DNA from: Stegostoma tigrinum
Taxonomy: Eukaryota
Direction: 5' to 3'
Assembly: GCF_030684315.1 (NCBI RefSeq)
Contig: NC_081387.1
Coordinates: 23,802,647-23,866,646, forward strand
Length of the DNA stretch: 64,000 nucleotides
The translations under genes and the position numbers were made by a program. This document shows, one piece after another, positions 1 through 64,000 of the stretch (positions within the stretch are counted from its first letter, which is position 1; each line of letters starts with the position of its first letter). The notes below the pieces were generated by a model, which saw only the letters and a program-made list of their open reading frames with translations, was not told the DNA's origin and searched no databases.

Positions 1-473
1 TTGGAAAGGGTGCACAGGAGATTTACTAGGATGTTGCCTGGTATGGAGGGAAGGTCTTATGAGGAAGGGCTGAGGGACTTGAGGCTGTTTTTGTTAGAGA
101 GAAGAAGGTTGAGAGGTGACTTAATTGAGACATATAAGATAATCAGAGGGTTAGATAGGGTGGATAGGGAGAGCCTTTTTCCTCGGATGGTGACAGCGAG
201 CACGAGGGGACATAGCTTTAAATTGAGGGGTGAAAGATATGGGACAGATGTCAAAGGTAGTTTCTTTACTCAGAGAGTAGTAAGGGTATGGAACGCTTTG
301 CCTGCAACGGTAGTAGATTCGCCAACTTTAAGTATATTTAAGTCGTCATTGGACAAGCATATGGATGTACATGGAAGAGTGTAGGTTAGATGGGCTTGAG
401 ATTGGTATAACAGGTCGGCACAACATCGAGGGCCAAAGGGCCTGTACTGTGCTGTAATGTTCTACGTTCTATG
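1..473 (+). mobile_element. CR1 LINE 3' end
   Basis: ORF2 C-terminus [27 protein letters not shown], plus 3' UTR and ttcta-type tail. Confidence 0.95.
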
Positions 474-1885
474 ATGGTGGGAAGTTTGGGAAAATATTTG
501 CTGGATATAGTCTGCATAAGTTACAGCCCAAGTCAACAAAACTGACATAGCCCAATAAACTATTTCACAGAAGAATTCCACATTTAATTACTGAGTCTGT
601 AATTAGTCAATCTGTTGTAAAAGTAGATTTTAGACTCTTCAAATAGTCTTGGGTCTAGAGTCTGAAGTAATTATAGACTCACACGTGCACACAAAATATC
701 ACTAAAAGCATCAGAGAGATTTCAGGAAGATTATGCGAGAGAGCTAATCATGGACATTGAAGAGTAGCTGCTATATCTTCGTATGAAGAATTGAATGACA
801 GATGCAGAAACAAGCAGACACTGGAAGGTGGATTGGATGAATACATTGTAAGAAACACAAGTATAAAGATTTGATTGCGCTGAGATCTGTATTGGGGCAG
901 AGTTTGAGAGCTACTTGTCACTCCACAGCGTCGAACCTCAATCACTAAACCTTTAAGAGAAATTCGCCAGCTCAAAACAGTCCAAGTGAAGGGGTGCCTC
1001 TCGCTTGGTTCTAAATCTCTTGTCTTTAATCTTACAGCATCTGATTCCTCAGCCATTGGAAACAATCTGCGATCTCTCCATAGACTGCATTGAAAGATGA
1101 GTAACATGAGAAAGTCAGCAAATTGTGCAAAGATAGAATGGGCTTAACGCTGAGCTCGCGCCCATACTAATGTGGAATGTATCTTTGATAGCCTGTTCTC
1201 CTGACCTGTCATACAACTGGTTTCCACTTTATCCTTGGGGATGGATATCACTGGCAAGTGATTTGATGTCAGCCTCGCTTGGCTGTTCTTGAAACATTGG
1301 GAAAGGTTTGGCAGCACTGAGTGGTTGGTTAGATAAGTAGTTCTCAAATTACTTAGGCTGATGGTCTCATTTTCAAATGAATCATTAATAGTTGACCCCC
1401 ACACTAACTACCACCACCCTGCACTGCTCCTTCCCTCCAAACCTAAATTAGAATGGTCATAAGATGGAATGTGTTAATCATAGGACCTTAAGAAATAGGA
1501 ACACGAGCAGGACCTTCAGCCCCTCAAGTCTGCTCCACCATTCAATAGAATCACGGCTGATTTTTCATTCCTATCATCCACTTTCCTGCCATTTCTCCAT
1601 AACTTTGACTCTCCTACTCCCCTAATCAAGAACCTATCTCACGGTTTTAAGAAAAGCAATACTCCTACTCCCTTACAGATATCTGTGAGAGAGTGGGTAA
1701 AGTTTGTCACACCTGGTCCCAACTCAGAAAATAAATTATTCTGTTGTCAGAGAGAAATAGCTAATTGAGATTTTTTATCTTTCCCAAAGCGTTTTTACTC
1801 TACGTGGTGTAATTAAAAATTCCAGTTGACAACTAACCGCAAGTAGATGAACAAGAGTATGCCATAGAGTAGGTTGAGACATATT

Positions 1886-3055
1886 TGCAGCTCCTGATGT
1901 CTTCACAGCCTTGGTTAAAACATTGACAAAACAGTTGAATACCAGGTGTCAGGTGAAAGTGACAGCCCTTGATATCAAGGTTGCATTCGACCAAGTGTGG
2001 CATCAAGGAATCCCAGCAAAGCTAGAATCAATGAGAACCTGGGGGCAATCTCTCCGGTGTTTGGAGTCATACCTGACACACAGGAAGATGGTTGCGGTTG
2101 GTGGAAGTCAGTCATCTCAGCTCCAGGACATCTCTGCAGGAGTTCCTCAGGATAAATGTCCTCGGCCTAACCATCTTCAGCCACTTTATCAATAACCTTC
2201 TCACCATAAGGTCAGAAGTGGGGATGTTCACTGATGATTGCACAATGTTCAACACCATTCACATCTCCTCTGATACTGAAGCAATCCGTGTTCAAATGCA
2301 GCAAGATCTGGACAATATCCAAACTTGGGCTGACAAGTGGCAAGAGACATTCGCACCACACAAATGCCAGCCAATGTCCATCATCTAACCATTGCCCCTT
2401 GACATTTAATGGTGTTGCCATCACTGAATCCCCCACTATCAACATCCTGGGGGTTACCATTGACCAAAAACTCAACTGGCATCACCACATAAACACAGTG
2501 GTTACAAGAGCAGATCAGAAGCTATGAATACTGAGGCAAGTGACACACCTCCTGACGTCCCAAAACCTGTCCCCAATCTACAAGGCCCAAGTCAAGAGTG
2601 TGATGGAATAATCTCCACTTGCCTGGATAAGTGCAGCTCCAACGACACTCAAGAAGCTTGACACTATCCAAGGCAAAGCAGCCGGCTTGATCAGCATTAC
2701 ATCCACTCCCTCTACAACCAACGCTCAGTAGCCACGGTGTATATTATCTGCAAGATGTGCTGGAGAAATTCACAAAAGATCCTCAGTCGGAATCTCATGA
2801 CCACTTCCATCTATAAGGACAAGGACAGCAGATAGATGGGAACGCCAACACCGTCATGTTCCTCTCCAAGCCACGCACCATCCTGACTTGGAAATACATC
2901 ACCGTTCGTTGCTGGGTCAAAATCTTGAAATTCGTGCTCTAATGGCATTATGAGTCAATCCACAGCAGGTGGACTGCAGCAATTTAAGAAGGCAGCTCAG
3001 CGCCACCTTCTCAATGGTAGCTAGGGATGGATAAGAAATACTGGCCAGCCCATGA
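1886..3055 (+). mobile_element. L2/CR1-group LINE 3' fragment (3' tail interrupted by the ERV)
   Basis: TALDIKVAFDQVWH..SAGVPQ..MFTDDC; same family as 18630-21087. Confidence 0.88.
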
Positions 3056-3781
3056 TGTCAGGTTTGTTTTCAGAGACCCCGACGGACTTGCTGCAATAAC
3101 AAGACACTGACCCGTTTAGAAAAACACAAATCCTTTATTCCCAAGCAAGTACAAGCTGTGGAGAATCACTGTACTCAACCCAGTACAGAGTGCTGTGTCT
3201 CGTAAGTAATTCTCCCCGAGCAGCGGACAGTCCCTGCTTTTTATACTTTACTAAGCACATAATACATAAAACAATTTCACATCACACAATGACATGATAC
3301 ATGAAACAATTATTACAACAGACAAAGACAGGATACCAAACAATTATTACATCAAGAACATAAAAGACCAGGATCTAGTATCGATTGTTCGTGAAGTGGC
3401 TGCTAATGGCAGGAGGCGATTTCAAGTTGTTATCAGGACAGATTGCGATTTCAAGTTACCAATGTGCCTGGCTGGAACAAAGTCAGTACCCTGGCCCCTT
3501 TGTCAGAGACAGAAGTTACATACTTCAGAAGTCTCACACCTTTACAAATGTTCCTCGCTTGACCTTATTTGAGACAGTTTAATTCTAATTTTATTCAGTC
3601 AGGAAGCTTAAGACAGTGTCTGCATACCAATGTGTGGGAAGATAAGGAGTTACAAAGTCTTACACTGAATTCCTCGCTGGGCAGGAAGCTTCAGGGCAGT
3701 GCCTGCATGCCTATGTGTAGGCAGATAAAGGACATTAATTTATAGAAGTATAGAAATCAATGGGATGTTATCACATTAACA
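3056..3781 (-). repeat. ERV 3' LTR
   Basis: TGT...ACA termini, directly after the PPT. TATAAAA near 3240-3246, AATAAA at 3134-3139, and a duplicated about 50-bp U3 motif (near 3600-3650 and 3684-3732). Confidence 0.85.
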
Positions 3782-3800
3782 TCTCATTCCCTCCTTTTAT
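3782..3800 (-). promoter_or_regulatory. Polypurine tract
   Basis: ATAAAAGGAGGGAATGAGA between the env stop and the LTR TG. Confidence 0.9.
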
Positions 3801-5201
3801 CATTTCATGATAACCAATAATGGGGCCGAGAGGGGATCTGCTAACCTGTCAAACACAAATCTGCCGCAAGGGCTCAGACATGCCATAAATGTACAGCAGG
3901 CAGCTATGACAACCACGAGAACAACTAACCCAAGCAGCAAATATGAGCCCCAAGAACCGCCCATAAGCCATCCCAACAAACCCTCTCCAGGGCGGGGTCC
4001 CTCACTGTGCTGTTCCAACTGCCCCTGTATGGCTTGGATAGCCTGGGTAATGTTATAGGACTCGTTGGTGACGTGGGTAATGCACTTGTCCCCGATAATA
4101 GTGCATACTCTCCTTGCTGAGCCAGCTGATAGTCCACTGCATACCGGGTTTGGTGAGCATAGAGCCGAAGTTTGGCTAAGTCGTGGTTGACTGCCTCCAA
4201 TGCCGTCATTGTGCTGTTTCCCAGGGCGGTGAGTCCACTTACAAGGTAATTTTGAATTTTCTTTTGTGGCCACCACCCCAGGGGAGCTTCCCAAGCCAAC
4301 AGTTCCCAGGAAGCCGTATCCCAAGGAACAGCCCAAGGCAATCGGGTTCTGCCATGCAGAGCAAAACTCCCGGCTCATGAAGCGTGTGACAATCCGCCAT
4401 CGAGTTTGTGCTTGTTGGGGACAAGGGACCGTGAGGAGCCCAATGGTCCCAACAGCAAACAGCATCGGCAGGGCTGGAGCAGCAGTTGTGAAGGCCCTGT
4501 TAAAGAGGAAAATGAATCCCTTTTTAGCCCAGTAGCAGGTAACAGACTCACGTATTTCTTGATAGCTATGCCAGGAGGACTGACCCTTATGTGGATGGAA
4601 ATTTGCGGAGTTAAATAGAAATGACCCATAGTCCATTCCTACATGAGTGCCACTGCAATCCCCACAAGTCCACTGTATGCCCGGGGTCACAGTTATTGGG
4701 TTAGATTTCAAGCAGGGGCAGTTCAACAATCCGCCTCTAGGGGTGCAATTTCTCTTTATGTACCGATGGGGCCAGGAAACATTATGGGGGTGATTAGTGA
4801 CTAGAGCATGCACACAACAAGCCCCAGTTCCATTAAAGCAAAACGGATAGCTGTTGGGACCTGTACAGTTAGCCCTTTTTTTCCCATGCCCAGGTCTAGT
4901 GTCCCCACAACCAGGGAGCCACTAACTACCAGGTTTACACATGTACCCTGCACACCCCTCGTCCAAGTTCCCCTCTCCCCTCGGCAAGGCTTACCGGAAT
5001 ACTCTATTTCATAAAGCTGACTAGGGTTCTAGGTAGGTGTTGCCACAAATAACACTTCTACAGACCTGCTAGTGGGTAACATACTGTCTCGTTCCCATGC
5101 AGCCGGGTGTGTGTTCTATAAAACAGATTGTCCAGCTGGCCATGCATGGGCAGAATAACACTCAGTCCAATGGTTAACTGCACGCTGATGGGGAAATCCA
5201 T
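3800..5201 (-). pseudogene. env: ERV env (frameshifted)
   Basis: Signal-like MDFPISVQLTIGLSVILP from ATG 5201; Gly-rich fusion peptide; HR1/ISD (QTRYAVDYQLAQQG); CTIIGDKC; TM LLLGLVVLVVVIAACC. Stop near 5058 and frameshifts near 4260 and 4110. Confidence 0.9.
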
Positions 5202-6870
5202 TGTTTACAGTCACTAAGGTGGATCCAGCGATCCTGTCCTTTAACTTTAAGGGCTGTTGGAGTCTGAAGAAGCACTTGGTACGGTCCTTTCCACCTTGGT
5301 CCAAGCTTGGAGCGACCCCAGTCCCGGACAAGTACAAAATCTCCAATCTGCGGCCACGAAGATCGATCCTGAATTTCGAGGTCTTGTTCCGGTGTCTGCG
5401 GAGGCAGTCCGAAGGCGCACTTCACCTGCGAATGGAGAAACTTTCAAGATGATGTTAGTTGTTGGAAGTACATTTGCATTTCTTCTCCCATCACATTTAG
5501 GTCAGTTTTGGTGGGTGGGCTGGTATTGGCATCCCATGGTGTTCTGCTGTGTCGGCCATAGACTATTTCCGCTGCTGAGATCCCAGTAGTAAAATGGGGT
5601 GTTATTCGCATGTGATACAAGGCTAGTGGCAAAACCTTTAACCAATTCAGGCCGGTTTCTGATGTCAACTTGGTTAGTTTAGTTTTAAGTGTTTCATTAG
5701 CCCTTTCCACTATCCTTGCCGCCCGAGGGTGGTTGGCACAGTGGAATTGTTGTTGGATGTTTAATGTATCACACAGTTCCTTATTAATTTTCCCTACAAA
5801 ATGAGGGCCGTTGTCCGAACTAATTTCTCACGGTACTCCAAACCTCAGTATTATTTCAGTTAAAAATAGTTTTACTACGGTTGAGGCTTTGTTATTTGTC
5901 ATTGGGAAAGCCTCTATCCACCTACTGAATACATCTACAATGACAAGACAATATTTGTAACTGTTTACGAGCAGCAATTCAATACAATCTAGCTGAATGC
6001 ATTCAAACGGTCCACCTGGCAAGGGTGTTTTTCCTGGTGAGCATCTCACCCCGACCCACATTGTTTTTCTGGCATGTGGGACATGATGCTATACGAGACT
6101 GGGCTGCCTCAGTCAGTCTGGGGTGCCACCAGGCACGGACCATAATACCACTCATTCCCTCCTTGCCAAGGTGGGTGTCAGAATGCAGACAGTCAACAAG
6201 CAGAGGTAACAAAGTATCAGATACACACACCTGGCCAACTGGGGTAACCCAAAGGCCTCAGGACGCAGAATGCAACATCCATGCGCCTTCCAAATATTCT
6301 TTTCAGAAGCAGGGGCGTCCCCCTGTAAGTGCCGAACAGTGACCATATCTGGCATGCCCATCTTGTCTGAAGGCGTGCGATTGACCACCTGCTTGTTCAC
6401 AGAGGGTATAATAAAAATTTCATCTGCAGCAGCCTGTTTAGCAGCCAGATCAGCCTGAGCATTTCCCCCGAGTAACTATAGAATCAACAGAGGCATGGGC
6501 AGTGCATTTGATAATAGCCAATTGTTTAGGGAGGAGGATTTCCTGGAGAAGGTTTTTAACAGACAGGGAATTGTGGATGGATGTACCTGAGGACGTTAAG
6601 AATCCACACTGGGACCAGAGTGGGGAGTGGGGCATCAGTAAGGGCCGGGCGGGGAGAGGTTAGAAATTGGTTCCTCAGCAGGCAGTCATGTGGGGGTTCA
6701 CTCAGAAATGTGGCTGGGTTAATAGTGGAGCAGGAAGAGATAAGGAACAAATCACAGGAAGAATTTGGGAACAAGGGGGGTAATCCCTGAGCTACAGTGT
6801 CCAGGCAAGTGGAGTAGTAGGCAATCGGTCATTATAATTCAAGTTTAAAGGGCCTATTGTAAACCTGTCA
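5174..6870 (-). pseudogene. pol: ERV pol 3' part: connection and RNase H fragments, integrase
   Basis: PIAYYSTCLDTVAQGLPP, TINPATFL..HDCL, GFLTSSG, HHCC zinc finger (HSDTH..CPTC), IQLD..SDNG..ERAN (DDE), PRWKGPYQVLL (GPY/F). Multiple frameshifts and deletions. Confidence 0.92.
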
Positions 6871-8444
6871 TTAAGGTGGACAAGTCCCCATGACCGGATA
6901 GGATCTATCCCAGGTTACTGAGGGAAGCGAGAGAGGAAATAGCTGGGGCCCTAACAGATATCTTTGCAGTGTCCTTCGACACGGGTGAGGTCCCAGAGGA
7001 CTGGAGACTTGCTAATGTTGTCCCCTTGTTTAAGAAGGGCAGCAAGGATAATCCAGGTAATTATCGACCGGTGAGCCTGATGTCAGTGGTAGGGAAGCTA
7101 CTGGAGAAGATACTGAGGGGTAGGATCTATTCCCATTTGGGAGAAAATGGGCTTATCAGTGATAGGCAACATGGTTTTGTACAGGGAAGGTCATGTCTTA
7201 CCAACGTAATAGAATTCTTTGAGGACGTGACAAAGTTGATTGATGAGGGTAAGGCTGTAGATGTCATATACATGGACTTCAGTAAGGCGTTTGAGAAGGC
7301 TCCCCATGGCAGGCTGATGGAGAAAGTGAAGTCACATGGGGTCCAGGGTGTGCTAGCTAGATGGATAAAAAAACTGGCTGGGCAACAGGAGACAGAGGGT
7401 CGTAGTAGAAGGGAGTTTCTCAAAATGGAGAACTGAGACCAGTGGTGTTCCACAGGGATCTGTGCTGGGACCACTGTTATTTGTGATATATGTAAATGAT
7501 CTGGAGGAAGGTGTAGGTGGTCTGATCAGCAAGTTCGCTGATGACACTAAGATTGGTGGAGTAGCTGATAGTGAAGGAGACTGTCAGAGATTACAGCAGA
7601 ATTTAGATAGACTGGAGAGTTGGGCAGATAAATGGCAGAAGGAGTTCAATCCAGGCAAATGCGAGGTGGTGCATTTTGGAAGATCAAATTCAAGGGTGAA
7701 CTATACAGTAAATAGAAAAGTCCTAGGGAAAATTGATGAACAGAGAGATCTGGGTGTTCAGGTCCATTGTTCCCTGAAGGTGACAACACAAGTCAATAGG
7801 GTGGTCAAGAAGGCATATGGCATGCTTTCCTTCATTGGGCGGGGTATTGATTACAAGAGTTGGCAGGTCATGTTGCAGTTGTATAGGACTTTGGTTCGGC
7901 CACACTTGGAGTACTGTGTTCGGTTCTGGTCGCCACATTACCAAAAGGATGTGGATGCTTGGAGAGGGTGCAGAGGAGGTTCACCAGGATGTTGCCTGGT
8001 ATGGAGGGTGCTAGCTATGAAGAGAGGTTGAATAGATTAGGATTATTTTCATTAGAAAGACGGAGATTGAGGGGGACCTGATTGAGGTCTACAAAATCAT
8101 GAGGGGTATAGACAGGGTGGATAGCAAAAAGCTTTTTCCCAGAGTGGGGGACTCAATTACTAGGGGTCATGAGTTCAAAGTGAGAGGAGGAAAGTTTAAG
8201 GGAGATATGGGTGGAAAGTTCTTTACACAGAGGGTGGTGGGCACCTGGAACACATTGCCAGCGGAGGTGGTAGACGCATACACGTTAGTGTCTTTTAAGA
8301 TATATTTGGACAGGTACATGGATGGGCAGGGAGCAAATGGACACAGACCGTCAGAAAATAGATGACAGGTTAGACAAAGGATCTTGATCAGCGCAGGCTT
8401 GGAGGGCCGAAGAGCCTGTTCCTGTGCTGTAGGTTTCTTTGTTT
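6871..8444 (+). mobile_element. 5'-truncated CR1 inserted in ERV pol
   Basis: RT motifs (YMDFSKAF, GVPQGSVLGP, KFADD), 3' tail, candidate TSD ctgtca at 6865-6870 and 8445-8450. Confidence 0.95.
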
Positions 8445-8942
8445 CTGTCAGTTTCAGTATGATGTCTGTGCGTGTGTAAGTGATGTAGTACCACACGGGG
8501 TAGGACAGCTTCAATACCCACTCTGCATGGTGAATGCGATCAGTCAGGAGGAAGGGCAACAGGGTTAGTACACGAAAGGGATCTCTGCTCTGTGTCATGT
8601 CTCATTTGCACTGTCACCATATCCCATTTGCCAAACTGAACCAGGGAGGCAGTATGGGCATTAACATTGCAATGGTTTCCTGAACTTAGAGAGAGAGTGG
8701 CATGAGGGGGAAGAAAGCTCTAGTTCGTTTAAAAAATTACCAAGCAAGAGTTGCGTGTTTTAGAGATGCGTGTGTACAGCACCATCAGTCAACAACTAGT
8801 CAAGAATTATCGTGTAAATTGACCAAATTATACATGCTATAAAAATTAACCAAATTTACCAAACACAAAAATCAGAAATTCTTGGTAATAAAAAGAGAAT
8901 TAATGTTGCACGTCCAGCGACCCTTCCTCAAAACAGGAATGA

Positions 8943-9512
8943 ATGAATGGATGGTGGTCCCTAGGACCCAGTGGAGCCACAGCTGTGGGAAAAACAGCAA
9001 GTTTCAAGAGGTATCCATTACCTGGAGAAGTGGTTGTGAATTTCAAATCAATAGCGTGTGCCATTGATGGAAAGGCGTTCTCCTGCCTTAAAGCTGCCTG
9101 GGGGGGAGGGTGGAATTTCACGGTGCTGGATATCTCGAATGGTTTCTGGTCTGTCCCGGTTCGGCAGGACCAGTACAAATTCGCATTTACTTTTAAAGGA
9201 CAACAGTACACGTGGAGTTGTCTGCCACAGGGTTTCCATTATAGCCCCAGCATTTTCCACCAGTGTTTGACAGACTGTTTAAAAGATTGCAGTGAGCCAC
9301 ACAGGGTTGTACAGTACGTGGCCGACATCCTGTTGTTCACAGACAATAGTGAGGAACATGGCCCCCTACTGAGTGAGTTGTTACAACTCCCGTACAAGAG
9401 CGGGTTGAAGGTAAACCCTAGGAAGGCACAGATAGGGTTAAGGGAGGTCAAGTTCCCGGGACTGACCCCGAGGGCTGGAGAGCGCAGCATAGATGCAGCA
9501 CAGGCTAAAGAG
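8943..9512 (+). pseudogene. Retroviral RT fragment antisense to the host ERV (spuma/lokiretrovirus-like signature)
   Basis: FTVLDISNGFWSVPV..QYKFAFTFKGQQYTWSCLPQGFHYSPSIFHQ..QYVADILL (YVDD>YVAD)..GLKVNPRKAQ. Confidence 0.88.
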
Positions 9513-10795
9513 AGCTTGGGGGTGGCTTGGTACATTTGAATAGTGCCCAGGATGTAATCTATAAAATCTTCTGGGTTAGTCTTTTCGATCAGGGGCCCTT
9601 GACATAATTAAACACATCTCTTGTGGCTTCCAAGGGGCATAGACCTGCATTGCATTTTGACCCACTTGTGTTGGGTCCGGGTTCGGGACCGTGTGAGTAG
9701 GAATTTGTCGGAGATTTTTCTTACGGGGGTCCTTCTTTAGGGGATTGCTATTCGAGGGTCTTTTCCAAACTCTGTCCTCACATTCACTATCCTCTGCCTG
9801 TGAGTCGGGACTATCATATTCTTCGCTCCTTGTAGAATCACTAGGAAACACTGAACAGGCGCTAGAGGGTCAACTGAACTGCACACGGGACTAATGTTTT
9901 CCCAGGCTTCTCTTATGGGTTTTAAAAGAATCCTGCCATCCCTCCTTTTGTCCACTAATGGTCTGTTCTGAATTCTGTTTCCTGTCTGTTTAGTTTTAGA
10001 CCGAGTACGACAGGAGATAGGGTCTGTACAAGCCGTGGGTTTGTCAGGGGATTCACGTGGGCTGACTACTGAAGGGCTTGGAGATTCTATAGCAGGTTTG
10101 GTTTGGTCTGGTCAGCGTACGGTGGCAGCGATACAGCTATGGGAGATGGCTGGGACTGATGGCAGTGTTGGGGTGCCTGCAGATGTAGGTTGGCCAAGGA
10201 CGGGTAGGGTTGTGGAGGGGGTAGTGGTCCCGATGGGACAGAGGGATGCCTTACCCAGTCCTCCTCGTCTTGCTCACCTGTATCATTAATTTGGAACAAC
10301 ATCGGCACGCCAGATATGTCAGGAGGTACCTCCGATTTTTTGTTTTCTGTCAACGCGGCCTGCCACTCTAGCCCCCGATCTTGTCTCGTTGTTCTCTCTC
10401 CTGCCTTTTTCATTTAACTCTTTCCCTTTCATTCATCTCATGATCCTCACACTGCAGTTTTAAAACTTCCCAAGTTTTAGGTTTCCCCTCGTTATCACAG
10501 GCACTGATCCCTCTCCTGTGCGCATTATCCACCCAACTGGCCAGTTTTGATTTTTCAGTCAGCTCCTCAGCTCTCTTTCACCAGAATGACATTAACCCTT
10601 TCCAGTGTCTCTCCTGCTGTAGTACATAGATCTATATCCCACGTTCCCCCCAACGGCCAATTCTCATTTCCCAATTTTTTGTTTAAGCATGCTGACAGAC
10701 GTCTGTATTGTACTTCATTTTCTGTGTCATCCCGGCATAACCGACGTAAAAGGGGTTCCGACACCCGACTTATCCAGCGCTTTCACTTTTTACTT
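9513..10795 (-). pseudogene. gag: ERV gag (MA, proline-rich region, N-terminal CA; truncated)
   Basis: MA motif NWPLGGTW; PPPQPYPSL and LPPY late-domain-like motifs; CA start VYAPWKPQEM..APDRKTNPEDFIDYILGTIQMYQATP, then cut off. Confidence 0.85.
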
Positions 10796-11152
10796 ATCTC
10801 TATATACTACAGCAGTGTCCTTAGTCTCAACACCCACTTCAGAGTCCTGACCTTCGCGTGGGGGATTCCCCTCTTAACAACCGGTCTAAGGCAGGGTGGT
10901 TGAAACAGACAGACATTGTAACTATTCTATACCTAGGTCTTGTACTAACTCCCCTCCCTTTTCCCAATTGCCCGACACAGGGTTTCACCCCCGGTCACCG
11001 GGGGATCTATCCTCCCAGATTTTAATTTTTTTTTCAGCTACTTGTCCCAGGGACTTTAGCCCCGGCCACCGGGGGAATCGAACCTCCCGGATTTTTGTTG
11101 TTTTTTTTAAGTTACTTGACTCAGGGACTCGAACACTGACCACCGGAGGACA

Positions 11153-11390
11153 CCAACCTCCCGGATTTCTTTACCCAGTTCTACCGGGGGACTCCAACCT
11201 CCCGGATTTCTTTACCCAGCTCCAGTGGGGGTCTCCAACCTCCTCGATTTCTTTACCCAGCTCCAGTGGGGGTCTCCAACCTCCTGGATTTCTTTACCCA
11301 GTTCCACTGGGGGACTCCAACCTCCCGGATTTCTTTTACCAGTTCCACTGGGGGTCTCCAACCTCCTGGATTTCTTTACCCAGTTCCACC
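11153..11390. repeat. 41-bp tandem repeat (about 6 copies) in the ERV leader
   Basis: Unit ctccaacctcccggatttctttacccagYtccastgggggW; related longer units at 10990-11150. Confidence 0.92.
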
Positions 11391-12250
11391 TTAAGAGTTA
11401 ACATTTCGGAGACAGTAGGAACTACAGTTGCTGGAGAATCCGAGATAACAAGGTGTAGAGCTGGATGAACACACGCCAAGCAGCATCATAGGAGCAGGAA
11501 GGTTGACGTTTCGGGCCTAGGCCCTTCATCAGTCTGGTGACCCTTCCTCAGAACTGATTGTGGCTGGGATAACATCAGTTTATATGCAGAAATTAGGGAG
11601 GTGGGTGGGGTAGGGAGTAAATGATAGGATAGAGCCTAAAGAGAGAGAAAGACAGTTGGACAGACAAAGATGTTGATAACAACCTCGCTGGAAGTGTTAA
11701 TAGTTGTTAGTGACTAACAAGAGGTAGTGTGTAATGTGATAACAAGGCCTGGTGTGAGGGGTAGGAGGCTGAGGCATGGGAGAGTTTAGACCCTAAAGTG
11801 ATATTGAGTCTGGAGGTCCCCAAGTAGAAAATGAGGTGTTGTTCTTGAAGCTTGCATTGAGCTTTGCTGGAAAACTGCAGCAAGTCAGAGACAGAGATGT
11901 CGGCCAGGGAACGAGGTGGTGCATTAAAGTGGCAGGCAACAGGTTGTTCAGGATCTTTTTTGCGGACAGAACGTAGATGTTCTGCCAAGTGGGTCACTAA
12001 GTCGACGCTTAGTTTCCCCAATGTAGAGGAGACCACATTGTGAGCAGTGAATGCAGGAGACTAGATTCTGGGGAGTGCAGGTGAAGTGCTGCTTCACCAG
12101 GAATGTACGTTTGGGCCCTTGGATAGTGGTGAGGGAGGAGCTAAATGGGCAGGGATGAGGCCAGGGGTGGGGAGATTTTGAAACTGGTCATATCCACTTG
12201 AGACCAATGGGTTGTCGGCTCTCAACACGGAATTTGAGGTCCTCGAGTTT
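11391..12250 (-). mobile_element. Penelope-like element 3' part (GIY-YIG endonuclease plus pLTR), with a nested short repeat at 11409-11532
   Basis: LAEHLRSVRKKDPEQPVACHFN..QCKLQEQHLIFYLGT. Confidence 0.88.
11505..11532 (-). ncRNA. Minimal hammerhead ribozyme core (PLE-derived)
   Basis: CUGAUGA-A-GGGC(CUAG)GCCC-GAAA-CGUC. Confidence 0.65.
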
Positions 12251-12361
12251 CAAACTGGACTGGTCTTTGTACAGCTTGCCATCACTATCTTCTGGCTGAA
12301 ACTGGCACTGCAATAAACTGCACAGGAAAGGGCAACACTCTGGGCTCGATTTTCACTTTCA

Positions 12362-12525
12362 TCATAGATCATAGAATCCCTACAGTGTGGAAACAAGCCT
12401 TCAGCCCAACATGTTCACGCTGACCCTTAGCACACCCACGCAAGCCCACTCCCCTGTAACCCACCTAATCTACACCTGAACACTTTGGGCAATTTAGCAT
12501 GGCCAACCCACCTAGCCTGCACATC
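12362..12525 (-). mobile_element. HE1-type SINE 3' fragment
   Basis: Reverse complement of the body and tail of the SINE at 25232-25535. Confidence 0.75.
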
Positions 12526-12595
12526 AACCTCTCTCTTTAATTAAGCTTTTGGGAATTTGATCTAATATATTATGAGGTGGCCTATTTCTCCACCT

Positions 12596-12750
12596 TGGGC
12601 CCCTCTCTTCTGTGCTTGTCCACTCTCTTCCGTGTTGGGCTCACTATCCTCTGCACTGGAACCACTCAGGTCCATACTGGGCCTACTTGAGTCTGCGTTG
12701 AACCCAGTTGGGTCTGTCTTGGGCCCAATTGAGACTGTACTGGACAAGCT
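12596..12750. repeat. Degenerate 21-bp tandem repeat (about 6-7 units)
   Basis: tgggctcactatcctctgcac/tggaaccactcaggtccatac/tgggcctacttgagtctgcgt/tgaacccagttgggtctgtct/tgggcccaattgagactgtac. Confidence 0.8.
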
Positions 12751-13119
12751 TCGGTTTAGCAGTCCTACTCCACCATCGTGTTGGTGATATATGAGAAGGC
12801 AATTGCTCAAAATTTTGACAAGGCTTCAGACGGCTCAACAGCAGTTTTGTAATTGGTTTCATTTTTAAAAAACCTGTTAATGTTTCAGTTAAATAAAACA
12901 CCATTAACTCTGATTTATAAAAGAATACAAAAATGGTTCCTGTGAGCACAGTGAACTGTGTAAGTTTCATTAGGTATTGCATGGAATGGTGTCACAGGAT
13001 CTGGGGAGAAGCAGACTTACAAGGAAATTCCAAAATGTAATAGTGAATTGTTGTGGTGTTTTGACAATACTGCTTTGATATCAGCGTGTGTCATATCTCC
13101 TTTATACTCAGTACAAACT

Positions 13120-13244
13120 GACCACTAACACCAATAAAGGTCATTATTTTGAATCATGTCAGTAATTAAGAAAGGCAGGGGGACACAGTGGGACGTGACT
13201 CCCTGAGCCATGAATTCCAATAACATATCAAGATGAATATCATC
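13120..13244 (-). pseudogene. Possible decayed TM exon of the second BTN-like paralog
   Basis: ag|ATGATATT (DDI) ... CTTTATTGGTGT (LYW), versus ag|ACGATATC ... CTTTATTGGAGT in the intact TM exon. It lies downstream of the IgC relic. Confidence 0.4.
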
Positions 13245-13808
13245 TACTCCTGGAGCACCGTTAAGCTGGTGAAAATTACTACTCTGTGATCTTCCTGCGT
13301 TTGTCAATCTTACAGACCAAAGAGCTGTCAATAACTGTGAACTGTCGATTTGCACATTCCAAGGTCCAGGACGACATGCTGTGAGCTCAGAACATTCACT
13401 GCAAAGCTCAATGAAGAAACGCCATAGTCTAAGGTCATCCCAACAATTTTTTTTAAAAAATCAACCTTTTCAAAAATGTTATTATACATCTCTCAAGTAG
13501 GTGGATCTTGAAACTAGACCTTGTGGCTCAGAGGTAGGGACACCGCCATTGTGCCATAACAGGCTGGATCCCATGTCAAATCTCTCAAGTTGTCTGCACC
13601 AGAGAATGTTTAACATGAAATACAAATATAAATGTGTACTGTAAATGAAAACTCAAATTGTAAGTGTAATGAGACGCCTCAAAGTGTGATATTGTCATGA
13701 CAAATGAAATCCATTGCAGCTTTAAATTCAAACTAATGTAATTTGTTTCATGGATTTCAGGAACACTATTTATTATGTAAATAAAACTGTATTTTATCAT
13801 TTACTGGC

Positions 13809-14090
13809 CTGCTATCTGGATTGCTGCTTCTAGTTCTTCTTTCAATAGATGGTTATGTATGACACACTTGAAGCTTTTTTCAAATATTTTATTATGCCAC
13901 ACTGCTGTGGACATTTACAAGACCTTTCGAGTCACATCGATAGTTTATTTCAGGCTGTGCTGTTAGGTTCTGTCCATTTCCACCAGTCAATGATATCTGG
14001 GGCTGTGGGAACCATCCATTGATTCACAAAGAAGCCGAATTCCATTTTTACGGTAACCATCGACCTGGATCCAGTGCTCACAGCCCAGTG
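13809..14090 (-). pseudogene. Decayed IgC exon of a second butyrophilin-like paralog
   Basis: Hand translation across about 3 indels gives LGCEHWIQVDGYRKNGIRLLCESNGWFPQPQI...DSKGLVNVHSSV...FKCVIHNHLLKEELEAAIQIA, which aligns with the 44483-44764 exon. Acceptor is AG>AC and donor is GT>GC. Confidence 0.85.
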
Positions 14091-15044
14091 GTACACTAGT
14101 CAATAAACAACTTTTAAAACATCTTCCAAACAATTTGCAACTCACAAGTCAGCTTATTTACCGTTATTGAATGATAATACAGTTCAAATATTTCTGTGAC
14201 AGCACAGTGTGGAGCTGGAGGGGCTCAGCAGGCCAGGCTGCATCAGAGGAGCAGCAAAGTTGAATATTTGGAACTCAACTCTTACATTCCCACAATCTGA
14301 TTGAAGACTTTTGGTTCTGAACGAGGGTCACTGGACTCGAAACATGACTTTTCTGATTTCCAGCATCCCCAATATTTAATTCCATTGACTCTGTCCACAG
14401 ATGCTGCTTGGCCTGCTGAGTATTTTCAGCATTTTCTGGTTTTATTTCTGGTTTCCAGTATCCCCAGAATTTGATTGTGTAACAGTGTCATCTGTTGGAT
14501 TTGAATGTCACTAAATGATTTTGGGCCACAGTACCGTGTCCTGCCAGGCAGAGACAGAAAAAGAGGACATTTTCAGAGATTAACTGTTGTTTTGAACATG
14601 TTTACATTTTACTCTTCATTGAAAAAATTGTGGAAAGTAAAGTCTCTAAATCCTCAGCAGGTCAGGCAGCATCCACGCAGAAAACTGGAGTTAATGGAGT
14701 TGAATTCTGGGGATGCTGGGAGAGAGTGGATTTTGTGTAATTCCCTTCCCCATGATGCAAGGAGCTCAATACAGTATAATATGTAAATACAGTTCTGTCA
14801 CCATGTCAGTGTTTGGATTTGCCCCTCAGGATTTCATGTTCTGGGTGCAGAGTGAGAAATGGAAACACAGAGAAATCCCAGCTCCAGACTGGACAAGATG
14901 TGAAGGGATAAAGAATGGGACTGGGGCGGGGCGGATGAATGAAGGTGGAATAAATAAACTAAAGGGAGATGTAAGATACTTAATGTAATTTTCATTGTAA
15001 TCCGTTGACCTTGGTTTTTGCATTTTACAAACTATTATCTGGAA

Positions 15045-15315
15045 GCTCGCTGGCAGCTCTGCTGCCGCGCAGTGCCAGAGTTGGTGGGTTCAGTCCCAGC
15101 CTTGGCTGGCTGCCTGAGTGGAGTTTGCACATTTTCCCTGTGTTTGTATGGGTTTCCTCCCACAGTCCAGAATTGTGCAAATTTGGTGGCCAAATTTGTA
15201 GTGACTAGGTATGTCCAGGCTAGATGGATTAGCCATGGTAAATATGGGGATAGGGTAGGGGACTGTGCCCGGACCTCTGCAGATGGCAAGCACAGACTTG
15301 AATGGGCTGTTTCTG
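15045..15315 (+). mobile_element. Degenerate HE1-type SINE
   Basis: ggagtttgcacattttccctg core; similar to 25232-25535. Confidence 0.7.
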
Positions 15316-15319
15316 CAAA

Positions 15320-15682
15320 CAAACAAACGAAGAAACCTAAAACACAGGAACAGGCCCTTCGGCCCTCCAAGCCTGCGCTGATCAAGATCCTCTGTCTAAC
15401 CTGACATCTATTTTCTAACGGCCTGTGTCCATTTGCTCCCTGCCCATCCATGTACCTGTCCAAATATATCTTAAAAGGTGCTATCGTGTCTGCGTCTACC
15501 ACCTCCGCTGGCAACGCGTTCCAGGCGCCCACCACCCTCTATGTAAAGAACTTTCCACGCATATCTCCCTTAAACTTTCCTCCTCTCACTTTGAACTCAT
15601 GACCCCTAGTAATTGAGACCCCAACTCTGGGAAAAAGCTTTTTGCTATCCACCCTGTCTATACCCCTCATGATTTTGTAGAC
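15320..15682 (-). mobile_element. CR1 3' end, same subfamily as 6871-8444
   Basis: Near-identical 3' UTR (gatcttgatcagcgcaggcttggagggccgaag). Confidence 0.92.
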
Positions 15683-15830
15683 ATTTTTGCATTGCAATCA
15701 TTCTATGATTTAGTGATAATCTGTTGTCAATAGTGGTTTCTGACTTCCACCATCTACAGTTCTTTGTTTTTTTCCTAATTTCCTCCCATCCCAGCGTCAG
15801 GTCATTGTGAGGTGAAGGAGACTCTGAGGC

Positions 15831-16372
15831 CTACCCCTTTCCCAGATCCCGATCTGAGGTGGAGCAGATTTTCAGAAATTGGTTCACATCAAATGTTTGA
15901 AAGAAAGGATAAAGTTTCTCAGTGAATTTATTCCCAGCGAAGGTGTGGAGATGAGACTTGGTGTCTGCGTTGTAAAATGAAATTGTCCCAGACTCATAAC
16001 TGAGATAAATTCCCACCTTCCCAGGGACCTGATCGACACAGAGTGGAGTTTGAGGGATTGAGTTTACATCAAAATTCTCCCTAAACCGCTCAATGGTCCA
16101 GAATCTATTATCTGGGATCAGTCTGACCCAATCCTTCCTCTGTACAGACTCTGAGGCTACTCCCAGAATCCAGCGCTGATTCCCCAGCACCTCCACCTCC
16201 CAGTAATGTCTCCCCGATGTGAATCCCTCTGATCCAAGGGCACAGTCCCAGTTTGAAAACCTCTTCCCAGTGTCAGGGAGACTCCTCCAGGTCCAGGTCC
16301 GTTTCATACTCTTCAGATCCTTCGACACCTCAAGCCAGGAACTTACTGTTTCCAAATCCAGGGTAACAGAGA
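15831..16372 (-). CDS. B30.2 (PRY-SPRY) terminal exon
   Basis: ttctctcccag|TCTCTGTTACCCTGGAT. Encodes VSVTLD...GFTSGRHYWEVEV...GKVGIYLSYESGTISFYNA...FTEKLYPFF; TAG at 15831. Confidence 0.97.
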
Positions 16373-19300
16373 CTGGGAGAGAAAACAGAAATTAGAAGCA
16401 GCCCCTGGGGATGTGTCTGTCTGTATTTGGTGACCTTGGGGGGATATGAGAGTGTGTGGGTGGAATGGTTTGTCTATGCGGGTCAACGTGTGTATGGGCA
16501 TGGGAATTGTATAAGTGTGTGCCAGTGTTTGTGTGAGTGTGTGTTTTTGTGGGGGGGTTCAGTGCAATGAGATGTGAGTGTGTATTCTGCGGTATGGTGT
16601 GGGGAGGCAAGGGGGACATGCGTGTTGGACACAGGAATACAGGTCATCATCATATTGGGAAGTGCACCTTGAGGCAGGCAATAAATGTGATCTTTGCAGT
16701 GATTCCAAATACTACAAAAGAAAAATAATTTTTAAGACTTTCTCTTTTTCAGATAACTGAAGCTACAGAAGACTTTTGCCAACAGCTTTGAATTTCTGAA
16801 TGTCTGCAGACTTTCAACGTCACAACACAGTGATATATGAGGCATTCAGTGATAAAGCTGTGAACTTAAAAATGTTATTTTGTCCTGAGTTTTTCGGAAG
16901 AGAGGTTGTAAAGGCAGAGGTATGAAGTGGCTATGGAAGAAGGCCTAAGTTAACAGTCAGAGGAGGCCTTTAGGTTCTTTGTTACAATAGTAATTTGTTG
17001 TAACAATAGTTGTAGCAATGGAAGGCGAGTGGCCAGTTTTCACAGATCAAGCTTTGTAGCTTTTTTCAGTTGTAGCAGTCAGAAGCTATTTGGGGTTCCA
17101 GAAGAGTTGGAGCTTTAGTAAATGATTTCTAGCTGCTACTTTCTCTGAAATCACTCTTGATGTTGTTTCCTCCTGGACTGGGAACTGCCTGTCAGAGTCT
17201 GCATCTGAATTTACCATTTTTCCAAGGTGTGTACTTATGGGATGTTACTGTATTGGATTAATTATTAATAGGTTAATTATTAATCGGTACCGTATCTATC
17301 ATTTGGTTAAGTTTTCCAATAGTTAAGTTATTCTAAATTTCTCTTTCTTTTGTTATTACTTTAACTGTCATGTTTAAGTAAATTGTGCTTTGCTTAATGT
17401 CAAATAGGTTGCCCATTCACCACCTCTGGAACGTGCACTTCACACCTTCATTTAAAATAAGAAAAAGTGACAGTCTTGGCTACCCTCTTAAAATACTTTG
17501 AGGGGATCTAGTCTGGTTCATAACAAACTGGGGGCTCTTGTCGGGATGTAATTCCATAATTCCAATTTGGGTTTAGGGCTGTTGAACTCAAAGGTGGCGA
17601 GTGGTAGGTGTTAGTGTCTTTTGTTTCAGCTGTTGTTTCAGATGGTTTAAACAGTGCTTTGTGCAGTAATGGCTCTTTCAGTCACTAAGAGTTTTCTGGG
17701 GGTGGAAGAAATGATTTCAGGGGTTTGACAAAAAGTGAGCAAGGTGAAACTGTTGGAATTAGCAGACAAGCAGGAGCTGAGGTTGCCTTTGTGAGAAAAG
17801 GAGAAATAATTATAGCAATAAAATCCGAATGAACTGCAGATGCTGTAAATCAAGAACAGGAACAAAGTTGTTGGAAAAGTTCAGCAGGTCTGGCAGCATC
17901 TGTGAAGTAAAAAACAGAGTTAACATTTCAGGTCCGGTGACCCTTCCTCAGAACTGATGGTGGCCGGGAAACCATCAGTTTATTTGCAGAAAATAGGGAG
18001 GTTGGTGGGGTAGAGAGTAAACGGTAGGATAGAGGACAGACAAAGGAGTTGCTAATGATCAGGCTGGGATGGTGATTAGTTGTTAATGGGGACTGTTAGT
18101 GACTAACAACAGGGGATGTATAATGACAGGCTATGTGATAACAAGGCCTGGTGTGTGGCGTAAGGTTCCGGAACATGGGAGAGTTTAGGCCCTAAAATTA
18201 TTGAACTCAATATTGAGTCCGAATTTCAGAAAGTTTTCTGAAGAAGGGTCCTGACCCGAAACGTCAGTTTTCCTGCTTCTCTGATGCTGCCTGGCCTGCA
18301 GTGTTCCTCCAGCTCCACACTGTGTTATCTTATTTTGTCCTAGGATTTTTTTAAAGAGAGGCTGGAAAGGCAAAGGTGCTGAAGTCAACAATCCGTGGAG
18401 GCCTTTATGTTTTTATTACAACAGTTGTAACAATGGAAAGAGGGTGGCCAGTTCTTACAGATCAAGCTTTCTATATTTTTTAGCTGTAGCAGTCAGAAGT
18501 TGTTTGTGTGACCCTAAGACGGTTAAATAGATCTTCAAACAGATTTAGCAACTCAAGTCTGGGCCTCCGTGAGGTTCTGTAGGCCGTCAGTAGCATCAGA
18601 ATTGTACTCTAGCACAATCTGTAATCTCATGGCCTGCATTTCCCCCACTCAACCATTACCATCAAGCCAGGGAATCAACTCTGGTTCAATGGAGAGTACA
18701 GGAGGACATGCCAGGAACAGCACCAGGAATACCTGAAGATGACGTATCAACCCGGTGAGACCACCAAACAGGACTACTTGCACACTAAACATCATAAACA
18801 GCAAGTGATAGACAGAGCTAAGCGATCTCACAACCAACGGATCAGACATGAGCTCTGCAGTCCTGCCACATCCAGTCGTGAATGGTGGTAGATAAACAAC
18901 TCAATGGAGGAGGAGGCTCCACAAACCTCCCCAACCTCAATGATGGAAGAGCCCAGCACATCAGTGCAAGAGATAAGCCTGAGGCATTCGCAGCAATCTT
19001 CAGCCAGAAGTGCCGAGTAGATGATTCATCTCCATGTCCTCCAGTTATTCCCTTCATAACAGATACAAACTTCAGCCAATTTGATTCACTCCATGCGATA
19101 TCAAGAAACGGTTGGAGACACTGGACACAGCAAAGGCTACCGGCCCTGACAACCTTCTGGTGACAGTACTGAAGACGTGTGCTCCAGAACTTGCTGCTCC
19201 CCGGCCAAGCTGTTCCAGCCCAGTTAAAACACTGGTATCTACCTGACAATATGGATTTTTTAAAAAATTCATTCACAGGATGAGAGCACCACTGGATAGG

Positions 19301-22300
19301 CAGAATTTATTGTGCATCCTTAATTGCCCAGTAGGCAATTAAGAGTCAACCACGTTGCTATGGGTCTGGAGTCACATGTAGGCCCGACCAGATGAGGATG
19401 GTAGTTTCCTTCTCTAAAGCGCATTAGTGAAACAGATGGTATTTTCTAAGAATGAACAATGCAGTCACAGTCATTGTTAAATTCTTAATTCCAGATATTT
19501 TACTGAATTCAAATTCCACCATCTGCTGTGGCGGGATTTGAACCCGCGTCCCAGGAATGTTATCTGAGTCTCTGGATTAACAGTCCAGTGATAATACCAC
19601 TCGGCCATCACTTCCCCAAATTCCTAAGTATGCCCTGTACGCACAAAGCAGAACAAATCCAACCCAGCCAATTACCACCCCATCAATCTCCTCTTGATCA
19701 TCAGTTAAGTGCTATCAAGCAGCTTCTGCTCAGTGATGCCCAGTTTGGATTCTGCAGGGCCACTCAGCTCCTGACCTCATTACAGCCTTGGTTCAAACAT
19801 GGACAAAAGAGCTGAATTCCAGAGGTGGGGTGAGAGTGACAGCCCCTGATGTCAAAGCTCTTTGACCTTAGCATCAAGGAGCCCCAGCAAAACTGGTGTC
19901 GGGAGCAAACTGTCAGTGGTCGGAGTCATACCTCACACATAGGAAAATAATGACTCTGTTTGTCGGAAGTCAATCATCTCAGCTCAGGACATCTCTGCAG
20001 GAGTTCCTCACAGTAGTGTCCTAGGCCCAACCATCTTCAGCTGCTATATCAATGACTCCGTCATAAGGACAGAAGTGGGGATGATCGCCGATGATTGCAC
20101 AATGTTCAGCACCATTCGTGACTCCTCAGACGCTAAAGCTAGAAGAAGGGTCTAGGCCCGAAATGTCAGCTTTCCTGCTCCTCTAATGCTGCTTGGCCTG
20201 CTGTGTTCATCCAGCTCTACACCTTGTTATCTCAGATTCTCCAGCATCTGCAGTTCCTACGATCTCATGTTAAAATGTAACAAGATCTGGGCAATATCCA
20301 GGCTCAGGCTGACAAGTGGCAAGTAATATTCATGCCACACAAATGCCAGGCTATAACCATCACCAAAAAGAGATCATTGAACCATCGGCTCTTGACATTC
20401 TATGGTGTTACCATCACTGAATCCCCCACTATCAACATCCTGGGGATTATCATTGACTCAAAACTCATTTGGGCACAACAAATAAACACAGTGGCTATAG
20501 GAGCAGGCCAGAAACTGGGAATACTGCTGTGAGTAACTCACCTGCTGACTCCTCAAAGCCTGTCCACCAACTACGAGGCACAAGTCATGAGTGAGATGGA
20601 ATATTTCCAACTTGCCTGAATGGGTGCAGCTCCACCAACACTCAAGGAATTTGGCACCATCTAGGGCAAAGCAGCCCACTTGATTGGGACCACATCCACA
20701 AGCATTCACTCCCTCTACCATCGACGCTCAGCAGCAGCAGTGTGCACTATCTACAAGATGATCTGCAGAAATTCACCAAAGACCCTCAGACAGTGCATTC
20801 CAAACCCACAATCACTTCCATCTGAAGGACAAGGGCAGCAGACAAATGGGAACACCACCGCCTCCAAGTTACCCTCCAAGCCACTCACCATCCTGACTTG
20901 GAAATATATCGTCGTTCCTTCACTTTTACTATGGGAAATCCTGGAATTCCCTCTTTAATGGCATTGTGGGTCAATCCACAGCAGGAGGACTGCAGTGGTT
21001 CAAGAAGGCAGCTCACTACCATCTTCTCCAGGGCATGGGCAACAAATGCTAGCCAGCAACGCCCACATCCCACAATGAATAAAAAAATTCTGGTCTCCCT
21101 ACTACAGAAAAGATGTTTTGAAACTTAAAGGACTCAGAAAAAAATTACAAGAATGTTGCCAGGCTCGTAGGTTTGAGCTATTGGGAGAGGCTGAATAGCC
21201 TGGGGCTTTTTTCCCTACAGCGTTGGAGGCTGAGGGGTGACATTATACAGGTATATAAAATCATGACGGGTATGGATAGAGTGAATAGCGAAGGTCTTTT
21301 CCTCAGGGTAGGGGAGTCCCAAACTAAAGGGTACAGGTTTAAGGTGAGAGAGAAAGATTTAAAAGGAAACTAAGGGGCAAAGTTTTCACATAGAGGGTAG
21401 TGCATGTATGGAATGAGCTGCCAGAGGAGGCTGACTCAATTACAACCTTTGAAATGCATCTGGATGGGCACATGAATAGGACAAGTTTAGAGATATGAGT
21501 CAAATGCTGGCAAATGGGTCAAGATTAATTTTGCATATCTGGTCTTTTGAGTTTCTTTCCCTCCTGTGTGTTAAAATACAAGTTGAGAGCTTACCTTCAC
21601 AGTCACAAATTCGCTTCCACTCTGAAAACAAATAATAAATAGTTTGAAGAACTTGCTGTGATAGGAAGCATAACTAAAAGGTTTTCACAGACATTTTTGA
21701 ATGTGGTAAATACAGCTTAATAGACCTCCTGTTGTAGTGCTCATTACAAACTGGAAATTAAGAATCAAATTTTCACAACTGTTACTGAGGCAGATAGCTC
21801 CAGTTGGGATGTTTCAGGACTCGCTTCAGTAAAAAGGACCTGAATTGTGCAATTTTCCCTCCAAAGGCAGTGGTGGATCGGGGTGTGGGAGTTGGGGACG
21901 TGGGATGGGGGTGAGTGCAGTGGGAAAGTCTAGGACAGAGTGGGACCTGACTGATCCTGGAAACAGATCCTTGGCCACCAAGGCAGCAGGCGAGGGCTGA
22001 GATGGACTGGTTAGAAGCCCTGCCTTGGTTCTCTGGGACTTTCTCACCCAGCTGTGATAAAACCAGGGGCTCTCTACCCCCGAACTCTCTAATTCCTTCA
22101 CACAATCCCCATGGCCCTCATACTGTCCATGCCAACTCATCTCCCAAAACAATTTCCATGTCCCCTCTGATATTCCCCATGCCAGCTCAATGTCAACTCA
22201 TACCATTCAGATATTTCTCGTGATCATTCATACTTTCCACACCATAGAACATAGAACATAGAACACAGAATATTACAGCACAGTACAGGCCCTTCAGCCC

Positions 22301-25300
22301 TCGATGTTGTGCCGGCCTGTCATACCAATCTGAAGCCCATCTAACCTACACTATTCCATGTACGTCCATATGCTTGTCCATACTCAATGTCAAATTATGT
22401 CCCAGTAACTGGGACTTGCTGGGAGCCATGGGTAAGATCTAATTAAATTACATTTCAAGATATTCCTGAATCTTGCTCACAATTCCTCTGAGAGGGATAG
22501 TTGGAGTCTTGTCATGGCAAATAGTTCACTTATCTGATTTGATTATGTTTCAGAGTTGGTGAGGAGTCACTGTTTGGTTGAATTAAGGACTGGAAGGATC
22601 GGTCAGTATTGTGGGAAGCAGGGTCTTGTTGGAATTCAGCTGATCCATTTGATCAGAGTGCTGTGATTAGACTGAATAGTTCATGCAATCCAGATGCGAC
22701 CTGTCACTGGAAACTTACTGAAGGGGGTTAACAGGAAACAGGTGTGTTATTTCAGTTCTGAAAATATGGATGAAGCAAGCAGCGGTTCTTGTCTATTTTT
22801 CAATGCTTCATTAGTTATTCTGTTGAAGGATCTGCAGCCAAGAAAATTTTACTTATGTGATGGTGATTTGCAATTCTTTCTAAACTAAAAGTAAATGGTA
22901 TCAGAGATAATGGGAACTGCAGATGCTGGAGAATCCAAGATAACAAAGTGTGGAGCTGGATGAACACAGCAGGCCAAGCAGCATCTTGCTAAGATGCTGC
23001 TTGGCCTGCTGTGTTCATCCAGCTCCACACTTTGTTATCCCAAAAAGGAAATGGGTTTTAGTTTCCAATTCTATGAAGGTGACATTTTCTTAAGCATCTT
23101 AAACTCATTTCCTTTAGCAGTAAGTGAAAGTGGCATTTCTGATAAATCATGTGACTAAATGGTTATCAAAGTTACCTGGTAATTGCTAAAACATTCAATA
23201 ATTTGAGTTTTTCTGGACCAGAGAAAGAGAGGTAGAAGCAGGTTCGGTTCTGAGGATCCATTCAAAGTACCTGGAAATAACTCAGAACTTTTCTCTTTGA
23301 TTATTATTGGAAATATATAGATGTGCTAATCAATGGAAAAATGGAGAGATTAATTAATAGAAATATCAACATGCAAATGATGAAGAATGGTGAACATTCA
23401 GAGATGGGGGTGCAGGGAGGGAGATTATAAGGCAGCAGCTATCACTCTGATAGCTCATGACATCAAAGGAAGTGACATCAGGTCACATGACACAGTATAA
23501 GGAATAGCTAACGGAGTCTATACAGATTTCTGTCAGGCCTTTGATAAGGTTCTACATGGTAGGCTGCTTTGGAAGGTTTGATCACATGGAATCCAGGGTG
23601 AGCTGGCAAATTGGATACACAATTGGCTTGATGGTAGGAAGTAGATAGTGGAAGGATGGAGGCTTGTGACTACTGGTGTTCCTTGGGGATCGGTGCTGGG
23701 CCCATCGCTGTTTGTTATCTATATCAATGATTTGAATGAGAATGTACAAGGCATGATTAGCAAGTTTGCAGGTGGCACTAAAATAGGTAGTATTGTGGAC
23801 AGTGAGGAAAGTTATCAGAAATTGCAGCAGGATCTTGATCAGCTGGGGAAGTGGGCTAAGAAACGGCAAATGGGGTTTAATATAGATAAGTGTGAGGTGT
23901 TGCACTCTGAAAAGTCAAATCAGGGTAGGAGTTTCATGGTGAACAGTAGGGCCTTAAGGAGTGTAGTGGAACAGATGGACCTTGGCGTTCAGGTTTATAG
24001 TTCTCTGAAAGTGGAGTCACAGGTAGACAGGACAGTGAAGAAGGCTATTGGTACACTGGACTTCATCAGTCAGGACAATGAGTATAGAAGTTGGGAAGTT
24101 ATGTTGCAGTTGTACAGGACAATAGAGAGGCCACATTTGGAATCTGTGGTCAGCTTTGGTCACCTTGCTGTAGGATGGCTGTTATTCAACTGCAGGAGGA
24201 ATTTACAAGGATGTTGCCAGGACTCGAGGGACTGAGTTATAGGGAGAGGTTGGACAAGCTAGGATCTTTTTCTTTGGAGGATAGGAGACTGAGGGGGGGG
24301 GATCTTATAGAAAAGATTAAGATCATAAAAGGCATAGATATGGTGAATGCACTCAGTCTTTTGCAGAGGGTTGGGGAATCGAGGACTAGAGGGCATCAGT
24401 TTAAGGTGAGAGAGGAAAGAATACATGGGAACCTGAGGGCCAACTTTTTTTTACACAGAGGGTGGTATGCATATGGAATGAGCTGCCAGCAGAAGTGGTT
24501 GAGGTGCGTACATTAATAACATTTAAAAGGTATTTGGACAAATACGTGGATAGGAAAGGTTTAGAAGGATATGGACCAAGGGCAGGCAGATGGGTTTCGC
24601 GTGAAAAAAATATTTTTGTTGGCCTGGACCAATTTGGGCCGAAGAGCCTGTCTCCATGCTGTAGGACTCTATGGTACTACAGAACGATTACAATACGTGC
24701 ACACCCTCAGTCAATAACCTCTTAGTGTATGTACTTTATTTATTGGTAGCTGCCACAGTTCTGTCTGTTTGAGATTCCCCTCTGCTGTCATTGAAATATC
24801 AACACCAATGTTCATTGTATTTTAGCTGTGGTCTGACTACTACCTTGTATAGGTTGAGCAAACCAATCTACTTTTATACCTTGTTTCCTTTTAAATAAAA
24901 GCCAACATTCCACTTGCCTCCCCTATTATTGGCTAAACTTAGGTGCTAGCTTTGTGTGATTGATGGATGAGGATTCCCAAATTCCTCTGTTCCATAGCTT
25001 TCTGCAGTGTTTCCACATTTAAATGATATTCGCTCCTTTATTCTTTTTGTAAAAGTGTCGAACCTCATATTTCCCACATTCCATCTGCCAAGACTTTGAT
25101 CATTTGCTTAACCTGTCTGTGTTTATTTACAGATTCTTTGTTTCATTTCCACGTTTCTCCCCACCTTTGTTTGTGTCATCCACAAACTATGTGGTTGGAT
25201 ATTCACTTGCATCATCAAAGTCATTAAAACTGCACGGTGGCTCACTGGTTAGCACTACAGCCTCACAACACCAGGGGCCCAGGTTCAATTCCAGCCTCGG

Positions 25301-28300
25301 GTAACTGTCTGCGTGGAGTTTGCACATTCTCCCCGTGTCTGCGTGGATTTCCTCCGCGTGCTCCGGTTTCCTCCCACAGTCCAAAGATGTGCAGGCTAGG
25401 TGGATTGGCCATACTAAATTGCCTGTAGTGTTCAGGGGTGTGTGGGTTACTTGGGGATGGGGATGGGTCTGGGTGGGATGCTCCAAGGGGTAGTGTGGAC
25501 TTGTTGGGCTGAAGAGCCTGTTTCCACACTGTAGGGAATATAATCTAACTTTACATTTGCCTATCATGTGCCAAAAAAACATGTGGTACTCTACTAGTTG
25601 CAGGTTGCCATCCTGAAAATGATCCCTTATCCAAACTTTCTGCCTTCCTTTAGTTAACCATTCTCCTATCCATGATAATATACTACCTGCAACACCATGG
25701 GTCCTTGTCTTATTACGTGGCCTTATGTGGAGTGCCTTTCCAAATACCTTTGGAAAAGGCCACATGTATTACATCCACTGTTTTTCCCTTCTCTGTGATA
25801 CTTGTTATCTCCTCAAAGAATTCTAGTAAATTTGTCTGCCATAACTTTTCTTTCATGAAGGCATCCTAACTTTACTTGATCATAGTACTTATTTCTAAAT
25901 CCTCTCTATTGCATTCTTTATAATAGATCCTAATATTTTGCCAGTAACAGTTGGTTATAGATAACTGGACAAGAGTTACCTGCTTTTTTGTCTCCTTCCC
26001 TTTTTAAATAAGTGTGTTACACCGGCAGATTTCCTATCCTATTGGGCCCATCTTCAATCTAGAAGATTACTACTAGTGCACCCATTATCTCTGTATCTAC
26101 TTATTTTAATGTTCTTGGATGCAGCCCATCAAATCTAGACAGGTTTTTGTTTTCTAGCCCCATTTGTTTACCTAGACTTATTTTCTTTTGACAATTATTG
26201 TAGTTATTTCCCCTCTTCCTTTTGTCTCTTGAATACTTCGTAGTTTTGAAATGCTATTTGCGTCTTCTACAGTGAAGATTGGTGCAAAACCTTTATTCAA
26301 CTCCTCGATTAATTCTTGCATTCCCCATTATTATTTCTCCAGCTTCATTCTCTCAGGATCCCATGTTCACAATGGCCTCTCTCTTACTTTGTGGACATTT
26401 ACAGAAGCTCTAACTGTCCAGCTTGATATTAATTGAAAGTTTACCCTCAAAATTTTATTATCTCTCTCTTGCTTGGTCATTTTTTGTTTGTTTTTCAAAC
26501 TTTCCCAACTTTCTGGCTTGTTACTAATCTTGCTTTATGTTTTCTTTCAATTTGAAGATGTGCTTAACTTACGTATTTAATCATGGGTGGTTTATGTCCT
26601 TCTGCTGCGAGCCACAAACTAATTTTTAAATGTCTGCCATTGTTGCTAAACTCCTTGTCCAGTCCACACCAGCCAACTCTGCCCTCATTTCTTTTTTTAA
26701 GCTTGGCAAAGATATTTCTGAATCAAATTCCTCCTTCTCTGACCATAACTTGGCAGAATTTAACATTTAATTTAGTGTTTTCTAGGGAATCTTTTTATCT
26801 TAACATACTTTTACTCCCTGTCCTTTGTTAAAATTGCCTCATTACACATCAGTAGATCCAAAATATCCTGATCTCTGGTTGTATCCTCAACATATCATTC
26901 TAGAAGAGGTAGTAAAAATTACCGATGCTGGAGTCAGGGATAACACAGAATAGAGCTGGAGGAACACAGCGGGCCAGGCAGCATCAGAGGTGCAGGAAAG
27001 CTGTTGGTTCCAATTGAGAGCCTTCTTCAGAAAACTGTCATTCTAGAAACCTGCCCTGAATATACTATGAATTCTTCCTCATAGCTTCCTCTACCAATCT
27101 GACGATAATAATTCAGGTTAAAGACACTTATAGACAGGAGTTTTAGAAACATTGTCACACCCAAAGTTCAGGCACGTAGGTGGGTGACCATGAGAAGGCC
27201 AGCAGGCAATGCAAGAGTCTTCTGTGGTTCTCCCCCACTCTAACAGGTATACTGTTTTGGACACTGTTAAGTGATCCTGTATCATGCGGTGGTGACAGAA
27301 GCACTTGCAGCAGTGGCACCATAGCTGGCTCTGTGGTACAACAGGAGGGTCAAAGTGCAGTAGAGCATGTGTCAGAGGTGACTGTATAATCAGGGGCTCA
27401 GATAGGCATTTCAGTGGCCACAAAAGAGACTGCAGGATTATGCGTTGCTTACCTGATGCCAAGATGTCTCTGAGTGGGCATGGGGCATTCTGAGAAAGGA
27501 TGGTGAACAGCCAGAAACTAATGACATAGGTAGGAAGAGTGTTGAGGGAATAAGTTGAAAAGGAGGACCTCGAGAGTGGTAATCTCAAGTTTATTCCCTG
27601 TGCCACCTCACAGTGAGGCTAGGAATGGAAGATAATATAGTTAAATACGTGGTTAAAGAGTTGGCATACTAGGTAGGTCTTCAGATACGTGGATGATTGG
27701 GATGCCTTCCAGGCCGGAATATGTGTTGTACAGGAATAGGAAAGGTGCAATCACTTTTCTGGGACTATACTACTGGCCTACCAACAGCCAATGAGAGGTG
27801 GAGGAACAGATATAGAATATAGAACATAAAACATAGAACAATACAGCGCAGAACAGGCCCTTTGGCCCTCGATGTTGCGCCGGCCAGGTTATGGAAAAAT
27901 GGGAAAACAACAGAGTTGTTGTGTTAGGTGATTTTAACTTTTCTGATTTTGACTGGGAATCACTTGGTGTGCGGGGCCATATTCAACCTGGTATTGGGGA
28001 ATGAACCTGGCCAGGTGATAAATGTTTTAGTGGGGGAGCATGTTGAGAACAGTAACCATAAGTTACTTACGGATAAGGATTAGAGAGATCCTCAGGTGAC
28101 AGCACTGAATTGGAGAAAGAATAACTGACAATATTAGGCAGGAACTGGGAAATGTAGACTGGGGACAGCTATTTGAAGGTAAATCCACATTTGGCACGTG
28201 GAGATACTTTGAACTTAGTCAAAAGACAAAAGGAGGCATAAATAACGTTTAGGAAACTAGAGATAGATGCAGCCCTCTGGTGGGGGGTCTGGGCCCGGGG

Positions 28301-31300
28301 CGTCAGCTTTTGTGCTCCTGGGATGCTGCTTGGCCTGCTGTGTTCATCCAGCCTCACATTTTGTTATCTTGGAATCTCCAGCATCTGCAGTTCCCATTAT
28401 CTCTCTTTCCCAGAGTCTTGTACTGATTACCCCATTTGAATTTGTTTTACAATAGTTCCACAACTTGAGGGTATCCAAAAGCTATCATTCTTTTTGGTTC
28501 AACTAGCCTGAAAAAGTTTGTGAATCAGCAAACAAGACCATTTGACATTTGAGATGATGGGATGTGGGGCTGGATGGGCACGGCGGGCCCAGCGGCATCT
28601 CAGGAGCACAAAGGCTGACAAAGGGTCTAGGCCCGAAACGCCGGCTTTTGTGCTCCTGGGATGCTGCTGGGCCTGCTGTGTTCATCCAGCCTCACATTTT
28701 ATTATCTTGGATTCTCCAGCATCTGCAGTTCCCATTATCATTTGACATTTTCTTTGGGTGACCAGGTTTTTGAGTATCGTGAATTGAATTTTCTTGATCT
28801 GCATCTGATATCTTTAACAATAAGTGTGAGTAAGATGGTAATTCTGAATATTGAAGAGGAGGCTTAGAATAAAGAGCAGCATTGGTGAGTCATCTTTTTA
28901 CATAACACTTTATAATAAGCTTCATTATTGAAGACAGCAAGCATTGAACAAAGAAACTACAGTGGACAGGTAGTGCTGTCATATGACTGCAATCGTAACT
29001 GGGTTTATTTCAAATATATTCTTCAAGTCTTATGTTTAATTCAGTTGATTGCATTCGGTGACTGATAATGTACATCAAGTTCAGTTTGTACCAATTATGC
29101 AATTAAAAGAGTGCTATCAACTGAAATGGTGCGCAGCTGTAAGGATGAACTATCAATTCAACTTCAAATCCAAACTGAATGAACCTGGATTTAGTCTTAT
29201 TTGTTTGTCTCCTGAATTTAACCAGCTAAACTCAATTCAGTGTTAGGATGACATATTTATCCAGTCAAAGTGAGTCAGTTTGCATTAAGTTAATTTGTAT
29301 ACAGTTGTGGCTGAATCACCAGCAGTGGAACCAAAATATCAGCGCTGCCCAAAAGCCAAATATGATTTTCACAACACTTGGAAACAATGCTGAAGTCTGG
29401 AAATATGACTTGAAACATGGTTTTCAAAGTTCACGTAGATGTGAGGCTGTTTTTATCTCTTGCTGTTGAGTTGTGGGATTGATGGGGTGGTTATGAAAAT
29501 AATAATAGCTGGTATCATAGATGGCTGATTGAAATCCATCATGTCAAACTCTAATGGAAGAGAGACTGCCAGGAATTTTCATTCTTTGATTCTGGGATAA
29601 TTAATTTCCCTTGCCGAAATTATCGAACATGAGTTGATCAGTTTACCTTTCAAACGAATGGGATTTCTTGCTGGCAGAAATATGGACCCCTGTGAGTTAT
29701 TATTGTTAAGATCAAAGAGATTTTTGATCCATGGGTCTTGATGATCTTGTCAAATGCCCAAGTGCGAGATGAGAAGTTGTAGTCATTCAGTGGACCTATT
29801 TGGAAAATGCACAAGCAGCTTTGAAACTCTTGACAAATTAACATATTGATGTTGAAAACATTTCATGTATAAAGGGAACTAAGTTATTTCTGTGGAATAC
29901 CACCTTGGTTCTGTCCCATTTTCAAGAGGACAGTTTTCCATGTACTTCTCAGCACGAACAGTTTTTCTCTGATTATCAAATATTTATATTTACATTCTTA
30001 ATTTGTTGATTAAATCGTCCAAGCTCAGTTCAGGAAATGAGAATAACAACTGCCAACTGGGTCCCTAAGGATCTCAGATATTCAGAGAAAGCTCATTGTG
30101 GCCTTCATAGCATGAATTCTTTTGGAATCGCTTTTCAGATGTACCATCATGAACTCACTGCACAACTGCTTGATGATGCATCAGGTGGAATGTGTAATCC
30201 TTTCAGCTTACACAATTCCAGATGTATGCTACTTAAAACATGTCCCAGTTACAATATTAAGGACACAAATGCAAAGTAATTCCCTTCCACTGTATTTGAC
30301 ATTTTGTCAGAGAAAAAGATTAGAACTAGGAAACTACTACTGTCTCTGGTTTGTCGGCCTCAGGAAAGCAATGCAGACACACAAAATGAGAGCAGAAACA
30401 GAATAAAATAGGCCATCCAGATCTGTTCTAACATTCAATAATTTCATGGTTGATCTGTTCGTATTTGAAAGATCATATTCCCATCCACTCCGATGACCTA
30501 TGATTCCCTTACCCAGAAAGAATCTATCTACCTCTGTTGTTATGGAGCAGACCAGAACCCCTTCAAATAGATCAAGGAGATAGCCTAGACCTTAACTTTT
30601 ATTGTGTGTAAAGGCAAGTGTATGGTGCTGTGTTCCAGATGTAATTCTATTGGTTACAGTACTCAGCTTTAAACAAAATGCACTTTATTCTTAAAATACA
30701 ACCAAAAGAAAGAAGACTTTTTGTAACTTTAACTCGATTGGAAAACTTTACAGAATTATAGATTATTTTACTGCTAAACAGTAACTGTTCCAGAATAGTA
30801 ACATCCCAAAAGCACACCATTGGCAAAGGCAAATCCAGCAAAATAGATTGTTGCACATGCGATGTTTCTCCAGTCCATGAGAAATGAACACTAAGAAAAA
30901 CTTACGGCAGAGAGAGAGAGAACTCCAGCTTTTTGCTGTAGGAACAAAAAATGAAATTACTTGCACAAACAAGTTCAAGACTCCAATTATTGCAGCTCTA
31001 TAAAACTTTGGTTAGACCGCACTTGGAATATTGCGTCCAGTTCTGGTCGCCCTATTATAGGAAAGATGTGGATGCTTTGGAGAGGGTTCAGAGGAGGTTT
31101 ACCAGGATGCTGCCTGGACTGGAGGGCTTATCTTATGAAGAGAGGTTGACTGAGTTCGGTCTCTTTTCATTGGAGAAAAGGAGGAGGAGAGGGGACCTAA
31201 TTGAGGTATACAAGATAATGAGAGGCATAGATAGAGTTGATAGCCAGAGACTATTTCCCAGGGCAGAAATGGCTAGCACGAGGGGTCATAGTTTTAAGCT

Positions 31301-34300
31301 GGTTGGAGGAAAGTATAGAGGGGATGTCAGAGGCGGGTTCTTTACACAGAGAGTTGTGAGAGCATGGAATGCGTTGCCAGCAGCAGTTGTGGAAGCAAGG
31401 TCATTGGGGTCATTTAAGAGACTGCTGGACATGTATATGGTCACAGAAATTTGAGGGTGCATACATGAGGATCAATGGTCGGCACAACATTGTGGGCTGA
31501 AGGGCCTGTTCTGTGCTGTACTGTTCTATGTTCTATGTTCTATGTTCTAATACAAAGAAAGCAGGAAAGAAATTAAACAAGGAGTTAGAAAGCAAACAGG
31601 AGCCATGAAATAACCTTGGTAAACAGGATTAATGAAAATCCAAAAGCTTTCAACATATATATGGAGCATAAGGGTAGTTAGGGGAAGGGTAGGTTCACTC
31701 AAGGGCAGAGGACAGAATTCATGTGTGGACCTAGAGGAAGTGGGTGAGGTCCTTAATAAATACTTTGTGTTTGGAATGGTGAAGAAATGGCAATTGGTGA
31801 GACTGAAGACAGATATGTTGATAGTTTCGGGCATGTCAATATAAAAAAGATGTCAAGTGTTTTGAAAAACATTAAGATAGACGTGTCCAGTACCTGATGG
31901 GATCTACCCCAGAATAGTGAGGGAGGTAAGGGAGGAAATTGCTGGGGCCTTGTATAAAATCTTTGCATCCTCCTTAGGCAGAGGAAAGGTCCCAGAGGAC
32001 TGGAGAATAACCAATGTTGTTACTTTGTTTAAGAAGGGCAACAGAGATAATCCAGAAATTACCGACAAATTTTCATTTGAACATCAGAGACTGTAGGGCA
32101 ACCTATTGAAGTTTACAAAATTATGACAGGCATGGATAGAATGGATAGTCGGAGTTTTTTTCTGAGGGTAGAAATGTCACTTTGAGATGACATTTGTCTA
32201 AGGTAAAAGGGAGAAAGTTTAAAGGAGATGGGAGAGGCAAGATCTTTACACAGAGGGTGGTAAGTATCTGGAACATGCTGCGAGAGAAGGTGGCAGATTT
32301 GCATGCGAAAGCAACATTTAGAAGGAATCTTGCCGGATACATGAGTTGGCAGGACATGAATAGGCCAGGAACACAGGAATATGGACCACGGAGAGACAAA
32401 GGTTTTTGGTTAAGACAAGTGTCATGTGTCAGAATAGGAATAGTCAACTGAAGGACATGTGACTGCGGCACACTGTTCTTAAGATCCATTCTAGCATATG
32501 TGCCATTTTCTGCCTCAAAGTAACTGGAAAAGAGGTTTTCTCAGGGTGGAATGTTTTAGAGCCCTGTGTAACAGCACATTCCCTAGGTGAGAGACTGGTG
32601 TAGTATTGTGCCCTACAGCAAGATGGCCATTGCCTGGACTGATCCCGACTGACAGACTGTGGTGAGAAATCTTAGAGAATTATGTAAGAAGTGCAGTGAA
32701 GACTTTCTCAATGTTAGGAGCAACTTGTAACATTTTCAAATAGGTGTCCACCATCAAGATGAGATTCTGTCTATTGACGAGCTGAACCTCTCAGTGCTCC
32801 CTCACTTCACACCGACATGGAGACTCACAGCATCCTTGCCCTGTCTTGCCTTTCAGCACATTGGACCATCATCCAGACTGTTAAAATCTCACAGTGCTGT
32901 TGCATTGATTTACTGTTTAGTGCAAACACAGCCAGGCTGTGTGTCGTGTCTGTCATTTGGGATCCGTCCAGGTGATGGACATCTTGCTGTAGGGCACAAT
33001 GCTTCACCAGTCTCTCATCAACAGAATGTGCCAGCTGCCTGCAGGGCAAACACACTGCATCATTTTTCACCCAATGGCCATGTCTTGGTGGGGGGAGAGT
33101 GGGGGGTGGTAGTCCTCCATTGAGATGTGGGCTGGGGGAACGGATCTGACCTCAGTCAGTGGACCCCAGTGTCCAGTCAGTTCAGGGATGGGTCAACACA
33201 TGGTCCAAGGGCCGGGCCACAGTCAGACATCTGCTTGATGTGGTGATGGTCAGGAGCTCTCTCTGAGTACAGCCCAGGGAGTGAGCCACGGTCAGTCCTG
33301 TACGGCCATTGTAAGCAGTGAGGGATCTCGCATAGCATCAATCATAGAGTTGTAGAGTCATATAGCACAACTTGTCCATGCCTACAAAGTTTCCAAACAA
33401 AAATGATCCCATTTGCTTATGTTTGGTCCATATCTCTCTATACTTTTCCTTTTTATGTGCCTGTCCAAATATCTTTTAAATGTTGTAACTATATCTGTAT
33501 CTCCCACTTCCTCTGGCATTTCATTCCACATACAAATCATGCTCTGTGTGAAAAAATTACACCTCAGGTCCCTTTAATATCCTTCTCCTCTCACCTTAAA
33601 AATATGCTCCTTAGCTTTGAACACCACTACCCTAGGAAAAAGGCCTTATCCATACCCTTCATAAACCTCTACAAGGTCACCCACCAGCCTCCTACACTCC
33701 TGAGAAAATAGTCCTAGCCTATTCAGCCTCCCCATATAACCCAAACCCCCCCAGTCCTGGAAACATCCTTGCAAATATTTTCTGAGCCTTCTCTAATTTA
33801 AAAGCATCCTTCCTATAGCAGAGCAATCACTACTGTACACAGTACTCCAAAAGAGGCCTCACCAAAGTCCTATACAACCTTGACATGATGTCCCAGCTCC
33901 TATACTCAATGTACCCTGCACTGAGTATATTACGATATATGTTACTGTGTGTAATGATGGCTTTCATGGTCGATGCTGTGCCGGGATGGGAAGGGTTCAG
34001 AGCACATGGTGCCCTACTAATAGACTGCAATGTGTTTGTACTGAGAACCTTGACCAAGAAGGCACTGATCCCAAAGAGACTCCACAACTCCACATGGAGC
34101 CCCCAGTGTCGGAAACTTCATGTCTCATTGTTTGGGGGAATGTGTGCAGTTGGTGTCTGCAGAGTACAGCAGCACTGACTATGTTCCAAACGAGGAACCT
34201 GTTCTGTTCCTTACAATCCCAACGCGGGTCATTCCCAGTGAGAGGGACGGATCTAGACACAGATGGGATGCTGCTCATAGTCGGTGTCTTTCTAAGAAGG

Positions 34301-37300
34301 TGAAGGCAGATTGAGGAGGAGTGGAAACAGCAGCGTTCCCAGGATCAGCGGTGATCCCAGGATCAGCAGCAATCCCAGGAACAACAGCAATCCTGGGAAC
34401 AACAGTGTTCCCAGGAACAGTAACAGCTGCCACAGAGGGCAATGAGACTCCAGCTCAGAAAGAGGTTACACCTGTAGGGTCCTGCACTATTAGGGCCCAA
34501 GTCTTTCACCCTCGGTTCCATTTCCTCAGGATGGGCAAGGCGCAGTGTCAATACAGACTCTGTCTGTCCTGGACCTGTGACACTGAATTGTCCCAGCTGC
34601 TGGATCAGGCTCTGAGAGCTGAAGAAGTGGGGGCCAATCCTCTGTCGGTGCCTGGAAATGGGACAGCTGTGTGGGACTGCGATGTGACTGGCTTCTCCCA
34701 GGGACCCACTGGGGATCTGTGTGGGATCTCTCGGTCATCCACCCACAAATAGATCAAGCCAGTTATTGATGCCAACTGTACAAGAACTCAGCATTTCCTC
34801 TCATTTCCCCACATTGAGGCCAGTCCTGCAGCCCACGCAGTAGGATTCAGGAATAGCACTATCTTCCCCCAGGTACAGGGCACCATCAGCTGCACCCATG
34901 TCCCATTGAGAGGGAAATAGGACAACGCAGTGGAGTTCATCAGTAGGAAGGGTTTCCATTCCATTAATATGCAGGTTGTCTGGAATCACCAGTTCCACTT
35001 CTTAATGGTGTCCCTGGTATGTGAGAGCTGCCATGGCTTCTACACCTTGGGGCAGTCTCATGTCTCTGCTGTGTCGGAGGGTCCAGGTGCCTGACAACGT
35101 TACTTGGAGGCAAGGGCTACCCACTGTGATCCTGGCAGGTGGCACCATTGCTCAACCCCTAGACTGATGGCGACAGTGATATAACGCTGCCTCATGCTTT
35201 GACCAGGGCCATGGTGGAGAAGACAAGAGACCTTCTGAAGATGTAGTTCCACTGTTTGGACCAATCTAGCGCAGTGGGGCCTGCAATATACACTTGATAA
35301 TGTATCACATCATCCTAACATACTATGCTCTGCACAAATGGAGTAGGCAGGGTGGAGATGTGCTGGATGCTGAGGGCATGTAAATACAGGAGCAGTCATC
35401 CAAGGAGAAAGATGAGGACATCATGAGTATCAGAGTTCAGCAACATTGGGCTACAAACCACACAGAACTTGACTGACAACCAGTTCCAGGAGATAAGAGC
35501 TGAATGTAACAGACAATCCTGGATTGTAATAAAGTCATTGATCATTATATAAGAATTTCGTTTTAATGGTGGTGGCAAACAGCCTGTAGCCTCTGGAGTT
35601 ACATTGATTCAGAAGAGATTTCATTGAATCTTAGAAGGTCATGAAAGAATGTGACCAGTTGGATTCCTCTCATGAAGGAATCTAAAACTTGGGCTCACAG
35701 TTTGAAAATAAGGCATCACCCCATATAAGACAGACACAAGGAAACATCTTTTTCTCTCCAAGATTTGAGTGCCTTTGGAATTCCCTTCCACAAAAGGTGG
35801 TGCATGCATTGTCTTTAAATATCTTTAAGGCAGAGATAGACAGATTTTTGATCACCAAGGGGTTGAATGATTATCAGGAATTGGCAGGAATGTAGAGAGA
35901 TGGTAAAATCAGATCAGCATGATCTATTGAAAGGCGGAGCAGGCATGAAAGGGTCAGTTGCATACTATTGTTTCTTATTCATATGTTTGTATGTCTAAAG
36001 TGGCCAAAAGATGTTTTGATGTTCGTGTAACCGCGTGTTCTCATCGGTACAGCCATAGTTCTGTACAACTCGTTTGTCAGAACATCTCTGGTGTATGACT
36101 CTGCCAAAGTGACAATACTTTAGAGATTGTTGCTGAAGTTTATCAATTAAAATGTAGGAAGAAAACTGATCAAATATTTGTAAAATTTACAACAGAATTG
36201 GGCCAAATGGTCTTTCTCTGGGCTACGAACCTCTATGTCTCTGTAAGAAAAAAAAATGTAATGAGATCAGTGGTCTTGTTCACTGAAGCCAATTTCTTTT
36301 TATAAAAATGAGAAAATGAGGAAAATCATAATTATGGATAAATTCTGGCATAGTGTTCTGGTGAACTACTTAGATGTGTGCCAAATATCAAAAATACAAG
36401 AAGTGAATGTTCTGGCCTTTACCTATGATATTGATTTTCAGACTGGAGGGCTGTGAGCAGTGGGTTGCCATAAGGATCAGTGCTGGGTCCACTGCTTTTT
36501 GTTATTTATATAAATGATATGGATATGATCACAGGAGGTATGGTTCATACATTTTCAGATGACACCAAAATCGGAGGAGTAGTGGACAGTGCATCTGGTT
36601 ATCTCAGAGTACAACAGGAGCTTGACCAGAATGGCCAATGGGCTGAGGAGTGGCGGATGGAATTTAATTTAGATAAATGTGAGGTGCTGCATTTTGGAAA
36701 GGCAAATCAGTGCAGCACTTATACACTTAATGGTAAGGTGTGTTGCTCAACAAAGAGACGTTTGAGTGCAGGTTCATAGTTCCTAGAAAGTGGAGTCACA
36801 GGTAGACAGGATAGCGAAGACAGTGTTTGGTACGCTTGCCTTTATTGGTCATTGCATTGAGTAATAGCAGTTGGGAGGTCATGTTGTGGTTGTACAGAAC
36901 ATTGATTAGGCCACTTTTGGAATACTGCATGCGCAACAATTAATTTACAAAAATTGACTTGCTGTAAGGATATCGGCAAGATCTACCGAATGAGAAATAT
37001 CAGCATTTGTTACATCAGGTGCACCTTTTTGGAAGTTCATTCTGCACTGTATTAGATGCTTTCACAAGCTTGTTAAAGAAAGACAAAAACTTTGAATAGA
37101 GAAAAGAACACCAGGGTCTCTTTGGAAACTTGGAATCTGTGCTACCACACTGGTAATGCTAAGTTATGATAAGCCATTTTAACTGCCAGTGATGCCGGTG
37201 ATATTAGTCTTAATGCAGTGTTATTACAAGGGAATGATATGGGGATTGGATGGCCAGTCATTTATTTTTGATGCAAACACCCTGGTGTTCTTTTCTCTAT

Positions 37301-40300
37301 TCAAAGTTTTTGTCTTTCTTTAACAAGCTTGTGAAAGCATCTAATACAGTGCAGGATGAACTTCCAAAAAGGTGCATCTGATGTAACAAATGCTGATATT
37401 TCTCATTCAGTAGATCTTGCCGATATCCTTACAGCAAGTCAATTCTGTCAACAGAAACCCATTCATGAAATGATTGAGAATCAGCTAAGGCTACTGACAA
37501 AATAAGGAATATTCCCTTTTCCTTATAGATTTGAGATATTTATGTCACTGGTTTAAAGAATAGAAGGGATTTTAGTAATTTTAAAAAATATTTTAATTGT
37601 CATAATGATTAAAATATTGTCACATTGCCTATTTATAAAATCAATCTAATCTTTCATTTTCAAACAAATTAAAATTAATCAATATTGTGAGCAATTTCAA
37701 AAGTTACTTAGCAATATTAATCACATGTCAAAAGTAATTCTGCAGTGCTGAGGAAGTCCCTGGGAAATAGTATGTACCTTTGTAAGTGCAATTTCTTTCT
37801 CAGTCTGTTATCAACAGTTTTCATCTCCCTGTTTTTGCTCCTCTCTTTCTGCTCCCACCCAGAAACTGCAGCTTTTATCAGTGATTATGGGCAAATAATA
37901 GTTTGTTCTTGGAACAATTTTTCATATATCAGCCCAGACCAGGGATCAGCAACTGTTTTAGCTGAAGAACCATTTTGTTAAAAGCCTAAAATAGAAGATA
38001 TGATGTGCTGCATGCTGAGAATTCAGCATTTCTCAGCCAAATGCACTGTAAATGACCATGAGTATGGTTGAATGTATAATTTGCATGAGAATAAACTAAA
38101 TACCTGTTTCGAATTTGAATCATCAAGTCATACAACACAGAACAGGCCCTTCAGCCCATCAGGTCTAACCATCCTATCTACACTCATCCCACTTTCCAGC
38201 ACTTGGCTCACAGCCTTAAAAGTCTGAGGTTTCAAGCGTTCATCCACATACATTTTAAAAAGTTGTGAGCCTTCCACCCTCTGCTCACCTTCAAGGCATT
38301 GCATTCCAGATTCCCACCAGATTCTGGGTGAAAAGGTTTTCCTTAAATATCCCCTAAAATTCCTGACCTTTGCCTTAAAATAATGACTACCCCACCCCCA
38401 GCCTTCATTAAGGGGAGCTTTCTATCTACCTTGTCCATGCCCTTCACAATTTTTAACACCTCACCCAGGCCACTGAACACCCCCTCATGCTCCAAAACAA
38501 CCTGAGTCTATTCAGCCTCTCTTCATATCAAAAATGCTCCAACCCAGGCAACACCCTGTAAATCTCCTTTGCACTCCCTCCATTGCAATTTCATCCTTTT
38601 TATTATGTGGTGACCAGAATTGCACACGGTACTCCAGCTGTGGCCCAATCAAAGTCTTATGCAGCTCCACATAACCATCCTGTGCTTATAATCAATTGAA
38701 AAACAATTTGAAATAAATCTAACTAAATGATCACATTTCAGATATTTTTGCCAATAGTTTTGTCAGAAACTTCTTCACAACAACTTTAAGACCTTTAGAA
38801 AACAGACTATTTTTGCTATTCGTTCCAATGATTGAACACAATGCTTCAGACATCACACACAAGATCACATATTATGTCAATCCCATCAGAAACTAATTAC
38901 TGGAACTATATTTAAGCATTATGATGCTAATATTATTGAAACATTTGTTTGCTGGAATTAGCGTAATAGAACAGTCTCTTTAAATTATTTTTCTTATTTT
39001 CCTTCTCAACCTTTAAATTTGTAATCTTTTTCCATGATTATTTTACACCAATGTCTAATTTCAATCTGATTGTAGGTATAAATGAATTAACACCATTAAG
39101 TATAAAGAATTTTTTAATGAATCATCTTTTTTTTCTCTCAACATTTTGGGTCAAAATAAACCAAGCCTGAATGAATACTTTAAAACCAGAAGTCTCACAG
39201 TGTATTTGTCACTCCATCAATATATATTAACAATTGATCACAAAAAGGTGAATACAAGCACATTCAATCAAAATTTCAATTATTCCAAAACCCATAATCT
39301 TAATGGTTTGTGAAATTTTAATATGAAACACTTACCACATTCTACGAAAGATTTCTGAAGTTCTAGTTCTACAAAGATACAACAAAAATATTATCATGAG
39401 TATCAGAAAAAAATCATTTAACTGGTCACATCTTCTCAATAAAATTATTTACACAAATCTGATAATTTTTCAATGAAAATCAGTTCTTACCACTAATGAT
39501 TCATAACTGTGCCGCAATTCATGTACTGTAATGTCTTACTAAGCAACTGATTTGTTTCTAAGGATGATGAAGTACAAGATGGAAAATTAAAACAATGGAA
39601 TATTTAGGCAACTGCTTAAAGAAGCATAGGATAAGAAAGAAAACTAAAATACCACACCCAAGGGATTGTGGTTAAATTACTTCTAAAATTTACAAAGAAA
39701 CATGAGCTGCAATAAAATTGTTCCAGAAAGAAATCACATTGTGCATGCAATTCATTAGAGATTAATGTTCCTGAAAATAAAATTAAGGCACCAGGTGGCA
39801 AAATGTAACCAGAACAGGGAGACACCAGAGAGTCAGATGGGAATAATAGGTGAGACTCTGCAGATTATAGAAACCTAAGAAATTTGTGACTTTGCCACAA
39901 AATGAGACATGAAAATGTTAAATACTAAAAAGGTTCTTTTAAAAGATCAGGGAACAGAAGATAATGATCAGGAAATGGCAGGTGTGATGCATGAGTTGGC
40001 TCAATCAATCCTTACATTTAAAGACTATGGACAAATTTCATTCAAAAGAGTCAAACTAAAATCGGACACACAGAACTTGTTTGATATACATTCTCATTAA
40101 GAAGGGAAAAACAACAACATTATAGATGAGTAATAAATGGTTAGATTCTGTCTAGATGGAGATAGTTGTAACCTGGCATTATGTGGTGTGAATGTTACTT
40201 GCCAATTGTCAGCTCAAACTTGGATATTGTCCACGTCTTGCTGCATTTGGATATAAACTACTTCCATTTCTGAGAATTCACAGATCGTGCTGAACACTGT

Positions 40301-43300
40301 GTAATCTTCGGTGAATATCCCTCAATTGTATCGTCAGAATTGGAGATAGTCATGGATAAAGCACCTGGAAATGGTTCAAAATGATACGTCCCTGAGGAAC
40401 TCCTGCAGACAATGCCTGGAGATGACATGACTGACCTCCAACAATCATAACCATCTTCCTTTGTACCTATTATAACTCCTAACAGTGCGGTCTCAATTCC
40501 TGTATTGGTTGTGGTTACCATGAAGGTCCCAGTATCTCAACCCTATCCCTTGCCTGATCTGTGGTGACCCTGAGGTTAAACAACCACCAGTCATCTCTCT
40601 CTAATGAGAGAGAAGCCCTCTGGTATCTGAGACTATGGCAACTCTGCCTTTTACTATTGCTTAAACATGCGCATTCCTGGTTGTGAAGTCCCAGGGAAAC
40701 AATTTCCCACTGTATTCCATTGTTCCAGTGCTTCTGCTGGGAATGTCTTGCCCAGAAGAGACAGGCAGGTTGATGATAGATGTTCATTTTATTTTAATCT
40801 ACTTCAATATTTTCTCAATACAGAGAAGACTGTGACAGGAATGTCACAAATTAAAATGCCAGCAGCAAAGGTATAAGTACTGAGTGAGGCCTTTCTTTTT
40901 CTGAGGAATGTGGACCAGTCTTGGTCACAGTCCTACTCAGGCCCCGTCCCACAACTCTTTCCCTAGTTTATCAATGACTGCATTGGTACCACTTTCTGCA
41001 CTCATTCAGCCCTAGAAACCAATAAGTTTTATCTCTAATTCCCACCTTTCTCTCATCTTCACCTGGTCCGTCTCTGACTCTTCCCTTTCGTTCTTTAACC
41101 TCTTGGACTTATTCCTGAGGATTGTCTCTGTACTAATATGTATCATATGTCTACCAATTCCCACAGCTATTTTGAAAACATGTCAGTTTCTCCACTGCAT
41201 CTGTACTGATGATTGCACCTTCCGCTATGGTACTTCCAACATGTCCTTCTTTTTCCTCAACCTCCACCCATCTTTACCCTAGTGTGGTTAACAGGGCCCT
41301 TCATAGTGTCAAGCCCATTGCTCACATTTCTGTTCATTTGCCTTTCCCTCTTTCCCAGAATTACAACAGTTTTCACCACATCTTTGTGTTCCATTCCACC
41401 AGCTTCTGGATTTAAATGACCTTCATCCATAAACTCCACAAGATCCCACATGATGACACACCAAACACATCTTTGCCTCTTCTCCCCTGTCAGTACTCCA
41501 AAGGGATTGTTCTCTCCCTGGCCCACTCTGTTATCATCTTCAACAATTTGTCTTTCTCCTCTCATTGCAGAAGTTGTTACATCTCCTGATTTACCTCCTT
41601 CTCCTCACTGTTCAAGGTCCCAAACGTTCCTTCCACATGAAGCAGCTATTCTCCTGCCCTTCTTTCGATCTAGTCTACCACACTGACTGTTCTCAATCCA
41701 GTCTTGCCTTCACTGGGAGACTAAACACAAACCGGCTGATTACTTTGCACAGCGAGATTCTGTTTGCATGTTATTTCAAAACAGCACCATCCTCTGAAGC
41801 TCATGTTCCTGTCCAAGGCCTGATGCACGTTCCACTATAGCTGGAGGAACAGCATCACATTTTCCACGAAGGCATTTGACAGCCCCATGCCCCGAACAGT
41901 TGACTTCAACAAACCAATCAAGAACTCTGCTGTCCATTTAGGATGTTTTTCCCCTAGTGTCCGTATTTTATTCTCATGCTTTTGCTTTTAATCTAACCTT
42001 TCTCTGACCTTCACTTTTGTCCCATCACAACTCACCAATTTCCAACTCTAATCAGTTCTAAACAAAGGTTACATTGCACTGAAAACACTAACTCTGTTTT
42101 TCTCTCCACAAAAGCTGCCAGAACTGCTGAGTTTCTCCACCACTTTTGCTTTTTCTTGTAGCTGAAACAGTGCAATGGAGCTGTATTTGTTCACCTGTTA
42201 GTCACATACTTGTTACGGGTAAAGTTATTATTCCAGTTCCAAACAAGCATCACTGAACTTAAAATGTTAACTTTGCTTTCTCTCTACAGATGCTGAATTT
42301 CTCCAGTAATATCAGTTTTTGTTTCAGATTTCCAGCATCCACAGTTCCTTCTATGATATGTATTGTTCTGGACTATTTTTGCTTCAAATTTGCCCACCAA
42401 AATGTTATGCATATATACAAGAGGAGCATAACAACAAAGTATTCAACAGGTAACATTTGATTTAAAATTATTAAAGGAGTGTTTTTTGTTCAGCTGGAAA
42501 CTGGAAATCACAACTGTTTCTTTGTTCTTCACCTCAATGTGACCAGCTCTTCACACTACCCTTCCCCAAACATTCAGCATCAGAACAAACCTAATCCTTT
42601 TCTACACATGTTGCACTGGAATAATATTGTGGTTCTGAAATTCCACAGGGTTGTTTGTGTGTCACAGCTTAACTGATGGAGACTGGGAGATTGCCAATGG
42701 ATTTCCCAGGCTTGTACCTTTATTGTCTTTAGTCAGTGTTACACTGAGACTGTACCTTTAATCTGTCTATGGTGTTTCACACTCCAATAAAGCAGAGCAG
42801 CGATGCCAGCAATCACACAACAGAGGGTCGTGAGTAATGGTGCCAGCCAATCAGGGACACCAGGGAAGATATCGTCTGCAAAGTGAATACCAGTGAGTTA
42901 TACAACTATATTTTCTATAGCATATGCCGTGAAAATATGATGACAAAACATCAACATATTAGTGAATGTGCATTAGGTAGAAAATCGGTAGTCCTTGCAG
43001 TAGTCTGCTGATTTAACGTCAGTAGGGGTCCACTGGACACCCAGAAACACCAAAACTGATGTTTGTTATGGGATAGAGCCCCTGCCCATTTCAATCACTG
43101 GCAGTGATGTTTATTATGGTTCTCTCTATAAAGACAGGGTCTCTAATATTGGCAATAGCAAAGGGGGAAAACAATAAAGCTCCATCTCTACTTTGTATTC
43201 CAGAATTCATTGGACCAACAATCCTGCTCTTCCTGACTCTCTGCCTGGAAAGGTGTGTCAAATGAAAGCAACATACTGCAGATACTGGGAATCTGAAACA

Positions 43301-46300
43301 AACACAGCAAATGCTGGAGAAACTCAGCAAGTGTGTCAGCACCTGCGGAGAGAGAAACTCCACAGACATTGCCAGACCTGTGATGTTTTTCCAACATTTC
43401 CTGTTGTTATCTCAAATATGCCAAGCCACATCCAAACCACATTTAATTTGTGACTCCATCCCTGATGCTGTGAATTCTGAAGGAGCCAGTAGCCGGAACA
43501 AGGTGCTGGCATGTTACAGCGCATACAGAGACACATAAGGCAGCTGGCAAATTATCCTTTTCTAGGCTACATTTAGTGGGTTATGAAATGTTTCACAAAG
43601 CAGTAATTTGCTAACAGTGGATAATAGGTCAAACGAAGAGATATTATGAAGAATGATTGCTCCCCGATCCACATTGCTTTTCATTGGTCAAACAATGTCT
43701 TGATTTTAAAATTTTCATCCTTATTTACAGGTTCATCCATTCCCTTGCCTTCCCTACCTCTACAATCTCCTCTAGCCCTAACCCTCCAAGCTACCTTCAC
43801 TTGTCTAATTTTAGCTCCCAGACCAACCCCAGTTTAAGTGCTCCATACCAGCAGCAGCACCTAATGTTGCTGAGGACCTGAGCTTTAGAAATCATTCCTA
43901 AAACCTCTCCACCTTATTCTCCTTCTGCATGAAATAATTTAAAACCTATCGCTTTAATCAAGCATCATCCAATTTAATATCGCCTTAGCTATACCGCTTT
44001 AACTAAGTATTTCTTCATCTGATTTTATATCTCCTTTGTTGGTTAAGGATTTTGCTTCATTAAGCACCTGAGAAGGGCCTTGAGGCGTTTTCTTATATTG
44101 AAGTACTGTGTCAATACAAATTGTTGTTGTGAGCAACCGACAGTGAGAGTCCATCGCTCTCAGTTGGGTGTCAGCACAAGTGGGAAAAGACCAAAACCCT
44201 TTATTGCAGTTACAGAATTTGAAAACTGCCAAGATAAGTGACCAAAGATTCTGTCAATTTTGCAGAATGAAATACTCATTTTGTGTCCATATATAGAGTG
44301 TGACATTTTTTCAACACGTGAGATGTTGACACAACTGAGTTTGAAATAATCAAACAATTTTTATGAACATCTCATGGATTATCACATGAAGGCATCTTGG
44401 GGACAGTTAAACACATGATGTGATGTACAGTGGAATATAAATGACCTTTAACTGTATTGGTCAAACATTGTCATTTACAAACCTGATATCCTGATTGTTG
44501 TTGTTCGTGTAATTCCCAAATGGTCATTCTTTATCAGACATGTGAACTTGTTTGTCAATTGTTTTGTAACAATGATGATGCTCTGGACATTTACAAGACC
44601 ATTAGAGTCTATATCGTTACTTAGTTCAGCTTGTGACAAGGCAAGTCCATCTTCATTGATCCACTGGATTTCCGGCTGAGAGAACCATCCACTGGATTTA
44701 CACACAAGCTGGATTCCATTTTCATGATATCCCTTCAGCTGAATCCAGGGCTGATGACCCAAACCTGTAATTGATAGAGAACAGATTCAGAAATAGCAAA
44801 CTATAGGAGCACTTCCTGTAGTCTGTTGGAACTATTTATTTTATCTATTAATCGATATCTAATCATTGTTTTATCACTGTCTTTAATAAGATTATGAACT
44901 ACATTTTACCTCAGAACATGTCCGTATGGAAGATTTATAGAATATTGTAGAATACAATAATTGAAATGAATCAGATTACAATTATTAAGATTAATTAACT
45001 GTCACAGAATTATACTCCTTGGAAAGGAGAGGAAGAGAGAAAATCAGCGGGATTAAAAAAATTTTATACATTTCTGCTCAATTATACCTGTGAGGACAAG
45101 TGATATGTATGGACTTTAGAGTAATAATTGCCAATAGATTTTCAAGTTTCTGTTTCTCATGTTTTTCCCTGTTTTAAACCCAGTTCAAGACCTGTAATGG
45201 GCCTTCTTATATTTTAGGTTAAGATAAATGTAGCAGTAACAGTGCTTCGACTGCTCACAGTCATCTTGGGATTTCAGGTTGTGATGATAGTCTAAGAGTT
45301 ATTTAGACTACAAGAGTTACATGGTGGTTTCTTTGTTCACAGTACACAACATTCTCCAGTCAAACATTGTGCACTGAAGAGGAACTGTTCCCTTATCCAA
45401 GTTGAGGAAAGCACTGATGGCAAACACGTTACCCAATCAGATTACAAGGTGGGGTTTGGGAGAGGGAATAAAAATGGTGCCAATCTCCTCAGCCTACATT
45501 AGGCATTCAGGGGGATGCCCTTCTTTCAATGAGCCTTAATGAGTTTGCAAATATGCACACACAGGGCCACTTCTCTCCAGGCAAAGTTTCTGAGTTCAAG
45601 ATCCTGGAACGAGAGCCCACAACCACTTGTTTTGGCTGTGCCCGCCCGTGGCTGGACTCTTGCCCTCCTATGTAGGCACCAGCCCACTGAATGACTCCAA
45701 CACAAAATCAGAAATTGCTGGAAAAACTCAGCAAGTCTGGCAGTATCTGATCTCCAGAATCTGCATTTCTTTGGTTTTGTGTTAACTGAATGATGCCATG
45801 TTGTTTTCAGAGCACACTCTCCTTTTGGCTAAATGACATATCTTCACTGAGCTTTGCAGAGTGATGAGTCTGGTGAGTTTTTTAGCTTCTCACTTCCCAC
45901 AAGGAGATGCTCTATCATTTTGCAAACCCTGGTGTTTAACCCCAGTTTCATTCCCAGTCCATGTGTTTGGATTTTCTGAGCTGACATGACAGATTCAATT
46001 GAGTGGATCAGGCAAGCAAACTCAACCACAGCCACTGAAGAAACTAATGAGAAACTTTCCTACATCCCAAAGATTATTGTTTATTCACCCAGCTCTGTCA
46101 CTCTTACTGTGTCAGAAAAATGAAGGAGGAAGGCATGAGAAATGTTTTTCGGTTGTCAGACAACAAAACAAGATGCCAAATCTCTCCTCTCTCTCTTGAG
46201 TTGGATTGAAGTTAGATCTTATTTTTAGGAGCAGAAGATATCAAATGGGAGAAGCAGGAACAGAGAATCACATCAGGGCAAGGGCTTGGCTCCCACTGTT

Positions 46301-49300
46301 CTTGGGGATTCCTTTGGACGAGGGTTAAGGTGACAGTCTTTGTGGAAGAGTAGATGGAAGGGATGGCTGTGATGGGAGCATGTGCTTTGATCCATTGTTC
46401 ACATGGAGGTGTTGCAAGTGAGGCTATCATTTATTCTCCTTCTGCAGTTTGGAAAAAAAGTTCACAGAGTCAGGGCTACACAGAAAGGTACTATTGGCCC
46501 ATGTGCTGGTGAGACTTCTCCTGAAACCAGATACTAGGTTGGATACTACTGAGTGTCTGAGCCACTGAGCAGGTTGTTCAACCAATCATGTTGGTGTGGG
46601 ACGTATTGGCCCAGCCTCGGTAAGTACAGCAGGTTTTCTTCCCAAATGAACCACTGGATTTTTGTGGGAATCTGATTTCTTCATGTGCTTTGTCTCCAGA
46701 TTTTTAAATCGGAACTTAAAAGTTCTCAAATAGCCAGGGTAAAATCTGAATTCCCTTCCTGTGGATTACAAGCCCTCTTGTGTGGACGGCAAACATAATA
46801 TTGCACATGGATTGTTTGGTTCCAATTTACTGGAACTTTTGCTAGTTTAAACTTGGAAGTGAAGCCAGAAGTCATGTGTCAATCGAATATCTCAATACCA
46901 GGACTAGATATTCTCATTTGTCATGAGTAATGTTCTTTGTCATGCTTGTGAGAGTAAGGTCTTTTGCATCCTGGTGTCCAGATATTGCACAGGACCAGTT
47001 TGAAAGAAGCAGGGCTAGTTTCATGACATGAAATTTCAAATTATAAGCAATTGCATGGGCAGTGTGGTGGCTCAGTGGTTAGCACTGCTGCCTCACAGCA
47101 CCAGCAACCGGGTTCAATTCTACTGTCTGTGACTGTCTGTGTGGAGTTTGCAAGTACTCCTCATGTCTGCATGGGTTTCCTCCCACAGTCCAAAGATGTG
47201 CAGCCTTGGTGGATTGCCCATGCTAAATTGCATGTAGTTTTCAGGGATGTGTAGATTAGGTGAGTTATAGGGGAAGGAATCTGGGTAGGGTGCTCTGACA
47301 GTCAGCGTGGACTTGTTGGGCCGATGGGCCTGTTTCCATGCTGTATGGATTCTGTGGATTTTTTTTGTCTAACAATGGCATGTTTGTCAAATATTTCATA
47401 CTGAAGCCTGAGTTTTGGGGTGGCACATTGGCCCAGTGGTTAGCACTGCTGCCTCTCAGTGCCAGGAATGCACTGCCAGTGCAATTGGGTTCAACGCCAC
47501 CATTGAGTGGCTGTCTATATGGAGTCTGCGCATTCTTCCTATGTCTGTGTGGTTTCCTCCTCATGCTCCAGTTTCCTCCCAAAGTCTGAATATGTGCAGG
47601 TTAGGTTAGGTTGGCCACAGTGTCGAGGGTGGGAAATGTAATGAAAGGGTGGGTCCAGATAGGATACTCTTTAGAGGGTCAGTGTGGACTCCATCCCCAC
47701 TGTAGGGATCCTATGAGAGGTACAGTTTACAGAAGCTAAGATATTTTCCTAATTCCGAATAGGACAATTGGACCCTACTGAGACAACGGTGCCCAATATT
47801 CTGGACACGCAAAGGATGTTGGGGGATACGAGGAAGAGAAAGCACCCAGAAACAAGTCTGGGTCTTGTGATTCAACTCCCTGACCCTGATCACAAGTGCA
47901 TCTTCAGTTACACCGCTGGCATGCAATATTGTACTATTAGATAGAAGTACAACAGATCGCAATATTAATTTTGTTTTCACGGCTTCTTAATGTTTTCTCA
48001 AGGGCTACCTTTTGGTTTTCAGGGGCTCATTTTTCATTCTCATCAACAATAATAACCGCTTTATTTATGTTGACTTATAGGGAATTTGAACCTTCTAGGA
48101 AGAATTTATCAATGCCCTCAATAATTATCAACACTCCGTTAAACATAAAGCTGCAAACACACAGGCAAACATTAATTTCCAACACATTACAGCATGTCAA
48201 ATGAAACAAAATAGCAGGTTTAAGTGTGCAATTATTTTTACAGTAACTGTCAAACACTTCTACACAAAAAAAAATCACAATGACTACACATACCATACAC
48301 TAAAAAGTCCGCTAATGTATTTTTGTTGCATATGCACAAAGCTGGAAGATTTTAAGAAGGCATTTATAACTCCATATACTGCAATGTAGATTTCAACCTG
48401 AGACTTAAAATTTCACATTTGACATAGTGATCATGACAATGGCATCTACTACATTTTCCCTAATAGTATCTTCTCAACATTTGCTGCTTTCAGCTGTAAA
48501 GCCCACAACCATTTGAAAAGAATTCACAACGTCAATGAATTGAAATTTTCTTGGATCCCTTTCAGCTGGATATTCCCTAATTGACAGGTTTAAAATTGTT
48601 CTCTCTCCTTTGCAGACCTGCTCTCACTGAGCAGCCCCTCTGTCCCTCCATGCACAGCCTACCCTCCACTGCAGCCTCCTTCTCCCCCGTCCCATGTCAG
48701 CTTTCACTGTCTCACTCTTTTGACCCCCTTAAAATCTCCTTCTCTCTATGCTTGGTTGCAGCCTCTTTTTCACTCCTCATGCAGTGTCCATCTCCATCCT
48801 TGTCTTCTCTTGAGCATTCTTCAGCCCCACAACCCCTTGAAGTTTCTTTGTCATGGCCACGTCCACCACCATCTCCACTCAGGTCTCTCTCATCCATGCA
48901 CCTCCCTGTGGAACCTCTTTCTCTGCCTCCCCACCTACCCCTTTGGAGTTTCTTTATTGCTGTGGCCAGAGAATACCAACCACACAGTATCCAACAGACA
49001 ACCCCTTGGCAAAACTCTGCCTGGCCTGGGCCCTTCAGCAGAAGGTTGCTTTTTTCCCGTGTTTACCCAAAGGTTCATTGCTCTTCCAATCATACACTGC
49101 TTCTCTTGCCCTTTTCTGGTGACTAACCCACTCATGAGCAGTAAATATGAGAGACTTTGAATAGTCTTTGATGGAGGAGAAACTCCTCACTTGTTCTGCC
49201 CATTCTACGACTGATGGGAATTTTGTCTGGTTGGGTTCCCCTGCTGAATTTTCAAGGATTGGTTTGGGGGGGCTCAGGACAGATTTACCTGCTGCCCTGA

Positions 49301-52300
49301 GTCTTTGAGCTGTGATATAGGTACACTACTGAATACAAACCATTAAACATCCACTCCCATTATTGAGGGATGTGGCGATAGAGATCGTGGATACATTGGT
49401 GGTTATCTTTCAGAAATCCATATATTCCTGTAGACTGGGAAGTAGTAAATGCAACCTCACTATTTAAGAAGTTGGGGGGAGAAAACATTTAAAATTTCAG
49501 ACCTGTTAGTTTGACATCAGAAGTCAGTCATAGCGAAAATATTATAAGACATTATAAAGGATGTGATAACTAGACACTTCAAAAATAATTACAGGATTGG
49601 GTAGTTACATGGATTTATGAACAGGAAATCACATTTGACATTCCTGTTACATATTGTTGAGGATATTGTTTGCACCATTTATGAAGGAACATCAGTGGAT
49701 ATGGTGTATTTGGATTTTCACAAGGATTTTCATGATCCCACAGAAGAACATAGAACATAAGACAGTATAGGATCAGGTTCTCTGGCCCATCATGTCTGCA
49801 CTGACCATGATGCCATTCCTAAATTATTCCCATCTGCCTGCACATGGCCTATATGCCTCTATTCTCTGCATGTTCCTGTGTCTTTCAAAATGCCTCTTAA
49901 ACATTGCTTTTGTATATGCTTCTACCACTACCCTGGCAGTGTCTGGCACCTACCACTCTCTGTGTAGAGCTTGCCAAGCACATCTCCTTTAAACATTTCC
50001 CCTCTCACCTTAAACCTATTCCCCCTTGTATTTGATATTTCTACCCTGGGGAAAAGACTCCATTTATCCACCCTATCCATGCCTGTCATATTTTTATATC
50101 CTTTTATCAGGTCGGCCCCCCTCACTCTCCAGCTCTGTAATGAAAACAATCCAGGTTTGTCCAATATTGCCTTTTAGCTAATACACAGCAATCCAGAAAA
50201 CATCCTGGTAAACCTCCTTTGCACCCTATCGAAAGTCTCCATATTTTTCTTGTAGGGTAATGACCAGAATTGCACACAATACTCCAACTAAAGTTTTATG
50301 CAGCTGCAAATGACTTGCCAACTTTTATACTCAATGCCCTGACTAATGAAAGCAAGCATGCAGTACACCTTCTTTACTACCATATCCAATTGTTTATCCC
50401 CTTTCTGGGAACTATGGATTTGAACCTCAAGATCCCTCTGTATATCAGTGCTCCCAGGGATTCTGCCATTTACAGTGTACTCTCCTCTTGCATTTGACGT
50501 CCAAAAATGCATCACCTCACACTTCCCTGGATTAAACTCCGTCCACCATGTCCCTATCCAACTTTTCAACAGATCAACACATCTTTTGATAGTGTTCCTT
50601 ACTCTCCACAACTCCATCAATTTTTGTGTCATCTTCAAACTTACTAGTCAGATCAACTACATTTCGATTGAAATCATCATTATATAAATATATACTGCAA
50701 GCATAAGTACCATATCTGGAAGGGCTAATAGGACCAGGAATTCAAGAGGAATGTTTCCCACTTTTCAGGGCACAGAGCTAGGAGCCATTCAGGTTAGTTA
50801 GTTGTCTGAGGACAGTAGCATCATTTGTTGTGTGACAAGTAAACATTAAATACATCCGCCACCAATAAAAAAAATAAAAAGGATACACCATGTACTGATG
50901 CTTTAATCAGCTGTCTTTGAATATTTAATGATGACCATGAAATTACTGTTAGTCATTGTATAATTCATCTGGTTCACTAATGTTTTCAAAATAAGGAATA
51001 TTCCGTTCACGATGGTGAGGAAGAGGAATATCTGCTCTCAGAGGGTAGTGAGTCTCTAAAAGTCTCTACCCTAGAGCCTGTAAAAGCTCAGTCATTGAAA
51101 ATGGTCAAGATAGAGATATTTCTGGTTACGAATGACATCAATGGATACAATGATGGAGTAAGAAGGTTGTAGTGAGTTAGATGACCGGCTGCGATCTAAC
51201 TGAATGGGAGAGCAGGCTCAATGGGCTCCACGGCCTACTCATGTCCAATGTTCCCACGCCTTATTTCATATTGATATATTACAAACGTTTAATTAGTATA
51301 ATTATTCAATGTAATATTATATAATTTAAACCGGGCTTTTAGAAGACAGAAACATATAACTTCTCCAAAGTAACTGAATTGTACGAACCTATGACATTCA
51401 ATTTGACTGCAGTTTCTTCAGAATAGTTTCCATCATCAATTAAACATCTGTATTCTCCACTATCAAAAACTGTTATGTTCTTTATTCGAAGAGAAATGGC
51501 TCCTTGGGTCAGTTTGTTTTTCAATAGTTCTGTCCTTCCCCTGTAATTCCTGTGCTGAGCAGCAGCATCATCTTCACCATGTCTGTATATGTGAACTGGG
51601 GATTCTAGACCTGATATAAACCACTGCACTAACATATTGCTGGCAGATAAATCTGGCACAAGGTGGCATTCCAACAGAGCATCTTCACCCACTGTGGCTT
51701 CCACAGGCTGAGCAGGTCCAACGACAAGGAACTCACCTAATGAATAACAATAAAAAAATCAGTATTTATGTCATCCACAGAACAAAATTACATTGAAAAC
51801 AGCTGGTTTTATAAATCATAAACTGTCCTGCGATATAAAATTCCTCCAGAATTCCTGGACTTGTAAATGAATTTGAATTCAGCAAGTTTTTTATTCTGAT
51901 TTTCAACCATTGGGTCATAATCAATTTGGAAGAGTCCTGACAACTTTTAACTTATAAGTTTACATGTCAATATTCCATTAAGTTATGATCCCTGTAACTT
52001 TTAAAGAAAGTAAATCCGCAAATTACATCAGCAAAAATAACAAATGGACAAGATTTTACATTTTAATTTATTACTGTAAACAAACAAAATTACAAGTGGC
52101 AAAAATAAGGACATATGAAATAAGAGCTAAGTGGGCCATTCAGTCTCTCAACTGTGTCACTAGATCATCGAATATATTCTCCCTCCACTCCATTTTGCTG
52201 CAACAGTACCATATCCCATGATTCCTTTGTCTAAAAATCTATTGATCTCTGACATGAATGTACTCAATAGCTGAACCTCCACAGGCCTTTGTGTTGGATT

Positions 52301-55300
52301 GTATTATTTTTCAATAATAAATACTATTGACTTAATTTAGCAAGTGAAAGATTAAATTACATGCTATTTAATTGTTGTTAGTAATTGAACAGTTTCTGTA
52401 GAGAATTGATCCATATAATAAGACAAAAAGTAAGGTTGAGACTTTGAAGGCATAGGAGCTGAAGTAGACCAATCCACTGATCAAGTCTGCTCCCACCATT
52501 TAGTATGATCATGGCTGCTCTGACGTCCTACAGCAAGTACTCTGGAAAGGTAATAGAATATTCTAGTTTATTGCAAAAGCAATTGAATGAAAGAGCAGGG
52601 ACGTAATGCTTCAGTAGACTACATCTGAAATACAGTGTGCAGAACCTGTCATCATACTTACACAAGGATGTTAATGCGTTGGAAGCAGTTAAGAGAAAGT
52701 TTACTACACTAATACTAGAATGAGATTGCTTTAAGACGAAATGCTGGACAGGGCCCGCATATCGTCTGGAATTTAGAAGAGTCAGAGGTGACTGAATTGA
52801 AACAAATGATAGAAAACCTTGACTGAGTGGATGTTGAAAGGATGTTGATGTAGAGCAGACCAGACCCCTCAAAATATTTTAAGAAGGCAGTCTAGACCCT
52901 AATATTTTCTTATCTTAAAGGTAGAAGAGAAGCACAGTGTTCCAGTGCAATTCAACTGGTCAAACTACTCAACATTAAGCAGAAACAATTTATTTAAACA
53001 TTATACTTAAAATATAAACACAAGAAAGAACTTAGAATAATTTTACTCTCATGGGAAACTTAACTGAGTAATAGATACAGTAACTATGTTCCAACATAGT
53101 AATATTCTATAAACACACCCCTTGGGAAAAAAGGAAAATTCAGACACAGATTCTCACATGCAGTTCTCCAATCGAGGAGGAAAAAAAATCACGAGAAAAT
53201 TCAGAGAGAGTAGCAGCCAGGAGACATCTTCTGAAGCTTCCAACACTGATGACAGCCCAGTAGCTTTTGATGGCACTGAAAAACCAAAACCCAGAAATCC
53301 TAACCTGTGAGTCCTGGTCACACCCATTCAGGTTGTGAAAAAAAATACAAGACCTCCAAAGCTGTTTACTCAAGTGGTATTAACTAGCTAGCACTGTACC
53401 TCTCATTCAATCTGTCTTTGACAATAAACCAGAACTAGGAGTCATAGTTTAAATATAAGGATCACCCATTTAAGTCAGAGATGAGGAAACATTTTCCTCT
53501 CAAGAGATTTGTGAGTCTTTGGAATTCCCTTCCTCAAAAGGCAGTGGATGCAGAATCTTTGAATATAAAGCAGAGGTCAATACATTTATTTTATATATGA
53601 GGTGTTACTGAAAATTGCTCTTTTAGGCTTAATGTTATTGAGGGCATAGACTAGGCGCAGAGTGAGATGGCAAGTAGATTTAGAGAAACGACTACACAAC
53701 AGGATCAGTCAGATAGATGAGTGACTGTCAGGAAAGGTAAGAAGTCCGTTCAAAAGCCTTCTGAGGCTATTCCTCCATCAAACAGGTATTCCATTTTAAT
53801 AAAATGTGAGGCTGGATGAACACTACCTCTCTGATGAAGGGTCTAGGCCCGAAACGTCAGCTTTGTGCTCCTGAGATGCTGCTTGGCCTGCTGTGTTCAT
53901 CCAGCCTCACATTTTATTATCTTGGAATTCTCCAGCATCTGCAGTTCCCATTATCTCAGGTATTCCATTTTGGGTACTTTTGAAAGGTACAGTCTCTCAG
54001 AGGAAAATAGAAGGAGCCGTCAGTTATTGGAGACTAGGAATGATTCTTATGTTAGGTAGCGTTTGTCAAAATTTGAAAGAATATTTGTTACAGGAGACTC
54101 TCCTGTTAGGGACATAAACAGGAGATCCTTTGGCAGTGAGCATAAATTCAGGATGGCCTGTTGCTTTCCTGGTGCTAGGATTAAGGACATCTCGAAATGA
54201 TTCAAGTATATTGTTAAAGGTGAGATTGAGAAGCCGCAAATTATCATACATATTGGGGGTATTTACATTTTTGTGGAAAAGATTAAAGCTTTACAAAGTG
54301 AATGTAAGAGGTTAAAGAGAAGATTAAAACCTGAAAAGTAATAATTTCTGGTTTTCTCCTGGTGCCAAACTCAAATGAGGGAAGGAATAAAAGGTTAAAG
54401 AAGACAAATCAATGGCTGCAGAGGTGGTGTATTGTTGAGGGATTCAGGCTTTTGGACCATTGGAATCTCTTCTGGGACAGAAAAGACTTGTTCAAAAAAG
54501 ATGGGTTTAATCTGAACCAGAAAGGATTCAATATGTTAGTGGAGTGATTTGTTGGCTCCATTAAGGGAGACATTACATTGCTAGAGGCCGGATGGATGGA
54601 TTTAAGGTAGCAGTTTAACTGAAAAGATTGATGAGGAAGGTTCAGAATATGAAAAGAGTAATTCAATTTGAAAAGAAGAACAAAAGAGAGTCAGAGAACA
54701 CAGTGCCTGTGAAGAATTAAATTGCAGTTATTTTAATGCAAGGGCCCTTACAGGTAAGGCTGACGAAGTCAGGCCATGTTTGCAAACATGGGATCGGGAT
54801 GTCACAGAAACTTGGCTGAGGATTGACAGACTGGCAGTTCAATGTCATTTTGATGCCATTCCTACTAATGTGTACAATAATTTCCGACTTCTTGCTCTCC
54901 CCTTTAACAACATGCTTGAAATGTTGAGAGACTTCCTTAATCCTAACACCAGGTTTTAAATGCTAAAAAAGATAGAAAGTGGGGCCAAGAAAGAAGGGGG
55001 AATGGTATTTTTGATTAAAGAATACATTACTGTTGTATCTAGAGAAGATATTTCTGAAAAATCGCCCAGTGAAAATATATGGGTAGAAATTAGAAATAAA
55101 AAAGGAAAGATCACCTTGATGGGATTTACTATAAGCTTCCCCAACAGCCAGACAGAAATTGAGAAACAAGTATGTAGACAACTCTCAGATATATGTAAGC
55201 ATTATAAGGTTGTACTAGTGGAGGATTTTAATTTTCTAAATATTGACTGGGGCTACAAGATTGTGAAAGATTTTTATGGTGAAAAATTTGGCAAATGTGT

Positions 55301-58300
55301 TCAAGAAAATTTTCTTTATCAGTGTGTGAATGTTCCAACTAGAGAAGGAGCAAAACGTGATTTTCTTGTGGGCAAGAAAGCAGGGTGACTGAGGTGAAAG
55401 CAAGGAAACACTTGGTGTAGTGGTCGCAATTCTATTAGTTTTAAAATAACTATCGAAAAGGATAAGCCTTCCATAAAAGTTAAAGTTTTTAATTGGAATA
55501 AGGCAAATTTTAATGGTATGAGGCAAGACTTTCAAAAGTTGATTGGAGTACACTGTTTACCAGTAAAAGAGTGTCTGGCAAGTAGGAGGCTTTCAAGAGT
55601 GTGATGGAGAGAGTTCAGAGGCATTATGTTTGAGTGAAGGACTAGCAAGATAAAGAACAATGGACGAATAAAGATATTGCAGCTCTAGTCAAGGATAAAA
55701 GAGAATCTTATTTTAGGTATAGAAAGCTGGGTTCAAATGAATCACTTAATCAATATAAAGAGTACAGGGACATTCTTAAAAGAGAAATCAGGAAAGGAAA
55801 GAGGGAATATGAGATAGCATTGGCAGATAAGGTTATGTATAATCCAAAGAGATTCTATGAAAACATTGACAGTAAGAGGGTAACTAGAGAGAGGGTAGAG
55901 CCCCTTAAAGATCAAAGAGGCCTTCTTTGTGTTGAACCACAGTAGATGGGAGAGATGCTAGATAAATATTTTGCACCAGTTTTTACTGTGGGGTAAAAAA
56001 TGGAGGCTGGAGACCTCAGGGAAATAAAATTGATGTTTTAAAAACAATTGATCAAGGAAGTTCTGGAGGTCTTAGAGAAAGATGCATAAATCATTGGGAC
56101 TTAATCTAATGGATTCTATGGGGCAGAAGGGGGTAAATTGTGGGTGCCCTTGCTGAAATGTTTGCATCATCTACAGCTACAGGTTATAGCCATGTGAATC
56201 TGACTTTAGGTGAATTGTTTGAGGTTATTCTAAAAGATTGGATTTATAAATATTTCGAAAGGTAAAAATTGATTAGGGATCATATGCATGGCTTTGAGCA
56301 AGAAAAATTGTGTCTCACAAGCTTGATTGATTTTCTTTTGAGGAAGTTACCAAAAAGATTGATGATGGCAGAGCAGAAGACGTTGTTCACTTGGACTTTA
56401 GTAAAGTCTTTAACAAGGTTCTGCATGGTAGAATAGTTTATAAAGTTCGGTCACATAGGATTCAGGGTGGGCTTACCAACTGGATACAGAAATGGCTTAA
56501 TGGCAAGAGACAGGATGGTAATAGAAGGTCGCTTTTACGACTGGAGGCCTGTCACTAGTGTTTTTTTTCACAGGGATCTTTTGTTGTCATTTATAATAAT
56601 GATTTGGATGTGAATATATAAGGCATGGTTAGTAAATCTGTGGAGACACTAAAATTGGTAGCATAGTAGTCAGTGAACGTTGTCTATGATCAAATAGGTC
56701 AATGGGCTACAAAATTGCAGATGAAGTTAAATTTGGATAAATTCGAGATAAACAAACCGGGCAGGACTCATACAATTAATATTAGGGCTTTGGATAGTGT
56801 TGGAGAACAGAGAGACTTGGGAGTTCAGATGTATAATTCTTTGAAGTTTGCATCACATATAGATAGGGTGGTTAAAAAGGCATTTAGCACACTTGCCTTC
56901 ATTGCTCTGTCCTTTGAGTATAGGACTTTAGAAGTCCTGTTGAATTTGGACAAGACATTTTTGAAGCCTCTTCAGGAGTACTGTGTCCAGTTCTGGTCAA
57001 CCTGGTACAGGAAGGATATTAAGCTAGAGGGGGTTCAGAAGAGATTTACCAGGATGTTGCTGGGTGTAAAAAGTTTGAATTATAAGGAGAGGCTGGACAG
57101 GTTGGGACATTGTTCACTTGTTCATAGGGGGTTGAATAGTAACCTTATAGAGGTTTATAAAATCATGAGAGGTATAGATAGGGTTAATGGTAGGTGTCTT
57201 CTCCCTAGGATGGGGGATTTCAAGATTGGGAGCAAATGTTTAAGGTGAGAGGATAAAGACTTACAAAAAGAAATGAAGTGAAATTTTTAGACAGAGTCTG
57301 GCTCACATGTGGAATGATCTTCCTGCAGAAGTGGTGGATGTGGACAGCGTTGCAATGTTTAAAAGACACTTAGCTAGTACAGGAATAGGAAATGTTTGAA
57401 GGGAAATGGGCCAGGAGCAGACAGGTAGGACTCATTTCATTTGGCATTATGTTTGGCATGCACTGGTTGCACTGAAGGGTCTGTTTCCATGCTGTATGAC
57501 TCTATTTGCCTTCCCTATTATCTGCTGACCCTTTGTGTCAGCTTCTTGTGATTTATGCACAAGGACCTTCAAATCATCTGTGCCAAATCTTTCTACAGTT
57601 TGTCTTCTTTTAAATAATAATCAGCTCCTCCGTTCTTTCTGCTAAAATGCGGAACCTCACATTTTCCCACATTAAATTGCATCTGTCAAGATTTTGCCCA
57701 CTCATATAGGCTATTTATTTCCTTTGTAGACTTTTTGTGTGATTGTCACCACTTGTCTTCTCACTGATTATTATGTCATTTGCCAACTTGGGAATAAGCT
57801 ATTCACTATCCTTATCAGCATTGTTAATGTATATTGTAAATAACTGTGGCCCTGGCAATGATCTCTGTGGTGCTCCACAACAAGTTTCCAATGTCAAAAT
57901 AACACAGTATGGAGATGGAGAAGCACTGATGTTGCCTGGCCTGCTGAACTTCTCTAGCTCCATGCTGTGCTATCTCTGTCTCCAGCATCTGCAGTTCTTG
58001 CTTTCTCCTTTCTGTAAATGTCCTCTTATCTTAACTCTGTCTTCTGTCCATTCTAATATACTACCCCCAACACCATGGGGTCTTACCTTATTATGTGGGA
58101 TACCTTTCTGAGTATACTTCGGAAATCCAAATACATTACATCCACTGCTTCCCCTTTATCTTTCCTGCTTATTACATCCTCAAGGAATTCTAATAAATTT
58201 GTCAGGAACGATTTTCTGCTTCATGAAGCCATGCTGACTCTGCTTGATGGTACGTATTTCTATAGGTTTCACTATTACATCCTTTACAATAGGCTCAGAT

Positions 58301-60977
58301 GTTTTCTCAAGAACAAATGTTAAGCTAACTGGCCTATAGTTCCCTGTTTTTGTTTCCTTTCCTTTTTGAGTAAGTGAGTTACGCTGGCAGTTTTATAATC
58401 TTATAGGAAGCTTGAAAGATTACTGCCAGTGCATGCTCTATCTCTGTAACTACTTTGTTTAATATAGTCCCTTTAATTTCCTTGATACTTCTTCTCCATT
58501 TCATTCCCCTTTCCCCTTTTGCTCTTTGATTATTCAATATTCAGTAGTTCTAAGCAAGATCACTGGACTCAAAGCATTAACTCTTTTTCATTCCCCACAG
58601 GTGCTGCCAGATCTGCTGAGTTTCTCCAATTATTTGTGTTTTGTTTACTTGGTTTTCCATCTGGGAAGGGCATTTGCGAATGAGATGGATTTTTATAGCA
58701 ATCAGTAATGGTTTCATGGTCACCATTATTTCTTTGTCCTGGAAGGTGTTAAACTTCTTGAGTATTGTTGGAGCTGCTCTCATCCAGGCAAGTGGGGAGC
58801 ATTCCTGGATTGTGCCTTGTAGATGGCAGTCAGGCTTTGGAGAATCACACGCCCTGGAGCGTGTCCAGCAGGGATTCACACGGATGATCCCTGGAATGGT
58901 AGGTTTAACATATGATGAACGGCTAAGGATCCTGGGATGGTACTCATTAGAATTTAGAAGGTTGAGGGGAGATCTAATAGAACTTACAAGATAATGTATG
59001 GTTTAGAAGGGGTGGACACTAGGAAGTTGTTTCCGTTAGGTGGGGAGACTAGGACCTGTGGGCACAGCTTTAAAATTAGAAGGGGTAAATTTAAAACAGA
59101 AATAAGATGACATTTCTTCAGCCAGAGAGTGGTGGGCTTGTGGAGTTCATTGCCACGGAGTGCAGTGGAGGCCGGGACGTTGGATGCCTTCAAGGCAGAG
59201 ATCGACAAATTCTTGATCTCAGAAGGAATCAAGGGCTATGGGGAGAGTGCAGGGAAGTGGAGTTGAAATGCCCATCAGCCATGATTTAAATGGCGGAGTG
59301 GACTTGATGGGCCGAATGGCCTTACTTCCACTCCATTGTCTTATGGTCTTATGGTGTAAAGTGAGTTACTTGCCACAACATTCCTAACCTATGGTGTGTG
59401 TGTATGTGTGTGTTTGTGTGTGTGTCTGTGTCTGTGTGTGTGTGTGTGTAGAGAAAGAGACAGAGACAGAGATATAGTTTTCTGTATTTATTTGTAGAGT
59501 TGGAGCTTTTGTTTATCATCACCACTTGAGTAATGTTTGATTGCATCAACCTAGTTCTTCATTTGTTATGAAGAGAACCTGGTTGACTTGTTTCTGACAC
59601 AAAAAGCTATATAAAATCTGATATACTATAACATATAATTGGCAATCTCTATAATCACTAATATCTATAATATAATCTCAATTCAACTGCAAGAAATGTC
59701 ACAACCTGCTGTGAACCTTTCTGCTAAAATCTGACTCCAGCTTGAGACGTGGAATTCATTGTAGGACTCATTGTGGAAGATCAGTGACTATTACAATTTT
59801 CAGACTATTCCAATTGTAATCTGTGGTCATCCCATCATTATTTTTACTCAATGTGAATGTGTGTGAGAGTGTGGACATGCTTGAGATCGTGTTTATGTAG
59901 CATTACAATAATTCAGGTTAAGCGTATGAAATAAATAATGTTTTTTAAAATTCTAATTAATGAAAGCCTGCTGCTTAATACCACAACAAATGGTATCAGA
60001 AAAGATTCCACAAGTTCCTCGGAACCATCTTGTTTATGGAATAAAAGACACCACACTAAATCTGTCTGTAACACCTGGTCACCCTTGTCAGGGACATCAC
60101 CGCTGATAGTTGGCTTCTGCCTACTAGCTGTTATGAACTGAAACCCAAGAAGATATTCCCTATCACATCGCGTCTTATTTAGCAATTGCCCTGCCCTCTT
60201 TACAGTGATACAACACAGATTCATCAGGATTTTGACTTTTACCAACAGACTTTGAGCTATTCTCTTCAGGTTCTAGCTTCTAATCTCCGTCTTCTTTCCT
60301 GAAAGTGTGCTTTCTTTTAAATTTCTAAATCTTTCAAAAACAAATGCCAACCAAGCACCCGAACTGTCCTTCATTCCAAATTGTGTTGAATTCCAAATTG
60401 TCCAATTCACCTCAGCTTGTTTAAATTCAGGATTATTTTTACTTTTACATTCTTTTTCATAATGTGAAGCTTAGGTTTTGTGTTCCAGGAAAGCCTGTTT
60501 AATGCTATTGTATTCCATACTTGCCATATATTTTGCTGCCAAGTTAAGTTCTGCTTTAAGAACTTCATTGAGGCCACTTTGGTGATTGTTGTCGTGGCCC
60601 ATGACTAAAGTTGACAAGATGGCTGCTTGGGGATTTTTTATTTTAACTGACACAAGATGGCTGAAAGGGTTAGGCAAATAATATAGCAGATATTTACAGC
60701 CAGACTTGTAGTCAGCATACAGAGATACTGGATGAGATAAGGTTCTCCGAAGGAAGAAACGTCAGGGAAGATAATTAGGTTCTAAATAGCCGCTGTTAAA
60801 ACATATAAGCATTTTAATAAGGGACATTTTGAAAGGCCTAGTTTAGCCACAGTCCCCAGTTTGTTACTTAGTTAAAAAGTAGAAGAGAAAGTCTTACCAT
60901 ACAGTGTTCTGAACCTTTTAAGTGTTTGTAAAATTAGAAATGCAAACAACGAATTAGTGTGAAAAGGTTAGTTGCAT
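15831..60977 (-). CDS. Butyrophilin-like gene (SP-IgV-IgC-TM-juxtamembrane micro-exons-B30.2), about 476-482 aa if the 1-nt leader insertion is corrected
   Basis: Eight exons with GT-AG boundaries, all joining in phase 1. The 348/282/27-nt exon sizes match classical BTN genes. Domain order is diagnostic. Confidence 0.92.
16873..17820 (+). mobile_element. Gypsy-type LTR element 5' end: LTR 16873-17525, tRNA-Pro PBS, gag start
   Basis: TGTTAT...ATAACA termini; PBS TGGGGGCTCTTGTCGGGAT at 17529-17547 (cf. Pro PBS TGGGGGCTCGTCCGGGAT); MALSVTKSFLGVEE from 17669. A partial LTR copy is at 18330-18540. Confidence 0.78.
17826..18332 (-). mobile_element. Penelope 3' end/pLTR with an inverted short repeat
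   Basis: Aligns with 11391-11810. Hammerhead-like cores at 17916-17956 (minus) and 18238-18265 (plus). Confidence 0.8.
18630..21087 (+). mobile_element. L2/CR1-group LINE fragment with nested SINE and PLE-derived insert
   Basis: AFAAIFSQKCRVDD, GVPHSSVLGPTIF, ADDC motifs; 3' tail cacatcccacaatgaataaaaaa. Confidence 0.88.
19256..19615 (-). mobile_element. tRNA-derived SINE (Deu-domain/SacSINE1-like) with an L2-like tail
   Basis: A box tggccgagtgg, B box ggttcaaatcc; tail matches the LINE end at 21030-21087. Another copy is at 63870-64000. Confidence 0.7.
21095..21545 (+). mobile_element. CR1 3' fragment
   Basis: SYWERLNSLGLFSLQRWRLRGD. Confidence 0.9.
21595..21621 (-). CDS. 27-nt pre-B30.2 micro-exon
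   Basis: tgttttcag|AGTGGAAGCGAATTTGTGACTGTGAAG|gtaag; encodes EWKRICDCE, equivalent to the BTN WRR 27-nt exon. Confidence 0.9.
22906..23039. repeat. PLE-derived foldback with a perfect 49-bp stem
   Basis: Arms 22939-22987 and 22991-23039 are exact reverse complements; loop gct. Confidence 0.95.
23525..24675 (+). mobile_element. CR1 RT and 3' end
   Basis: GVPWGSVLGP..YINDL..KFAGG, plus 3' UTR. Confidence 0.92.
24880..27110 (-). mobile_element. Old decayed CR1 with nested HE1 SINE
   Basis: Antisense CR1 ORF2-like sequence (FPKVFGKALH..HGVAGSILSWIGEWL). Confidence 0.7.
25232..25535 (+). mobile_element. HE1-type tRNA-derived SINE (full length)
   Basis: gcacggtggctcactggttagc (A box), ggttcaattcc (B box), CR1-like tail gcctgtttccacactgtaggga. 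Confidence 0.88.
27150..28265 (+). mobile_element. CR1 5' region (ORF1 SGNH esterase and endonuclease relics)
   Basis: VRGDCIIRGSDRHFSGHKRDCRIMRCLPDA; ggtgattttaac (GDFN). Confidence 0.75.
28545..28742. repeat. PLE-derived short repeat with an inverted 5' part
   Basis: gggtctaggcccgaaacg core, with a partial inverted duplicate upstream; similar copy at 28285-28405. Confidence 0.8.
30538..30975 (-). mobile_element. Gypsy LTR fragment (related to 16873-17525)
   Basis: Begins tgttatggagcagaccagaaccccttcaaata, the reverse complement of the LTR end. A further copy is at 52843-53425. Confidence 0.7.
30985..32490 (+). mobile_element. Young CR1 3' end (30985-31547) followed by older CR1 fragments
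   Basis: Intact ORF2 C-terminus and (gttctat)n tail. Confidence 0.92.
33345..33920 (-). mobile_element. CR1 3' fragment
   Basis: [25 protein letters not shown]. Confidence 0.85.
34321..35420 (+). mobile_element. Decayed PIF/Harbinger transposase
   Basis: FHPRFHFLRMGKAQCQYRLCLS, FPQVQGTISCTHV, RKGFHSINMQV, KGYPL, YNAA..TRAMVEKTRDLLKM*FHCLD (HARBI1-type motifs). Confidence 0.85.
34325..34425 (+). repeat. 18-bp tandem repeat (about 5 units)
   Basis: cagcagcgttcccaggat/cagcggtgatcccaggat/cagcagcaatcccaggaa. Confidence 0.85.
36437..36930 (+). mobile_element. CR1 RT fragment truncated at both ends
   Basis: LGPLLFVIYINDM..FSDDTKIGG. Confidence 0.88.
36952..37444. repeat. 166-bp inverted duplication of a Gypsy pol relic
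   Basis: Arms 36952-37117 and 37279-37444 with 3 mismatches; the spacer reads DAGDISLNAVLLQGNDMGIGWPVIYF (Gypsy RNase H). Confidence 0.9.
38120..38690 (-). mobile_element. Old CR1 3' fragment
   Basis: Antisense ORF2 C-terminus and 3' UTR. Confidence 0.75.
39336..39368 (-). CDS. 33-nt juxtamembrane micro-exon
   Basis: tctttgtag|AACTAGAACTTCAGAAATCTTTCGTAGAATGTG|gtaagt; encodes (E/K)LELQKSFVEC. Confidence 0.85.
39540..39557 (-). CDS. Candidate 18-nt juxtamembrane micro-exon
   Basis: catccttag|AAACAAATCAGTTGCTTA|gtaag; phase 1-1, encodes ETNQLL. Confidence 0.5.
40930..42150 (+). mobile_element. Decayed Penelope element
   Basis: FINDCIG (YIDD-like) RT relic, GIY-YIG region (CPSFDLVY..VPVQGL..EEQHHIF), degenerate pLTR. 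Confidence 0.72.
42756..42875 (-). CDS. BTN-like transmembrane exon
   Basis: 120 nt, tttgcag|AC...AAAG|gtacag. Encodes DDIFPGVPDWLAPLLTTLCCVIAGIAALLYWSVKHHRQIK (translated by hand; not in the ORF track). Confidence 0.92.
44483..44764 (-). CDS. BTN-like IgC exon
   Basis: 282 nt, ttacag|GT...TCAG|gtttgt. Encodes LGHQPWIQLKGYHENGIQLVCKSSGWFSQPEIQW...FTCLIKNDHL. Confidence 0.97.
47068..47712 (+). mobile_element. Two tandem HE1-type SINEs (47068-47357, 47420-47712)
   Basis: Two gtggttagcactgctgcctc heads and two CR1-like tails. Confidence 0.85.
49340..50690 (-). mobile_element. CR1 fragments (minus 49750-50690, nested in an older plus copy)
   Basis: EFNPGKCEVMHF..VVKKVYCMLAFI. Confidence 0.8.
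51389..51736 (-). CDS. BTN-like IgV exon
   Basis: 348 nt, cattag|GT...ATAG|gttcgt. Encodes EFLVVGPAQPVEATVGEDALLECHL...VQW...YRGRTELL...GAISLRIKNITVFDSGEYRC. Confidence 0.97.
53640..57505 (+). mobile_element. Near full-length decayed CR1 (ORF1 esterase, APE endonuclease, RT, 3' UTR)
   Basis: NQWLQRWCIVEGFRLLDHW; GGMVFLIKE..ENIWVEIRN..EDFNFLNIDW; RT and C-terminus at 56673-57248. PLE insert at 53800-53958. Confidence 0.9.
53831..53858 (+). ncRNA. Minimal hammerhead ribozyme core (PLE-derived)
   Basis: CUGAUGA-A-GGGU(CUAG)GCCC-GAAA-CGUC. Confidence 0.6.
58845..59352 (+). mobile_element. CR1 3' end
   Basis: ALERVQQGFTRMIPGM; (tcttatgg)n tail. Confidence 0.9.
59394..59470. repeat. (GT)n/(GA)n microsatellite
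   Basis: Directly visible in the sequence. Confidence 0.95.
60898..60977 (-). CDS. BTN-like signal peptide exon (apparent +1 frameshift)
   Basis: ATG at 60977, donor G|gtaag at 60898. The exon is 80 nt; removing one T from CCTTTTC gives 79 nt and MQLTFHTNSLFAFLILQTLKRFRTLY(G), in phase with IgV. Confidence 0.65.
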
Positions 60978-61354
60978 TCCTTGAGCAAACGATTGTCAGC
61001 GGTAAAGAGGCCCATTTCATTATTAGGAAATATAAAACGGTGTAAACAGACAACCTCTAAGAGAGCAAAGGAGGGTGGAAAACATGGAGAGATTAACATT
61101 TGCAGTTTAAGTGCAGATTCTTCTATCCAAAGATCAAAGGAAGCGTGACCGACACAGGTTATAAAATACAGAATGAAGCTGTGGTTATGTCCCCTCGTTA
61201 TTTATGGAATCTAAACAAGTTTTGTTTAATGGTTTCGTAAAGTTGAAAAATGATTGAATTTCACCCTCATCAGTGGAATTTGAATAGATGCTTTTTATTG
61301 AGAAAATTAGTAATGGAAAGTGTTTAGAGCAGAAACAGTAAAAGATTCATCCAA

Positions 61355-61580
61355 GACAACAAGGCATAGAGCTGGATGAACACAGCAGGCCAAGCAGCAT
61401 GTTAAGAGCAGGAATGCTGATGTTTCGGGCCTAGACCCTTCATCAGATTTCATTTCTACTGAAAGGTCTAGGCCCGAAACGTCAGCTTTCCTGCACCTAA
61501 GATGCTGCTTGGCCTGCTGTGTTCATCTAGCTCTACACCATGTTGTCTCAGATTCTCCAGCATCTGCAGTTCCTATTATC
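61355..61580. repeat. PLE-derived inverted repeat pair
   Basis: Head-to-head copies around gggcctagaccc/ggtctaggccc; aaagattcat flanks both sides (61340-61349, 61581-61590), a candidate TSD. Confidence 0.8.
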
Positions 61581-62779
61581 AAAGATTCATTCAAGATCTG
61601 ATTTAAAATTTTCTAATAGAATGTACATAGCAGGGTGTCATATACTGTAGCTGCAAGTCAGAAGGACTGTTGTTTGATCTATCAAGCTGAAGTGAGAGAG
61701 GCTTGTCCCGATCTGTCAGTGTGTCGCGGAACTGTAGTAACGCAATTTTGATTTCAGTTGATTTTAAAAACTATTAAATGATTAGTAGAAATTGATAGTC
61801 TTCTGTTCAAATGTTTGCAGAGAATTTGGAGGAGTTTTTTGTGAAAAGTGACTATTTAGATTATTGGTATATAAAATGCAGTGCAGCTGACAAATGTCAG
61901 GGAAGGAATAGAATTGTCAGAAGCTTTGCAAGATCCCAAAGACAGAAAATGCAGGTATCTGGTAGACATCATGAGATTATGGGAGTATACAGGGTTGTCC
62001 ATAGAGTTGTCTGTCATTGATCACTTGTTTACTGGATTGGATGTATAGATTAGGGGGATATGGGTAGTGATGACATTAACGTTGCATGTCATTATTGTAA
62101 TGTGAAAGACATAAAAATGTTCTATTCTGCTGGGGAAAGTTGTAACGTCATTGACCTCTCCTGTGATCTGAGCTGTCATCAAGAGGGCCCCACGTGAAAA
62201 ACAGATTTGGAGGGGTCTCTGACCTCTCCCACTTATGTGGTAGTGGAGCTCTGAACAAAGATTGTTTCTGCTGCTGAAGATTCCTCTTTGATATTTCTCC
62301 CTACAACATTGATCATCTGAGAAAGCATGATCTGTTCAGTTCATGAATTCTTCTGATTTCCTTTGGTTTTTCATATCTCCCTGAGATTAATATTAGCCTA
62401 ATTTTGCCCTGGCAAGAGCTAGTGTTTCCTCAATCTGTTGCTTTAATTTACATTCAAGATCATGTATTCATCCCTGCAGCTTGATCATGTCAACATTGGA
62501 TTCAGCTTTCCACCTTTCTTCAAAGCAGGCTTTTTCCTTTGGCTTTCCTTTAGCTTTGAGGCTGTTGCTATCTGCTTTTCCAAAGTTTGCTCATGCCTTT
62601 ACTGCATTTTTAAATGAGGTTGTCTTAAAATTTCTCCAACTACTGCTAAATTTTATCCTCCACCTGATGCTACAATGTTCTTTTTAAAAGTTTATACTTG
62701 CTCTGCAGAAGACCTCAAGGTTCTGACCTCAAGTTTCAATTACCTTCCATTTCAACATACCACCATATTCCCTGGCCAC

Positions 62780-63420
62780 CAGCTATGTCTCAGGCTTGTT
62801 GCAATGCCCTGGTGAGGCTCAGCATAAGCTGGAAGAACAGCATTTCGTTTTTCACTTGGGGTCTCTGCAGTCTCTAGAAAGTTAGAAGCTGATTATGTCA
62901 CTCCATGTTTGTTCCTCACCATGGTCCTGTCATGACATTTGTTGCTAACAGCACAGCATACCCCTTCTCTCCCACAGTCAGCTCTTATTCAGTTTCTCTT
63001 CTGTCCTGGCTTACTGTCAACAATTCCCCTGTCTGTCTACTCCTTTCCTCTCTCTCTCTCTCTCTCTCTGGCCTCTGTCTCCGCCTATCTGCTCACTTTT
63101 CCTCCCTTCACCCCTCCCCCATCCCTGTCTTCAGCATAAATATCACTCGTTCTCACCTGGTTATGAGTTCTGATGAAGAGTCACCAATCTCAAAACATTA
63201 ACTCTGTTTTCTCCCCAGGCATGCTGCTAGATCTGGTGATTTTCACCAGCAATTTCTGTTTTTGTTTCAGAACCAGTTTAAAACATTTTTGTGCGATACT
63301 AAGAACTTCCGATGCTGCAGTCAGAGATAACACAGTGTGGAGCTGGAAGAACACAGTGAGCCAGGGAGCATCAGAGGAGCAGGGATGTTGATGTTTCGGG
63401 TCGGGATCCTTTATCATTTT
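62780..63420 (+). mobile_element. Penelope 3' end with pLTR
   Basis: AQHKLEEQHFVFHLGSLQ; GAGTT-CTGATGA...AACTC hammerhead scaffold at 63165-63204. Confidence 0.8.
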
Positions 63421-64000
63421 TGACATATGTTTAATCTGAACATTAATTGCAAAAACAGGTTTTCAAAAATTATTTGGTACTCGGAATTTACTCAACTTTT
63501 CCCATAAACTTTTGTATCAGCAGAACCAGCGAAGAGATGGCAATGATTTATCCCCAGCCAAGTCATTCAGTAACAAGAAGTCCATACCTTCAACAGGTAA
63601 ATTAGGATTGATTTGTTCCTCTATATAAGGTACAAATACAGGAACAAATACAACAAAGAACTAGAAACCTTCTTCAGAAATAAAACACTTCTTTCAATAC
63701 CAGTACTTCTTCACTCAGCAAACTTTCTGGAGAGAAATTCAGGTCATTTGCTAACATCAGTGACAGCTGCCCATGGATCCTTCAAGATGATAAATAACTT
63801 CCTGCCTCACGAAACTTTGTGTTTAAACAAAAAGCAGAAAGCAAACTTCCTGCATGCTGTCTTTTTTCAGAAAATTCATTCACAAGATTTATTGCCCCTC
63901 CCTAATTGCCCAAAAGGCAGTTCAGGGTAGGCTACATTGCTTTGGATTTGGAGCCACATGTAGGTCAGACCAGGTAAGGATGGCAGTTTCCTTACCTAAA

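Follow-up and report, generated by a model that had tools for sequence, protein, structure and literature searches.

The element in the window and its copies

The window, by which we mean the whole 64,000-nucleotide stretch of shark DNA that was analysed (G000:C44:23802647-23866646 of a 3.2-Gb assembly), contains a minus-strand ERV at about 3055-11390. It consists of a 3' LTR, env, integrase (IN), RNase H plus tether, a foreign segment, the gag 5' portion and a leader (Table 1). The end of gag, pro and the element's own RT are missing, and pieces of a donor retrovirus stand in their place. An earlier note, made from the sequence alone, had described minus-strand gag adjoining a plus-strand RT, and this was borne out: a domain search of the window found RVT_1 (E 2.5e-23) in the plus-strand frame 8943-9539, and the quoted motifs are present. 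The boundaries proposed there need correction. An RT does lie within the suggested 8450..9540, but only at 9117-9492, and about half of that interval is not RT. The gag/RT join is likewise real, but it had been placed at 9512, and DNA identity to parent gag runs to 9493; the window copy has a private frameshift just after QMYQATP in gag. The foreign segment starts at ~6833 and not at 8450, its block A having later been split by a LINE; other copies run uninterrupted from 6870 to 8445. As this LINE is missing in most copies, LINE 3' transduction was rejected as the source of the insert. The YVAD motif is present in the window, but this decay of the catalytic YxDD is found in the window copy only, and many other copies retain YxDD.

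Table 1. Features of the window and of the locus next to the source of block X. Positions are those of the window unless a contig is given; a point marks features listed with no strand.
Feature	Position	Strand	Remarks
3' LTR of epsilon-like ERV, TG...CA	3055..3786	-	common to parent proviruses
env, broken	3800..5150	-	open frame 3800-4921; TM part in different frame; weak HR1-HR2 match, E 0.033
integrase, broken	5174..6257	-	rve, H2C2, MLVIN_C domains; clusters with parent IN
RNase H + tether remnant, internal deletions	6258..6832	-	the ERV's own pol restarts here
foreign block A, left part	6833..6870	+	donor IN-env intergenic DNA, antisense to ERV
LINE, 5'-truncated, later arrival within block A	6871..8444	+	6-bp target duplication 6865-6870 / 8445-8450
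foreign block A, right part	8445..8490	+	donor IN-env intergenic DNA
block X, leftover of ~1.0-1.2 kb captured host DNA	8491..8936	.	sole non-ERV match G000:C49:7160737-7162362
foreign block B, donor IN-env intergenic DNA	8937..9116	+	variable G run at end
foreign RT fragment, ~125 codons, snakehead-retrovirus-like	9117..9492	+	DNA 89% identical to donor-like C2 provirus
gag/RT junction microhomology	9493..9499	.	4 exact bases, 6/7 matching
gag 5' part, cut in capsid region, broken	9493..10790	-	private frameshift after QMYQATP
leader, 41-bp tandem repeats	10790..11390	-	5' LTR and primer site gone in window copy, kept in others
open frame	15831-16391	-	B30.2/SPRY-like by resemblance
TGF-beta-family gene L194	G000:C49:7170280-7174620	-	~8 kb upstream of X source; strand is that of the donor-sense reading of the insert

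A whole-genome DNA search gave 364 candidate places, of which 40, the window among them, were scored. The gag/RT join is crossed in all 40, with an identity of 82-91% (100% for the window itself). Further copies with the junction, whose existence the earlier note had left to a genome search, are abundant: a 22-nt junction pattern, with up to 2 mismatches allowed, has 182 matches in the genome, and a pattern for the uninterrupted parent gag has 50, with a control of 0 in both cases. The number 182 overstates the number of insertions, because copies have also been multiplied by host duplication. Of 41 chimeric copies examined, 38 have a readable flank, and these represent 27 distinct sites; 11 copies occupy one site and 2 another, because the host has duplicated a block at least 10 kb long. 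This sample is not random, as it combines the 20 top matches with 20 chosen from the pattern list. Target duplications of 4 bp were found in 6 of 24 copies in which both ends could be read (6/13 outside duplicated blocks). Two LTRs are present in most chimeric copies, and in 15 copies the members of the pair differ by 1.4-17.5% (median 8.4%). Finally, assembled contigs from two public sequencing runs span 9493 with at least 31 letters on each side, one listed piece from each; the four runs considered belong to one study, possibly the assembly's own source, and their contigs were left out of the copy-number counts. The junction is thus genuine and no artefact, and the chimeric family has retrotransposed to many separate sites. 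The insertion that was multiplied by segmental duplication is found at G000:C9:1.28 Mb, C10:2.0-4.8 Mb, C12:92.55 Mb and C13:71-84 Mb as well as on small contigs (copies L149-L152, L154, L156-L158, L160, L165 and L166); the duplicated block, at least 10 kb long and 93% identical between C10 and C13, contains repeated exon-like frames.

Two retroviral lineages in one element

Parent loci were found by a search with the RT of a Mustelus protein that is a close IN relative of the window element. The search gave class I RT loci that are, on the RNase H side, up to 91% identical to the window. Eleven parent proviruses were fetched; they have the LTR in common with the chimera and an unbroken gag-pro-RT, with Pfam protease, zinc knuckle and RT domains. 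The chimeric LTR is 73-95% identical to parent LTR pieces, and the 5' part of gag, IN and env are also in common. In a quick RT tree of 63 rows the parent RT falls within a class I clade (support 99) together with REV and mammalian gamma-like rows, and in the IN tree the window IN joins the parent with support 97, the donors being placed elsewhere. An MLVIN_C domain was recognised in the window IN (E 2e-16); the same domain is weakly detected in the row of snakehead retrovirus (SnRV). On these comparisons the backbone is a class I (gamma/epsilon-like) ERV. The term "epsilon-like" is drawn from the host and from a position outside the gamma rows, in trees that held no named WDSV or WEHV, nor named foamy or loki references.

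The donor side was found by a search with the tether part of a database protein (P0002). A provirus on C2, whose RT is 89% identical to the insert (Table 1), continues from RT into tether, RNase H, IN and env, and a similar donor-like provirus lies on C10. Among the scored places there are two long donor-like proviruses at 78-89% identity and one more at 65-71%; no LTRs were recognised for them. Blocks A and B correspond to what lies between IN and env in the donor. The decayed env of the C10 provirus, translated in three frames with stops read as X, gave no match to the Mononegavirales fusion protein (PF00523) that lokiretroviral Env resembles.

What kind of RT was captured can be told from its relatives, its motifs and the tree. 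Its closest database proteins are uncharacterised or labelled NYNRIN-like and come from coelacanth and frogs. Its best PDB matches are foamy RTs (E 2.7e-20), a comparison to be read alongside an RT tree that contained no foamy row. The motifs of the insert are LDISNGFWS, LPQGF and VQYV, the first two matched in SnRV, which according to part of the supplement of PMC7947760 carries LDISNGFWS and LPQGFH; the row P0026, which is SnRV by text match, is 48% identical to the insert RT. In the quick tree the insert groups with the donor-like loci and P0001/P0002 (support 100), outside the class I clade. SnRV itself has no firm placement at the backbone of the RT tree, and the donor IN groups with SnRV at a support of 81. 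The earlier note had pointed to spumaviruses and related lineages such as lokiretroviruses, and with the latter the insert does share the RT motif N-G-F-W (or S-G-F-W; PMC7947760, in the portion available). The loki link was not borne out, and a lokiretrovirus identity was rejected on motifs and tree placement together: the loki RTs in the part of the same supplement that was covered carry CPFG and (L/T)(I/V)(Y/F)VDD, the insert has LPQGF and VQYV instead, and P0113 and P0134, two rows termed loki-like from their motifs alone, lie outside the group with support 95 in which the insert is found. The loki host list, as given in the accessible part of that paper, contains no cartilaginous fish. 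The foreign RT is a non-class-I sequence and, judging by these similarities, most likely SnRV-like. By eye, P0005, a frog Pol in the wider donor group, continues at its C-terminus into a signal-peptide-like stretch and an immunoglobulin-like segment.

RT and IN of the element therefore belong to different clades, the RT going with the donors outside class I and the IN with the parent, and the proposal of a non-autonomous ERV carrying a foreign RT in inverted orientation holds. An AU test on the RT, from which two long rows (P0024 and a piece of L092) were left out, rejects the insert and the parent as a single clade (p-AU 0.003). Since the insert RT goes with the donors, the AU test rejects the common clade and the window IN goes with the parent, a simple local inversion is excluded. 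An own RT that was merely turned round in place, or a chimera of the assembly, has a negligible probability in our judgement: nothing was found in favour of either, the 182 junction matches and 27 sites speak against them, as do the contigs of two public runs across 9493, and a separate own RT exists in the parents and in one intermediate copy (L101).

Intermediates and the route of capture

Several copies differ from the window in ways that suggest a series. In L101 (C54), 1.3 kb of donor sequence replaces ~1.6 kb of gag-pro, and the own RT is kept. Read in donor sense, its insert contains the IN-env region and the start of env, followed by RT, which is the reverse of the viral order. The internal RT/env join of L101 occurs once in the genome by pattern search, and a separate non-ERV source locus with the reordered donor join was rejected because that one occurrence is in L101 itself. 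Within this copy (L101:4565-5480, minus strand) the donor env start is in frame with the donor RT, giving an antisense frame of ~165 codons before a frameshift, and a splice-acceptor-like tract precedes the donor env start. In L095 and L155 the own RT is absent, the insert is trimmed and there is no block X; L186 is a sister deletion that retains 505 bp of RT. Microhomologies of 4-6 exact bases are found at three of the five junctions examined (gag/RT 4, donor/pol in L101 6, RT/B ~4), and the other two show little or none.

Block X is 1.0-1.2 kb long in the fullest copies, such as those of the L030 type, and the window has lost ~560 bp of it. Its one non-ERV match in the genome (Table 1) is 81-94% identical in pieces. 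The possibility that the extra 560 bp are donor gag or env was rejected, as the sequence matches single-copy host DNA. Relative to this source, X has two internal skips of ~150 and ~640 bp; splicing was rejected as their cause, because their ends do not look like those of an intron by eye. A TGF-beta-family gene, which we take to be nodal-like, has its last exon ~8 kb upstream of the source, and no ERV part was found within ~20 kb of this source. Taken together, the structures suggest capture of donor DNA, loss of the own RT, capture of host DNA and trimming, in this order; the order is drawn from nested deletions and structure, the DNA trees being too shallow to resolve it. Separately from this series, 3 of the 37 copies that were read each carry an independent insertion within ~25 bp of block A, namely the LINE of the window (6865-6870), a SINE with a nested LINE piece (L021) and a SINE (L036).

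Our favoured reading, to which we give a probability of roughly 0.6, is that of a chimeric subfamily of a class I shark ERV that took up inverted SnRV-like pieces and host DNA by way of antisense read-through RNA, was spread by helpers, and carries the RT as a passenger. The data show the structure of the element, its parent, the donor-like proviruses, the intermediate copies and the many sites; the steps themselves are a reconstruction. The family would have begun with parent and donor proviruses of opposite orientation, the parent lying inside the donor or next to it, giving a packaged RNA that contained donor antisense sequence. Three jumps during minus-strand synthesis, from parent pol to the donor IN-env region, back to donor RT and on to parent gag, would then have made the first capture, which is the state seen in L101. 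Further deletions would have cost the element its own RT and shortened the insert (L095 and L155, with L186 as a sister), after which ~1.0-1.2 kb of host DNA would have been taken into the insert and, by erosion of this piece, the window state reached. Throughout, co-packaged parent genomes would have been the source of proteins and, through homologous recombination, of renewed gag, IN and env. One insertion would later have been multiplied by host segmental duplication, and the LINE would have been the last to arrive in the window copy.

The earlier note held that ordinary template switching between co-packaged plus strands does not readily explain the inversion. This stands for simple switching between two plus strands, which gives no inversion, but not for classical transduction, in which the packaged RNA, a read-through or nested transcript, crosses a donor provirus in antisense and can yield an inversion. 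A single process, antisense RNA transduction, would account for the donor pieces as well as the host piece, and the reversed donor order demands one backward jump. This extra jump counts against the RNA route, and the microhomologies are equally compatible with DNA repair. According to the part of PMC3187697 available, homologous recombination exceeds the non-homologous kind in frequency by a factor of at least 1000. No nested parent/donor locus was found, the 20-kb surroundings of the C2 donor matching no ERV part. Capture at the DNA level has to be weighed for the same family with the same spread: a break in a parent provirus would have been patched on the chromosome with two donor cDNA fragments by a microhomology-mediated process, or a minus strand would have switched onto donor minus-strand DNA in a mixed particle. 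Such a process permits any orientation and fragment order, suits microhomologies of 4-6 bases and agrees with the lack of a nested source locus, and inversions are known in HIV proviruses (1.3% inversions and 1.3% inversions with deletions, in the portion of PMC9278108 available, which names no mechanism). The later deletions and the host capture with its skips of ~150 and ~640 bp, on the other hand, resemble the same kind of jumping in an element that was retrotransposing, and we regard capture at the DNA level as rather unlikely, if a serious contender.

Spread, the antisense RT and known systems

Because the element is without protease and RT, it would have required a helper. The INs of chimeric copies are interleaved with those of parents, and an AU test speaks against one chimeric clade (p 0.009, 24 versus 9 rows), in an IN tree with short branches from a quick search. 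In 27 copies, IN variants common to two or three chimeric copies have an N/S of 0.15-0.39 versus 0.76-0.77 for singletons (N/S being an uncorrected measure, with singleton values near its neutral level); low values for shared variants are as expected if alleles of the helper were imported. For the copy statistics, copies with common flanks were collapsed to one. Mobilisation in trans with repeated recombination with intact parents is likely on these patterns, and ectopic gene conversion could be an alternative cause of the interleaving of INs. One chimeric copy, L163 (C58:10063139-10073138), lies directly behind a truncated parent gag and is a parent/chimera tandem or recombinant.

The remaining question is whether the foreign RT does anything. 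In 16 copies, private non-CpG substitutions per 100 bp amount to 2.12 in the foreign RT versus 2.16-2.53 in five other blocks (p 0.14-0.94). Private lesions per copy are 0.54 in the foreign RT versus 0.66-0.80 elsewhere, a small gap with no formal test. Block B and RT stand in no fixed frame to each other, the counts being 7, 7 and 13 among the 27 copies read. Other measures differ. An open RT frame is seen in 16 of 29 copies, compared with 24 of 102 control windows (p 0.002), in 18/39 versus 22/103 in a further count, and in 4/12 versus 2/17 when copies were picked on X. Among duplicated copies no block has diverged less than the foreign RT (0.046 versus 0.053-0.092), and shared variants of this RT have an N/S of 0.47-0.53, compared with 0.69 for singletons, in a segment of which the helper has no counterpart. 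These samples were mostly chosen on the RT or its junction, and the open-frame excess is weakened because copies were picked by RT and lesions are shared by descent. Taken as they are, the open-frame excess, the low divergence and the N/S values do not favour a pure passenger. In one pair of copies, L029 (C485) and L149 (C9), the foreign RT differs by 1.6% and the rest by 9-26%, and the tract of similarity ends near the borders of the insert. Conversion or recombination between chimeric lineages is the likely cause; special conservation of the foreign RT was rejected for this pair, private substitution rates being equal across the 16 copies.

An antisense piece could have been kept for its action, through small RNAs or dsRNA against the donor virus or through an antisense RT peptide. 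The 373-bp RT piece is whole in most copies, with X eroding beside it, open RT frames are in excess, and few donor-like proviruses were found among the scored places. Retention of the RT is, however, biased by the choice of copies, the rarity of the donor requires no silencing, and the piece is without the N-terminal part and thumb of an RT. With no deficit of private substitutions, a small gap in lesions and a fusion frame that is not conserved, we hold a retained function to be improbable. More improbable still, in our estimate, is a mobile antisense trap, that is, a defective retrovirus spreading in the germ line whose transcripts run antisense to a rival's RT and IN-env region and contribute to its silencing, the RT piece being under selection and homogenised among copies. 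The foreign RT is probably a passenger, which is a better reading of its sequence than a role.

The chimera resembles several known systems. In recKoRV of the koala, a recombinant of KoRV and PhER, the centre of an ERV likewise gave way to a fragment of an unrelated retroelement, some break points show microhomology, LTRs and target duplications are kept, and the recombinants proliferated in the germ line (PMC6112702, in the portion available). The shark insert differs from it in being antisense, in having two donor pieces in reversed order and a recognisable RT, and in its gain of host DNA; the orientation of PhER in recKoRV is not stated in the accessible text of that paper. The D-type form of ERVK[2-1-LTR] in cattle and the ETn/MusD elements of mouse are likewise defective, with a swapped central segment and the gag and env/pol ends kept, and the accessible text of PMC10924933 draws one pattern for the bovine D-type ERVK, ETn/MusD and recKoRV of a swapped centre with kept ends. 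These forms are mobilised in trans and outnumber the competent ones (85% versus 15% in cattle); for the shark, the pattern matches of chimera and parent are 182 versus 50, a ratio inflated by duplications. The bovine and mouse systems are class II and some are still active, whereas the shark family is an old class I family for which mobilisation in trans is inferred. Harlequin and other mosaic HERVs, also assembled from several donors and re-integrated many times, are attributed to co-packaging and polymerase jumps; in the part of PMC4724089 available, re-integrating mosaics are counted only if all parts are in sense, and most recombinants are within class I or within class II. The shark chimera has its insert in antisense and joins class I with an SnRV-like lineage. 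Cartilaginous fish are known to host epsilon-like as well as snakehead-retrovirus-like (clade Huo) ERVs, the two kinds of parent that the chimera calls for, from the CmiERV lineages of the elephant shark (PMC4422223) and the clades Mu and Huo (PMC6001957), and the accessible portions of these two papers describe no recombinant between the two lineages. In a literature search whose coverage was without most subscription journals and Repbase, no report was found of this shark family, nor of any amplified ERV that carries the RT of another clade in antisense.

The pattern of defective ERVs with a swapped centre, known from koala, mouse and cattle, is thus found in a cartilaginous fish, here with an inverted and reordered insert from a distant clade. 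One assembly retains the parent, the donor-like proviruses, an early intermediate in single copy and the host locus that supplied the second capture, so that the birth of a non-autonomous family can be traced stepwise. The chimera shows that viruses of class I and of the SnRV-like kind came together in the same germ-line cells. Classifiers based on RT would misplace such elements in both clade and strand. Should antisense RNAs be found, one retrovirus family would be carrying a silencing sequence against another.

Elsewhere in the window, the open frame at 15831-16391 resembles an exon for B30.2/SPRY in a gene of the TRIM or butyrophilin-like kind. At 22939-23039 there is a perfect 49-bp inverted repeat with a 3-bp spacer, built from a SINE-like end.
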